From Octopus vulgaris (lineage: Eukaryota): a stretch of DNA of 64,000 nucleotides. The position numbers and the translations under genes were made by a program. Positions within the stretch are counted from its first letter, which is position 1. Every line of letters begins with the position of its first letter. Of this stretch, positions 1 through 64,000 are shown piece by piece. The stretch lies in assembly GCA_951406725.2 (NCBI GenBank), contig OX597815.1, forward strand, positions 11,780,001-11,844,000. Direction: 5' to 3'. The notes below the pieces were generated by a model. That model worked only from the letters and a program-made list of their open reading frames with translations. It had not been told where the DNA came from and ran no database searches.

Positions 1-30
1 GAAGAAGAAGAAGAAGAAGAAGAAGAAGAA
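1..30. repeat. (GAA)n microsatellite, runs off the window edge
   Basis: Perfect GAA array. Confidence 0.95.
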
Positions 31-493
31 GAGAGAATCTGCAATAGAAAATAAACCCTGTGACCGATAGACAACAAGACCAAAATGTGATAGATGAAAA
101 ACAGATATCCACTATCAAGAGATTGACAGATACGCTGTGTCATGTGATTAAAAGTAAAGCGCGTACGAGAACAAACTAACAATCGAAAAGAAAGAAACAA
201 TGTTATTATGTTTGTTGGATAGGTTGTGTCATGGTTGAAGTGTCATCTTAAATGTTAGTTTTATATAAATGTATATGTTTTGCTATTCTGTTGCATGAAA
301 AAAAGTGTTGGCACCAACACATACTTCTAGTATATTGGAAAGTCAAAATATGTGTACATAGGTTGTAGGTTGTTTACGTGTTTGTGTAATTGTTATGTTC
401 GTGTTGGGAAACGGAAAGAAGAGGAAATTTGAGAGGTAAAAGAAAATGCAGCGAGAGGTATGTGAACGAAGGATAAGAGCAAGGAGCATAGCC

Positions 494-496
<3 letters not shown>

Positions 497-540
<44 letters not shown>

Positions 541-594
541 CAGAGAGAGACAGAGACAGACAGACAGACATACAGACAGACAGACAGACAGAGA

Positions 595-626
<32 letters not shown>

Positions 627-880
627 TGGGGGGATGAAGGGAGGAGAGAAAGAGACACCCGCACATAGGCAAGGAGAGGGAAAGACACAGAAAGAGAGAA
701 AGGGAGCGAAGGAGCGAAAGCTTGAGAGAGACACACAGAGAGGCAAATACAAATAGAGCGAACGATCAAGAGAGTGAGAGATGAAGAGGGAGAGTGAAAG
801 TGAGAGAGAGAGATTGGGTCAGTGATTGAGTGATTGAGTGTGAGAGAGAGAGAAACTGAAAGAGAGAGAGAGAGAAAGAA
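497..880. repeat. Compound (GA)n/(GACA)n purine-rich low-complexity tract
   Basis: Direct inspection; explains the LSLSLS/ERERER ORFs. Confidence 0.9.
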
Positions 881-1885
881 AGAGTGTAAGATAGAGATAT
901 TATGCGCAGGATTAAGATATAAAACAGATATATACTGGGAAAAAAGAATATACTGCGAAAAAAGAACAAGATTCAAACTCACACTAATTGTTATATTTTA
1001 ACAGTTTTTCTATTCTTCAATGTATTTGGATTGGTCTTCTTCAGCCCGGTGTTTTAACACTTCTCGAGCGCCCTTGCCCTTAGGTCGTGAGTTTCGGGTT
1101 TTGACAACATCTTTCACAAGTTAATTCTGTGTCGATCATAGCATTCTTTTCCCGCAGATTCCTACCATTTGAATTGCTCAATACTTCTCTGTCGAACAAA
1201 GTTTTTCCATACTTTTCCCATGCCTTTTGACATTTCTCGAAACTATTTCCTTACTTAATAATCTTGCATTCATCTGCACTTAACATATAGTTCTAACGGG
1301 TGAATTTGGTCTCATTTCTTTTCACCCGTCACACACTTCAGTGTTGAACGAGCATTTTTTGCAAACACGCAACGTAGTACAATAGAATGTGATATTTCCT
1401 CGGTTAGATTATTCCCTTCATCCCATCAGAAGTAAGTACTCCCTGAACATTTTCCGTTTTATTCTGGTTCCTATGTTTCTGGAAATTTATAATCAAATAT
1501 GTAATAGTAGCTACCGTTTATTTGTAAAGAGAGCTTCAAAACACTTATATCAACAGTGATATCATGGAAATCTTAAATCTAAATACCCCTACATAACTGC
1601 TACGGATGATGTAATTCTCTGCCAGATTGTCTGTGAAACCACACGCCACTGTAATTCAACCATACATTCCATTAAATATACTGCCCCATGGCATGCTCAT
1701 TTGTTTCTTTTCAACATGTCGAGTTTGGCTACACCTCAGAGAACAACGAAGCCATACGCTCTCTATTTCTGATGCAAGCTACTTGCTTATTTTATCTGAA
1801 GACATCACTTTCAAAGGTTTCAATTCCTCGGCTGGAATTTCTTGTCTAACTTTTTAACAGATTTACAGATACTCAGATTTTATCA

Positions 1886-2388
<503 letters not shown>

Positions 2389-2580
2389 AGCAAATATTCA
2401 TACGGACGACTGAACATTAACTACTCCCGTTTAACAAACGGTGAGCAGCTAAACATACCTTCCTGATGAATAGTTTTTTGCTTGTTTAATTCTTTAATAA
2501 ACCCGTGACTGACACTCACATCTTAAATTCGGTCAAACATGCACATCCCAATGCTGAACCAACCATCATATCTCAGAAAT

Positions 2581-2920
2581 AAAGGGTAAAGACCCCCTTC
2601 GGTCATGAATGACCATGGGATTGCACCTAGAAAGTTTCCCTCCTAGACACAAGTCCGGGCAAGGTTGTTTTTATGGAAGACCAGCAGTCGCCCATGCATT
2701 CCAGCCTCCCCTCTCCACGCCACCAGTGTTATCCAAGGGAAAGACAAAGGTCGATACAGCTTGGCACCAGTGACGTCGCAACTCATTTCTACAGCTGAGT
2801 GTACTGGAGCAACGTGAAATAAAGTGCCTTGCTCAAGAACACAACACGCAGCCCGGTCCGGGATTCGAGCTCACAACCTCACGATCGTAAGCTCGACGCT
2901 CTAACCACTGAACCATGCGC
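2581..2920 (-). mobile_element. tRNA-derived SINE family B
   Basis: Minus strand GCGCATGGTTCAGTGGTTAGAGCG...CTCGAATCCC head and TTGAGCAAGGCACTTTATTTCACGTTGCTCCAG central domain; near-identical to 30611-30954. Confidence 0.9.
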
Positions 2921-3049
2921 ATGATTAATGAATTACAATTTATCAGCGGTCAAAAACAACTAAAATATCTTAAAAGATTTTAACAAGGTGAATGAAGTTA
3001 ACATTGTAAGTAAGTAACAAAGTGCCGAAACATTCCTTGTGGGATATGC

Positions 3050-3370
3050 AAATTATTTGAAAATGTTAATACCCAAAGAATTCTAGAATGAAAAGAAATT
3101 GAAGGAAAAGGCCAACCTGAATTGCCAAACAAAACCCATTTTATTGCCTCACATGGAAAGAACAATATACTGACCAAATGCATCGGATTAGAGTTTATAA
3201 ACAAGAAAGCAAAGTTCTCACCATTTAGAAATATGACATGTACTGAACATCAAAACATTTGTGCAAATGGAAAACTTAAAATATTTCCTTTTCTGAAAAT
3301 AAAGTAGGAAAATTATCAACTACGACAGACAAAACCAAAATACTTTATAAGGATACAAAATCCGAAATGA
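3050..3370 (+). pseudogene. Decayed Penelope-like element GIY-YIG endonuclease C-terminus
   Basis: Frameshifted translation KEQYTDQ..HRIRVYKQE/KFSPFRNMTCTEHQNICANGKLKIFPFLKIK*..QLRQTKPKYFIRIQNPK fits the PLE pattern YIGQT..R..HKQQI..SEH..C..IFPF..R..KE.YFI...P. Confidence 0.6.
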
Positions 3371-6269
3371 AAGCGGAACAGCAAACATTTGCTATTAAAA
3401 ACAAAGCCCTTTTGCAAAGATTAGCCCAAAACCCATGCATTTTAAAAGTCGTAAACAGTGAAGTCACTCAAACATCTCGAAGGCTTCTTTGTAAAAATGT
3501 GTGACTTTTAAAGATTTTTTTTATAGAATTAATGCTATTTAATATACGAAAAACTTGAAATATTCTGAATGGCAAGGATTTTTGTCTAAAAATAAATTCT
3601 AAATATTTGTGTTTGTGTTTCCATATACGTATGTGCTTACATATGTGTGTGTGTATGTGTGTGTGTGTGTGTGTGTATAGAATCTTTAGCTGTTTTAGAC
3701 CTGGTAAACCAAAGTGATGATTAATATCCATATTTAGTTGTGAACGTTTATTGGATATTTTTCAAACGCGGTTTATCCCAAAATAACCTTATTTTATTCT
3801 TTCGTTGTTATATTATGTATAACTATAAAATCCTACACGGTTTCTTGTCATTTCAGAGATTTTTAACATTCATTAAAATTAGATTGTTGAAATTAGATTT
3901 CGCTACGTGTCAAGCTTTATGCAAATTAGACTTTGTTAATATAATATTAATTGTTGAGGTTTTTTTTTTACTCACTAAATATTTGATCCCAACCAGTTTC
4001 AATTTAATACATTCTCATTAACGAAATATCAATTTCTAGATTAGGTAGAAGAACTACATGCTATTAAGAGAAGATGAGATTATAGAAGCATCTGAAAGGC
4101 ATTAATGTCAACTGGGAAGTTGTATTAATTGGGAGTTATGGAATAGCATCATCTGTTGAGAAATGGACAAAATGTTTGCATATGTTTGTTACATCTCTTT
4201 ACACTCAGATGTGAATTATAAAAATTAGCTAAATGTAACTTCCATCTAATCGGTCGATAAACTACACAACTGTCAAGTATTCTGACTGAATGTTCAGATT
4301 ATATACATATATATCTTCCAACGAAATTTTCTGCATGTCACTAATATCTTACATAACTACACGACCTCGAATGTAGTGGATTGAGATTACCAATGAGATC
4401 GATCCGAGTAAGCAATTATTTCAGCGACGCCTGTAAAACAACACTCGTTAAATATGTACTTACATTTCAAGTGAGAACGAAAATTGCCTCAACCAAATAC
4501 CGCCAGCCATTTTACCTGTCGTGTTACTCATTCTCAGAGTCCACCGACCTTGGCAGTTAGAAGTAATTTCTTGAGTAAGTGAACGGATGATTATGATAAA
4601 AGCAGAGACTTCAGTTATGATTCAAATTATTTCATGTCAGACATGTACAGTGAGTAGAAATCGCACGTAGAAAAGATTTCAAACCTTATTCAAAGCAGAT
4701 TCACCCCATATATTATTGGCTCAAGAAGATCATACTCAGTCACCTGATCTGAAAGACTTAACAGTCGAAATTTCTTATAGTCTCCTTTGTTAAATATAGA
4801 AAATATAATCGGGAAATCGTGAATAGATACATTTGATCATAGATTTCAATTGCTTTGATATGACCTGGAGTTAAAGAAAGACACAGCTGCCACAGGAACC
4901 GCCAACGTGAAGGGCGAATGGAAATGTTTTATATAAATTTAAACAAAATACATATGTGTGAAATCAATAACTTAATTAACAAATAAAATTAATGGAAGAA
5001 CATAAACCATATAATATATACAAAAATTCTTTTAACAGAAAAGTATGATTGTGTAGTTAATAAAAAATTTGCAAAAAATTAGGTCAAAATTGGATTCCAC
5101 CGCACAGCATCATACGGAAATTTTTCCTCATACCTTCAAACCATATTCCGCTTTCAACATATTGTAATAGCTTACAGTAATTTAGTTCATATAAAACTCA
5201 TACGAAGTGAAGGTCAACTTGATACTAAGTAGTAGTTTATATGTACTAACTTTTGTTTGTGTGATATCATGTCACAAACACCCTATATGATATATTCGCT
5301 TAACTAACATTCGAAGTGTAGTATTTTCAAGATTTATTTTAAATGTTTACATAATGACTACAAAAATGTCTTTCTTTATCTGAGAGATGAATCAATTTGG
5401 TCGCCACTTATACGCCATAGAAAAAGGACGCAAATATCTATGATTTCGATATATTTTGCTTAATTTACATGACATTATCCTATGACTATAGATTCTTTTG
5501 TATCTTTTAGACTAATATTATCAATGGGCAAGTGATCTCTTTATCAACTTGTATAAATAAACTAAATTAGTTCAGCATCTAATAACATACAAAGCAACTT
5601 TATTGAATCTTGAAGTCGTTCAATATATTTTTCTTTTAGTATCGTAAAACAGCCATCATAAAACAAATGAAGAATCCAACAAACGACAGCTATAGAGCTT
5701 TTCAAAAATACCTACATTCACGCATTTATGTAGAGTGCAGACATAGATACACATGCGCAGTAACCCACACGCACAGACAGAAGCGCGCACGCACAGACAG
5801 ACAGACACGTACACATGCGACGCGCGCACACGTAGCATAGAGACAAAAGGTGAATGTATAACCGTTCCAATGATGTTGTGAGTCGCTTATTTTTCCTTTG
5901 CTAATTTGTTTTTATTTTCGGAACAATGGCTGCTGATTCACTTAATGTAGTATAAGTGAATTTCTTAATCTGTTCACCAAATATTCTACTCTGATTAGGA
6001 GGTAAAAAAAAGAAAATGAAAGCAAAAAAATATTTTAATTCTTTTTTTCTCTTTGCGCAGATTAACAGATTTTAGTGTCATCTGTCAATGAAACGCAGAG
6101 ATAACAACAGTATATATACTTGTCGTGACAAGCTATTCTCTTCCAAACGTGTACTCGTCTGCTTTTTGTATAGGTATGTAGCAGTGATAAAGAAAATTAG
6201 TTACAGATCAATCTACACACATTTCTTGGTACTCGTCTACTACGTGTTACTTGTTCGCATTCTCCTCGG

Positions 6270-6270
<1 letters not shown>

Positions 6271-6337
<67 letters not shown>
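6271..6337. repeat. (CTAT)n microsatellite
   Basis: Direct inspection. Confidence 0.95.
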
Positions 6338-6338
<1 letters not shown>

Positions 6339-6389
6339 TATATAACCTATAAACACACACACATACAGACGCACACGTATATATATTTA

Positions 6390-6587
6390 TACGTGGAGTG
6401 CTGAAAAGATCAAAGCTTTTAAGATAACGCGAAAGGCCTGGTTAGAACGTCCATGTTCTTTTACAGGGCTGAGAGAAACTGAAGGACCACTGCAATAAAT
6501 GTGTGAATCTAAGAGAGGACTATGTGGAATAAAATCATAATCAACCGATACTCTTGTAATTTCTTTTACCCAAAGCCAGGAACTTTG
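6390..6587 (+). mobile_element. Non-autonomous mariner-derived element (MITE-like)
   Basis: Starts TACGTGGAGTGCTGAAAAG; ends AAAGCCAGGAACTTT, the reverse complement of the family TIR; retains the transposase end DHCNKCVNLREDYVE*; homologous to 42402-42545. Confidence 0.7.
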
Positions 6588-7606
6588 TATATATATATAT
6601 ATATATATATGCCCTTAGACTCAGTATAATTCCCATATAATTATCCGCGGCAGACAGTGTCTAAGTATAGGGGAACCACGTAAAAATCCAGGAAAAATAT
6701 CAGAAGAACGGAACAGGTAAAAAAAAAAGGATTATTTAGTGATGAAAGGAAGAAAATAATTAGTGTTTTCTTAACTGCGGATAATGTTTCTTCTTAAGAG
6801 AAAAACATAAAAGAAAAATATAATTAGCAGAGAAAAGAAGGGAGAAGAAAACTGTATTTAATGTGCATTGAACGGTTGATGATTATAGGGAAAAGAGAAA
6901 TAGGATTTTTCGCTTAAAGCGTGAGTTTGTTGTCTGTGCATATATTCATGTATAATATACTATGTGTATTATACAGGAATGGAGTTCGGTGCGCATATAT
7001 TCATGTATAACACACTATGTGTGTATACGCGAATATGTATTATAGTTGGGAATGAGTTGAAGCATAAACGTCCATGTATACACTCGAGTATGAGTGGAGT
7101 TTACTTATGTATTTTGTGTGTGTGTGTTTGTTGTTTTGGCTGTGTGAAATAAGACGCCCATGTGTATATTTGAGCGTTGGTGCATGCGTCTAATGTGGAG
7201 TACCAGGACCATTCTCTTACGAAATGATTCCTTTCCATTATGTAGCAACTATTTTATATTCAGCATGATTGATGTCCACCAATTAGAATTTCAGGTTTAA
7301 AACTGTTAAGAATTAGTGACTTGTTGACTGTCCCGTGCCAATAAACAGGAAACTACTTTGATATGAAGAAGCTTTCAAAATACCATACTGCCAAGCATAG
7401 GAACTTCAAGCATTATACTATCTCCAATGTCGAATCAACGTCGTCAGTAAACTTTCACGTCACCATTGCACCATTTTATATAACTAATACCAAATTACCT
7501 TCCGTACACAGTTCCTTAAAATCAAGTTGTCTCTATCAGAATAGAACGACTTTTCATTCCCACTTTTCTTGAAAACACAAAACTAGTCGGCGGCACTCTT
7601 TGTCCC

Positions 7607-7795
7607 TCCATCTTTCTCTCACTATCACCCGCCATCTTTCTCTCACTGTATCCCTCTATCATTCTCTCACTGTCTCCCCCCATCTTTCTCTCACTATCTC
7701 CCGCCATCTTTCTCTCACCGTCTCCCTCTATCATTCTCTCACTATCTCCCTTCATTTTCTCTCACTATCTCCCTCCATTTTCTCTCACTATCTGT
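7607..7795. repeat. ~24-bp minisatellite, ~8 units (CCATCTTTCTCTCACTATCTCCCG-like)
   Basis: Tandem degenerate units; produce the GDSERKM repeat ORF. Confidence 0.85.
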
Positions 7796-8392
7796 CTGTA
7801 TAGATGATGGACACTCCCGTCAAAGATGACGTATGAGTTTTTGGCAAGATGAGAAAAAAACCCCAAAACCCCCCAAATAAACAGTTAGCAAAAGCCCCAC
7901 ATTTTGCTATTACTTCTGTTCACAAATGTTTACAATTCAGTCATTTCACCCGTTGGCTCCTCATGTCAGTTCTTAGGACACCGAAAGGAAAATGGATATG
8001 AGCTTCACTTACTAAATGGCGCATAACCTGAGAAATCACAATGTGGTCGACGGTCGTTCCCAGAAAGAATGTAGTTCTGTTAATTTATGTTTCTATTTTC
8101 AGGTAAATGCTCATGATGAAATACTCTTAGGTATTTTGGAAACTGGAAAAAAATTTGAAACTGGAAAAAAGTACTCTCTCCTCCCTTCTGCATTGTTTCT
8201 CGAAGTTCTTAGATAAAAATATGTTGTATCTCTTTGAATAGACAGTGAATCACTATATTTGTGCATCCGCTGTAGGACTTTGGATATTAAAATAGATAAA
8301 AAAATCTTTTTGTGTTATGCTATTTGTGCTAATTCACATTTTCATTTCATCTTAAGCGGGTTTTCTTAGTACTCATTCTAAACTTTCAAAAC

Positions 8393-8439
<47 letters not shown>

Positions 8440-8514
8440 GTAGTAGTAGTAGTTGTAGTAGTAGTAGTTGTAGTAGTGGTAGTAGTAGTAGTAGTAGTTG
8501 TAGTAGTGGTAGTA

Positions 8515-8555
<41 letters not shown>
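8393..8555. repeat. (TAG)n microsatellite with TTG/TGG variants
   Basis: Direct inspection. Confidence 0.95.
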
Positions 8556-8556
<1 letters not shown>

Positions 8557-9359
8557 AGTTGTAAAATAAGGACAAAACCGGAAATTTGTTGCTTTAGTCA
8601 ATAAATTTCTGCCTTATAGTGGTTCTTTATTCTGCCGATGCCGGAAAAATGAATGACGAAGTTGACCTCGGCTGTATTTAAATGCAGACAATACAGACCC
8701 AGAATAATCTATACTATAATGGAGAAAGCTGCTTATTAATTAGTTCAAAAATGTAGCTTTTACTAGAAGAAAGCAATTATTACAGTCTGCATTGTCGTCA
8801 AAATGCTTTAAAATTCTAATATATATTCTTATCAAAATATGGTTTTGTAGTTTCTTTCATTATTGAACATTCACTAACACACTTCAATCACGAACCTCAT
8901 CTTTATTCACAGCAACATCTCTATTTCTTTCTTTGTTTCCTCGTTTCTTTGCTTCTCTCTCTACCGCTCTATTCAATTATTTTCTTTAAAATTTCGTAAT
9001 TATAAACTTTCTGTTTGAAATATTGTAAGAATATTTGTGAAATTACTTAGAAGTTTTCTTTAGTTTCAGACAAATGTTTTAACCATGCTCATTTAAATAA
9101 TGAAAGCCTAAGATTATTTTGTCAAAATAAAATTTGCATTTGTTCTTATATTGATGTTCGTCTTCTTATTTTTCAATGTCCTCCTCCTTTCGATTGTTCT
9201 TTTCTGTCTTCTGCCTCTCACAATCTTCTTTGATAACGCTTGCACTATCATTCCATTTAAGATTTTTTTTTCTTTCCCCTTCCCTCCTGCACACTTTGAC
9301 ACTTTCACCTTCTTTCATTGCAACACACACACACACACACACTGTCTCTCCCTCCCTCG

Positions 9360-9397
<38 letters not shown>

Positions 9398-9571
9398 CAT
9401 GTATATATAACATGTATTGGCGCAGACGTGGTAAGAAGCTTGCTTCCCAACCACATGGTTCTGGATTCAGTCCTACTGCGTGCAACTTGGGTGAATGTCT
9501 TCTAATAAAGCTTCGGGCAGACCAAAGCCTTGTTAGTGGATTTGGTAGACGGAAACAGAAAGAAGACCGTC

Positions 9572-9623
<52 letters not shown>

Positions 9624-9647
9624 TTAAAAAAAAAAAAAAATGTTCCT

Positions 9648-9680
<33 letters not shown>

Positions 9681-9681
<1 letters not shown>

Positions 9682-9875
9682 CGGGAAGCTTTATGAAAAT
9701 AAACAAAAGACGAAGGCATGTGGAATACAAACAAACAATTGTATTAGTATGGCGCTCAGGAATATAAATAAAACAAGTCTTTTACGTTTCGAGCCTACGC
9801 TCTTCAACAGAAAGATACACAGAAAAGAAACACAGAAAGAAACTAGGAGAGAAAAGAATGCGTGCAGAAGCTAGC

Positions 9876-9877
<2 letters not shown>
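9681..9877 (-). mobile_element. (TA)n-embedded short element carrying a hammerhead-like motif (PLE pseudo-LTR/retrozyme-like)
   Basis: Flanked by (TA)n on both sides; its end recurs at 42054-42113; related to 34431-34650 and 50640-50814. Confidence 0.7.
9778..9815 (-). ncRNA. Minimal type I hammerhead ribozyme-like motif (variant core)
   Basis: Minus strand TCTTT-CTGTTGA-A-GAGC(GTAG)GCTC-GAA-ACGT-A-AAAGA: 5-bp stem I, 4-bp stem II, palindromic ACGT stem III, GUA site; core reads CUGUUGA rather than CUGANGA. Confidence 0.6.
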
Positions 9878-9943
<66 letters not shown>

Positions 9944-10159
9944 GTATGTGTATGCGTGTGTGTATGTTTGTGTGTATGTGTGTGTGTTTGCCTTCGTAAC
10001 CTAGCTTTTCGGCATAAGAACCGATAGAATAAGTTCCAAGCTTAATGAATAAGTACAGGGTTCGATCTATTCGAATAAAAGGTGGTGCTCCAGTATGGCC
10101 ATAATCACATGACTGAAAGAAGTAAAAGAATAAAACGATGAAAGTTTATACATACAGCT

Positions 10160-10465
10160 TTACCCTGCATCGGTAACGACTACGAGTGTTCTAGCTGATT
10201 CCATTAACCGAACATCAAGTTCGGCAAATCAGTGTGCAAGTGGCTGGCTGCTACATAGGTAAGCGTACCCTTAACGTAATTCGCAAAGGGATACAGTGTC
10301 ACACACAATGTGTAAACCCTGGCACTTTGAGTTACAGGGACAATTTGTTTTTGCCAGCTGAGTGGACTGAGGTAATGAGAAATAAAGTGTTTTGCTGAAG
10401 GTAATCGCACTCATGACCGTAAGGTCTTGAGCCGAATAACCTAATCACTTAGCTAGGTGCCTTCA
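10160..10465 (-). mobile_element. Old chimeric SINE: family B-type head/central domain with family C-type tail
   Basis: CAGCTGAGTGGACTG..GAAATAAAGTG as in B, joined to GTACCCTTAACGTA..AAGTGGCTG as in C. Confidence 0.65.
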
Positions 10466-10591
10466 GGATCTACCTAGCTATCTATATCACTAGCTAGCTA
10501 TCTGTCTGGCTCTCTCTATATATACCCATATTTATAGCTATCTATCTATCTCTATATATATGTATATGCATACATACACATACATATACTT

Positions 10592-10692
<101 letters not shown>

Positions 10693-10826
10693 AAACCCGT
10701 GCACGAAACGCGTTTGTTATCCAGAATGGAGGCGAACACCTTTATTCATGTGATCGGTTTGAAAGATACTTGGATATTCTACTCTACCTAACATGAAACT
10801 AATGGTAGCCTTAATTCACCAATAAA

Positions 10827-10901
<75 letters not shown>

Positions 10902-11175
10902 CATGTATGTATTAAGCGCATTACTATACATAAATGCCTCACGCTAGGGGAGACTCAAAACCACCAAAGATAAATAAACACATTGTACCGAATACGAAGG
11001 GATGCAACTCTCGAAGCGGATATTTTAAAAACAGAATTCAGCTGCATATCATATGACTTCATAATTAGTGCACAACTGCACATTTTAATCTTCTGAAAAT
11101 TAAGAAGTGCACTCGTGAAAGAAGGGTGGTAGGTGCATATCACCCAAATCACACTGCTAACGATATATATATTCA

Positions 11176-11590
11176 TTTACTCTTTTACTCTTTTACTTGT
11201 TTCAATCATTTGACTGTGGCCATGCTGGAGCACCACCTTTTTATTAGAGCAAATCGACCCCAGGACTTATTCTTTGTAAGCCTAGTACTTATTCTATCGG
11301 TCTCTTTTTGCCGAACCGCTAAGTTACGGGGACCTAAACACACCAGCATCGGTTGTCAAGCAATGTTGGGGGGGGGGAAACACAAACACACAAACATATA
11401 CACATACACACACATACATACATATATACATATATACGACGGGCTTCTTTCAGTTTCCGTCTACCAAATACACTCACAAGGCTTTGGTCGGCCCGAGGCT
11501 ATAGTAGAAGACACTTGCCCAAGGTGCCACGCAATGGGACTGAACCCAGAACCATGTGGTTCGTGAGCATGCTACTTAATACACAGCCTC
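11176..11590 (-). mobile_element. SINE family A
   Basis: Reverse complement of the family consensus with (TTTTACTC)n tail. Confidence 0.9.
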
Positions 11591-13552
11591 CAATAACTTT
11601 CCAAGTGAATGCTGCAGTGTTCGACGTTCTAACAGAAGATCTACATTAAGTTGGATATAAAAATTACCTTTTGATATTAATACTGATTCTGTTCCCAAGA
11701 ATCATTTTAGTCTGCCGGCTATTTGTGACTCGTTTGTCGGCGGAAAGAAGAAAATTTAGAGCAATAACAGGAAGAACAAATGAGAAAAGAAAACTGCATT
11801 AACAGTAGTGGTAATAATAGTATCGGCAGTAGTAGTTGTTTATATTGTTGCTATAGTAATACTGAATATATGTCATCAATATGGAAGAAGGCTAGAGTCG
11901 ATTTGGTCGATCCCCAAACCTACTTGTCTTATTTTCTCATTTCCGTTTGCTTCAAAGATGCTTTGTCTATTTTTTTTTAAAAAATTCCATAACTATGTCA
12001 TCTCTTACATTCGTATCCCTCTGATGTATATCTTGTTCCACATTTACCATTAAATATCTTTCTACTCCTAACACACAAACATGCTACTGCGCCCACCTCC
12101 TTACTCTATAACTGTATCATTCCAGATTTTTTTGTTTGATCGAGATCTTGCAAAGATCGTTTTCAATTGGGCAGACACGAACCATTTGTTTTCAACAAAG
12201 AATTGTTGTCGGTTATCATAATGGGAGAGTCTTCGATTTCCTCATTATGATTTCCTTTGTCTCGAACATCCTTCGATTTCCATTTTTTCTGTTTTCTTTA
12301 TTGACTGTTTCATATACTGTAATAGCTTTCTTTTTTTAAGGATTTCTCTGCTTCTCTCATAGACCTGTCATATAATTTGAGATATATTTCTATCTTCATT
12401 ATATATGTATACATATATGCATTATATACTTTTGTCTCGCTGCCATTTTATTATTAGGGGGTTATCTCTGAGTCAGCATATCGTTGGTTGACACGAAAAA
12501 CTTCATACATTGGAATTCTTTGACTTTCGATATTTAGAGTATCATAATATTTAGAATTAACGACTTTAGAAATAATTTCATCTGATACATTTTTCAGAAA
12601 CGTGTGTCATTGTGTACATTGAGACAGCGTGTCAAAATCATTGAATATTAAAGCATATTATCTTCTCTAATCCCCGTGTGTCTCTTCGTTTCTACCTTAT
12701 CTCTTTAGAATTTTCTATAAAAAACACGAGGATTACTTGTAAAACACAGCCTTACAACCCCGACAAAATTTCATTATCAAACACAACATGCTTATCGTAC
12801 AAGTCACCAGGTGTTGTACGTTGACTCGATGACGTAATGAATTTATGATTCGATGGACTGGTTGATTTGTTTTGAAATGTACTGGTTGTTGATCTCCTAA
12901 TTTGGGATTCTTTTATTTTCCAAGCGTTACACCGAACTTTTAGGTGTATGTTTACCACGTTCACACGTTTCATACACTTATTTTAGTTGTTTGTATTATG
13001 TTTTCAGTCGCATACTGCTTTCACATACATATCCAATTCTTCTCAATTCCTATAACTGATATTTTATCATTCATGTTATCTTAATTTTGATGAAAGAAAA
13101 CGTATATTTTCATAAGTATTTATGTCCTTAACTGTAAGAATGTATCATTTCGATATATAAGAGGAATATTTTTACCATGCATCATCACAATTTTATGTGT
13201 ATAGAATTTTAAAGTAGGTGTCCTCTTAATTTTAGGAATATATCGCCTCATTCTTGGTTTAATTTTAAATGCATTACCTCTAAATACTATTTTTTTAAAT
13301 ATTAGCTATTTACTAAATCTTAAATAGATATTTTATTCAATTTATAGCATGCATCTACATTAATTATTCAAAGTATTTTACTTAAATGTTAAGTATATTT
13401 TATTTTATACCATAAACGTTATTAGAAATACTTTAATGTTGCCATCGTTACAGCGTATGATTTGTATATTTATTTACCGACTTCATACGGAGGAGGCAGA
13501 AAGACTGCATAGCATGTTGTCCGTGGTTCTAACAATACCTTAGATCGCCGCG

Positions 13553-13710
13553 TTAATAATAATGATAATAATGATAATGATGAGGATAATAATAATAATA
13601 AAAATAATAATAATAATAGTAATGATGATAATAACAACAATGATGATGATGATGATGATGATAATAATAAAAATATTAATAATAAAAATATTAATATTAA
13701 TAATAATAAT

Positions 13711-13745
<35 letters not shown>

Positions 13746-13842
13746 GAATAATAATAATAATAATAATGATGATAATAACAACAATGATGATGATGATGAT
13801 AATAATAAAAATATTAATAATAATAATATTAATAATAATAAT

Positions 13843-13904
<62 letters not shown>

Positions 13905-13923
13905 TACTAATAATAATAATAAC

Positions 13924-13986
<63 letters not shown>

Positions 13987-14065
13987 AAGAAGAAGACGAA
14001 GAAGAAGAAGAACGACGGCAACATTAACAACAACAGCAACAATAGCAAAATCAACAATAATAATC

Positions 14066-14097
<32 letters not shown>

Positions 14098-14203
14098 AAT
14101 GATGATGATGACGATGATAATAATAATAACAACAATACTACTACTACTACTACTAATAATAATAATAATTATTATTATTATAATGATAATAATAATAATG
14201 ATG

Positions 14204-14301
<98 letters not shown>

Positions 14302-14405
14302 TAAGCAGAAGAAGAAGAAGAAGAAGAAGAAGAAGAAGAAGAAGAAGAAGAAGAAGAAGAAGAAGAAGAAGAAGAAGAAGAAGAAGAAGAAGAAGAAGAA
14401 GAAGA
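13553..14405. repeat. 850-bp compound trinucleotide array (AAT/GAT/AAC/GAA/CTA)
   Basis: Direct inspection; source of the poly-I/L/K/R ORFs. Confidence 0.95.
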
Positions 14406-15927
14406 ATATCTATTATAGACAAACTTGTGGAAGATGGAATCAAACACAACGACATGAAGGAAAAGAATAAAAGAGAGTACCTGCGGCGAGTGAGAAATAT
14501 ATCGGTTGCAAATCTGAATGCCAGAAACATGATTGCGGCAATAAGCTCGTGCGCAGTCGTAGTAGTTCGGTATGGTGCAGGGCGACGAGCTGGCAGATTC
14601 GTTAGCGCGCCGGGCGAAATGCTAAGCGGTATTTCGTCTGCCGTTACGTTGTGAGTTCAAATTCCACCAAGGTCGACTTTGCCTTTCATCCTTTCGGGGT
14701 CGATAAATTAAGCACCAGTTACGCACTGGGGTCGATGTAATCGACTTAATACCTATGCCTGTCCTTGTTCGTCCCCTCTATGTTTAGCCCCTTGTGGGTA
14801 ATAACGAAATAGGTATGGTGCTGCAATCCTAAAGTGGATAGAAGAGGAGCTAAAGGAGATGGACAGAAAATCGAAAGCTAACAATGCATAGAGCCCATCA
14901 TCCAGGCGTAGTCACCGATCGCCTATACAGGAAGAAAGCAAATGGAGAAAGGGGACTGATAAGTGTGGGTGACTGCGTGCGTATTGAACTCGTGATCTTT
15001 ATGAGATACCTAGCCGAAAGAAAGGAAACCTTGCTAGTGACAGTTAGGAATGAGGGAGGATTGAGAGGAGAAAAAAAAGAGGGAAAACAAAGGAAGAAGT
15101 GCAAAAGGACATGAAGAATTACGCAAGGAGGGACAGCACGATAAATTTCATGTAGCCACTACAGAAATTGCTGGAAAAAACAGGTGGGATCAGTTGAGGA
15201 AAGGAACACTAAAATAAGAGACCGAGAGCACTATACTGGCAGTGCAATACCAAGCTTTGGCCACGAACTGGAGGGTCAACTTAAGAATGAGCAAGTGTCT
15301 CTGCTGTGCCGCATCTGCAATAAACTGGATGAAGCCATTACCCATATCATGAACAAATGCCCTAGGCTCGCCCAAAAGCACTACAATTTGTTACGACAGG
15401 ATCATGTTACGAATGTGCTACATGTGCGAAAAGTGGCGGTTAGAGAGAAGGAAGACGTGGTATGTGCACAAGCCACAAAGTGTGACAGAGTCGGAGACTA
15501 GCAACATCCTCTGGAATTTTGCATTCTTAACAAGCAAGATGCACCACATATGCTATGTGGTTGATGTTACATGTCCCTTTCACCCACGAATAGTAAAGAA
15601 GGAAGGCGAAATGAAGGAGAAATACAACACAGTTAATACGAAAAATCCCGGCTATGGAAAATGAAGAAGGTGAAGGTAGTACAAATTAATGTTGGGTCCT
15701 TGGGGACAGTATGAGAATGCATCAAGAGGAATATAAAGGAAATTGAAATACACTCCCCAGTAGAACTGCTACAAAAGATTTGCCTCCTTGGCACAGCCAG
15801 AATAATCAGCAAAGAATTACAGCAGATAGTTGAAAAGAACGGATAGCATGGCTCTGTGGCCTGGAAGTAGCAAACCCGTTACGCATGCAAGTCTGCAGGA
15901 GCTCCAACAAAACCTGTGATGAAGAGA
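14406..15927 (+). mobile_element. 5'-truncated, decayed R4/Dong-clade non-LTR retrotransposon (end of RT, CCHC knuckle, restriction-like endonuclease)
   Basis: IKHNDMKEKNKREYLRRVR..LNARNMIAAI..VVRYGA; MHRAHHP..DRLY..GERGLISV; LK.ETESTILAVQYQAL; CRICNKLDEAITHIMNKC; WYVHKPQSVTESETSNILWNF; VVDVTCPF..KEGEMKEKY; VGSLGTV; LQKICLLGTARII; many frameshifts; ends in (AAT)n. Confidence 0.88.
14579..14811 (+). mobile_element. SINE family D (Meta-like central domain) inserted in the R4/Dong element
   Basis: GGCGACGAGCTGGCAGA head, GAGTTCAAATTCC B-box, GCCTTTCATCCTTTCGGGGTCGATAAA domain; 10-bp TSD GGTATGGTGC at 14569-14578 and 14812-14821. Confidence 0.92.
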
Positions 15928-15934
15928 AATAATA

Positions 15935-16385
15935 ATAATACTTTCTACTATAGATAGAACGCCTGAAATTTTATATCTACTCTGGACTACGCAGATATTT
16001 AATCTTATTGACACAGAAAGGATGAAAGTCAAAGTCATCGGCGAAATTTGAACTCAGAATATTAAAAGGCGTAAAATATGTCACTAAGATTTTTGTTCAA
16101 CGCGCTAAAGAATTATTTCTCTCTAGGCACATACTTCCCCTAGTTCGCCGTTTTGAAGGGATTTAATAATGGGTTTGAATTTGTGTACAAGACTAGCATG
16201 CTCGGGGAGAGGGCGTAAATCAGTTACATCGACACCAGTGCTCAATTGTTTATAATTTATCCTCAACCAGAAATTATGTAAAGCAAAGTCAACCTGGGTG
16301 GGATTAGAATTCAGAAATTAGGGACGGATGAAATTACGCTAAGTGTTTCCCCGGTATACAAGCGATTCTACCTTTCACCGTCTTG
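15935..16385 (-). mobile_element. Two degenerate family D SINE copies in tandem
   Basis: AAGGATGAAAG.CAAAGTC..ATTTGAACTCAGAA motifs near 16020 and 16280. Confidence 0.6.
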
Positions 16386-17384
16386 GTGATATTCAATAAT
16401 AGCGTGTACACCCTTCAGTAGCATAGCTTACGGTTTCATAGAGAACGCTATATCTATGGAAACCTAAGGAGAGCTATACATTTTTGAATCATTCTTCCCT
16501 GACATAATACTAGTTGTACCTTCAAAATTCTTACTAATTTTCACCGAGGCTGCATTTTCTGGTTTTGGTGAAACATAGATGTAGCTACCACATCTACCTT
16601 ATATACATTATATCTTAAATCGAAAAAGGATAAACAAGATAATAGTACTAGCCTCATGTGAATGGTAACTTTTACAAGTAAACTGAAATCAGTATCAGAG
16701 GATATGTGGTTAACGGAACGATAGAATCACGGACTGGCAAGAATGTCTGAACATCATTTCCTTTCGAACACATTCAATCTTCCCACGACAGTCTTTAATA
16801 TATATATATATATATGTTGTTGTTTTTTACCATTGACTTTCTGTTTGTTTATTACGATGTATTATTTGGCAAAAGTCTTTGAAGATGGAGATGTGCAGCG
16901 TAAGAAAACAAAACTTTGAAGTTTAATATATTAAGAAAAAAACATTATTTTCATCTTAAAATTTATTTTCGTTTCCATATATTGAGTGTCACTTCAGGAA
17001 AATCTCACAAGTGAAATGTAAATAATACGTAAACATTTGTTTGGGTTTGTAAAAATAGATGCATAGATACAAACATACATTCATATATACACTCATACCT
17101 GCAAAAATAAACACACACACACACTGACACAGACACACACACACAGACACGTATATATATATATATATATATATATATCTACATATATATACACATATAT
17201 ATATATATATTAATAGATAGATAGATAGAAACAGATATATTTATATATAGATATGTATATACCTATGCATATACGCATATTTGTATAATTAGGTATAAAA
17301 TATATACAGACATTTTTGTAGTGTTTATATATGATGCACAGATTGTTTTGAATATGTGTATAAATTGTGCTGCTCAGTAAATAG

Positions 17385-17606
17385 TAATAATAATCCTTTC
17401 TACAATAGGTACAAACCTAAAAATCTTGGGAGACAGGAGTAGTCGATTATATCGACCCCAGTTCGTAACTGGTTCTTATTTTCCCGACCCCGAAAGGATG
17501 AAAGGCAAAGACGACCTCGGCGGAATTTGAACTCGGAACGTAACGGCAGACGAAATACCGCTAAACATTCCGCCAGGCGTGTTAACGATTTTGCCATCTC
17601 GCCGCC
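17385..17606 (-). mobile_element. SINE family D, alternative-tail variant
   Basis: Full head and central domain; tail ..TTGTAGAAAGGATTATTA. Confidence 0.88.
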
Positions 17607-20373
17607 TCAGTAGCGAAAATGATAGTAAAAGGTGTGATAGGGAGAGAAAGTGTACTCGATAGAGAAATGTAGAATCACGTGCTATGATTCTAAACTATAT
17701 GTGTAAAATACCGCCATGGTAACAATTTCGTCATTCAGTTCGCATACATCCAGAAATATTCCGCTGTATATGACGATGAAACAACACTACCGAGTCGGCG
17801 ATTTTATACTAGAGACTGAAGTGGAAAGAACTCGGAAGTTGAACGACAGTGAACCTGTTTCTAAATATAAATGCGCGGAAGCAATGTTTTAGCTCGGTGG
17901 CAAACTGTACCGACGTGCGATGTATGCATCTTAGAGAAAGATGGGAAAAAGTAAAAAAATACAGTCTTAGTCAAAAGAGATAACTATCAGTGATATTTTA
18001 TCTCATGGAGTATTGAATTAAGGATAAGTAAAACTAGTTGTACATGTTTAGATTACGCATTTGTTTTATCTTCGGATTTTATAATGATCCTAAAATTTTG
18101 AATAGTGAAATAATTTTAGATCGTTAAATGCTAACGGTCGAAGCTACTGTATGCTTGCTATTGTTATAAGGTTACGATGCACCTATATCGTAATAGAGAT
18201 GATGCAGTTGACTGCACACCGTCTCTTATTAATTAATCTATGGCTTTGCGCAATGATTAAATAGTTTTAGCGTTTGCAATAATGCCCTTCTAAATACACC
18301 GGAACATTTTAAGAGATACAGCAAAAGAAAATTTTGAGAGATGCGTAAGATGTGAGAAAACTGAAAAACAAACAAACAAAATAAAGAAACAAAGCTATAT
18401 TTTATGCAATATATTTGTAATGATAATCTAAAATACAAAAAAATTGACTTTTATTTCTATTATTTAGGCTTCTTAATTTACATATTATTTTATTTATATC
18501 CACATCATGAAACATTTCTTCAGCGAAATAACACTCAACTTCGTTATTACTTCATATTACAATTTGAATAGTAAAGTTTATTCAACTGCTTTCATTTATA
18601 CTATATCCACTGATATTAATTTATCTAGATAAAATTTATACTATTTGCTTACTTGTTTGTTTTTTTATGCTGTAGTTAATTCGAATTTCTGCGGTTTTCG
18701 ATATAAACTAATATTTCTATATTGCCATAAGCAAGTCGGTTGTCAAATTGGCTTACATAACCAATTTTACGTAATGAGATGGGAAGATGGTGGATAGATA
18801 TCCATCAAGCTAATACTTACTTATTAGAATATAATTAATAAAGAATCGCTTGAGGGTTACATATGACAACACACACGTACATATACATGCACATATTTTT
18901 ATGTGTGAGTATATATATATATAAATAAATATGTGTGCATATATATGTACACACATGCACATATATGCATATATACATTTATTAAAACACACACAAACAC
19001 ACACACACTTATATATACATATATATACATATTTACATATTTACATATGCAGATATATAAATATTATATATGTATATACATATACGTGCATATGTATATG
19101 TATTTAAACATACATAAATACATTATATATATATATATATGTATATATATACGTAAAACATGTTGTACGTAATATACATACTGATATACTAAATGACATA
19201 TATAAATAAAATGTGTGTTAGAGTTTAAATACATTCAAATTATAATTTACTGTATGTATTTAATTTATAACTGTCATAATTATAAACAAAACGACTACAA
19301 CACATGAATGATGAATGGTATATTATATGTTTTTTTTTATCGAACCTGGAAGGATGAATTGTAAATTTGATTGCAGAAAGATCCGAACAAGCCACCACCA
19401 AGAAATATCAGATAAAACAGAGCAAAGTATTTTATTCGACTAACTTTCAACTTCGTGAGGAAAACAAAGAAGTATAATTTTTTCCTGATATTAGTACCAT
19501 GATGTAATTTTTAAGGCACAGACAAAATGCTTCATAGAATAACATTACAGCATGGGTAATAACATTATGAGTTTAACAAGTGTCAATGTCAGCTCTTGCT
19601 TAATATGACTCCCCTATGGATAAATAAAACTATCACTCAAATCATGGGGCAATTTTAATCGACTGCCTTAGCGCAAAATATTGCGACCTCGTTCCTGTTT
19701 TAAATATTATTTCTAATATTATTATCATTTTTTTACTGATTATTACCGTTTTTACAACAGTTTAATGCCAAATTCTGTTACCAGGTGATTTCTTCCTTAG
19801 CTTCGCCACGTTAAAGAGATAAAAGAATAATGTATACCGGAATAACATGGCGGTCTACCGCAAGGAAAAATATAGAATGATTAGAATTTTCTGGGGGACA
19901 AATTCATTGATTGAATCATTGGTTAGATCTGAATCACAATCACACTAAAGTATTAGATTGGGACTGGATTTGAACCGACACACCTGGAGTTCGTCATATT
20001 TCTATGTTTTTACTTCTTTAAGAAAAAGAGGGGTGTGGATAAATTCTTGCGCTGTTTGCGTTTACTATATTTATAATACGACTTCGTGTGTTGTGTTAAA
20101 TTTTGCGTCAAAAAATATTCCTAGTCAGTTGGGCTTGACAAAAATTATATTTGCGAACTGAGTTGGAGAATTATGATACATAGGTCTTATATTTCTACGT
20201 TCCTATTTACAGAATTATTTGAAAATTATATGGATGAAACCATAAGATAAATAATAAACTTTGCAATACAATACCATTTCCAAGTATAAAATCCGAGGAG
20301 TGTATACATACACGTATAAATACATGTATACATATACATGCATATATACAACGCACAAACATACAGGCGCACA

Positions 20374-20770
20374 TCTTTATATATAAAAGAGAGGTTGTGT
20401 GCTGTCTGTCTCCTACGATTTAGATTCCTAACCACTCCCACATTTTGCGATGCAGTTTAACCAAAACCGGGTATCTTATAGTCGTGATTCATATCGAGCC
20501 CTTCTGGGTATTAGCGCGCGTCTACGATGCGTCTACGATTTAAAAAAAAATTACCATCAATTTTTCCCATTTTTAATGCATTTTTGGCATATATAAGGGA
20601 AGTAACTCTCTAAAAATTTATTATTAAATCTCAGAACGTAAAATGCAACAGTAACAGCCCCCGCCCTTTGTGGTTAGCTATATTGAGATGGCTATTATAC
20701 TTTACATCTCTAAAAATGCTTATATAGTTATTTCCCTTACAAACCCGAGCAACGCGGGCGATACTGCTAG
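20374..20770 (+). mobile_element. Non-autonomous Helitron
   Basis: 5' TC(TTTATATATAAAA), 3' subterminal hairpin CCCG..GCAACGC.GGG then CTAG; inserted between A and T; 3' end shared with 55040-55423. Confidence 0.8.
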
Positions 20771-20799
20771 TATATGTATATATGCGAAAGAGTAATATG

Positions 20800-20925
20800 A
20801 ATTCTTTTCTACTTTAGGCACAAGGCCCGAAAGTTTTGGGGAGGGGGTCAGTCGATTAGATCGAACCCAGTACGCAAGTGGTACTAACTTTATCGATCCG
20901 AAAGGATGAAAGGCAAAGTCAACGT
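20800..20925 (-). mobile_element. SINE family D 3' fragment
   Basis: CCGAAAGGATGAAAGGCAAAGTC and alternative tail. Confidence 0.75.
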
Positions 20926-21349
20926 AGAGGAAAATATATGGTGATATTAAACATATTCGGTGAGTTGGTTTCGATTAATAGTCAACGGCAATTTATGAAC
21001 TTATGTAACACACTTTAGGAACAATTCAACGCTACAGGGTCAGTTTCTTACACTGAAATTCTGTGCTCCATATCATACGAAATAATGCCCTCCCGTAATG
21101 CGTTGTCTGAAAACGATGTATTAATACTATGATTCAAAACAAGTGCTTATTGTAAACGATCGTAACTAACGTTTCATTAAGTAAAAAACTTCGTCACGAT
21201 ATATTCTACGTTTCAATTGCTGAGTAAATAAATATCTAAAGTAACATGAGAAATGAAAACAGGAGGATAAATCCCTTGCCGAAACTGAGACATCGCTAAG
21301 CATCAGAAGCAACATAAGTTAAGCTATCAAATACCAGTAACAAATTTTA

Positions 21350-21384
<35 letters not shown>

Positions 21385-22477
21385 AATATTTAATCACCTT
21401 ATCCTATTATCTGTTATTGACCTCACCTTATGATATGGAAATTTCTACAGTAATTGCGATATATTACCGGAAGGAAAGTTCTCAATTCTCTCTCATAACA
21501 AAATCCATTTAGTATAATTAACAGTAATGGATCGATATTTAGAGGCAATCAGACATGCACAACATTTGCGACTAATTGGAAACAAATGTGTTCTGCTGAA
21601 GGGTATTGATGGCCGAGATAGTTCTGCAAGTGCCGTTGAAATGTGAAATACTAACCTTTAATTTCATCTTCAAAATCGCGCTCACACGAGTAATTCCTTA
21701 TTCTTACAGATCTCAATGTATAAGATTAAACTCAATATATCTACAAGCAAATTATCTGAAAAGAAAGATCATTTGCAAATAAATTAATTTTTTATTCCCC
21801 ACCCCATCACTTCATTTCCCTCTCATTAAATATACATCTTTATATATGACTATTTGCTTGCGTTTCTTAATTTTAATTATGCACTTTTAAATTGTAGCCT
21901 TGTTTTTAATTTATAAACAATTGCGTTACTCCTGTGAGCCTCTTATTTTCTTTCACACATAATGTAACTATGCTTATACTATTTAAAGTACTTTTTTCAG
22001 CGTGGAATTTGATAGATTTTGAAACTCATAGCATTGAGCACACACACGACCGAAACCTCGATACATACATCAAGTGTATGAGAGGATCTACTTTGCAATA
22101 ACATCTGTGATAGCTCAGCATCCTAGAAGAAGCATCAACGAACCTCTAAAATTGCACTTTGCAAATATAGAAGAAAAACAATGACAACTTTAAAACGGTA
22201 CTCAGCGATTGTGTGAGCACAAAAACATGGTGTGGAGTCGCGGCTAGAAAATCTGCTATCTGACGATACTTAATTCAAATAGCCCGAGATCCAATCATCA
22301 TCAGATCACTCACACTCGTGCACGCTCGTCGTACACACACATATACAAATACACATACATACACACCACACACGCACACATAATCACACACACATATAAT
22401 TTCGGGGCGAATGCTTTTTTTTTTATACAGTAGCGTGTTTTACAATCCTGTAAATGATAATAATGGTATTCTTTTTC

Positions 22478-22733
22478 TATATAAGCTGAAAGATTATAGC
22501 GATCACATTGCAATGACTAAGAAAAATGGACTAATAAAGGGGCATATAAGCCCTCAAAAGAAGGCTTTTCTATCCGCGTGGGACACGAAGCCACATTCCT
22601 TTGTTAACACGACTGTGTTACCACGTGGATAGGAAAGCCTTCTTTTATTCTGTCGAGAGCTTATATACCACTTTATTAGACTATTTTTCCTTAGTCATTG
22701 CACGGTAATCGCCATAAGTTTTAAGCTTATATA
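22478..22733. repeat. Fold-back (MITE-like) element with ~105-120 bp imperfect inverted arms
   Basis: TATATAAGCT..TGCAATGACTAAG..CTAATAAAG..AAAAGAAGGCTTT.CTATCC.CGTGG is mirrored at 22615-22733; TA at both ends. Confidence 0.85.
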
Positions 22734-23235
22734 AAATACACGCAAACATACGTACATACACACTTAGAGCAAATGATTGATACGAAGACAGAGGAGTGTA
22801 TTGGAAACTTTATTTATCACAACTATCGTTTCGGCATTGCTCCCTAGCGAGTGGGGACGAGATAATGAAATTGAATGCATTCCACAATGTAGAAGAAACC
22901 CCATCAGGTGGCGTAATTGGCTTCTAAATTATAAAATTTACATTTCGGTCATAAGTGTAGCTACATGACGTTGGTATTATTGGTATGTTGGTTCTCAAAT
23001 AAAATGATGAAGTAGCATAACTGTGGTGTGTGATCAGCGTTCAGCAAGCAAGGAGTGGTTGATAATAAATACAAGAAATAGAATGCAAAGAATTAAGAGG
23101 TGAGTCACAATGGCTTTGGAATGAAAGCAACACAAAAGTTTGCGGAATCGTTTGATGGCTGGCCATGGCTGTCAAGCGTGACTACGTGTTCGGGAACATG
23201 CTGGCTCACGTCTTTAGACTTGGTGGCACGTATCA

Positions 23236-23268
<33 letters not shown>

Positions 23269-23271
<3 letters not shown>

Positions 23272-23960
23272 TCATCATCATCGTCGTCGTTTAACGTCCG
23301 TTTTGATTGCTGGCATAGGTTGGACGGCTCGACTGTGGGCTGGGAATCCAGGAGGCTGCACCAGATTCCAGTCTGATCTGGCATTATTTCTACTGCTGGA
23401 TGCCCTTCCTAACGCCAACCACTCTTAGAGTGTAGTGGGTGCATTTTATGTGCCACCAACACGGAAGCCAGTCGAGGTGGCGCTGGCATCGACTACATTC
23501 GGAGGCTACGTTTTAGATGTCACGGGCACAGAGGTCACAGCTACAATTTCCATTTGATTTTGATTTTGATGTACTTGCCTCAATAGGTCTCCTGAAGCAC
23601 GGCTTGTCGTCCTACAATCCAAGCTACGTTTGAGTGGGCTGGTTATGTGACACTGGTGTACGTTACAGCTGTGTACTCACTTTATTTACCGTGTCTTCTC
23701 AGTCACACCATATCTCTAGAGGTCTCAGTCTTTTGCCATTGTCCCTGTGAGACCCAACGTTCAAAGATCATGCTTCACCACTTCATTCCACATCTTCTTT
23801 GGTCTTCCTCTACCGCGAATTCCTTCATATCAACGCAAACGTCTCTCTTCCACGCCACATCCAATGCTTCTAATGTAAAACATTTCTCTCAGGGCGCTTA
23901 CACTCTGTCGTGTGTGCACACTGACATTACACGTCCATGCTAGCGATAATACTCTCTGAG
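23269..23960 (-). mobile_element. RTE-clade LINE 3' fragment with 3' UTR and (GAT)n tail
   Basis: Minus translation ..GVEERRLR..RGRGRPKKMWNEVVKHDL*TLGLTGTMAKD*DL*R; GGATGCCCTTCCTAACGCCAACC motif; (CAT)n on the plus strand. Confidence 0.8.
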
Positions 23961-23980
23961 CATCCAACCCCGCTACAGAC

Positions 23981-24146
<166 letters not shown>

Positions 24147-25051
24147 GTGTGTGTGTGTATGCATGTATCTATATATATATATATACTCGCATAATGAAAG
24201 AAGTATGTTTATATGAAAAGAAAAAGGGATAAAATCTCTCTCTCGGTGGGTCTCTGAAATCGAGGGAAGTTTTTCTCCCTCTTCAGTGCCTTACCAAGCC
24301 CTGTTTCTCTCTGCCTCAGAGGCTGAAAACATTCTCAGATGGTGACAGAAGTAACATCGGCGATCACCAGTCAAATTCCCCGCTTATATATTTATATGTT
24401 AATGTGTTATAAACCAAACGAAAAAATAATAATATATATACCATTTTATGTATATGTGTACGTGAAAATGTGCACATCAGTGTCTGGCTCCCTTCTATAC
24501 ACGCTTGCGTAGAATGTGTGTGTACGTGTATGTGCGTGTGTGTGCGCGTGTTTAATAGGTAGATAAATGAAAGACAAATTACGTAATAACTTTTTTCCAC
24601 TTACGTAACGCACTCGCGTAGATATATAACAAACTCCAAAATTGTCATTTAATTCCTGTAGCTTTTTCAATATTAATTCTACACTATTTGAGAAGTAGTA
24701 GATGTGACACTGAGATTCGTTTTCCTAGGAGGTTATTTAACTACTATAAGATGTTTGATCGAAGGAATTTTCGCATTTATAACTTGAATAAAAGAGTGAT
24801 AAAATACTTTGCATCATGAAGATATGCCAAGAAATAACTCTTGTTTTATATTCTTCTGATTGCATTGTAGTAGGGAATGATTTGTGTAAGATTTAGCACT
24901 TACATTGAGTAGGCCCATCTAAAGCAAATTCTCGCTTACTGGCAGATTTGAACCCAAGTAAACTGTGTTCCAGTACAACTGGCCGACGAGAAGAAGGTTT
25001 TCCAGATATTATCGAACCAAATTTATTTTATTCCAGAGTGTATATTGTCTC

Positions 25052-25266
25052 TTTTACTCTTTTACTCTTTTACTTGTTTCAGTCATTTGACTGCGGCCAT
25101 GCTGGAGCAACGCCTTTAGTCGAGCAAATCGACCCCGGAACTTATTCTTTGTAAGCCCAGTACTTATTCTATCGGTCTCTTTTGCCGAACCGCTAAGTGA
25201 CGGGAACGTAAACACACCAGCATCGGTCGTCAGGCGATGTTGGGGGGACAAACACAGACACACAAT

Positions 25267-25310
<44 letters not shown>

Positions 25311-25477
25311 CATATATACGACAGGCTTCTTTCAGTTTCCGTCTACCAAATCCACTCACAAGGCATTGGTCGGCCCGGGGCTATAGCAGAAGACACTTGC
25401 CCAAGATGCCACGCAGTGGGACTGAACCCGGAACCATGTGGTTGGTTTGCAAGCCACTTACCACACAGCCACTCCTG
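25052..25477 (-). mobile_element. SINE family A (young)
   Basis: Near-identical to the copies at 37165, 39080 and 39610. Confidence 0.93.
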
Positions 25478-25909
25478 AGTGTTTTTTCCCATTATTATGT
25501 TATAAAGAATGTGAGCAAAGCTAAGTTAAACTGTTATTTCTAGTGGTTTACCTTACAACATTCCTCCATCTTTTGATCTTGCTTACTCAAATGTTAATCG
25601 TTAATACTCACATTGATAATCAAAAACATTTCAAATATGGTATTTTTGTCCTTTCCAAAATATAAAGGACAGGGAGCTAGAGTATATGCATGAGAATGAG
25701 TGTGAGTGTATGTGTGTGCCGCACATATAAGTATATATACACGCATATGTATGCAAATATACTGTCCGTTTTAATTGGAAAATTCTGTATTTAGCTGAAG
25801 ATTGCTCAACATTTTAAAACTGATGTAATACTTACAGTGTTTAATAAAATGAAGTAGCATGAAGCAATCGTACTACTCTGCCTTGGATATCCTTGTTGCT
25901 TATTTTGAT

Positions 25910-25967
<58 letters not shown>

Positions 25968-28910
25968 TGTTACACACACACACATACATACAGACACACA
26001 CGGACACACACATACATACACATATAAAGCTGGAATAGAAGCTAAGTACAGACGGAAAAGTGAGGTTTGTAGAGTATTAACATTTGTAATTTCTGCTCGT
26101 CATTAGAATTAATGAAATTGTCAGTAATTCTTGGTCTTATATATCAGGAGAACTGTCTAAAATATAATTATTTATGCTTGATCACAAGTTGCAATACGAG
26201 TCCATATTTACGAGAAGATTGTGATTCACCGTCATTTGAATCGATGTAGTCTTTTTGTCTCTAAACGTTACGTCTTATACTGTATTAATGACCGTCACAA
26301 CGGGTGTCTTCTTTAGGATGTCCAAGTATTTAGTAAATCTGCTTGGCAACATTTATCCTTTGCTTCGATTTAATTGCTCGGTATGTTTTTTTTTTACTTA
26401 CATTCCACCATTATACATCTCCTGAAAAATCGAATGCTGCAAGACAAAAACCGTGTAAGACCACATCAGACTAAAACTGTTCTCCGATAGTGTACTAATC
26501 TCTCAGCTGCTTAATAATAGAAAATTCAATTTGTGTATGTATATTCTGCAGAGTCCACTGTATTTTAAAGTTCAAAGTTGTGGATAACTCGATTATTTTG
26601 GTTCCTTATCTCCTACTAGCACAAATCGTTTCTTTTCACTTTATCGGAAGAAATGCATGTTTATTTCATGTGAAATCAAAAACAGAAAACAGATATCGAA
26701 GACGAGGGACACTTAACCGGATGGATGACTAATAAACGTATACACGTAGATTATATATGTTCCAATCAACAATGAAGTAGGTATAATAAAACAGATTATA
26801 AGTATATTTGTATATATTGCTTACCTTTTACTGTGACCTTTTTAATTGTGTGCGTTATTGGCTCGAATGCAAGATTTCTCGTTCCGCCAACCTGGTGGAA
26901 ATTAAGATAGATTGTATGAAACAAATGAAATTATAGATAGTTTTTGAAATGGACAAAGAATTTCTTATTAAATATCGAAAAGTGATACAATTTCAGGTTA
27001 CATTTCATAGGACCACAATTATCTGTGGAAATTTCAGAAACATGTACTTGTCAGCATATGCAAAACGTACGATGCACAGTATAATATCTTAATCCCATTT
27101 TATAGATGCATTACAGAAGGAAGTAAAAAAAAACAAGTAAGGAATAAAGGCTCTGATATTATTGCCCCAGGAAACTATTGAGGTGTACAAGACGAAAGAC
27201 CTACATCGAAAGTTTAAATCAAAGTGGATAGCGCTAAAGGCACCCCAGAAATAGGTGACGGTGTTGAATCAAACTGTAGCTTAACCAAATTGAATCTACA
27301 AGCTTCAGCATATTGTCAGTCAACCAAATGTAACAAATTTGCTCATAACGGCAATGTGATTTTCTCTTTGACCTCGAAATAAACTTCAATCATCCCTAAA
27401 ACAGGAAAGAAAAAATATTCGAAACATTCTGGGGAGATATCCAGTCAATTTGATCTCTAGGGAGAAATCGAATGTATATGATCTCTGGAGGCAAACGAAC
27501 AGCAATCTATTCGCTTCTTATCTTAGTTACCAGCAACGATTGTTCGTATAATTTAGATTCCTAGAAATACACATCGACCAACAATACAGCGTATATGGAA
27601 TTTACAATACGCATAAAATTACCTAGATCCTTAAGATATTCCATTTTGGATCTTTGCACTGTATTGACATGATATAGTCTACAGGAATAAAGAAAGAAGA
27701 AAAATACGTATTTCATACGCCTTGATGTTTTATGATAAAAAACTTTAACTCCATAAAATTCTAATTTAATCACTTTTACAACACATTAAAATGTATTGAT
27801 CATTAATGAAATATCGATTCATAATAAATGACAATAAGAAATTAATGACTACTTAATGAGTGAAATATTGATTTTTCCATGAAAATTCTAATTCATCAGT
27901 GTGATAAATGTGATAAATATCTTAGTAAGAAAAGAATTTCGACATTGGCAGATCAGCTTTATGATAAATGATAGAATGTAATCTTAAATAATTATTATCT
28001 AAGTTGAATATAACTATTTTTTCTGGGTGAGTGTATCTACTTTTGACAGCACGAATCACCCGGTTTTATATTTTGCTGAGAGAAAAACATAAACATTAAT
28101 GACAAAGCAAATTTGTTTTTATCAGTTCTTTCATTGTAAGCATATATGTGATATATCGGTTGAAACACGAAAAAGAGACACTTGTAAAACATATACAGAA
28201 TTTATATATCTTTGTCATATTTAGAAAGCATAGAAATGATACCAAAAAGCATTCAAATGTGTGAAAAGAAACTGTTTCTTAACATTTTAATAATTTTTCA
28301 TTTTAGTGTTATAATGGTGTTTAGTATACGCTTTTCGATTTTGCTTTAACATTTTCTCTCTCCATTGCTATTGGCATAAATAATTTTTTCTAAACGATTT
28401 TTCTATCATTTTGAAATTTGCCCTTTAGGTGTTAAGTCACTTTGAATGCTGTTGATAATTAGTGACGAGGACCTAATGCATGACTGGTTATTGTTAAATA
28501 TTGGGATATTCTCTCATAATATTCTTCCCCAATGCCTTACCCATTATGCTAATGTCATTGCAGAAACGAAATAACCGAATTTGCATCGGTTTCACTGAAA
28601 CATATAATGCTTGACATGCCACATATGCTGAAATTGAAAAATGCTAAATGCTTTTATATATCGCCTTTATTATTATTATTTTTTTTTTTTTTCACTTCTG
28701 GCTGAATGCAATTTTATAGAAAAGTTTATTTTGCTTTCTTTTCGTCATTAATGAACACGGTTTTAAAGGTGTAATGTATAAATGCATGAAAATGTGAAAG
28801 GAAAAAAAAATATCCGAAATTGCAGTATCATTTTAAATATGCATCGATAATTTATGTAACATGATTTTACGAATATGACAGTAGTAAAAATTGCAATATT
28901 ATAATAGTGG

Positions 28911-29054
28911 ATAATAACAACAACAACCATAAGAATAATGAGGATTATGATGATGATGATGATGATAATGATGATAATAATATTAATAATAATAACAACA
29001 ACAACAACAATAATAGTAATAATAATAATGATAATAATAATAATATTAATAACG

Positions 29055-29110
<56 letters not shown>

Positions 29111-29140
29111 AATAATGATAATAATAATCATAATAATAAT
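28911..29140. repeat. (AAT)n/(GAT)n/(AAC)n compound microsatellite
   Basis: Direct inspection. Confidence 0.95.
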
Positions 29141-29340
29141 TGGTACAGGGCTAGCAACCTCTGAGGAGGAGATAAGTGGATGATGTTGAACGCAGGGTTC
29201 AACTGGTACTTATGTTATCGACTACGAAAAGATGAAATGCAAAGACAACCCCAGTAGAATTTCAACTCAGTAAAGCTGGCTGAATTGGAACTAAACATTT
29301 TTTCCGGTGCGGTAACGATTCTGCCAGTTTGCTGACTTAA
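29141..29340 (-). mobile_element. Degenerate SINE family D
   Basis: ACTGGTACTTA..ATCGAC..GATGAAATGCAAAGAC..TAACGATTCTGCCAG. Confidence 0.65.
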
Positions 29341-30046
29341 GAAGAATATAAATAATTATTCTTTCTACGATAGGGAGAAGGCCAACAATTTTGAGAAAAG
29401 GATTTATTTCATATTCGCAACAACAGCCTCATCAAGTTTGCCGCTTTCAGTAATGCTTCTAATCTGGGGATAAGGTCGGCAATTTCGACTCCAGTACTTG
29501 ACCCGTCCTTTATTTTATCGATATCGGTGATATGAACTATAAACTTAACCTCCATTTGATATGGAATGAGAACATAAATGCGGGAGCAAATATAAAACAT
29601 TCTCACCGAAACCATAAATATTTTGTAAATTCACCACTAAACGTACCAGGAATTTGAGAGAACTGCTCTGAAATTCGACATCATGTATTAAAAAAAAAAG
29701 AGACGATGTATTTGAGAATAAAGTACTGCCAATAATAGACCAGGAAAAACAATAAGAGGAGGAAATTCCTTTTGTTTTAGAGTTCGATTAATGCGGTTTA
29801 TATAAAAATTGAAAATAACGACAGCAAATAATATTTGTATTAAGTCTACAAAACCTATAAAACATTGCATGAATTTACAAATATCAAAAAAACATTTTGG
29901 CACCAAAATAGGGATTTAGTATTGGATAGCCTTCAGCTTGTATTTTTAATGAATGGGATCGTGAAAACAGAATGTTTCTGTGGCAATTCGCACATTTCAG
30001 GTGGACAATAAATATGTAATATGAAATACTACACGAAAACATTATG

Positions 30047-30099
<53 letters not shown>

Positions 30100-30610
30100 T
30101 ATATAGAAGGAGCTTTACAGGACTAGTACTATTCAAGAAATCTTCTTGAATGAAACAGTACTATCCTTATATATAATAAATTAATTTTACTCTGCTATGT
30201 ATTGAGTACCTTACTTACTGTGGTTAACCCCGAATCAACCCGGGACCTACATATATATATATATATATATATACAGAAATACACACTGACACTCAGACGC
30301 GTGCGTACACGCACACAAACACAAGCATTTATAACTATACATCTCAAAATAATGATTGCATCATATTCGTAAATTTGAAGATACTAATACTAAAGTAAAG
30401 TCGGGTCTGTAATCAGGAACAAAAGTCTAAAAAAAGAATGTTATAATGACACGCTTTTTTTTTATCAGTCTGACAAAAGAAAACTACAAAATATCTTGAC
30501 TTTCCAACATTGTACAGGTGCAGTCTTAGAGGTGTTTTACAAAGAAATATCTGGAATAATTTTTGGAAAGCAAAGTAATTGTTGTCGAAAGGAGTTAAAA
30601 TGAATGTCGG

Positions 30611-30954
30611 AGACCTACCTCCTTCGGTCACGACACAGACCATGGGATTGCACCTAGAAAGTTACCCTCCTAGATATATAAAGTCCGGGCGAGGTTGTTT
30701 ATGGAAGACCAGCAGTCGCCCATGCATACCAGCCTCCCCTCTCCACGTCACCGATGTTATCGAAGGGAAAGACAAAAGTCGATACAGCTTGGCACCAGTG
30801 ACGTCGCAACTCATTTCTACAGCTGAGTGAACTGGAGCAACGTGAAATAAAGTGCCTTGCTCAAGAACACAACACGCAGCCCGGTCCAGGATTCGAGATC
30901 ACAACCTCACGATCGTAAGCTCGACGCTCTAACCACTGAGCCATGCGCCTTCAC
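30611..30954 (-). mobile_element. SINE family B, full length
   Basis: GTGAAGGCGCATGGCTCAGTGGTTAGAGCG head; matches 2581-2920. Confidence 0.92.
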
Positions 30955-31930
30955 TTAAGCCGTTAAATCCTAACGAGTAAATTGCCAGAAAAAATATGAA
31001 ATAGGAAATTATATTGTAACAGCGATTAGATTATCAATACGTGTGTGAGTACAGAAAATGATGATATAGAGTTTACAAAAACAGCTAAGAATTACAGCCA
31101 ATACATGCAGCATAAAATTGACCGAATGTAACGTGAATGATAAAATCTAAACTAATTTATCAACAGGTTGCTCTGGAGAATTACACCATTATTTTCAAAG
31201 CCAACGAAGTTTATGCATACAACGATGCATATGATAGCAGAACTTTATAGAAATAGATAGAAGTATGCATGCCTGTGTGTATATACACTTAGCTATAGAG
31301 AAATGGCTGAAGATATAACCAAAATTCAGTGTTGGATTTAAAGTTATTTCTTTCTACAAAATATTATATATATATATAGTCGTTTATTAAAAGTACGAAT
31401 ATTATTGTGTAGCGGTATCATGGTGTTATTTAACTTGGTATATTTGTATCAGCTATACAAGAATTAATCTAATATATCATCTAGCACATCACACGAATAT
31501 ATTTATATCGTCTTGAAAAGCCTGAAGGAAAGGTCAGAATAAGTTTTTGATTGGAAACTGTTATATATTACACTGGATTCTAACGATGTCAGAATATTTG
31601 TTATTGAAATCTCATTTATATCCTTAAAGTGTCAAATATCGGAAACCTGTTCCACTGCGTGTTTTTCCATCTGCATTCCTGCGTTTTCCTCGAAGCATTT
31701 GATAGTTAATATCTGGAATCTGTCATTTCTCGGTGGACCTCATGCACTTCCATATACATATGTTCGCACGTAGTTACACAGCCATACATGCCCCCCCCAA
31801 CAAAAACGCGCACATATACACGCACAATATAATATGTGTATCTTCATATATGTATGTGTGTGTAACCATTTTATGTGCATATATATATATATATATATAC
31901 ATAGATATATAGATAGATAGATATATATGC

Positions 31931-31971
31931 AATGCTAGCAATGCTAGGGGGACAAACACAGACACACAAAA

Positions 31972-32028
<57 letters not shown>

Positions 32029-32192
32029 TACGACAGGCTTCTTTCAGTTTCCGTCTACCAAATCCACTCACAAGGCATTGGTCGGCCCGAGTCTATAGCA
32101 GAAGACACTTCCCCAAGATGCCACGCAGTGGGACTGAACCCGGAACCATGTGGTCGGTTAGCAAGCCTCTTACCACACAGCCACTCCTGCGC
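31931..32192 (-). mobile_element. SINE family A, 5' half
   Basis: Head through internal microsatellite; 3' part missing. Confidence 0.88.
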
Positions 32193-32426
32193 CATATATT
32201 CATACATGTGCACAAAGGTATTTCGAATGTATAGATAATAGCAAGACTGTTTGATCTACTTCAGCTATGATTATTCCAGATGTTCTCTTAAATGCCCACA
32301 CAATGACGTATGTACGATGTAAGTAACTGATTATGCCATAGATATTGTTCGTTACTGTTGTGATCAGCGAACACATTACAGCGCATGTGTTATGAAACTT
32401 TGAGTTTCAAATGATACCACTCGAAC

Positions 32427-32475
<49 letters not shown>

Positions 32476-32802
32476 ATTTACTAAAATACTATTACATAAC
32501 GGTATCATGGTGCTGTTTAACTTGCTACAATTCTCTCAGCTGTACAGGTCAAAGCAAATGGATTTTCTGCGGTTGTTGAGCTTCGGCATGTAGGAGATGC
32601 GGTCCTTAAATCTGCTAGCGGCTATAGCCTCATTATAGTACGGGGACGCTGCGTAGAAAATCTCTTGGTTGGAGGAAAATTCGTGATGCTCTTACTAAAA
32701 CCCTTCAGCAGGTTTTTGAATACGATGGTTAAGTGGCAGGAGCCTGTGTTAATTTCTCTCTCTCTCTCTCTCTCTCTCGCTCTCTCTTTTTCTCTCTCTT
32801 TA

Positions 32803-32874
<72 letters not shown>

Positions 32875-32955
32875 AATATATACATATACGACGGGCTTCT
32901 TCTGTTTCCGTCTACTAAATCTACTCACGAGACTTTGGTCTGCCTGACGCTATTT

Positions 32956-32986
<31 letters not shown>

Positions 32987-33036
32987 TTCGCACCAGATTG
33001 TATCTGTACAAAAGTATATATACATTTATTGTACAG

Positions 33037-33216
33037 GTGAAGGTGTGTGATATATAAAGCTTGTCTCCCAGCCACATGGTGCCGGGTTCATTCCCATTGC
33101 GTGCCACCTTGGGGACGTGTCCTCTACTGTAGCGTCAGGGCAGACCAAAGTCTTGTGAGTGGATTTGGTAGACAGAAACTCAAAGAAGCCTGTCGTATAT
33201 ATACATACATACATAC

Positions 33217-33249
<33 letters not shown>

Positions 33250-33490
33250 TATACATAATTTGTGTGTGTGTACAAATGTCTCTGTGTCTGTGTTTGTCCA
33301 TCACCACTATCACTTGGCAACCGGTGCTGGTGTGTTCCCGTCTCCGCCACTTAGCTGTTTTGATAAGTACCAAACTTAACTTGTTACATTTCTATCAACT
33401 ATACGTAGATCGATTCATTGGAATAAAAAAAAATCTACAAGACGGTTCACAGCATTGCCGTAGTCTGATGACTTAACCAGAAAAGAAAAA
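33037..33490 (+). mobile_element. Diverged SINE family A
   Basis: CCACATGGT.CCGGGTTCA, GTGAGTGGATTTGGTAGACAGAAACT, degenerate tail. Confidence 0.8.
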
Positions 33491-34430
33491 AAGATCTATA
33501 TAATAATCTACTTTTTCGTCCACCCGTCTTTCTTTATTTAGTTGAAGAAGTGGAGATCAAGTAAAAATGAGAGAGGGGGAGGAGAGTGAGAAGATAAGAT
33601 AGGAGTGAGGAAGAACTAGTCAAAGATGTATAATAAGGCTAAATGCGTCACGTGGTTATTTGAGAGGAGAGGTTAAGAACGAGAGAAAAAGACTGTGAGG
33701 GAAAAGAAGGAGAGGGAAATGTTAACGACATGCGGCAAGGTGGGATGGAAAAGTAAAGAGAAAGGGATATGTTTAGGATGCAATATGTAGCAGAGTGCTA
33801 ATTATACTGCCAACTCGGCTCTTAATGAAAAATATTAAAAATGCAAATATGAATGTTATTAATACATATAAAAACAAATATAAAAGAATATTTCATTATT
33901 GTAACATAAGATAAGATTCTATTTTTCATATTCATGCACGTACATACGTTTAAATATTAGAATTATGCTTCGCGTATAAAATTGTTGTAGAGTAGTATTA
34001 TGGCTTCAACAGCGATCAAAGCGGAAGGGGGTGGGGTAATAACGCTTTAAGATGGAAATAGAAATTTAGAAAGAGAGGCATATAAAACATCATATAAACA
34101 TATATATGCTCATGCGTTTGTAACTGAATAAAAAAATAAAACAGCATTCATTTGCAAAGTTGATTATATGCTTTCTCGAGAGCCCACGTCGGAATATTCT
34201 CAACCTTCCCACGCTTGACCCAGCATAACATTCAGAAAATCGAAGCTTTAGGAAGAAAATTGTGCACCAGTACATTTCAGCAGAGTTGATTAGATCAACG
34301 TGAAATGAAACCACTTTTCAACATAACGTTCGGTCATGGAACAAAAGCACATTGTTATAACCGTGTCTGCGAGGACCTAATCACTAGGCCGTACGCCATA
34401 TTAATGTCGTTTTTGTTTTACTATATATAG

Positions 34431-34650
34431 TTAATCCAAACAAGAAAACAAAAAGACAACAACGCAAGGACGTGGAACAAATAAAGTATTATTGGACGCT
34501 CTGGAAAGAAGTGAAGAAGGAGGGTTTGACGTTTCGCGCGGAGCTCCTCGTCGGAAACATAGGAGAAGGAAAGATCCCGAGAAGGGAAGACAGAGGAAAA
34601 AAATCGCTAGTGATACAGACGAGGTCACATACTAAAAGGCGGAATTGGTA
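34431..34650 (-). mobile_element. (TA)n-embedded short element with hammerhead-like motif
   Basis: TA-flanked; shares the downstream GAGCG..TAATAC..TTCCAC layout with 9681-9877. Confidence 0.65.
34524..34558 (-). ncRNA. Minimal type I hammerhead ribozyme-like motif
   Basis: Minus strand GTTT-CCGACGA-G-GAGC(TCC)GCGC-GAA-ACGT-C-AAAC: 4-bp stem I, stem II with one mismatch, palindromic ACGT, GUC site. Confidence 0.6.
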
Positions 34651-34782
34651 ATATATATATATATATATAGTCAGTCATTTATATATATATATATATAGTC
34701 ATTTACTAAGAGAAGGTGTTTAAGAAAGAATAATAATATGAATTTTTATTTTAAGTTGTTTCACTTTGGATCACGATATTAT

Positions 34783-35033
34783 TTTACTCTTTGTCTTGTT
34801 TCGGCCACTTGGTTACGGCCATGCTGTAGCACCGCCTTTAGTCGAACAAAAATAGACTCTAGGACTTATACTTTGTACGCCTAGTACTTATTTCATCGTT
34901 TTCTTTTGCTGAGCCGTTATGTTACAGGGACATAAACACACCAACATCGGTTTCTAAGCGACGGCAGCAGGAACTGAACCCAGAAACATGTGGTTGGGAA
35001 GCAAGCTTCTTACCACGCAGCTACTTCTACCCC
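34783..35033 (-). mobile_element. Old, internally deleted SINE family A
   Basis: Tail and head segments present, middle missing. Confidence 0.75.
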
Positions 35034-35381
35034 TATCATATAATGACATATCACATGATTTTAAAATGTCTCTCTGCTAAGCACGTTATATTTCTCTCTT
35101 TCTCTCTACCTCTTCGCCAAAGTATTTAACCAAGTAAATCGCATCTTCATGTCTGTAACATTTCTCTCACCTTTCATATTCTCTTCACCACTACCCACAT
35201 GTCTGACAGCATAATGTATTATCTGGCTATCTGCTTTCTCACTCACTCTCACATTACTTCTTTGTCTGTCTCACTTCACCTCCTCCTCATCTGTAACAAA
35301 CTAAAGCGAAAGTGTGAACGATCATGTAGAAGCATGTTGTCCATCTTTACGTTCTGAGACCGAATTCGTCCGAAATATTCA

Positions 35382-36652
35382 TATAAGGGGCTAAGACAAA
35401 ATTTATACACTCTCTTGCTTCTGCAATTTATGAAAACAAAGTGAAGTGTTAAACAATAACGTCATTTTACATAGTATCTCCTTGCTTTTCGATGCGCTTT
35501 GCGGTCCACAAGCTTACTTATTCTACCAGCGTGGTAGGTTAGAAGCGTAGAAGCCATTTATGCACCGCTTTCAGCGCTTCATCAACTGTAGCATATCGAT
35601 GACGTCGTAAATGATATTTTGAGCTGTCGAAAGTCGTGATAGCTAGGAAAAGGAAAGGTCTGCTTCCAGCAACTCGAACCATTTTTTCAATTGTTTCAAC
35701 GGTATGCATGAGTGGCAGTATGTGTGCCTGCATCAAAGTACAACAATAACATTTGTTTTGAGAATAGGCTTCGTCGTTTAGTCCGAAATGCTCTTGCCAG
35801 TTGTTGAATAGCATTTTGCTGTATCGTTCACTGGTGACTGTAGTCCCCTTTTCTAGATAAATATTTCAATGTAGATCCTTTTGCATCGCAAGAAGAAAAA
35901 TAAAAGGTCACTTCATTTCTGCAGAAGTTTGAGTCTTGAATTTCTTCTTTGCTGACGATTTTCCACTCCATTCTCTGGCTGAAAATGATGGAAATATATT
36001 TTATCTTCACTGATTATTATCTCCCAAATCGTTTCGATTAATCGGTCCAATATGCTTTGACAGATCTCCGTACGATTGCGGTTATGCGCTTCGGTATGAT
36101 CTCTTGGTACCCATCACGCACAAAAATTAAGCAAGTTCAGTTTTTCGTGGATGATTTTGTTTGTGGAGCCAGAAATAACTTGCAGAAAACATGTCGTCTA
36201 TCCGATGGTCACTCGTCAGTTTAACACAAACATCTCACGATTTTGTTGAATCATTACAACAGTGGTGGAGGTTGAGATGCCTCCTGCTCTGTCTCTCTCT
36301 GTCTCTCTCTCTCTCACTCTCTTCGTTTTATGTTCCGCTTGTCTGGATATTTTTAATTTCGCGACTCACTCAAACCCACTTCTACACGGCACAGCACTGT
36401 ATTACACTGAACGATTTCGATGAATTTCAGCAGGTGGTGCATCTTCAGACTAGACGTATCGTATCACCGATCTCTTTTCTTCTTTCATGCGCACTGCCAG
36501 TGAAGCGGTCACATTTATTCTGCAACTCAAGAGAGAAAACTGCAGCGATCAAGGTCAAACCTCAGTTACGTAACCACAGAGAACCCACCTTTTAATGCGC
36601 GAGAGCTAAAAGCATTGTGCAGTGTGTGTATAAATATCTGGTCCTTTGATAT
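35382..36652 (-). mobile_element. Decayed mariner transposon
   Basis: Minus translation WVPRDHTEAHNRNRTEICQSIL..IISEDKIYFHHFQPE and HLRRHRYATVDEALKAVHKWL; weak TIR remnants; many stops and frameshifts. Confidence 0.78.
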
Positions 36653-37164
36653 CATACAGTTACAATGTTTTCATTATCTAAGTATTAACCATGTTCTACT
36701 GTGATAATTATATTCCGAAGGAAACCGGTGGAATATTTTTCTTTACATTCATGATTTCTCAAGTCGAGTCCCGCTATAAAAGCCCTAGGCATGCGGCTTT
36801 TATCGGTGCCTCGGATAGAACCAAACCTTGTAAGTTAAAACGAATAGATGGAAACCGTTCGGAAGCTAATATGATGTGTTTTGTATGTAATTCAGTCACA
36901 CAGCCGTGTGTTCATGTTTGCCTTTCTGTGTAGTATTTTGTTGATATAAATTTATTTGTGAAAAAAAAAAAACGGTAACATATAGATGAAAATTACTGCA
37001 TAAATCCCTCACAGCAATACTATCACAAACGACATTCAAGGCATACTCTGTTTGCCCTGGTACTCACCCAAACACACACACACACACACACACACAGACA
37101 CACACACACATACGTACACAATTAGCTTTGATCGTTTTATCTGATAAATGATAGACGTAAAATA

Positions 37165-37538
37165 CTCTCTTTACTCTTTTACTTGTTTCAGTCATTTGAC
37201 TGCGGCCATGCTGGAGCACCGCCTTTAGTCGAGCAAATCGACTCCGCGACTTTGTAAGCCCAGTACTTATTCTATCGGTCTCTTTTGCCGAACCGCTAAG
37301 TGACGGGGACGTAAACACACCAGCATCGGTTGTCAAGCAATGCTAGGGGGACAAACACACACACACACATACACATATATATACATATATACGACAGGCT
37401 TCTTTCAGTTTCCGTCTACCAAATCCACTCACAAGGCATTGGTCGGCCCGGGGCTATAGCAGAAGACACTTGCCCAAGATGCCACCCAGTGGGACTGAAC
37501 CCGGAACCATGTGGTTGGTTAGCAAGCTACTTACCATA
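37165..37538 (-). mobile_element. SINE family A (young, extreme 5' end missing)
   Basis: Consensus match. Confidence 0.92.
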
Positions 37539-38023
37539 CATTTTCGAAAAACCAAAAAAAAGATAAAAGTTAACAAGAAATAAATTACTGAAACATTTAT
37601 AGCTTCCATTCAATCAGCAATAATAAATACAACAAAAACACCCAACTAAAATCCATGCTCGCTACTCCAAACTGTTATGTCACAACTATATTCAACCAAT
37701 ACTAAAAGAAGAGATTTCACTCATGTTAAGTGCTTATATCAGGGGACATGTCAGTATATATTCAAAAGAATTTGCAAAAGAGTTTATTTTATAAAAGCTA
37801 TGAATGCTTTTTTTTTCTGCCGAAAATTTTATAACTGTTTATGTTAAACAATAATTAATAATTAATAATTAATAAGAGAAAATTATATTTCCACTACGAT
37901 CTTTTAGCAGGAAAAGATTAAACATATATATCAACATCAAATATATTTGCCTAGAATCGGGAACGAGAAATTTCTATTTCATAGTAGCGATGGTTCTAAT
38001 TCTCCTCCTAACTATCTGTAATT

Positions 38024-38143
38024 AATAAAGTGTCTTGCTCAAGAGCACAACATGCAGCCTGGTCCGGGAATCGATCTCAAAACCTCACGATCCAACCACT
38101 GAACCATGCTCGACGCTCTAATCACTGACATATGCGCCTTCAC
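38024..38143 (-). mobile_element. SINE family B head fragment with small internal duplication
   Basis: tRNA-like head; AACCACTGA..ATGC occurs twice. Confidence 0.8.
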
Positions 38144-38146
38144 AAG

Positions 38147-38204
<58 letters not shown>

Positions 38205-38418
38205 GACATACACACACACACACATTAATATTACTAGCAATAACATAATATTTCCTTTTGCAGCCGTAATATACCACCAAATATATTAAAGATTTGCAGC
38301 CCAACACTGAGTAAATTTTTATGTTAGCAGTGCGATATTTTGCTCTTTAATTGACAGACTATAGATTATCTATAGAATTCAATGCCAGCATAAAATAACA
38401 ACGTTTAGTATGCGATTA

Positions 38419-38985
38419 CAGGGGTACGAAAAAATAATGGAAAACACCTAGCATCATAGCATCATAATTTTGAAATATCTATAAAACCGTCAAGAGCTTG
38501 TTTATTTTATTTATTTATTTTTTTAAATTTAATATTAGTGTTGCTTAATATGTTTCTTTTCAGATATCACCAGAAAAACTTAATTAAAATTCATTAAAAT
38601 GACAGATCTATCGGACTTTTAAAGAAGTCAAAATGTCGGTGCTCGTACGGCAGGCGTTACCGTAACGATAACAGCTCAAATGCTTGGTGTATCAAGAAGT
38701 ACTATCTCGAAAGTAATGACAGCCGTTGAGAAAGAGGGAAAAACCTCCCGGTCGAAGCAAAATTTCCGAAGAAAACCAAAACTTTCAGATATGGACCCTT
38801 GGACTCCAACACGAATTGTAAAGATTCACAATATTACAGCTCCCAAAATTACTGCAGAGCTTAATGACCACCTCGAGAACCAGTTTCCACAAAAACTTTT
38901 CGCCGGGAGCTGCACAGAGCCGAAATTCACGGGAGGGTTTCAATCAGAAAACCATTACTTTCAAAAACAAACGTGGCAAAGTCAT
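38419..38985 (+). mobile_element. Tc1-like transposon 5' half (TIR and paired-like HTH), pseudogenised
   Basis: TA|CAGGGGT start; from ATG at 38599 MTDLSDF*RSQNVGARTAGVTVTITAQMLGVSRSTISKVM..RKPKLSD..TAPKITAELN. Confidence 0.85.
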
Positions 38986-39079
38986 AATGCTACTCTACAA
39001 TAATTATATATACGAGCCATAATTCTAATATATAAACGTATGTACATGTATGAATTTTCATATGTATTAATAACATTCA

Positions 39080-39472
39080 TACTCTTTACTCTTTTACTTG
39101 TTTCAGTCATTTGACTGCGGCCATGCTGGAGCACCGCCTTTAGTCGAGCAAATCGTCCCCGGGACTTATTCTTTGTAAGCCAAGTACTTTTGCCGAACCG
39201 CTAAGTGACGGGGACGTAAACACACCAGCATCGTTTGTCAAGCAATGCTAGTGAGACACACACAGACACACAAACACATACACACACACATATATATATA
39301 CATATATACGACAGGCTTCTTTCAGTTTCCGTCTACCAAATCCACTCACAAGGCATTGGTCGGCCCGAGGCTATAGTAGAAGACACTTGCCCAAGATGCC
39401 ACGCATTGGGACTGAACCCGGAACCATGTGGTTGGTTAGCAAGCTACTTACCACACAGCCACTCCTGCACCT
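39080..39472 (-). mobile_element. SINE family A (young)
   Basis: Consensus match with a small internal deletion. Confidence 0.93.
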
Positions 39473-39609
39473 ATTTGTATTATTGATACTTTTCATTAGG
39501 CGTCGAGTTGCCTGTATAATTGGCATTCTCGGTAAAATTGTTGCAAAGCCTTTTGTCCATCTTTACGTTCTAAGTCCAAATTCGTCCGAGATATACACAT
39601 AAGTGTATA

Positions 39610-40026
39610 GGCGCAGGAGTGGCTGTGTGGTAAGTAGCTTGCTAACCAACCACATTCTTCCGGGTTCAGTCCCACTGCGTGGCATCTTGGGCAAGTGTCT
39701 TCTGCTATAGCCCCGGGCCGACCAATGCCTTGTGAGTGGATTTGGTAGACGGAAACTGAAAGAAGCATGTCGTATATATGTATATATTTGTGTATGTGTG
39801 TGTATATGTTTGTGTGTATGTGTTTGTCCCCCTAGCATTGCTTCACAACCGATGCTGGTGTGTTTACGTCCCCATCACTTAGCGGTTCGGCAAAAGAGAC
39901 CGATAGAATAAGTACTGGGCTTACAAAGAATAAGTCCCGGAGTCGATTTGCTCGACTAAAGGCGGTGCTCCAGCATGGCCGCAGTCAAATGACTGAAACA
40001 AGTAAAAGAGTAAAAGAGTAAAGAGT
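39610..40026 (+). mobile_element. SINE family A (young, full length)
   Basis: GGCGCAGGAGTGGCTGTGTGG head to (AAAAGAGT)n tail; ATAAGTG repeated on both flanks. Confidence 0.95.
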
Positions 40027-40233
40027 ATAAGTGATACACATATAAGCTATACGCGCCTTTGCTTCTGTAATATATTTAAACAAAATGAAGCGTTAAACAA
40101 TGATATCATTGTTCGTAGTATCTCCTTGTTTTCCGATGGTTTTCCGCTCCACAAGCTGGCTTACTGTATCAGCGTAAAAGTTTGGCACCGCAGCCATTTA
40201 TGCATCGCTCCCTGCACTTCATCAACTGTTGCA
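40027..40233 (-). mobile_element. Mariner 3'-end fragment homologous to 35382-35593
   Basis: Shared TTAAACAAT..TAGTATCTCCTTG..TCCACAAGCT..AGCCATTTATGCA..CTTCATCAACTGT. Confidence 0.75.
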
Positions 40234-41930
40234 GTGGGAACTTCACACTAGCAAGGAAGCTCTGAAACAGAAACTGCAATGGCTTTTCAAGGGCTCGTTC
40301 GCATAATTTGAGAAGTAATGCTAGAAATCTGTTATGAAAAGCAACTGAGTTTGCGCTTACTCATCAATGGCCAGCATTACATATCTTATGTCGATGTAAT
40401 CACTTGTTACTCTCAGCCTTTTTACATCTTTATAGTGTTAGTACTGGCTCTGAATTCTATGGGAAATTTATTGTTTATCACTTAATGATTATGTATGTGT
40501 ATCGGTGATTGTACACGTCAATTAATGTATAAAATACAGATATGTACGCTTGTACATGTAGACGCTCATATTATATCAATATTTGAAATTAAAGAAATCT
40601 ATACAAAATGTCAATCCCTGAGGTTTAACATATGCGCAATATGAAAATTTCGTCCGAATCTTTGCCTCCGACACCTGACATTGAACGGCACTGATGATAA
40701 CAGATATTGAAATAAGCATAAGATATTTCTCTGTATCGATAAATATGAAATGCCTGTAGGACACTCTTAAGTGAACGAGAATATTATCTTTCAAGGTTTT
40801 TAATCAGATCTGATATAGTGATGTCAGTGAACCTTATATTTATTTGCTAAAAATTGGAACAGGATGCATCCACAACCAAACTATAATATGTTTTTCAATA
40901 AAGTGTAACTTAACAAAAGAAGATATGAAATAACTTGGAGCACAATTTGGCAAATATCATGAAGTTTGAATTAATATTTTCAACAATGGCAAAACTGGTA
41001 GTTACAATCGTAGCAATATCTAGTTCCCTTTTACGATTAATATTCCTGCAGAACTGCTTGTTATTGCTATAAATGGGCTTTTAGGTGCTTTACCAGACAC
41101 TAGTACTGAATAGGAAGGCCGAGAAGGGTAGACACGTAAAGAGTTTTCTTTGTTTGGTCCCCGTTTTAGATGCTGCATCATGAACAATATTACAAAATAT
41201 ATTTAAAATACTTCCAGTATCGGTGTTTATTTAAGAAGTTCGCAGAGAAGTTTCATGTTCGGGTGCACAGTGCATAACCCATTCGTATATATAAATAATA
41301 TATATAGGATATGAATGGTATGTATTGTTCTGTGTAAGTATGTGTAGCTTTTCGAAAGAGTGGCCTAGAATTATTGCAGTTCAACGATTGAAAGAATAAA
41401 AGAAAATCTATTTAATTCATATCTCTCTCTTGTAAACGGCAAGCTTAAGTAATTCAATGGAAATTTGGATGTTAATTTTAGCAGAGAGACTTCCAATTCT
41501 GGAGTGTTTTCATAGATTCAGATACGCAACTAGTCGACTCGTTATAGAAATAAATATGAAGACAAAATTAGAACTGAAATAGAATATTGTTTGCTACCGG
41601 TGCAATTCAGAATGTGTCTCCTAGCATAAACTATTCGGAAGAATATTAACAAGCAGTTAGAAAAATTAAGTCAGGTAGAAATAATTACATGATTTTGTTT
41701 TTACATGTTTTTCTATACTGCTACCAAATATTTATAAAATAATCAAGGAATATTATTAAATTTTCAAGCAATGAACGAAAAATGAAAAAGCATCTAGTTC
41801 AGGTGGATAAACCTTCCCTGCTTATTTAAATTGCAGCTCAAACACATGTGATACACAACAAATAGACACGGCATGTACACACATACTGATGGCCTCTTGT
41901 CATGTAGGGGGAATAAACAGAGTGATTATG

Positions 41931-42006
<76 letters not shown>

Positions 42007-42053
42007 TTTGTGTGCGTGTGAGTATGTGTGTGTGTACATAAATACGTATATAT

Positions 42054-42112
42054 AATTGTTTGTTTGTTTTCCACCTGCCTTCGTCTTTTGTCTATTTTCA
42101 TAAAGCTTCCCG

Positions 42113-42113
<1 letters not shown>
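42054..42113 (+). mobile_element. 3'-terminal fragment of the 9681-9877 element, inside (TA)n
   Basis: AATTGTTTGTTTG..TTCCAC.TGCCTTCGTCTTTTGT.TATTTTCATAAAGCTTCCCGT is the reverse complement of 9681-9740. Confidence 0.8.
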
Positions 42114-42203
<90 letters not shown>

Positions 42204-42213
42204 ATATATATGC

Positions 42214-42254
<41 letters not shown>

Positions 42255-42401
42255 CATTTATATATATATATATATACATATTTATATATACACATACACA
42301 CACGCACACAGGCATACATACACACACGCACACATAAACACATGCACACACACACACATATTTATATTTATGTATGCGTATGTATGTATGTATGTGTGTG
42401 T

Positions 42402-42545
42402 ATACGAGGGGTGCTGAAAAGTTCCTGGCCTTACGGGTATCGGGAAAAGCCCGGCTGGAGGTTCAGACTTCTATGTTGTTTTATAGGGCTTAGAAAACCT
42501 GAAGGGCCGCTGCAATAAGTGTGTGGATCTGAGAGGGAAATACAT
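42402..42545 (+). mobile_element. Mariner-derived MITE, partial
   Basis: TACGAGGGGTGCTGAAAAGTTCCTGGC TIR; RCNKCVDLRGKY; homologous to 6390-6587. Confidence 0.75.
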
Positions 42546-45500
42546 TATATATATATATATATATATATCAACACTGCACAAAATAACTCGATACGTCTTA
42601 TTTTATCTAACTCTCTAGATATTGTTAAATCTCATATTGTTCCCAATATAATAAATGCTCACACAAAAACTTATATACAATGCAGACTACTATAGGCTCC
42701 TTTAAAAAGCTAAATATGGTGTCGACTCCACCCGCAGTCTGAATCTCCTTCATCCATTATCAGAAACATCAAGAGGCTACTTAGTCACATTTGGACACTC
42801 AATGACTCAGAGGCACCGGAGACCATCACTTGGAACATTATATAAACAAAGCGCTCTGTGTTAGGATCATGTGACTAAATTATGCATTAACTACATCTCT
42901 GTTAATGGTGCAGTGTTATTTATTCTGAAACCCCTTGCATTCCTAATATTTCTTTATTTCAACAAATATAAAATATGCTTCAACTAAACCTTTATAATCA
43001 TTAACAGTTTTTCATTACTGCGCTCAGCAAAGGAATAAATGAACACGTATATTTGACACAATTGTGCAACAATGTTAGTTTACAAATTAAAAAGAAAACA
43101 TTTCTATAAGCCTAAAGTAGCATAAATCGAAATTTCATAAGAGAAAATATATCAAGTCTGAGAAGGTTAACCGACCCTTTACAGCAGTTATAATCTCGAT
43201 CGCAAATATCTTAAAGCTGATAATTATATTAAAACCATTCGAAAAAAAAAACTGATAGCGGGTGAAGAAACTCTAAAAGTGTAAGCATCTTGAATCTAAA
43301 AGAAATGCTATGTGTGTCATGGAATTAAAAACAGTATTATCAATAACTGAAGCACTGTGTATATTTTTTTAAAATGTATGAGCGACGCATATATAAGGAA
43401 CCATCGTTACACAATTAAAAAATGACTTGATACGTATATATCACATGGTACTAAGGCCTATTTAATGTTAAATCACAACTCGACAGGGCGATGTGTGCTT
43501 TCAATACTTGGCACTGAACACTTGGCAGGGAACACTCAATATAACACAAACTACACTCTGTGAGGACCAACATCTTGCGCTATAGCACCAATTAGATACA
43601 CAACTGATATTTCGGAAAAATGCAAAGGATTGATTCTATATTATCTACACAACACTTTCTCTATACAACTATTTCCCCAACGTTAGAACACCTAGCAGCA
43701 ATTGCATAGCACAAAGAAATCGCAAAAACTATGTAAGAAGATGACACCGCTCAGTTTTACAAGCTGTGCCCCGAGGATGAAATGAGAAGCAAAGTAGTAA
43801 CTGCACATGAGTTTATATCATCAAAACAAAGGAGTACCCGCACGTCAAGAACACAGAATTACGCTTGATAGATCGGTAAATGTTTACACGGAACTATCGA
43901 GCGTAATAACGGCCATGATCGCACACAAAAAGCAAGTTTTGTTTGTTTGTGGTAAGGAGAGATTTAGTCGATTTGATGAATCCGACTTATCTGGTACGTT
44001 CTGTTATCGACCATGGAGCGATAAAAGCTTGGCGTTCGTGTTACTACTGAGAAAGTAAGGAAACATAATTAAATACTGACACTTATTTAGTCCGTTGAAC
44101 CATAATAACATTCCACTTGAGAACTTTTGTAAACTGTATTTATTTTTCGGTGTGATATAACCGTAACTCTGAAATAACTCCTATGTAATCAAGCTAATCT
44201 CCGAAAAAAAGAAATTAATACCGAAAACAATTAAATTAAACCCAGGCACTGAAATTGGAATTAGAACAGATGTGTACGTACAAATAGGTAGGATTAATAG
44301 AAACTGATAATGCATGACAAATATAAATGTTAGAGAAATCAGTAAAGATTACTTCAGTGTAGTTAGAAAATAATAAAATCGGAACCAGATAATACATATA
44401 ATATCTTTACAGAGATTAGCCATCGAACTTACAAAAATACAGTTGTAACTTTGTGAATTAAAACTTAGTTGAACGAAATATTTTAGATAACAAAATATAA
44501 GAAACTTCTCAATTCATTCAGGATTCTCCATAATAATGCTGATAAGAATAATATATATCTACCATGCACGTAGAAAAGGACATTGGCTGCACACCAGAGA
44601 GGTGAGAAAGTAATAAATACAAGCGAACTGAATGATAATTTCACAGAGGAGAACGGTTTAGATTTTGACAAAAACGAAATGGTTAAAAGAACGTAAACGA
44701 AAATCTGAAATATGAAATCAAAAACAATAGTTTTAAAATGACTTGAAGAGAATTAAAGCATTCTCCGCTGGCAATAGACAGCATGAAGCGAAGAAAATGA
44801 TGTCTATCAAATTGAAAGCAAAGCTAACAATAGTTCTAAGGCTCAAGGCTTAAACAAAAAAAAAAACAAAAAACAGAAGTGTGTTTGTTTTAGCTACATG
44901 TGATCGAGGTATAAAAATATCGCTAATGCCCAAAAGAGTTAGCTACACAGTTTCAATGTTGCAAATATAAATAAACAAAATAAGAGACAAATATAAAACA
45001 GTAAAGTGGCTAGGTTAGTGAAAAGACTTGTACTAATTGCAGAGTATACAATCAGAACAAAATTAGTAATTGTTCACATCATCCTTGCCTCCCCATTTTG
45101 TACAAGTCAGTTTCAGTAATGTTTGATGATCTTGGTAGGAAAATAAATTTCAAACATCAGCTAAAATTCTCAGGTTTACAACTTAATGTGCAGTCAAAAA
45201 TAGACTGACGGACCACAGCCCACTTTTGAACCAGTTGAGCAACTCAAGAAGTACACTTAAAGCAAAATTCACCCACTGTGTAATCAACATTAATCAAAAC
45301 ACACGATAGGTACCCCTTACAGTTATTACCTGCCAAAATTACATTACACATACTGTACATATATTTCCCAAACAACGTGCGACCATACTACATACATCTA
45401 TTTATCGCTACCTAACATATCAAAGCCCATTCATTACAATAAAGAAAAGGAGCAGAAAAAACATTCTGCATTTACCAAACAAACCGGTTGAAGAAATTAC

Positions 45501-47186
45501 GTGTTGTAAATTTTGTCGTAATAGACATAGAGAAGATATTGTCAGGAAAATGATACATAAAAAGCATAGCACAGTTGAAGATATTGCCATACCATACAAT
45601 AACAGAATAGGGGCAGAAGAAATAGTAATGATTAACATAACGTACCAACATGGCTACGATTGAAACTCATTCTCAATTTACGAATGGAAATCTTCCCAAT
45701 TTTTATATAGAAGATGCTATATAAGCCAGCTCATGGAAGCTAAGATCCTGCTACAGCCATGCATATATTCTTGACACAATCATTTCTTCTCCTTTCATGG
45801 TCTTAGTTGTTCCCATTCCTCCAGGCCATTCATGATGAATGATAATTCTTCTTTCTCAGATGGAAGAGAGTCCCTTCTGAGACACTCCAACACTCCGTGT
45901 GTTCATAACTTTTCTGGAATGCCGACTTGGAACGTTCAAGAGAAATATTGCTGACATCCATTCCATGTGTATCAGAGGACATACAACCACCATGGCTATT
46001 GATTCCTTTTCAATAGGCTTAGTAAAACAAAGTACTGGGATTAACAGAGCAGCTGTACCAGAACTAGAGAAGCTATATCTATCTATTCTTCGATAATATT
46101 AAGGGGATTTTATCGATAATTCACAAAATCTTACACACGAAGGATTATTTTGTGAAATGACCCCTTACTCATTAATCTGTTTCTGACATATTTGAGGGGG
46201 GTTTCACTGGAATATCTATAAGAAATAACAACCTTGTGAATTGAGTTCAGTGAAGGAGTCCCCACTATTGTAGATTTGACATCGTAGTTAGTAGTGTTGC
46301 TGATATTGTTGATTATATTACGATTTAAATCTCATAGAATTGACCAAATATTAATGGAGTTTCAGCTGTACTAATTTAATTCTCGTTTCAGACCTAAGTG
46401 TAACCAGGAATACATTATGTAGTTAGCTCTTTCACGTGTAAGGTAGCGAAGTGTGATACGAGGTTTTATCCGTTTCAACATTGCAGATAAGCATAACGAA
46501 CAAAAGCTACCAAAGAGGGCCTCACAAATCATTATACTTTAAATATGCGTTAAATGAATTATCAATTAACTAAGGAACAGGTTGTAACTTTACATTGAAC
46601 CATACTCTAAAAACATTCTTATAATTGTTCCTACACTTACACTCCAAACGATAACTGGAAACTATTCTGGATATTTAAGGATGTCGCCGATTACATCGAC
46701 GTCACTATTTATTTCTGTTTAATGGATGTTTATTAAAACTTGTTTATCAAAGTGCTGAGTAACGAGGGGTTTCCCATTACAAAATGTAATTCTATAAAGT
46801 TTTACGTTTTGTTATACTCATAACTAGTTATATATCGACATCCTGAATGTTTGGTCGATAAGTTTATTATCGGAAGCTCATTTCCAGTTCACTTCCCCTT
46901 GATATTTACCATATATTGTATTATGTAATACTGTCCAATATAGGAGATCAGAGGGAGCAAGGGATATATTGTGGCTTGGTGATAATGAGCTATTCGTTTG
47001 ATTACATTCTACAGTAAGCAAATTCATTTATTTGCACATTTGATTAACTCAGATTCGAAAAAAATTCCAAGCTAGAACTTAAGCGTCCGTGGTAGACACT
47101 TGCGAACGTGGCTCTGTAGGATAAAATCCTATAATATGACCGAGCTAAGGCTATAGCTACAGTACATTTGTGAATACTAACTTTAA

Positions 47187-47383
47187 GGCTGCGAGCTGGC
47201 AGAAACGTTAGCACGCCGGGTAAAATGCTGAGCAGTATTCAATCTGAGTTCAAATTCCGCCGAGGTCGACTTTGCCTTTCATCCTTTCGGGATTCGAAAA
47301 GTTAAGTACCAGTTGCGTATTGGGGTCGATCTAATCGATTGGTCCTCTCTCCAAAACTTTCGGGCCTAGAGTAGAAAAGAATT
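47187..47383 (+). mobile_element. SINE family D, alternative tail
   Basis: GGCTGCGAGCTGGCAGAA head and GCCTTTCATCCTTTCGGG domain. Confidence 0.87.
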
Positions 47384-48023
47384 TACCCAGAATTATAACT
47401 ACTCTTCGTCCAACTCTCATTCAAAATTTTGCGTCACTCGTAGTAAATTTCTTTATATTTTCTCGTCCTGAGGAAGATCAAGTGTCAAGAACCTTGGTGT
47501 CTACCGTCATTATTTCAAAACGTTACACCGTGAGGTTTCCATCTTTTCCTACGAACTGCTGTAGTTTTAAAGCTTGTTATGGATTTGGTTAAAAAGAGAC
47601 GATGAGCGATGGCTAGAAGTATATTGAGTTCTTCATAACCAGCTGATCTAGCAAGCGGGGCCTCATATCAGTGAGGGGGGCCGGTGCACATTGCTGCCGT
47701 CGAGAGGTAGGCCCCGAAACGGCGCGCATTCTCTCCTGATGACCCCATACACTTGCTAGCTTCCGATATACGGATCTTTTAACTGGTAGCACTTGCATGT
47801 GCAAGTTGTTTGCAAGATATGTAGTATAATTTTTTATTCAATCCAGTGTTGTTTGTTTACAGTAAAGTACCTGAAAGTGCTTAGAATATCTCTTCAATGA
47901 TTATACACTTCAAATGCAGAAACAACGAACGATAAATTATTTATCACAGTCTCATTTCCAGAGGCGTTAGAAAAAAGCCAAGCTCAAAGATAAGATGAGA
48001 ATAACTGCAGACATTTATAATTG

Positions 48024-48186
<163 letters not shown>

Positions 48187-48254
48187 AGTCTATTTGATGT
48201 GCTAGCAAAAAACTTGAACTTTGTTAAGAACTTAAATTAAACTCATAGAAAAAA

Positions 48255-48503
<249 letters not shown>

Positions 48504-48639
48504 ACAACTGAGATAGGATTGGAGGTGATGGGATCTTTTGTCTCATGTTTTGTTTTGAGATTATGTTAAAAAATTGCAGTTTCTGGGTAAGAAAAGATTT
48601 TTTTTTGCAGTGAATTTATGTTTTGTGGGCCTGAATTGT

Positions 48640-49800
48640 ATAGGGAACGTACGGCACATGACCGCAGATTTTGATGAATTCTGAATCTGATGCTCAAGTC
48701 TTTTTTGACAACGCTGGTATCATATTCTCCACATTATGCAAATGATGTTCCACTCGTGGCGGCGCTGCAGACAATAAGGTCTCAATATTTCAAGGCGTTG
48801 CCAGTAATCAAGATCAATTATTTCTTTCATCGTTTTAGTTATTTGCTCTCTGGTTTGACACATTTCTGGTAATGTTTTGCATGGTGTGGAAAGACCACAG
48901 TAAGCAGCAGTAACCTAGGTGTGGTCGTACAAATGAAGACGAAAAAGAAATGATAACATCTTGCTTTTTGAACCGGAAGGATCCAGGAGTATATCCTGAG
49001 AATTAGATTAACAATTTGTTTTCATTCGAGCACTCCAGCCGAGATTTTCATCAACGATTACTCCTAAGTCCTCGATATTATTGGATCTTGTAAGTAGTTC
49101 TCTTGAATGAAGAGAATACGGTTGTTTTTGGTTACATATCTGCTTAAAACATGTAGATGAAACGATCTCCTCTATTGATGATATTCTGGTGTTTGGTGTC
49201 AACTGATTCCACCGATTGAAACGTATAGTTTTCCGTTCACTAGGAAATATATCCCATGTAGCTGTTTACAACGAATTCTAATACTGGGACATTTTTATCA
49301 AGAGGATTTTATGGCTGACACTGTCGAACGCTTTGAAAAAGTCAAGATGTATGACAATCAAAGTTCGTACCTGATCCCAATGCATTAAGGACATTGTTGA
49401 TATGTTATAAAATTTGTTTTACGCAGTCTCTTCCGCAGAGAAAGTCATGCTTGTTAAAATTTAAATGGTTGCGGCTCGTTAGGAAGTCAGTTATCCTTGA
49501 TATCGCCGCTCTTTCAAACACTTTGATTATAAGGGTATTGAGTGACATTGGGTGATAGTTAACTGCAAGAGACCTGTCTCCTTGGCTGAAGACCAGAATG
49601 CAACAGATTTGTTATAGAACCCCAGGTATTGATGAAATACTAATGGAAGATTTACTATATATTTTCTTAATAAATGTAGCTCCTTTTGGAAAAGAAATAC
49701 GTGTAATATGGAATTAATGATATTAAGCGTTTCCAGTTTTGTGACGACATATGACTACAGAGCAATGAATACTTTGTATTATTTAACAGCATTCTCTAGT
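48640..49800 (-). mobile_element. Heavily decayed CR1/L2-group LINE reverse transcriptase
   Basis: Minus strand NYHPMSLNTLIIKVFER, LDFFKAFDSVSH, IEDLGVIVDENLGW, SFVRPHLGYCCLLWS. Confidence 0.8.
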
Positions 49801-50107
49801 GATTTCAACTCCCCTAGTGATCATAACACCTACAGATATACATGGAGAAATGGAATAAATAGGTGAGTTTCATGAGGTCGCATCTTGGATTAGAACTCCA
49901 TCTACATATTGTATATACATATATGCATACTTATATACACATATAAACAAACATACACATACATATACACACACATACATATATAGATAGTTGTAGTATA
50001 AATAAATATGTTTAAATATACATATATATAATATATATTATATTATTATAGCTAAGATTCGGGTAAAAATGTTGGTGTGTTCTATGCAAAGTATGACTTC
50101 TTTGAAC

Positions 50108-50216
50108 AATCACCTGAGGAAGCGTTTATTACACCTTAGATGGAGGATAATAATTTACACGTTTTCTCACCAATGTACCACACGTGTAAATATGCCTCCA
50201 AACAATTATAGTGATT
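50108..50216 (+). ncRNA. Degenerate type I hammerhead-like motif with long stem II
   Basis: AATCAC-CTGAGGA...GCCTC-CAAAC-AATT-ATA-GTGATT: perfect 6-bp stem I, internal 10-bp hairpin, two substitutions from canonical GAAAC..GTA. Confidence 0.45.
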
Positions 50217-50269
50217 TTAAATAATGAATATTTTTCATATATATCTATATACATATCTCTCTCTATATA

Positions 50270-50423
<154 letters not shown>

Positions 50424-50639
50424 AAGATAGCGAGATACATACATACATGTACACACACCACATATAAAAGCACGCATCAACTGCTACACACAACATATAC
50501 ACACACACACGTTACACACGCACACATATACGTGAAAGGTGAAAGTCACTTTTACCCATTCACACATACATACTTACACTCTCACACACACCATTATCCC
50601 TCTCTCTCACCCACTCACGCTTTTTCCATGTTCGACTAT

Positions 50640-50814
50640 AGAACTCAACACGTTTTGTTCCTCCTCTCTCTATTTATTACCTCTTATTCCTTTCTGTCGA
50701 AGAACGTAGGGTCGAAGCGTAAAAGACTTTTCCATTATTCCCGAGCATCAAACTAATGCAGTTGTTTATTGTTCCTACACCTATCTCCGTATTTATCTTT
50801 CTTTAAATTTGAAC
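50640..50814 (+). mobile_element. Diverged copy of the hammerhead-carrying TA element
   Basis: CTTT-CTGTCGA-A-GAAC(GTAG)GGTC-GAAGCGT-A-AAAG at 50690-50725; ends at (TA)n. Confidence 0.6.
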
Positions 50815-50972
50815 TATATATATATATTGTACCTATTGTATTGTATTACTCATTCATGTACGCTGTTTTGTTTAACCTTAATGTTCTTATGTAGTGGTTC
50901 AATACAGTATGTGATTGGGTATTATCTGATAGTTGATTAATGATTTAGTTGTATTTCTCCATTTTTTGATTT

Positions 50973-51040
<68 letters not shown>

Positions 51041-51077
51041 CACACACACATATATACATAAACATATACATATACAT

Positions 51078-51500
51078 ACCCATTTCTGAGAATAGAAGTT
51101 TTGCCATTTCTATTCCTCCTTTGATCTCCTCCGTACATCTTCCATCTTCTGCGATCTAAATTCCGACGTAATTTCCGGGTGATATCTGCTTAATTATCCT
51201 TTGATTGTCCATGTTCAACATGCACTTTGGGTTTCCTTTTTTTTCAACTCCATAATCTCTGACGTCTTGGAATTTACGAACATATCTTTAATCTCACTTT
51301 CTCTGAGCAATATATCCAGAAGTCTCTGAAAACTCTTTTCCGATTGTGAAAGTAAGAGTAAGTCATCAGCTCATTTTATATTTATGAGGTTTCTGCCTCC
51401 TACTCTAAGACCTTTTCCTCCTCCAGTTTTCTAAGTATCTATTCAGTATAGTAATTCAAGAGATCTGATGACATAACATGAGCCGTGCATATCACTGGTA
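51078..51500 (-). mobile_element. RTE LINE RT fragment, inverted relative to the adjacent 3' part
   Basis: Minus strand [64 protein letters not shown]. Confidence 0.8.
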
Positions 51501-51506
51501 TATATA

Positions 51507-51905
51507 CACCTTGTTAATGTACAAATGTGAGGCAAAGTCTTAACTTCAGAAATGAGGAGGTCTTGGAGAGATGTGAAAGGTGGTTCTTAAGGAAAATATA
51601 CAGGATAGAATGAATAAAGTGTCTTATGAAGAAGCGATATCCCCAGTTGCAGTATATAAGAGACTGCGTTGTGAGATAAGGAAAGGTAGCCTGGAGAATT
51701 TAGCGAAGTCAGAAAGACTGAAGGGAAAAGAATCAGAACACTGAGAAGGATTATATGGATGCCAAGCTTGACAAACCTGTTGGAAGAAAGTGGTATTAAA
51801 CATCAGGATGTAAAACTATCACGGAATACAAAGAACTGAGGATTGTGACAGAGTATGATCGTCTATGTCCTACATTCTGGACATGGTACCGTAAGAAGAG
51901 GAAGA
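51507..51905 (+). mobile_element. RTE LINE 3' end
   Basis: LMYKCEA..LTSEMRR.LERCERWFLRKIYRIE..SMIVYVLHSGHGT, then an AAGAAGAGGAAGA tail. Confidence 0.75.
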
Positions 51906-52244
51906 TATAAAACAACACAAATTTGCTTCACTCATTTATGTATTCATAGAGTATATCATAATATATACTCCACCATCTTCGGATAAAATTTTGAACCGGT
52001 TTAAACAGTTGAGAAAATAGCTTTGATGATGACGAGGCCAGCCAACCTTTTTCGATATGGATACATTAAGAAAATTCTAAGAAAACAGCTGTCATGAATT
52101 CCAAACCTCATTTGGGCTCCTTTTTCTACCTACACCGCACCTAAAGCCAGCCCTTGGTCAGATCAGCTGTGTAAATTTGATTTGGTGCTTACATATCTAC
52201 AGTATCCTACAGTACATGATACCTTCACGGTTGTTTTACCTCTC

Positions 52245-52281
<37 letters not shown>

Positions 52282-53179
52282 GTGTGTGTGTGTGTGTATG
52301 TATATGTATATGTACATCTATATGTATATATGTGTCTGTATGTATGTATGCAGCAACCTAGACAACCTAGACAAACGTTTTCCCCTTGACGCAACTTCCA
52401 TATCAGAATCAAATTGCAGGCAACATACTGTCAAACGGATACATGTGGATCTATAATAATTTGGATACCTTAAAAATGACCGCCATCAATCTGTCTGGTA
52501 AATTGAAGCCATATTAACAACCACGAATTGAAGATGTTTCGCAGAATCGCCAACACTAGATAATAGTAGAATTAATTTTAATTATCTTTAGAAATTGCAC
52601 TATAGTCATTACTTCTTTTCTTCACTAATGTGTACGTGAAGAATTATATATGATCTTAAATTTTAAAAAACCCATAAATCTTGCATAGAGCTACCCAGGG
52701 ATTCTTAGTCGAGATATTAACTCATTTCGCCAGTTCTGAAGCTGGAATCAAGGCCTTTTGTTAGTTTTTTTTTCTGAATAAATAACTTTTCAAGAGAAAC
52801 GCTTATTAAAGAAGAAAAGAAAAAGGAAAAGCACAAGGGGGACAACCAATATTACAATAATTTGATGTCAAACAGAAGTACAGGAAGTGCTAACCGTTTA
52901 GAAAATATCCGGTGGTCTACATTTAGATTCTGACAAGGTCTATTATTTGAAATGTGGACATACAGAAAACATCTCGTTCCTCGAATTTATGTATTCGTCG
53001 GAGGTACTCAAATACTTCAACAGATACAGTTTTTCAAGCAAATACACTGGACTGTATCTAGACTGTATTTATAAAGGAGTTTCCATTTGATCCAAATTAG
53101 TCCCTTCGTCTTTAAATTTTCCGATTAAATCCAAACGTGTTGTTGAAGGGATGTATATATATATATATAGTCTATTATT

Positions 53180-53945
53180 GGTTTCAGTCATTTGACTGTT
53201 GCCATGCTGCAGCACCGACTTGAAGGGATTTAGTCGAACTAATCGACCCCAGGACTTATTCTTTGTAAGCCTAGTACTTATTATTTCGGTTTATATGACG
53301 AACCACTAAGTTACGGGAACATAAATACACCAACCCCGTTTATCAAGCGATGGAGGGGAGCCAAACACAGACACAGACACGCATAAATATATATATATAC
53401 AACAGGCTTCTTTCAGTTTCTGTTTACCAAATCCACTCAAAAGTCTTTTGTCGGCCCGTGGGTATAGTAGAAGACAGTTGTGGAGGCGCAATGGTCCAGT
53501 GGTTAGAGCAGCGGACTCGCGGTCGTAGAATCGTGGTTTCGATTCCCAGACCGGGCTTTGTGAGTGTTTATTGAGCGAAAACACCTAAAAGCTCCACGAG
53601 GCTCGGCCAGGGATGGTGGTGATCCCTGCTGTACTCTTTCACCACAACTTTCTCTCACTATTACTTCCTGTTTCTGTTGTACCTGTATTTCAAAGGGCCG
53701 GCCTTGTCACTCTCTGTGTCACGCTGAATCTCCCCGAGAACTACGTTAAGGGTACACGTGTCTGTGGAGTGCTCAGCCACTTACACGTTAATTTCACGAG
53801 CAGGCTGTTCCGTTGATTCGGATCAACCGGAACCCTCGTCGTCGTAACCGACGGAGTGCTTCCATCCAGGAGACAGTTACCTAAGGTGCCACTCAGTGGG
53901 ACTGAACACGGTACCATGCAGTTTGGATGCAAGCTTCTTACCACA
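53180..53945 (-). mobile_element. Older SINE family A interrupted by a family C SINE
   Basis: Family A sequence continues on both sides of 53480-53870. Confidence 0.85.
53480..53870 (+). mobile_element. tRNA-derived SINE family C, full length
   Basis: GTGGAGGCGCAATGGTCCAGTGGTTAG head, GTTTCGATTCCC B-box; 8-bp TSD AGACAGTT at 53472-53479 and 53871-53878. Confidence 0.93.
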
Positions 53946-54230
53946 TTTATGTATTTACATGAACACACAGTAGTTACAGTAGTTACAGAGGCAAGATGAT
54001 TCTAGAAAATATATAATGTTATTCATAATTGTAAAAACTATTAGATACGTTTCTATATATTTTAGTGATATAAAAATTCATGAAAATGTTAGGTCACAAA
54101 TTGTTGTTAACATACAACAATAAATAAGTGATTATCGTCGTCATCATCGTCGTCATCACCTCTGTCATCATGAACAACTGCAACGAGAGCATAACGTTAT
54201 ATATAATGCATGTATATATATATATATATA

Positions 54231-54582
54231 GGCGCAGGAGTGGCTGTGTGGTAAGTAGCTTGCTAATCAACCACATGGTTCCGGGTTCAGTCCCACTGCG
54301 TGGCATCTTGGGCAAGTGTCTTCTGCTATAGCCTCGGGCCGACCAAAACCTTGTGAGTGGATTTGGTAGACGGAAACTGAAAGAAGCCCGTCGTATATAT
54401 GTATATATATATATATGTGTGTGTATGTGTTTGTCCCCCTAGCATTGCTTGACAACCGATGCTGGAGTGTTTACGTCACCTAGCGGTTCGGCAAAAGAGA
54501 CCGATAGAATAAGTACTGGCGGTGCTCCAGCATGGCCGCAGTCAAATGACTGAAACAAGTAAAAGAGTAAAAGAGTAAAGAG
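54231..54582 (+). mobile_element. SINE family A (young, internal deletion in 3' half)
   Basis: Consensus match; TATATAATGCATGTATATATATA duplicated on both flanks. Confidence 0.93.
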
Positions 54583-55039
54583 TATATAATGCATGTATAT
54601 ATATAATGTTATATATAATGTAACTCACCGACTTTATATTTATTCGTTCCATGTTTGAAGGACATTTTATATAGTGTAAAACGTCAATTTTATATTTCAT
54701 AATTCCCTTTTAAATGCTGCTACTTTGCAAGGTTAATGCATTTACGAAGGTCACTCCTGTTAAAACTGTTTGTCTAGCAAGTTTCGATATGTTGTTGCTA
54801 TAGGTGAAATAAACCAGAGAAATGTTTACAACGTAACGAATTATTTTTCGAATATATCAATGTGAGTTAAGACGCTAGTAAAGTGACTGTAGGAAGTAAG
54901 AAGATATGTAAAATGAAAAATATAAGAACACTAAAATGCTAAGTGTGAAAATATGCTGCGTATCCAAAATTTTAGAGTTCCAGACGTATGTACAATGTAA
55001 TACACTAAAAGATATGGGCACACTTAGATTTATGTAATA

Positions 55040-55423
55040 CTAGCAGTATCGCCCGGCGTTGCTCAGGTTTGTAAGGGAAATAACTATAAAGCATTTTTAG
55101 AGAGTTATAGCCAAAAAATAGCAAAAAAATGGAAAAAAAAATGATGGTAAATTTTTTTTGAGAGTTAAAAAGGTGGAGTTGCGTCCCCTAGACGGTCTGT
55201 GGTTTGGGTTTCTGATTCTCGACCCCATGTCGAATTTATCGACTTTTTTCAGAACTGGGGGAACTTTTCAAAATTTTCGCTGTGTTAGTTTTGAATTATG
55301 ACATTGGGCTATGTGTGTGTCAAGTTTCATCAGAATCGGTTGAAAGCCGTGGTCAGAGTGAGGGTACGAGAAAACAGACACACAGAAAACGCACAGACAA
55401 ACTGCCGTTTATATAGAGAGAGA
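55040..55423 (-). mobile_element. Non-autonomous Helitron
   Basis: Minus strand A|TCTCTCTCTATATAAAC ... GCAACGCCGGGCGATACTGCTAG|T. Confidence 0.8.
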
Positions 55424-55618
55424 TGTAATACACAAAGAAAAATGAGCACACGCACAAAATACATTTATTTATTATTCTTAGTTAAGAATATTATATTATT
55501 GACAGTCACTATGATATTTAGAGCAGACGAAACTTCGGAAAAGTGAGTGTCAATAGGATATTTGCTTAAGAGTAATATATTTGTAACCGAACATGACAAA
55601 TAATATTTATGCGCGTGT

Positions 55619-56007
55619 GGATGGAAGCACTCCGTCGGTTACGACGACGAGGGTTCCGGTTGATCCGAATCAACGGAACAGCCTGCTCGTGAAATTAACG
55701 TGTAAGTGACTGAGCACTCCACAGACACGTGTACCCTTAACGTAGTTCTCGGGGATATTCACCGTGACACAGAGAGTGACAAGGCCGGCCCTTTGAAATA
55801 CAGGTACAACAGAAACAGGAAGTAAGAGTGAGAGAAAGTTGTGGTGAAAGAGTACAGCAGGGATCACCACCATCCCCTGCCGGAGCCTCGTGGAGCTTTT
55901 AGGTGTTTTCGCTCAATAAACACTCACAACGCCCGGTCTGGGAATCGAAACTGCGATCCTATGACCGCGAGTCCGCTGCCCTAACCACTGGGTCATTGCG
56001 CTTCCAC
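55619..56007 (-). mobile_element. SINE family C, full length
   Basis: Reverse complement of 53480-53870; 12-bp TSD TTATGCGCGTGT at 55607-55618 and 56008-56019. Confidence 0.94.
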
Positions 56008-56033
56008 TTATGCGCGTGTAGGTGTATCTAAAT

Positions 56034-56215
56034 GCGGCGAGCTGGCAGAATCATTAACATGGCGGGTAAAATGTTTACGAGCATTTTCGTCCACATCACC
56101 AAAGTCGACTTTAGCCTTTGATTCCTTTGAGGGTTGATAAAATAGATAGCACTGATGTCGATTTAATCCGACCTACTTCCACGAAATTCCTGGGTTTTTG
56201 CCAAAATTTGAAACG
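56034..56215 (+). mobile_element. Degenerate SINE family D
   Basis: GCGGCGAGCTGGCAGAATC head and GTCGACTTTAGCCTTT domain. Confidence 0.7.
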
Positions 56216-56244
56216 AATATAAATATATATATATATATATATGC

Positions 56245-56331
<87 letters not shown>

Positions 56332-57211
56332 CACACATGGAATTACTTATGTAGAAAGAGATACACATATGTAAATAAAATCGTTATATATACGCACATA
56401 TTTATGAACATATAACGTATTTATCTATGTCAATATATCGTGTTTATATACAGTGTGCCCCAGAAAGATTTACCCACGTTTAAAGCTCTTCCTAAAGAAT
56501 ATCGGTTCAGGTAAAATATCATCTACATTTTACATAATCTGTTGTTTCCTTCATCTATAACAGGTTGCAAACAAATAAGTCATCGAGAGGAAAACGTGAC
56601 CAGATTGTCGCTTTGAAAATAACTGGAGTGAGCAATAATGATATGACATAACAGTTGAACATGTACTGTAAAACATATATGAAACGACATATGACTACCT
56701 CTACAAAGCTAATTCCTAGTAGGAATCGATCAATTCATATCAAACAAACTGTTGAAGCTGTGAAGAAGCGAATGAACCGAAATCCCCGCATGAGTGCAAG
56801 AAAAACTACAAAGGATCAATGCACAAGATTTTTAAAGAGAATTTAATGCTAACTGCATACAAGAAACGATCTCGGCAGTTAATTTCCCAAGAAAAAACGG
56901 CTTGACAGGGGTAAAAATAATATTAGCTGAGATGAAGCTCAGTGCGTCGCTAAAAGGGTGTTGATCTTGTCCGACGAGAAGATTTTCACAGTGGAGGCAG
57001 TTACTTACAAGCAGAATGTCAGGCTTTATACACGTAATGCATGATACCTGCCCGGAATTAACAGGAGTCATTTACACCGTCAGACGTCAGCTTCACTCAT
57101 GGGGTTGGTCACAGTTACATCTGATGGGTACAAGTCTCCTTTCATCTTCTGCGATGCTGGCATCAATGTCATCAGTGAAGTTTATGAGGGAATGTTGGAT
57201 GCAAAATTGTT

Positions 57212-58000
57212 GTTCCTTGCAAGGTTCAAACATTACCAGCGTGTATTGTGCAACGACAATTTCTCGCTAAACATTTTACTCAATACGTCTATTGTATTTC
57301 TAAAGTTAATGTCAGAAGGTTATTTCACGAGCACGTCATTGCTATAACGCTCATATCTTTCTGCTGCCAGGGTTTCGTAGAAGTAGATGCGCTTTCATAT
57401 CTTAATACCAATCTTTGCAATCTTTATTGAAGATCTGTTTATATCTTCTATAGTGGTGGAGGAGCAATGGCCCAGTGGTTAGGGCAGCGGACTCGCGATC
57501 AACCGGAACCCTCATTGTCGTAACCGACGGAGTGCTTCCCCTATATCTTCTATAGTACGCCTCGACGGTAACTCCTTCGTCTGGTTCATACATTAATTGT
57601 AGCATTTTTGCTGTAATATTAATTGCTGTTGTTTTTGTTGCAGCTTTTGCAAACCGGCCAACAATTCGTCCTTAATTTTACGATTTTGTATCCCGTAAAA
57701 TTTGCAGAAATACTTTTGTGAATTTGGTAACTCCTTGTGAGTTTGTTTAATCCTCATCGGTTTATTAATTCATCGTGAGTTTGTTAATTCCTCGACACTA
57801 CTGTTGTAATCTTCTGTCGGCCTGTTATAAAGTCCACTCTGGTATAGCAGTATAGTTAGATAGACAAGACACGACTATATCTAATGAATGTCTACTCGAC
57901 TGACACTTTTCTCGAATTCCTACTTTACGGTGTTTGTAACGACTATCACTTACCACACATCACTTAGGTGGGGTGATCCATTATTACTATTATCGCCATA
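57212..58000 (-). mobile_element. Gypsy LTR retrotransposon 5' fragment (putative LTR, PBS, K02A2.6-like gag)
   Basis: Minus strand YEPDEGVTVEAYYRRYKQIFNKDCKDW..KAHLLLR..PSDINFRNTIDVLSKMFSEKLSLHNTRW*CLNL; ..ACAACA then PBS-like TAGTGTCGAG near 57791-57803. Confidence 0.78.
57455..57541 (+). mobile_element. 87-bp internally deleted family C mini-SINE
   Basis: Family C head fused to family C tail; 15-bp TSD TATATCTTCTATAGT at 57440-57454 and 57542-57556. Confidence 0.9.
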
Positions 58001-58629
58001 AGAGTCACAGAAAACTTTGGTAACAGGTGGTGTAAAGAGCATTTCAGCGGTTTGGGAGACAAGACGATATGGCCTCGCTCATGGCCAGACATCAATCCCA
58101 CGGACTTTGCTATCTGGGCCATCTTAGAGAGTAGTGTTTCTGCTCGCTCCTGCTGAAATTTGAATAAAGCTCTTCGGTCTTCCTGGGGGTCAAGTTGAAT
58201 GAAAAAGTGGTACGACCACTCGTTTGAAGACTATGAATGAGATGAAAGGTGGCCATTTCGCAATGGAACTACAGCGATGGATTGACAATTTGCATTAGAA
58301 TGTATGTGGCAAATTGCCTTATCTTACCTTAAGTTTATTTTCAGTAATAAAGACATATCAATGAGTAAAACTTTCTGGGATACACTGTATATATGTGTGT
58401 TTGTTTGTTTGCATGTTTGTGTGTTGTGTGTGTACGTGCGTGCGTGCGAGTGTCCTCCTCTGTTTATGTAAATTTACAAAACCCACGAACGAAAACATTC
58501 GTGTTATACACACACTTGCGCGAACACATATATACACACAAAAACATACACACACACTCGCGTGCTCACGCACGCACACACACATGTGTGTGTGCGGATT
58601 TATGCATGTGTAGTCGGATATGTAGATCG

Positions 58630-58646
58630 ATAGATAAATAGATAGG

Positions 58647-58682
<36 letters not shown>

Positions 58683-58717
58683 CAGACAGCTAGATAGATA
58701 GATGGATAGATAGATAA

Positions 58718-58750
<33 letters not shown>

Positions 58751-58799
58751 GAGATGGATAGATAGATAGATAGATAAATAGACAGACACACAGACAGAC

Positions 58800-58852
<53 letters not shown>
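58630..58852. repeat. (TAGA)n/(CAGA)n microsatellite
   Basis: Direct inspection. Confidence 0.95.
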
Positions 58853-60292
58853 TGGATATATTTAATCATGTCTGTATATATTAATTGTGGGCGCATTTGT
58901 CTGTGTATGTGCATGTAAAAAAATTGAACACATTCTCTCATGTATGCTACATACAGTTGCATTCAGGCTTCATCTTTATATGAAGTACTCTTGCTAGTTC
59001 AACAGAAGCCGTTAAAAAAAATAATCTTGCAAACTAATTTCTTTTCTTTTTTTAATTGAAGACGTTCATTAGTTTCCTGTGATTACATATTTTACCATAA
59101 TCATGTGAAAGTAATTTTTTCGTCTATTCATATTCCAAATATTATATTATACACATATTTTACTGATATGCTTCAATTCAATTTTGGCTTTTTAAATTTT
59201 ATTATAGAGACAGTAAAGAACGAAGTGTAATCAATTACTAAATATATAAACACATATACGTTTTCACAATGATATAAGGAAAGATTTTCTTTGACAGTAT
59301 TCAGTATTCTTCAAGTTGAAGAAATAAAAATAAAAAGCAGAAACGTATGGATAACTTGAAATATCCCAATAGCGCCTAGGAAATCTAGAACCTTAAGTAT
59401 AACAACTACAAATAGACACTGCGGCATCTAAGATATCGATGATAAAATGTATGAGTTCTCTAAGACCGTTCAAAGTAAATAGTACAACGGTTGTCATTGA
59501 AATCACGGCAAGTTGGTGAAAATTTATATGGAGATAAGTGGAAAAAGAAAAGAAGAATATCGAAAAGAAAAAAGAGAAAAAAATGTACTCCAAGCCAAGA
59601 AAGAAAATAAGAAAGTCGGAAGTGAAAATAAATAGGTAAATATAATTAAAAACATAGCAAATACGTCTTGAGAGCTTCAGCAAAATCTACAGTATCGGGT
59701 GACTTGAATATCTGCTGTGACAATGATATTCTATAGTGATGTCGAAAAATATAAAAAATATTTTGGGATTACGAAATCATCCATCATTACGAATAAAAAA
59801 TACTTTAGTAAATTTCTGCAAAGAAGGAAAGACAATATTTGATGTTTCATTCACATATTCGAGTGATCTTCTGTTGCATTGGATTTACTGTATCTATGAG
59901 TTACGATATTGCTGTAATGAAAAACAGTAGTCGAGAAACTTTTGCTGTATTTGTTTAAAACATTATAGAAAACACAAGCCTTACACTCGTATTTATTGCA
60001 AACAGATAAATGCATTCCAGTCTTCAACTACAATTTTACATATTGCATCTCAACCGTATTTACGAATCAGGAATATCCGGATAGATATTTCAAAAACAGT
60101 CGTCTTTTCTGTACCTTCAGGCATACAGTGATGGAGAGGATATTCCCTTTTCAATAAGCGGTCTACTTCTAAACGCGCGCTTGGGGTACCTGTATTCTCA
60201 GCATGTCAGTGGGACAAGCTTTAAGAGGATTTCAAACAAAAACTCAGACCATACTGGAATGAATACTTGAATATAAAATTATATATATAAGA

Positions 60293-60705
60293 GGCGGCGA
60301 GCTGGCAGAATCGTTAGCACGTCGGGCGAAATGCTCAGCAGTATTTCGTCTGTCGCTACGTTCTGAGTTCAAATTCCGCCGAGGTCGACTTTGCCTTTCA
60401 TCCTTTCGGGGTCGATTAAATAAGTACCAGTTACGCACTGGGGTCGATATGATCGACTTAATCCGTTTGTCTGTCCTTGTTTGTCCCTTCTGTGTTTAGC
60501 CCCTTGTGGGTAGTAAAGAAATAGGTATTTCGTCTGTCGTTACGTTCTGAGTTCAAATTCCGCCGAGGTCAAATTTGCCTTTCATCCTCTCAGGGTCGAT
60601 AAATAAAGTACCAATTACGCACTGGGTCGATGTAATCGACTTAATCCCTTTGTCTGCCCTTGTCTGTCCCTCTATGTTAAGCCCCTTGTGAGTAGTAAAG
60701 AAATA
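60293..60705 (+). mobile_element. Head-to-tail dimer of SINE family D (full unit plus 5'-truncated unit)
   Basis: Unit 1 60293-60523; unit 2 starts at the internal GGTATTTCGTC at 60524. Confidence 0.9.
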
Positions 60706-62400
60706 TATACAAATATGAGTATCATACGCATAAATACTCACGCGTACAAACACAAAACAGACAGACACATAGACACCTATCTATACAATGAATGCATTAT
60801 ATAATGGTTTGGGGTATGACTCCAAATGCAGGGCAAAACTTTATAACGAATTTACAATTGTGAATTTAAAATACATGTTTTGTTCTATGACGTCATACGT
60901 AAACAAAGAAGGTGATAGAAATTATTGCATGAACACTTTTCCATAATTACATTTCTGCTTTTTTTCTGTTTATGTTGGATATAGATGTTTTTCAAATATA
61001 TTAAATCTAAGACAGACATGAAGATATATTTAGAGTTTGATATAGCCAGTAAGTCGTTTCAAAGTGATATAAATGAATGTGGACATCTTTCGAGCGACTC
61101 TCCACCGATTTTCATATTCTTTACTTTTCTCTGAAGCACTTATCGTTAGTTTTCTATTCATTGATAATATGTTCGCTATACAGATAAGATATAAAGATGC
61201 CGACATGTAAGGCTGCAGATAATGGAGCCAAAAAAAAAGAAGAAAAATATAACAAAACTATAGAGTAACATATATTTGCAACTACATTAAAACTGACACT
61301 TTTTTTTACGTTTACATTGCATATAACACAGGTAGCGGATTCAAAAAAAATCCTTTTCAAAAATAGAATGCATTTTGCTAAACTTGAAATGAATCTAATC
61401 GTTTCCAAGTCTTTAAGTGAAATGTTCCATAAATAATTACATCAGTTCATTAAAGAAATTAATTAATCAATTCTTACTTAAGAGTGAGAAAACGGAAAGG
61501 ATAAGTAGCAAAATATTTGAAGAAAAAGCAAATTAGAGTATAGTAATAACAGGAATAATAAAACGCTCTCGTCATATATCAGGAATTTAAAGGAAAACAT
61601 TCCTTCCAATAACTGATAAAGAGCAACCTTTGGTTTTTGGCCGCTGATCGCTCCTGGCTGCTTAGAAAATATTTCTATTTCGACAGCTGCATGGATATTG
61701 TAAAGCGTGTCAGTGTGAAGGAATTTAATCGGTGAAAATACGAATTAATAAGGCATTGCTAAACGCCACCATTTGGGGAACAATGGTATCTTTTGATCGA
61801 ATCTATAACGGTTTTCCGTTTTGCAATACACAAAACAAGACCGATTGTGCTTTATACTGAAGAGAGGAAAGGATATCGAACCACGTGCTTGTAGATAACG
61901 GAATAAAAAGAACACAAACAATATAGAATAGAATATTGAACTAAGTTCACTGAAAGCTCACATTAGAAATTTGTGCAGATGATAGAATGGAAATTCATTT
62001 TGTAAATACTCTAGAAAGTACTAAACTGTTATTAGATTCGAACTTCCATATTAAGCATTGTGGCTATAAATAATTGCTTTTGCCTGTGAAAGAGCAAAGT
62101 GAAATATTCCTCCTAGCAGTTGGAAAAAAGAATAATGTGCTATGCGATGGATCTGAAAAATATGTCAACATATACTTGTGCGTACTGTGTGTATGTAGGT
62201 TAGTATTAGAAGTTGCATTGCTGCGAAAGAGTATAACAAGATGGAATATAGAACACGTAATCGTACGTTATATATATATTCACACATACATGCGCACACT
62301 CACATATATCATGTATGCACATATACACACGCATATGTATATACACCCACATATATACCGTCACATCTATCTACCCATCTGTTTATCTATCTATCTATCC

Positions 62401-62460
<60 letters not shown>

Positions 62461-62879
62461 ATATATATATATATATATATATAGGTGATAATTCTTAGTT
62501 TTTATGAAATTGCAAGATCAAGTTAACTATATGCGCTTGTGTTGCTCGCGTTAGATATTTGCTACTTGCGTACACAATGTATGTGCTGAATAATCATTTG
62601 TTTTCAAGCCTGAGGCTTTAAAAGCACAACCGAAATTTAACGATAGAATCCAGGGGGAAATCAAACATAAAGATTTTCTACTGGATTCGGTTTAGTAGTA
62701 AAAATACAGTGATATATTATCTCGTGCGACATTTCAGCGAAGCTACTGTCAAATGTCAGTTCACAATACCGATATCCTATATTCGGTTAAATGGAAAAAT
62801 GAAGATGTTATCCTCATTCGCCCATGTATGGATGTGCATATATGTATGTATGTATGTAAGTATGCGTGTATGTATGTAT

Positions 62880-63478
<599 letters not shown>

Positions 63479-63558
63479 ATATTTTACTATAAAATTGGAT
63501 TTAATCCTAAATCTGATTTTTTTTCCCTGTAAATTTGGATTTATTCCCTAATATTTAT

Positions 63559-63609
<51 letters not shown>

Positions 63610-64000
63610 TACACACACATATATACATACACACACACAAACATATATACGCATAAATACATATGTGTGTTTGTGTATGTTTCTACGTACATGCCGCAAG
63701 ATGTTAGATATGTATATATATATATATATATGTGTGTGTGCATGTATACTAACTGGGACTCGTGTCGTCAAAAATGGCGGCTAATTGTAGTATTTTATAT
63801 ATAAATAAGGTACAAAACGAAGACTTTGCTTTAATAATTCTTTTATTACTAAATGATGCAACAAGCATCATTTGACTGCTTGTTTCCTTCAAAAGAATTT
63901 TCCCGTTTTCCTTCCTTCTTACTGGCAAATAAATACCCAATACACAGAACGCTGTTTGATTTTCTTTTTACCTTTGAATGTTCACCATCCCACTTCTATT

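What the first reader, a model, noticed from the sequence alone, without database searches (positions are those of the whole stretch)
9681..9877. (TA)n-targeting short element with a minimal, probably dimer-dependent hammerhead and a non-canonical CUGUUGA core
Seen (minus 9815-9778): TCTTT CTGTTGA A GAGC gtag GCTC GAA ACGT A AAAGA. Stems I and II are perfect, GAAA and a GUA site are present, and stem III is only the loopless palindrome ACGT, which could pair only between two copies. The U at core position 6 recurs at 50694 (CTGTCGA), so it looks like a family trait rather than decay. Established: Penelope-like elements and non-LTR retrozymes carry minimal type I hammerheads that cleave as dimers; A6 is normally conserved. 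Inference: a non-coding TA-targeted retroelement family with a variant ribozyme that standard hammerhead descriptors would miss. This is the best candidate for an undescribed system in the window.
Basis: partly seen in the sequence, partly recalled or inferred. Interest (0 to 1): 0.75.

Follow-up and report, generated by a model that had tools for sequence, protein, structure and literature searches.

The report
Penelope retrotransposon hammerhead with U6 core
This 197-base piece is the cut-off end of a young, abundant Penelope-type jumping gene, not a separate non-coding element; its one oddity is that the small self-cutting-RNA motif it carries, like about 24,000 related motifs in this genome, has U where A is normally required, a change that likely weakens cutting even though the motif's shape appears to be kept by selection.

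Summary
The motif is there as described. The element is not a non-coding family. It is the 5'-truncated 3' end (pseudo-LTR) of a 4.5-kb Penelope-like retrotransposon of Neptune/Nematis type, with a 1,064-aa RT plus GIY-YIG ORF and tandem arrays. All 30 ORF-selected loci examined carry the motif downstream. Minimal dimer-type hammerheads and (TA)n bias are known for such elements. The new part is U6: 23,737 U6 motifs against 8,294 A6. Across five U6 subfamilies whose flanks differ at 71 of 146 columns, stems and loop differ at 0 of 19, and only hammerhead-free positions 7 and 17 vary. Covariation exists only between families. Copies do not preferentially start at the cleavage site (26 against controls of 18 and 44); they pile up about 80 nt upstream (316). 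The ribozyme is therefore probably attenuated and not needed to cut the template. I found no natural U6 in print, but Lunse 2017 was unreadable. The scan noted other core changes in Penelope hammerheads elsewhere, not this sequence. Cleavage is untested.

The parts
9681..9877 (-). 5'-truncated copy of the 3' end (pseudo-LTR plus tail) of a Penelope-like retrotransposon, subfamily with U6-U7 core and GUA site
9778..9815 (-). minimal type I hammerhead motif: stem I, core with U6 (9807), extra A, 4-bp stem II, GAAA, loopless ACGU palindrome, predicted cleavage after 9783
   Evidence: sequence; match to the published min-HHR layout; conservation
9681..9782 (-). about 100 nt from the predicted cleavage site to the fixed 3' end of the family
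9651..9680 (.). (TA)n tract at the 3' junction
9878..9931 (.). (TA)n tract at the 5' junction; with the 3' tract it lies in the microsatellite middle of a SINE-like repeat (about 9428-10129) that the insertion splits
   Evidence: self-comparison with the uninterrupted copy at 1885-2384
50690..50816 (+). old, decayed copy of a related subfamily, U6-C7 core at 50694 (end approximate, at the TA run)
42050..42113 (+). 64-bp 3' remnant of the same family between TA-rich tracts, without the hammerhead

Best explanation
The 197-bp unit is a 5'-truncated copy of the 3' end of a young protein-coding Penelope-like retrotransposon, likely inserted into a (TA)n tract by the element's own endonuclease and reverse transcriptase, and its hammerhead motif is the element's usual minimal one carrying a lineage-wide A6-to-U change that is predicted to weaken self-cleavage. 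Shown: identity with the pseudo-LTR of 4.5-kb RT-endonuclease units, fixed 3' end, variable 5' end, TA flanks, U6 in all sampled younger subfamilies, invariance of stems and core with free positions 7 and 17. Inferred: reverse transcription starts at a fixed internal site just before a short TA run of the element's own RNA, probably primed by a nicked (TA)n target; the many 205-217 nt copies are probably copies of the first ~210 nt of the transcript (start in the upstream pseudo-LTR) or a strong stop; the templates were mostly uncleaved. The hammerhead fold is probably kept as a slow, dimer- or protein-dependent ribozyme or as a protein-binding fold rather than as a fast cutter (about 0.6 for slow but real cleavage, 0.4 for none of consequence).
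For: L028 has a GIY-YIG ORF upstream on the same strand. That protein finds 111 scored copies of 24,822 candidates at 99-100% identity without stops; 30 of 30 fetched loci carry the U6 motif 574-897 nt downstream. Four of five long regions fetched hold two or three head-to-tail pseudo-LTR copies about 4.47-4.53 kb apart, up to 99.7-99.8% identical. ORF of 1,064 aa with DKG, RT motifs, CX4CxxC linker, GIY-YIG-type motif; Pfam RVT_1 above cut-off, GIY-YIG E 0.005 below cut-off but above it in two homologues. TA at the 3' junction in 27 of 29 aligned loci chosen by 3' end only, at the 5' junction in 14 of 28 scorable; the element's own sequence continues with a short TA run after the end. Unbiased core sample, first 100 of 17,666: U6 96, other core positions 96-100, position 7 U43/A24/C22/G11 (counted by hand). 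Stems and loop 0 of 19 columns variable against 71 of 146 flank columns over five U6 subfamilies, Fisher p 1e-5. 5' junction counts on the minus strand: cleavage site 26, controls 18 and 44, upstream site 316. Literature: mutations in the CUGA turn give low activity (PMC9901934, passages); natural A6C is slow in Mg and better in Mn (PMC3088659 section 8; PMC7151607 passages); a Poseidon hammerhead is protein-assisted and dispensable for insertion in vitro (PMC11167929 passages).
Against: No cleavage, RNA ends or protein binding were measured; the runs found are contigs of uncertain kind. Strict invariance of every catalytic position but one argues that catalysis may still matter, so 'weakened' may be wrong in vivo. 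Subfamilies were grouped by me from 3-12 loci each, found with patterns that fixed part of the motif, and T-rich flanks align poorly, so the contrast is probably overstated. Absence of 5' ends at the cleavage site does not exclude cleavage of a minority of RNAs or cleavage followed by ligation, and the count sees only junctions to TA. The rod fold that U6 permits is not a unique masking device: an A6 sister family hides the palindrome in another register (mean probability free 0.26 against 0.22). Neptune against Nematis was not tested on a tree.
Confidence: 0.8

Rival explanations
1. U6 is a fully functional natural hammerhead core: in the dimer or with the element's protein bound it cleaves well, and U6 was fixed because it lets the monomer fold into an inactive rod (G5-U6 pairing with A15.1-C15.2) that acts as an off switch.
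For: All other core positions, both stems and the palindrome are invariant over five subfamilies; position 6 was mixed in the oldest subfamily (U77, C14, A8, G1 of the first 100 of 745) and U in all sampled younger ones; predicted G5-C15.2 pairing 0.98 in the U6-U7 subfamilies, mean 0.64 over 32 U6 against 0.03 over 30 A6 motifs, and 0.10-0.11 in the closest intact A6 relatives; protein-assisted cleavage has a precedent.
Against: No excess of copies starting at the cleavage site; the active dimer is predicted 5.7-6.7 kcal/mol worse than two rods in the youngest subfamilies against 0.9 for the A6 relatives (nearest-neighbour model, no tertiary terms); position-6 changes are slow in published assays; A6 sister family also hides the palindrome.
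Confidence: 0.25
2. The ~210-bp units are an independent non-autonomous SINE-like or retrozyme-like family that borrows the Penelope enzymes.
For: 12 of 29 aligned copies end within 205-217 nt of the 3' end and one 5' junction is about 7 to 18 times commoner than the control junctions; animal retrozymes are described as PLE derivatives (bioRxiv 2026.07.22.740005, abstract to methods).
Against: Short and ORF-linked copies occur in the same subfamilies with the same diagnostic letters; 10 of 29 copies extend more than 400 nt into the 3' UTR, 5 of them into the endonuclease; the tandem unit is 4.5 kb, not 150-450 bp; no short tandem array among the loci examined.
Confidence: 0.07
3. The motif is a dead relic: U6 killed the ribozyme and the sequence is conserved for a DNA-level role (promoter or endonuclease signal) or simply hitch-hikes.
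For: PLE pseudo-LTRs contain promoters (PMC6765202 passages); no covariation inside the U6 clade; the loop is as invariant as the stems; Naiads spread without canonical hammerheads (PMC8557442 passages).
Against: The only variable positions are 7 and 17, the two that the hammerhead leaves free, which a promoter model does not predict; sister families in the genome keep the pairs through changes on both sides.
Confidence: 0.15

Closest known systems
Minimal hammerheads in pseudo-LTRs of metazoan Penelope-like elements (Cervera and de la Pena 2014, PMC4209133; parts 1-2 of 4 of the text and parts 1-2 of 3 of the supplement read)
   Same: [quoted passage not shown]
   Different: Every motif in the supplement's Figure S3 alignment as I could read it has A6 (found with an A6 descriptor, so biased); the only core variant described in the parts read is U3-A8.
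Neptune/Nematis clades of endonuclease-positive PLEs (described in Craig et al. 2021, PMC8557442, passages)
   Same: Single ORF with RT then C-terminal GIY-YIG, CX2-5CxxC linker, partial tandems, inverted neighbouring copies, microsatellite bias proposed to depend on that linker.
   Different: No reference sequences were available for a tree; closest database proteins are unnamed at 55-56% identity. Not a Naiad (endonuclease is C-terminal).
Natural A6C hammerhead of phage Bcep176 (PMC3088659 section 8; PMC7151607 passages)
   Same: Natural change at core position 6.
   Different: C rather than U, a single phage sequence with a full stem III, against about 24,000 copies in a succession of retrotransposon subfamilies; C6 also appears in the oldest subfamily here.
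Animal non-LTR retrozymes (PMC7229834, passages; bioRxiv 2026.07.22.740005, part 1 of 5)
   Same: Non-coding stretch with a type I hammerhead, related to PLE pseudo-LTRs.
   Different: Retrozymes are 150-450 bp tandem repeats with canonical ribozymes giving circular RNA; here the tandem unit is the whole coding element and short copies are solitary.
Lunse, Weinberg and Breaker 2017, small PLE hammerheads that cleave as dimers
   Same: Title-level match only (reference-list entry).
   Different: Text not held; whether it lists U6 variants is unknown to me.

Membership tests
Endonuclease-positive Penelope-like element | Single ORF with PLE-type RT (DKG motif, RT core) and GIY-YIG endonuclease | tested here: met
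   GIY-YIG below Pfam cut-off in the query, above it in two homologues
Endonuclease-positive Penelope-like element | Partial head-to-tail tandems forming pseudo-LTRs; frequent 5' truncation; inverted neighbours | tested here: met
   inverted second copies in L007, L015, L045, L084/L085
Neptune/Nematis type | [quoted passage not shown] | tested here: met
   motifs at residues 836 and 877 of 1,064; definition
Neptune clade specifically | RT phylogeny with reference Neptune elements | not tested
   no named reference proteins among the stored hits
Minimal PLE hammerhead | Helix I, helix II with G10.1-C11.1, extra nucleotide after A9, palindromic helix III remnant | tested here: met
Minimal PLE hammerhead | Core CUGANGA with A6 | tested here: not met
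   U6 in 96 of the first 100 unbiased matches; hence a variant, not a canonical member
Minimal PLE hammerhead | Stem covariation | tested here: inconclusive
   7 of 9 pairs change on both sides in 19 hand-picked rows, 0 of 500 shuffles as high, but all from A6 families and only a few independent events; none among the 7 U6 rows
Minimal PLE hammerhead | Self-cleavage as a dimer | not testable with these tools
   no assay; indirect genomic test negative
Non-LTR retrozyme | Short (150-450 bp) tandem repeats each with a hammerhead, no own ORF | tested here: not met
   tandem period about 4.5 kb with ORF; short copies solitary in the loci examined
Non-LTR retrozyme | Circular RNA product | not testable with these tools
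   only contigs available; no joint listed, uninformative

The most novel reading that the evidence does not exclude
A natural U6 hammerhead, the dominant form in this genome, is a working ribozyme whose substitution was selected as a conformational off switch: the monomer locks into a rod and is opened only by dimerisation in tandem transcripts or by the element's own protein. The A6, C6 and U6 forms on one identical scaffold would be a ready-made natural series for asking what Penelope hammerheads are for, and would widen the hammerhead core consensus used in all descriptor searches.
Probability: 0.2. Interest if true: 0.7.

Novelty: new variant of a known kind. Interest (0 to 1): 0.42.

Why it matters
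The role of the hammerheads found in nearly all canonical Penelope-like elements is unsettled: they cut slowly in vitro and one is dispensable for insertion. Here a lineage kept amplifying through at least five subfamilies, up to copies 99-100% identical with open ORFs, with a change at a position regarded as near-essential, while keeping everything else of the fold. That is a natural experiment separating 'fold needed' from 'fast cleavage needed'. Practically, descriptors that demand CUGANGA would miss about three quarters of the motifs of this layout in this genome (23,737 U6 and 1,080 C6/G6 against 8,294 A6). It is not a new class of element.

Tried and rejected
Rfam scan of the window: only microsatellite-driven chance matches among the listed rows. 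Folding energy as evidence for the motif: not significant. Stop-to-stop ORFs of 120 aa or more in the window: none resembles a PLE protein by eye, so the link to the ORF comes from other loci. Cleavage site as preferred 5' end: rejected against two controls; none of 29 aligned copies starts within 3 nt of it. U6-specific masking of the palindrome: not specific. Order of events A6 to U6: the 90-row tree needs 3 changes and has no reliable root; in the oldest subfamily A6, C6 and U6 copies do not form separate clusters (48 rows), so whether C6 and A6 there are source elements or decay is unresolved; their shares (14 and 8 in 100) look high for decay but I did not test that formally. Expression and RNA ends: no RNA holder listed; contigs only. 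Earlier findings by sequence: none. Literature for natural U6: searches found A6C but no A6U hammerhead; PMC11014351 and PMC10085705 (passages) gave nothing on it; an octopus repeat annotation (PMC13282606, passages) lists recently active Penelope families and has 0 occurrences of 'ribozyme' or 'hammerhead', its supplement unseen; the supplement of PMC8557442 was searched for a few terms only. PMC5785220 was an unrelated paper.

Full report
Observation. The motif is at minus 9815-9778 exactly as written, between two (TA)n tracts, and a decayed relative with U6-C7 starts at 50694. A third, 64-bp remnant without the motif lies at 42050-42113. The window copy splits a SINE-like repeat at its microsatellite middle: the uninterrupted copy at 1885-2384 matches 9428-9680 and 9878-10129, which suggests insertion into an existing TA tract. 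Rfam lists no hammerhead among 150 shown of 153 matches, and the fold is not unusually stable, so the case rests on comparison.

What the element is. The 197 bases find 40 scored of 358 candidate places in G000 at 90-100% identity. The 30 fetched share a fixed 3' end and differ at the 5' end. One, L028, continues upstream into an RT-thumb-GIY-YIG frame. That protein matches 111 scored of 24,822 candidate places at 99-100% identity with no stop, and 30 of 30 fetched carry the U6 motif downstream. Of five long regions, four hold two or three pseudo-LTR copies head to tail about 4.5 kb apart. [quoted passage not shown] By the definitions in PMC8557442 (passages) this is a canonical endonuclease-positive PLE of Neptune/Nematis type; I did not separate the two. 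Nearest database proteins are unnamed, 55-56% identical; named ones come from a shark, snails, corals and echinoderms (745 of 7,989 scored). The window copy belongs to a slightly older subfamily (GUA site) that is also ORF-linked (L096, 91% identity). The host looks octopus-like (recalled; an earlier scan note says the same).

How copies arise (inferred). Among 30 loci chosen only by the 3' end (first 30 of 5,819), 29 aligned: 27 have TA at the 3' junction, 14 of 28 scorable at the 5' junction; 10 are longer than 400 nt, 13 are 189-217 nt (12 within 205-217), 6 are shorter. In tandem units the element's own sequence continues with a short TA run after the fixed end, which could pair with a nicked TA target. 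Internal initiation is shown for a Poseidon element, there without homology to the target (PMC11167929 passages). The pile-up near 210 nt fits copies of the transcript's first segment or a strong stop; short copies occur in the same subfamilies as long ones, which argues against a separate SINE.

The hammerhead. Layout equals the published minimal PLE hammerhead, and the Acropora Neptune example is very close; all motifs readable in that alignment have A6. Genome-wide, one pattern gives 23,737 U6, 8,294 A6 and 1,080 C6/G6 matches against controls of 33, 49 and 24. With stem II fixed and the 5' core free, the first 100 of 17,666 matches show U6 in 96, the other core positions at 96-100 and position 7 split 43/24/22/11 (hand count). 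Five U6 subfamilies, 1-10% diverged internally and 66-92% identical in flanks, differ at 0 of 19 stem and loop columns, at 71 of 146 flank columns, and within the motif only at positions 7 and 17 (small hand-made groups, part of the core fixed by the search). In contigs of four runs under four other organism labels no other letter reaches 3% at 9807 and depth peaks on the motif (one run shallow). Pair-keeping changes occur only between families: 7 of 9 pairs in 19 hand-picked rows (the window copy plus 18 of the 24 listed, one row misaligned), none among the 7 U6 rows. In the oldest subfamily position 6 is mixed, U77 C14 A8 G1 in the first 100 of 745 (hand count), without clustering on a tree; the direction and path of the change are therefore likely (A to U) but not shown.

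Does it cut? Not tested. Against fast cutting: published position-6 and CUGA-turn changes are slow; U6 allows G5-U6 to pair with A15.1-C15.2, predicted at 0.98 in the U6-U7 subfamilies, making the active dimer 5.7-6.7 kcal/mol worse than two rods against 0.9 for the closest A6 relatives; copies start at the cleavage site no more often than at control sites (26 against 18 and 44 on the minus strand, where matches are not duplicated; 316 at the upstream site). For retained catalysis: every other catalytic position is kept, and the A6 sister family hides its palindrome equally well, so the rod is no proof of inactivity. Sequencing runs were uninformative.

Novelty. The element type, the minimal dimer-type hammerhead and the TA bias are known. 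A natural U6 core at this scale did not turn up in seven paper searches; the most relevant paper, Lunse et al. 2017, could not be read, and unseen supplements may bear on this. Earlier scan notes report other family-wide core changes in PLE hammerheads and a similar fixed start, none on this sequence; they are unchecked and not counted as support.

Noticed in passing
G000, (L099-L127): A sister PLE-end family with canonical A6, the same stem II, a 3-nt loop and a G-C/G-U instead of C-G fourth pair in stem I; further rarer hammerhead families with other stems (L116, L120).
   Followed up: partly
G000, (for example C1:112553955): 9 of the first 100 C6/G6 matches are a recurring 25-nt motif with G at position 6 and a different stem, apparently another repeat family.
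   Followed up: no
G000 L188-L201: C6 forms make up 14 of 100 in the oldest subfamily, the same change as the natural phage variant.
   Followed up: partly
L032-L061: The youngest subfamily has U at position 17 (GUU site) in 30 of 30 loci, which lengthens the palindrome to six bases; GUU is common in the published PLE list.
   Followed up: partly
family position about 210 nt from the 3' end (just upstream of window 9877): Strong hot spot of 5' ends about 80 nt upstream of the hammerhead core; candidate transcription start.
   Followed up: partly
L031 4063-6360 (-): A truncated PLE copy sits at the 5' end of a 765-aa LINE-type reverse transcriptase frame, joined at a short TA run.
   Followed up: no
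window 1885-2384, 11166-11588, 25050-25477, 37163-37540, 39075-40029 and others: Very abundant SINE-like repeat with a microsatellite middle; a second short repeat at 14581-14816, 17379-17608, 47186-47383, 60291-60705.
   Followed up: no
window 38623-39003 (+): 126-aa frame that looks by eye like the DNA-binding part of a Tc1-type transposase (recalled, not searched).
   Followed up: no
window 13554-14406: About 250 copies of TAA followed by about 35 of AAG.
   Followed up: no
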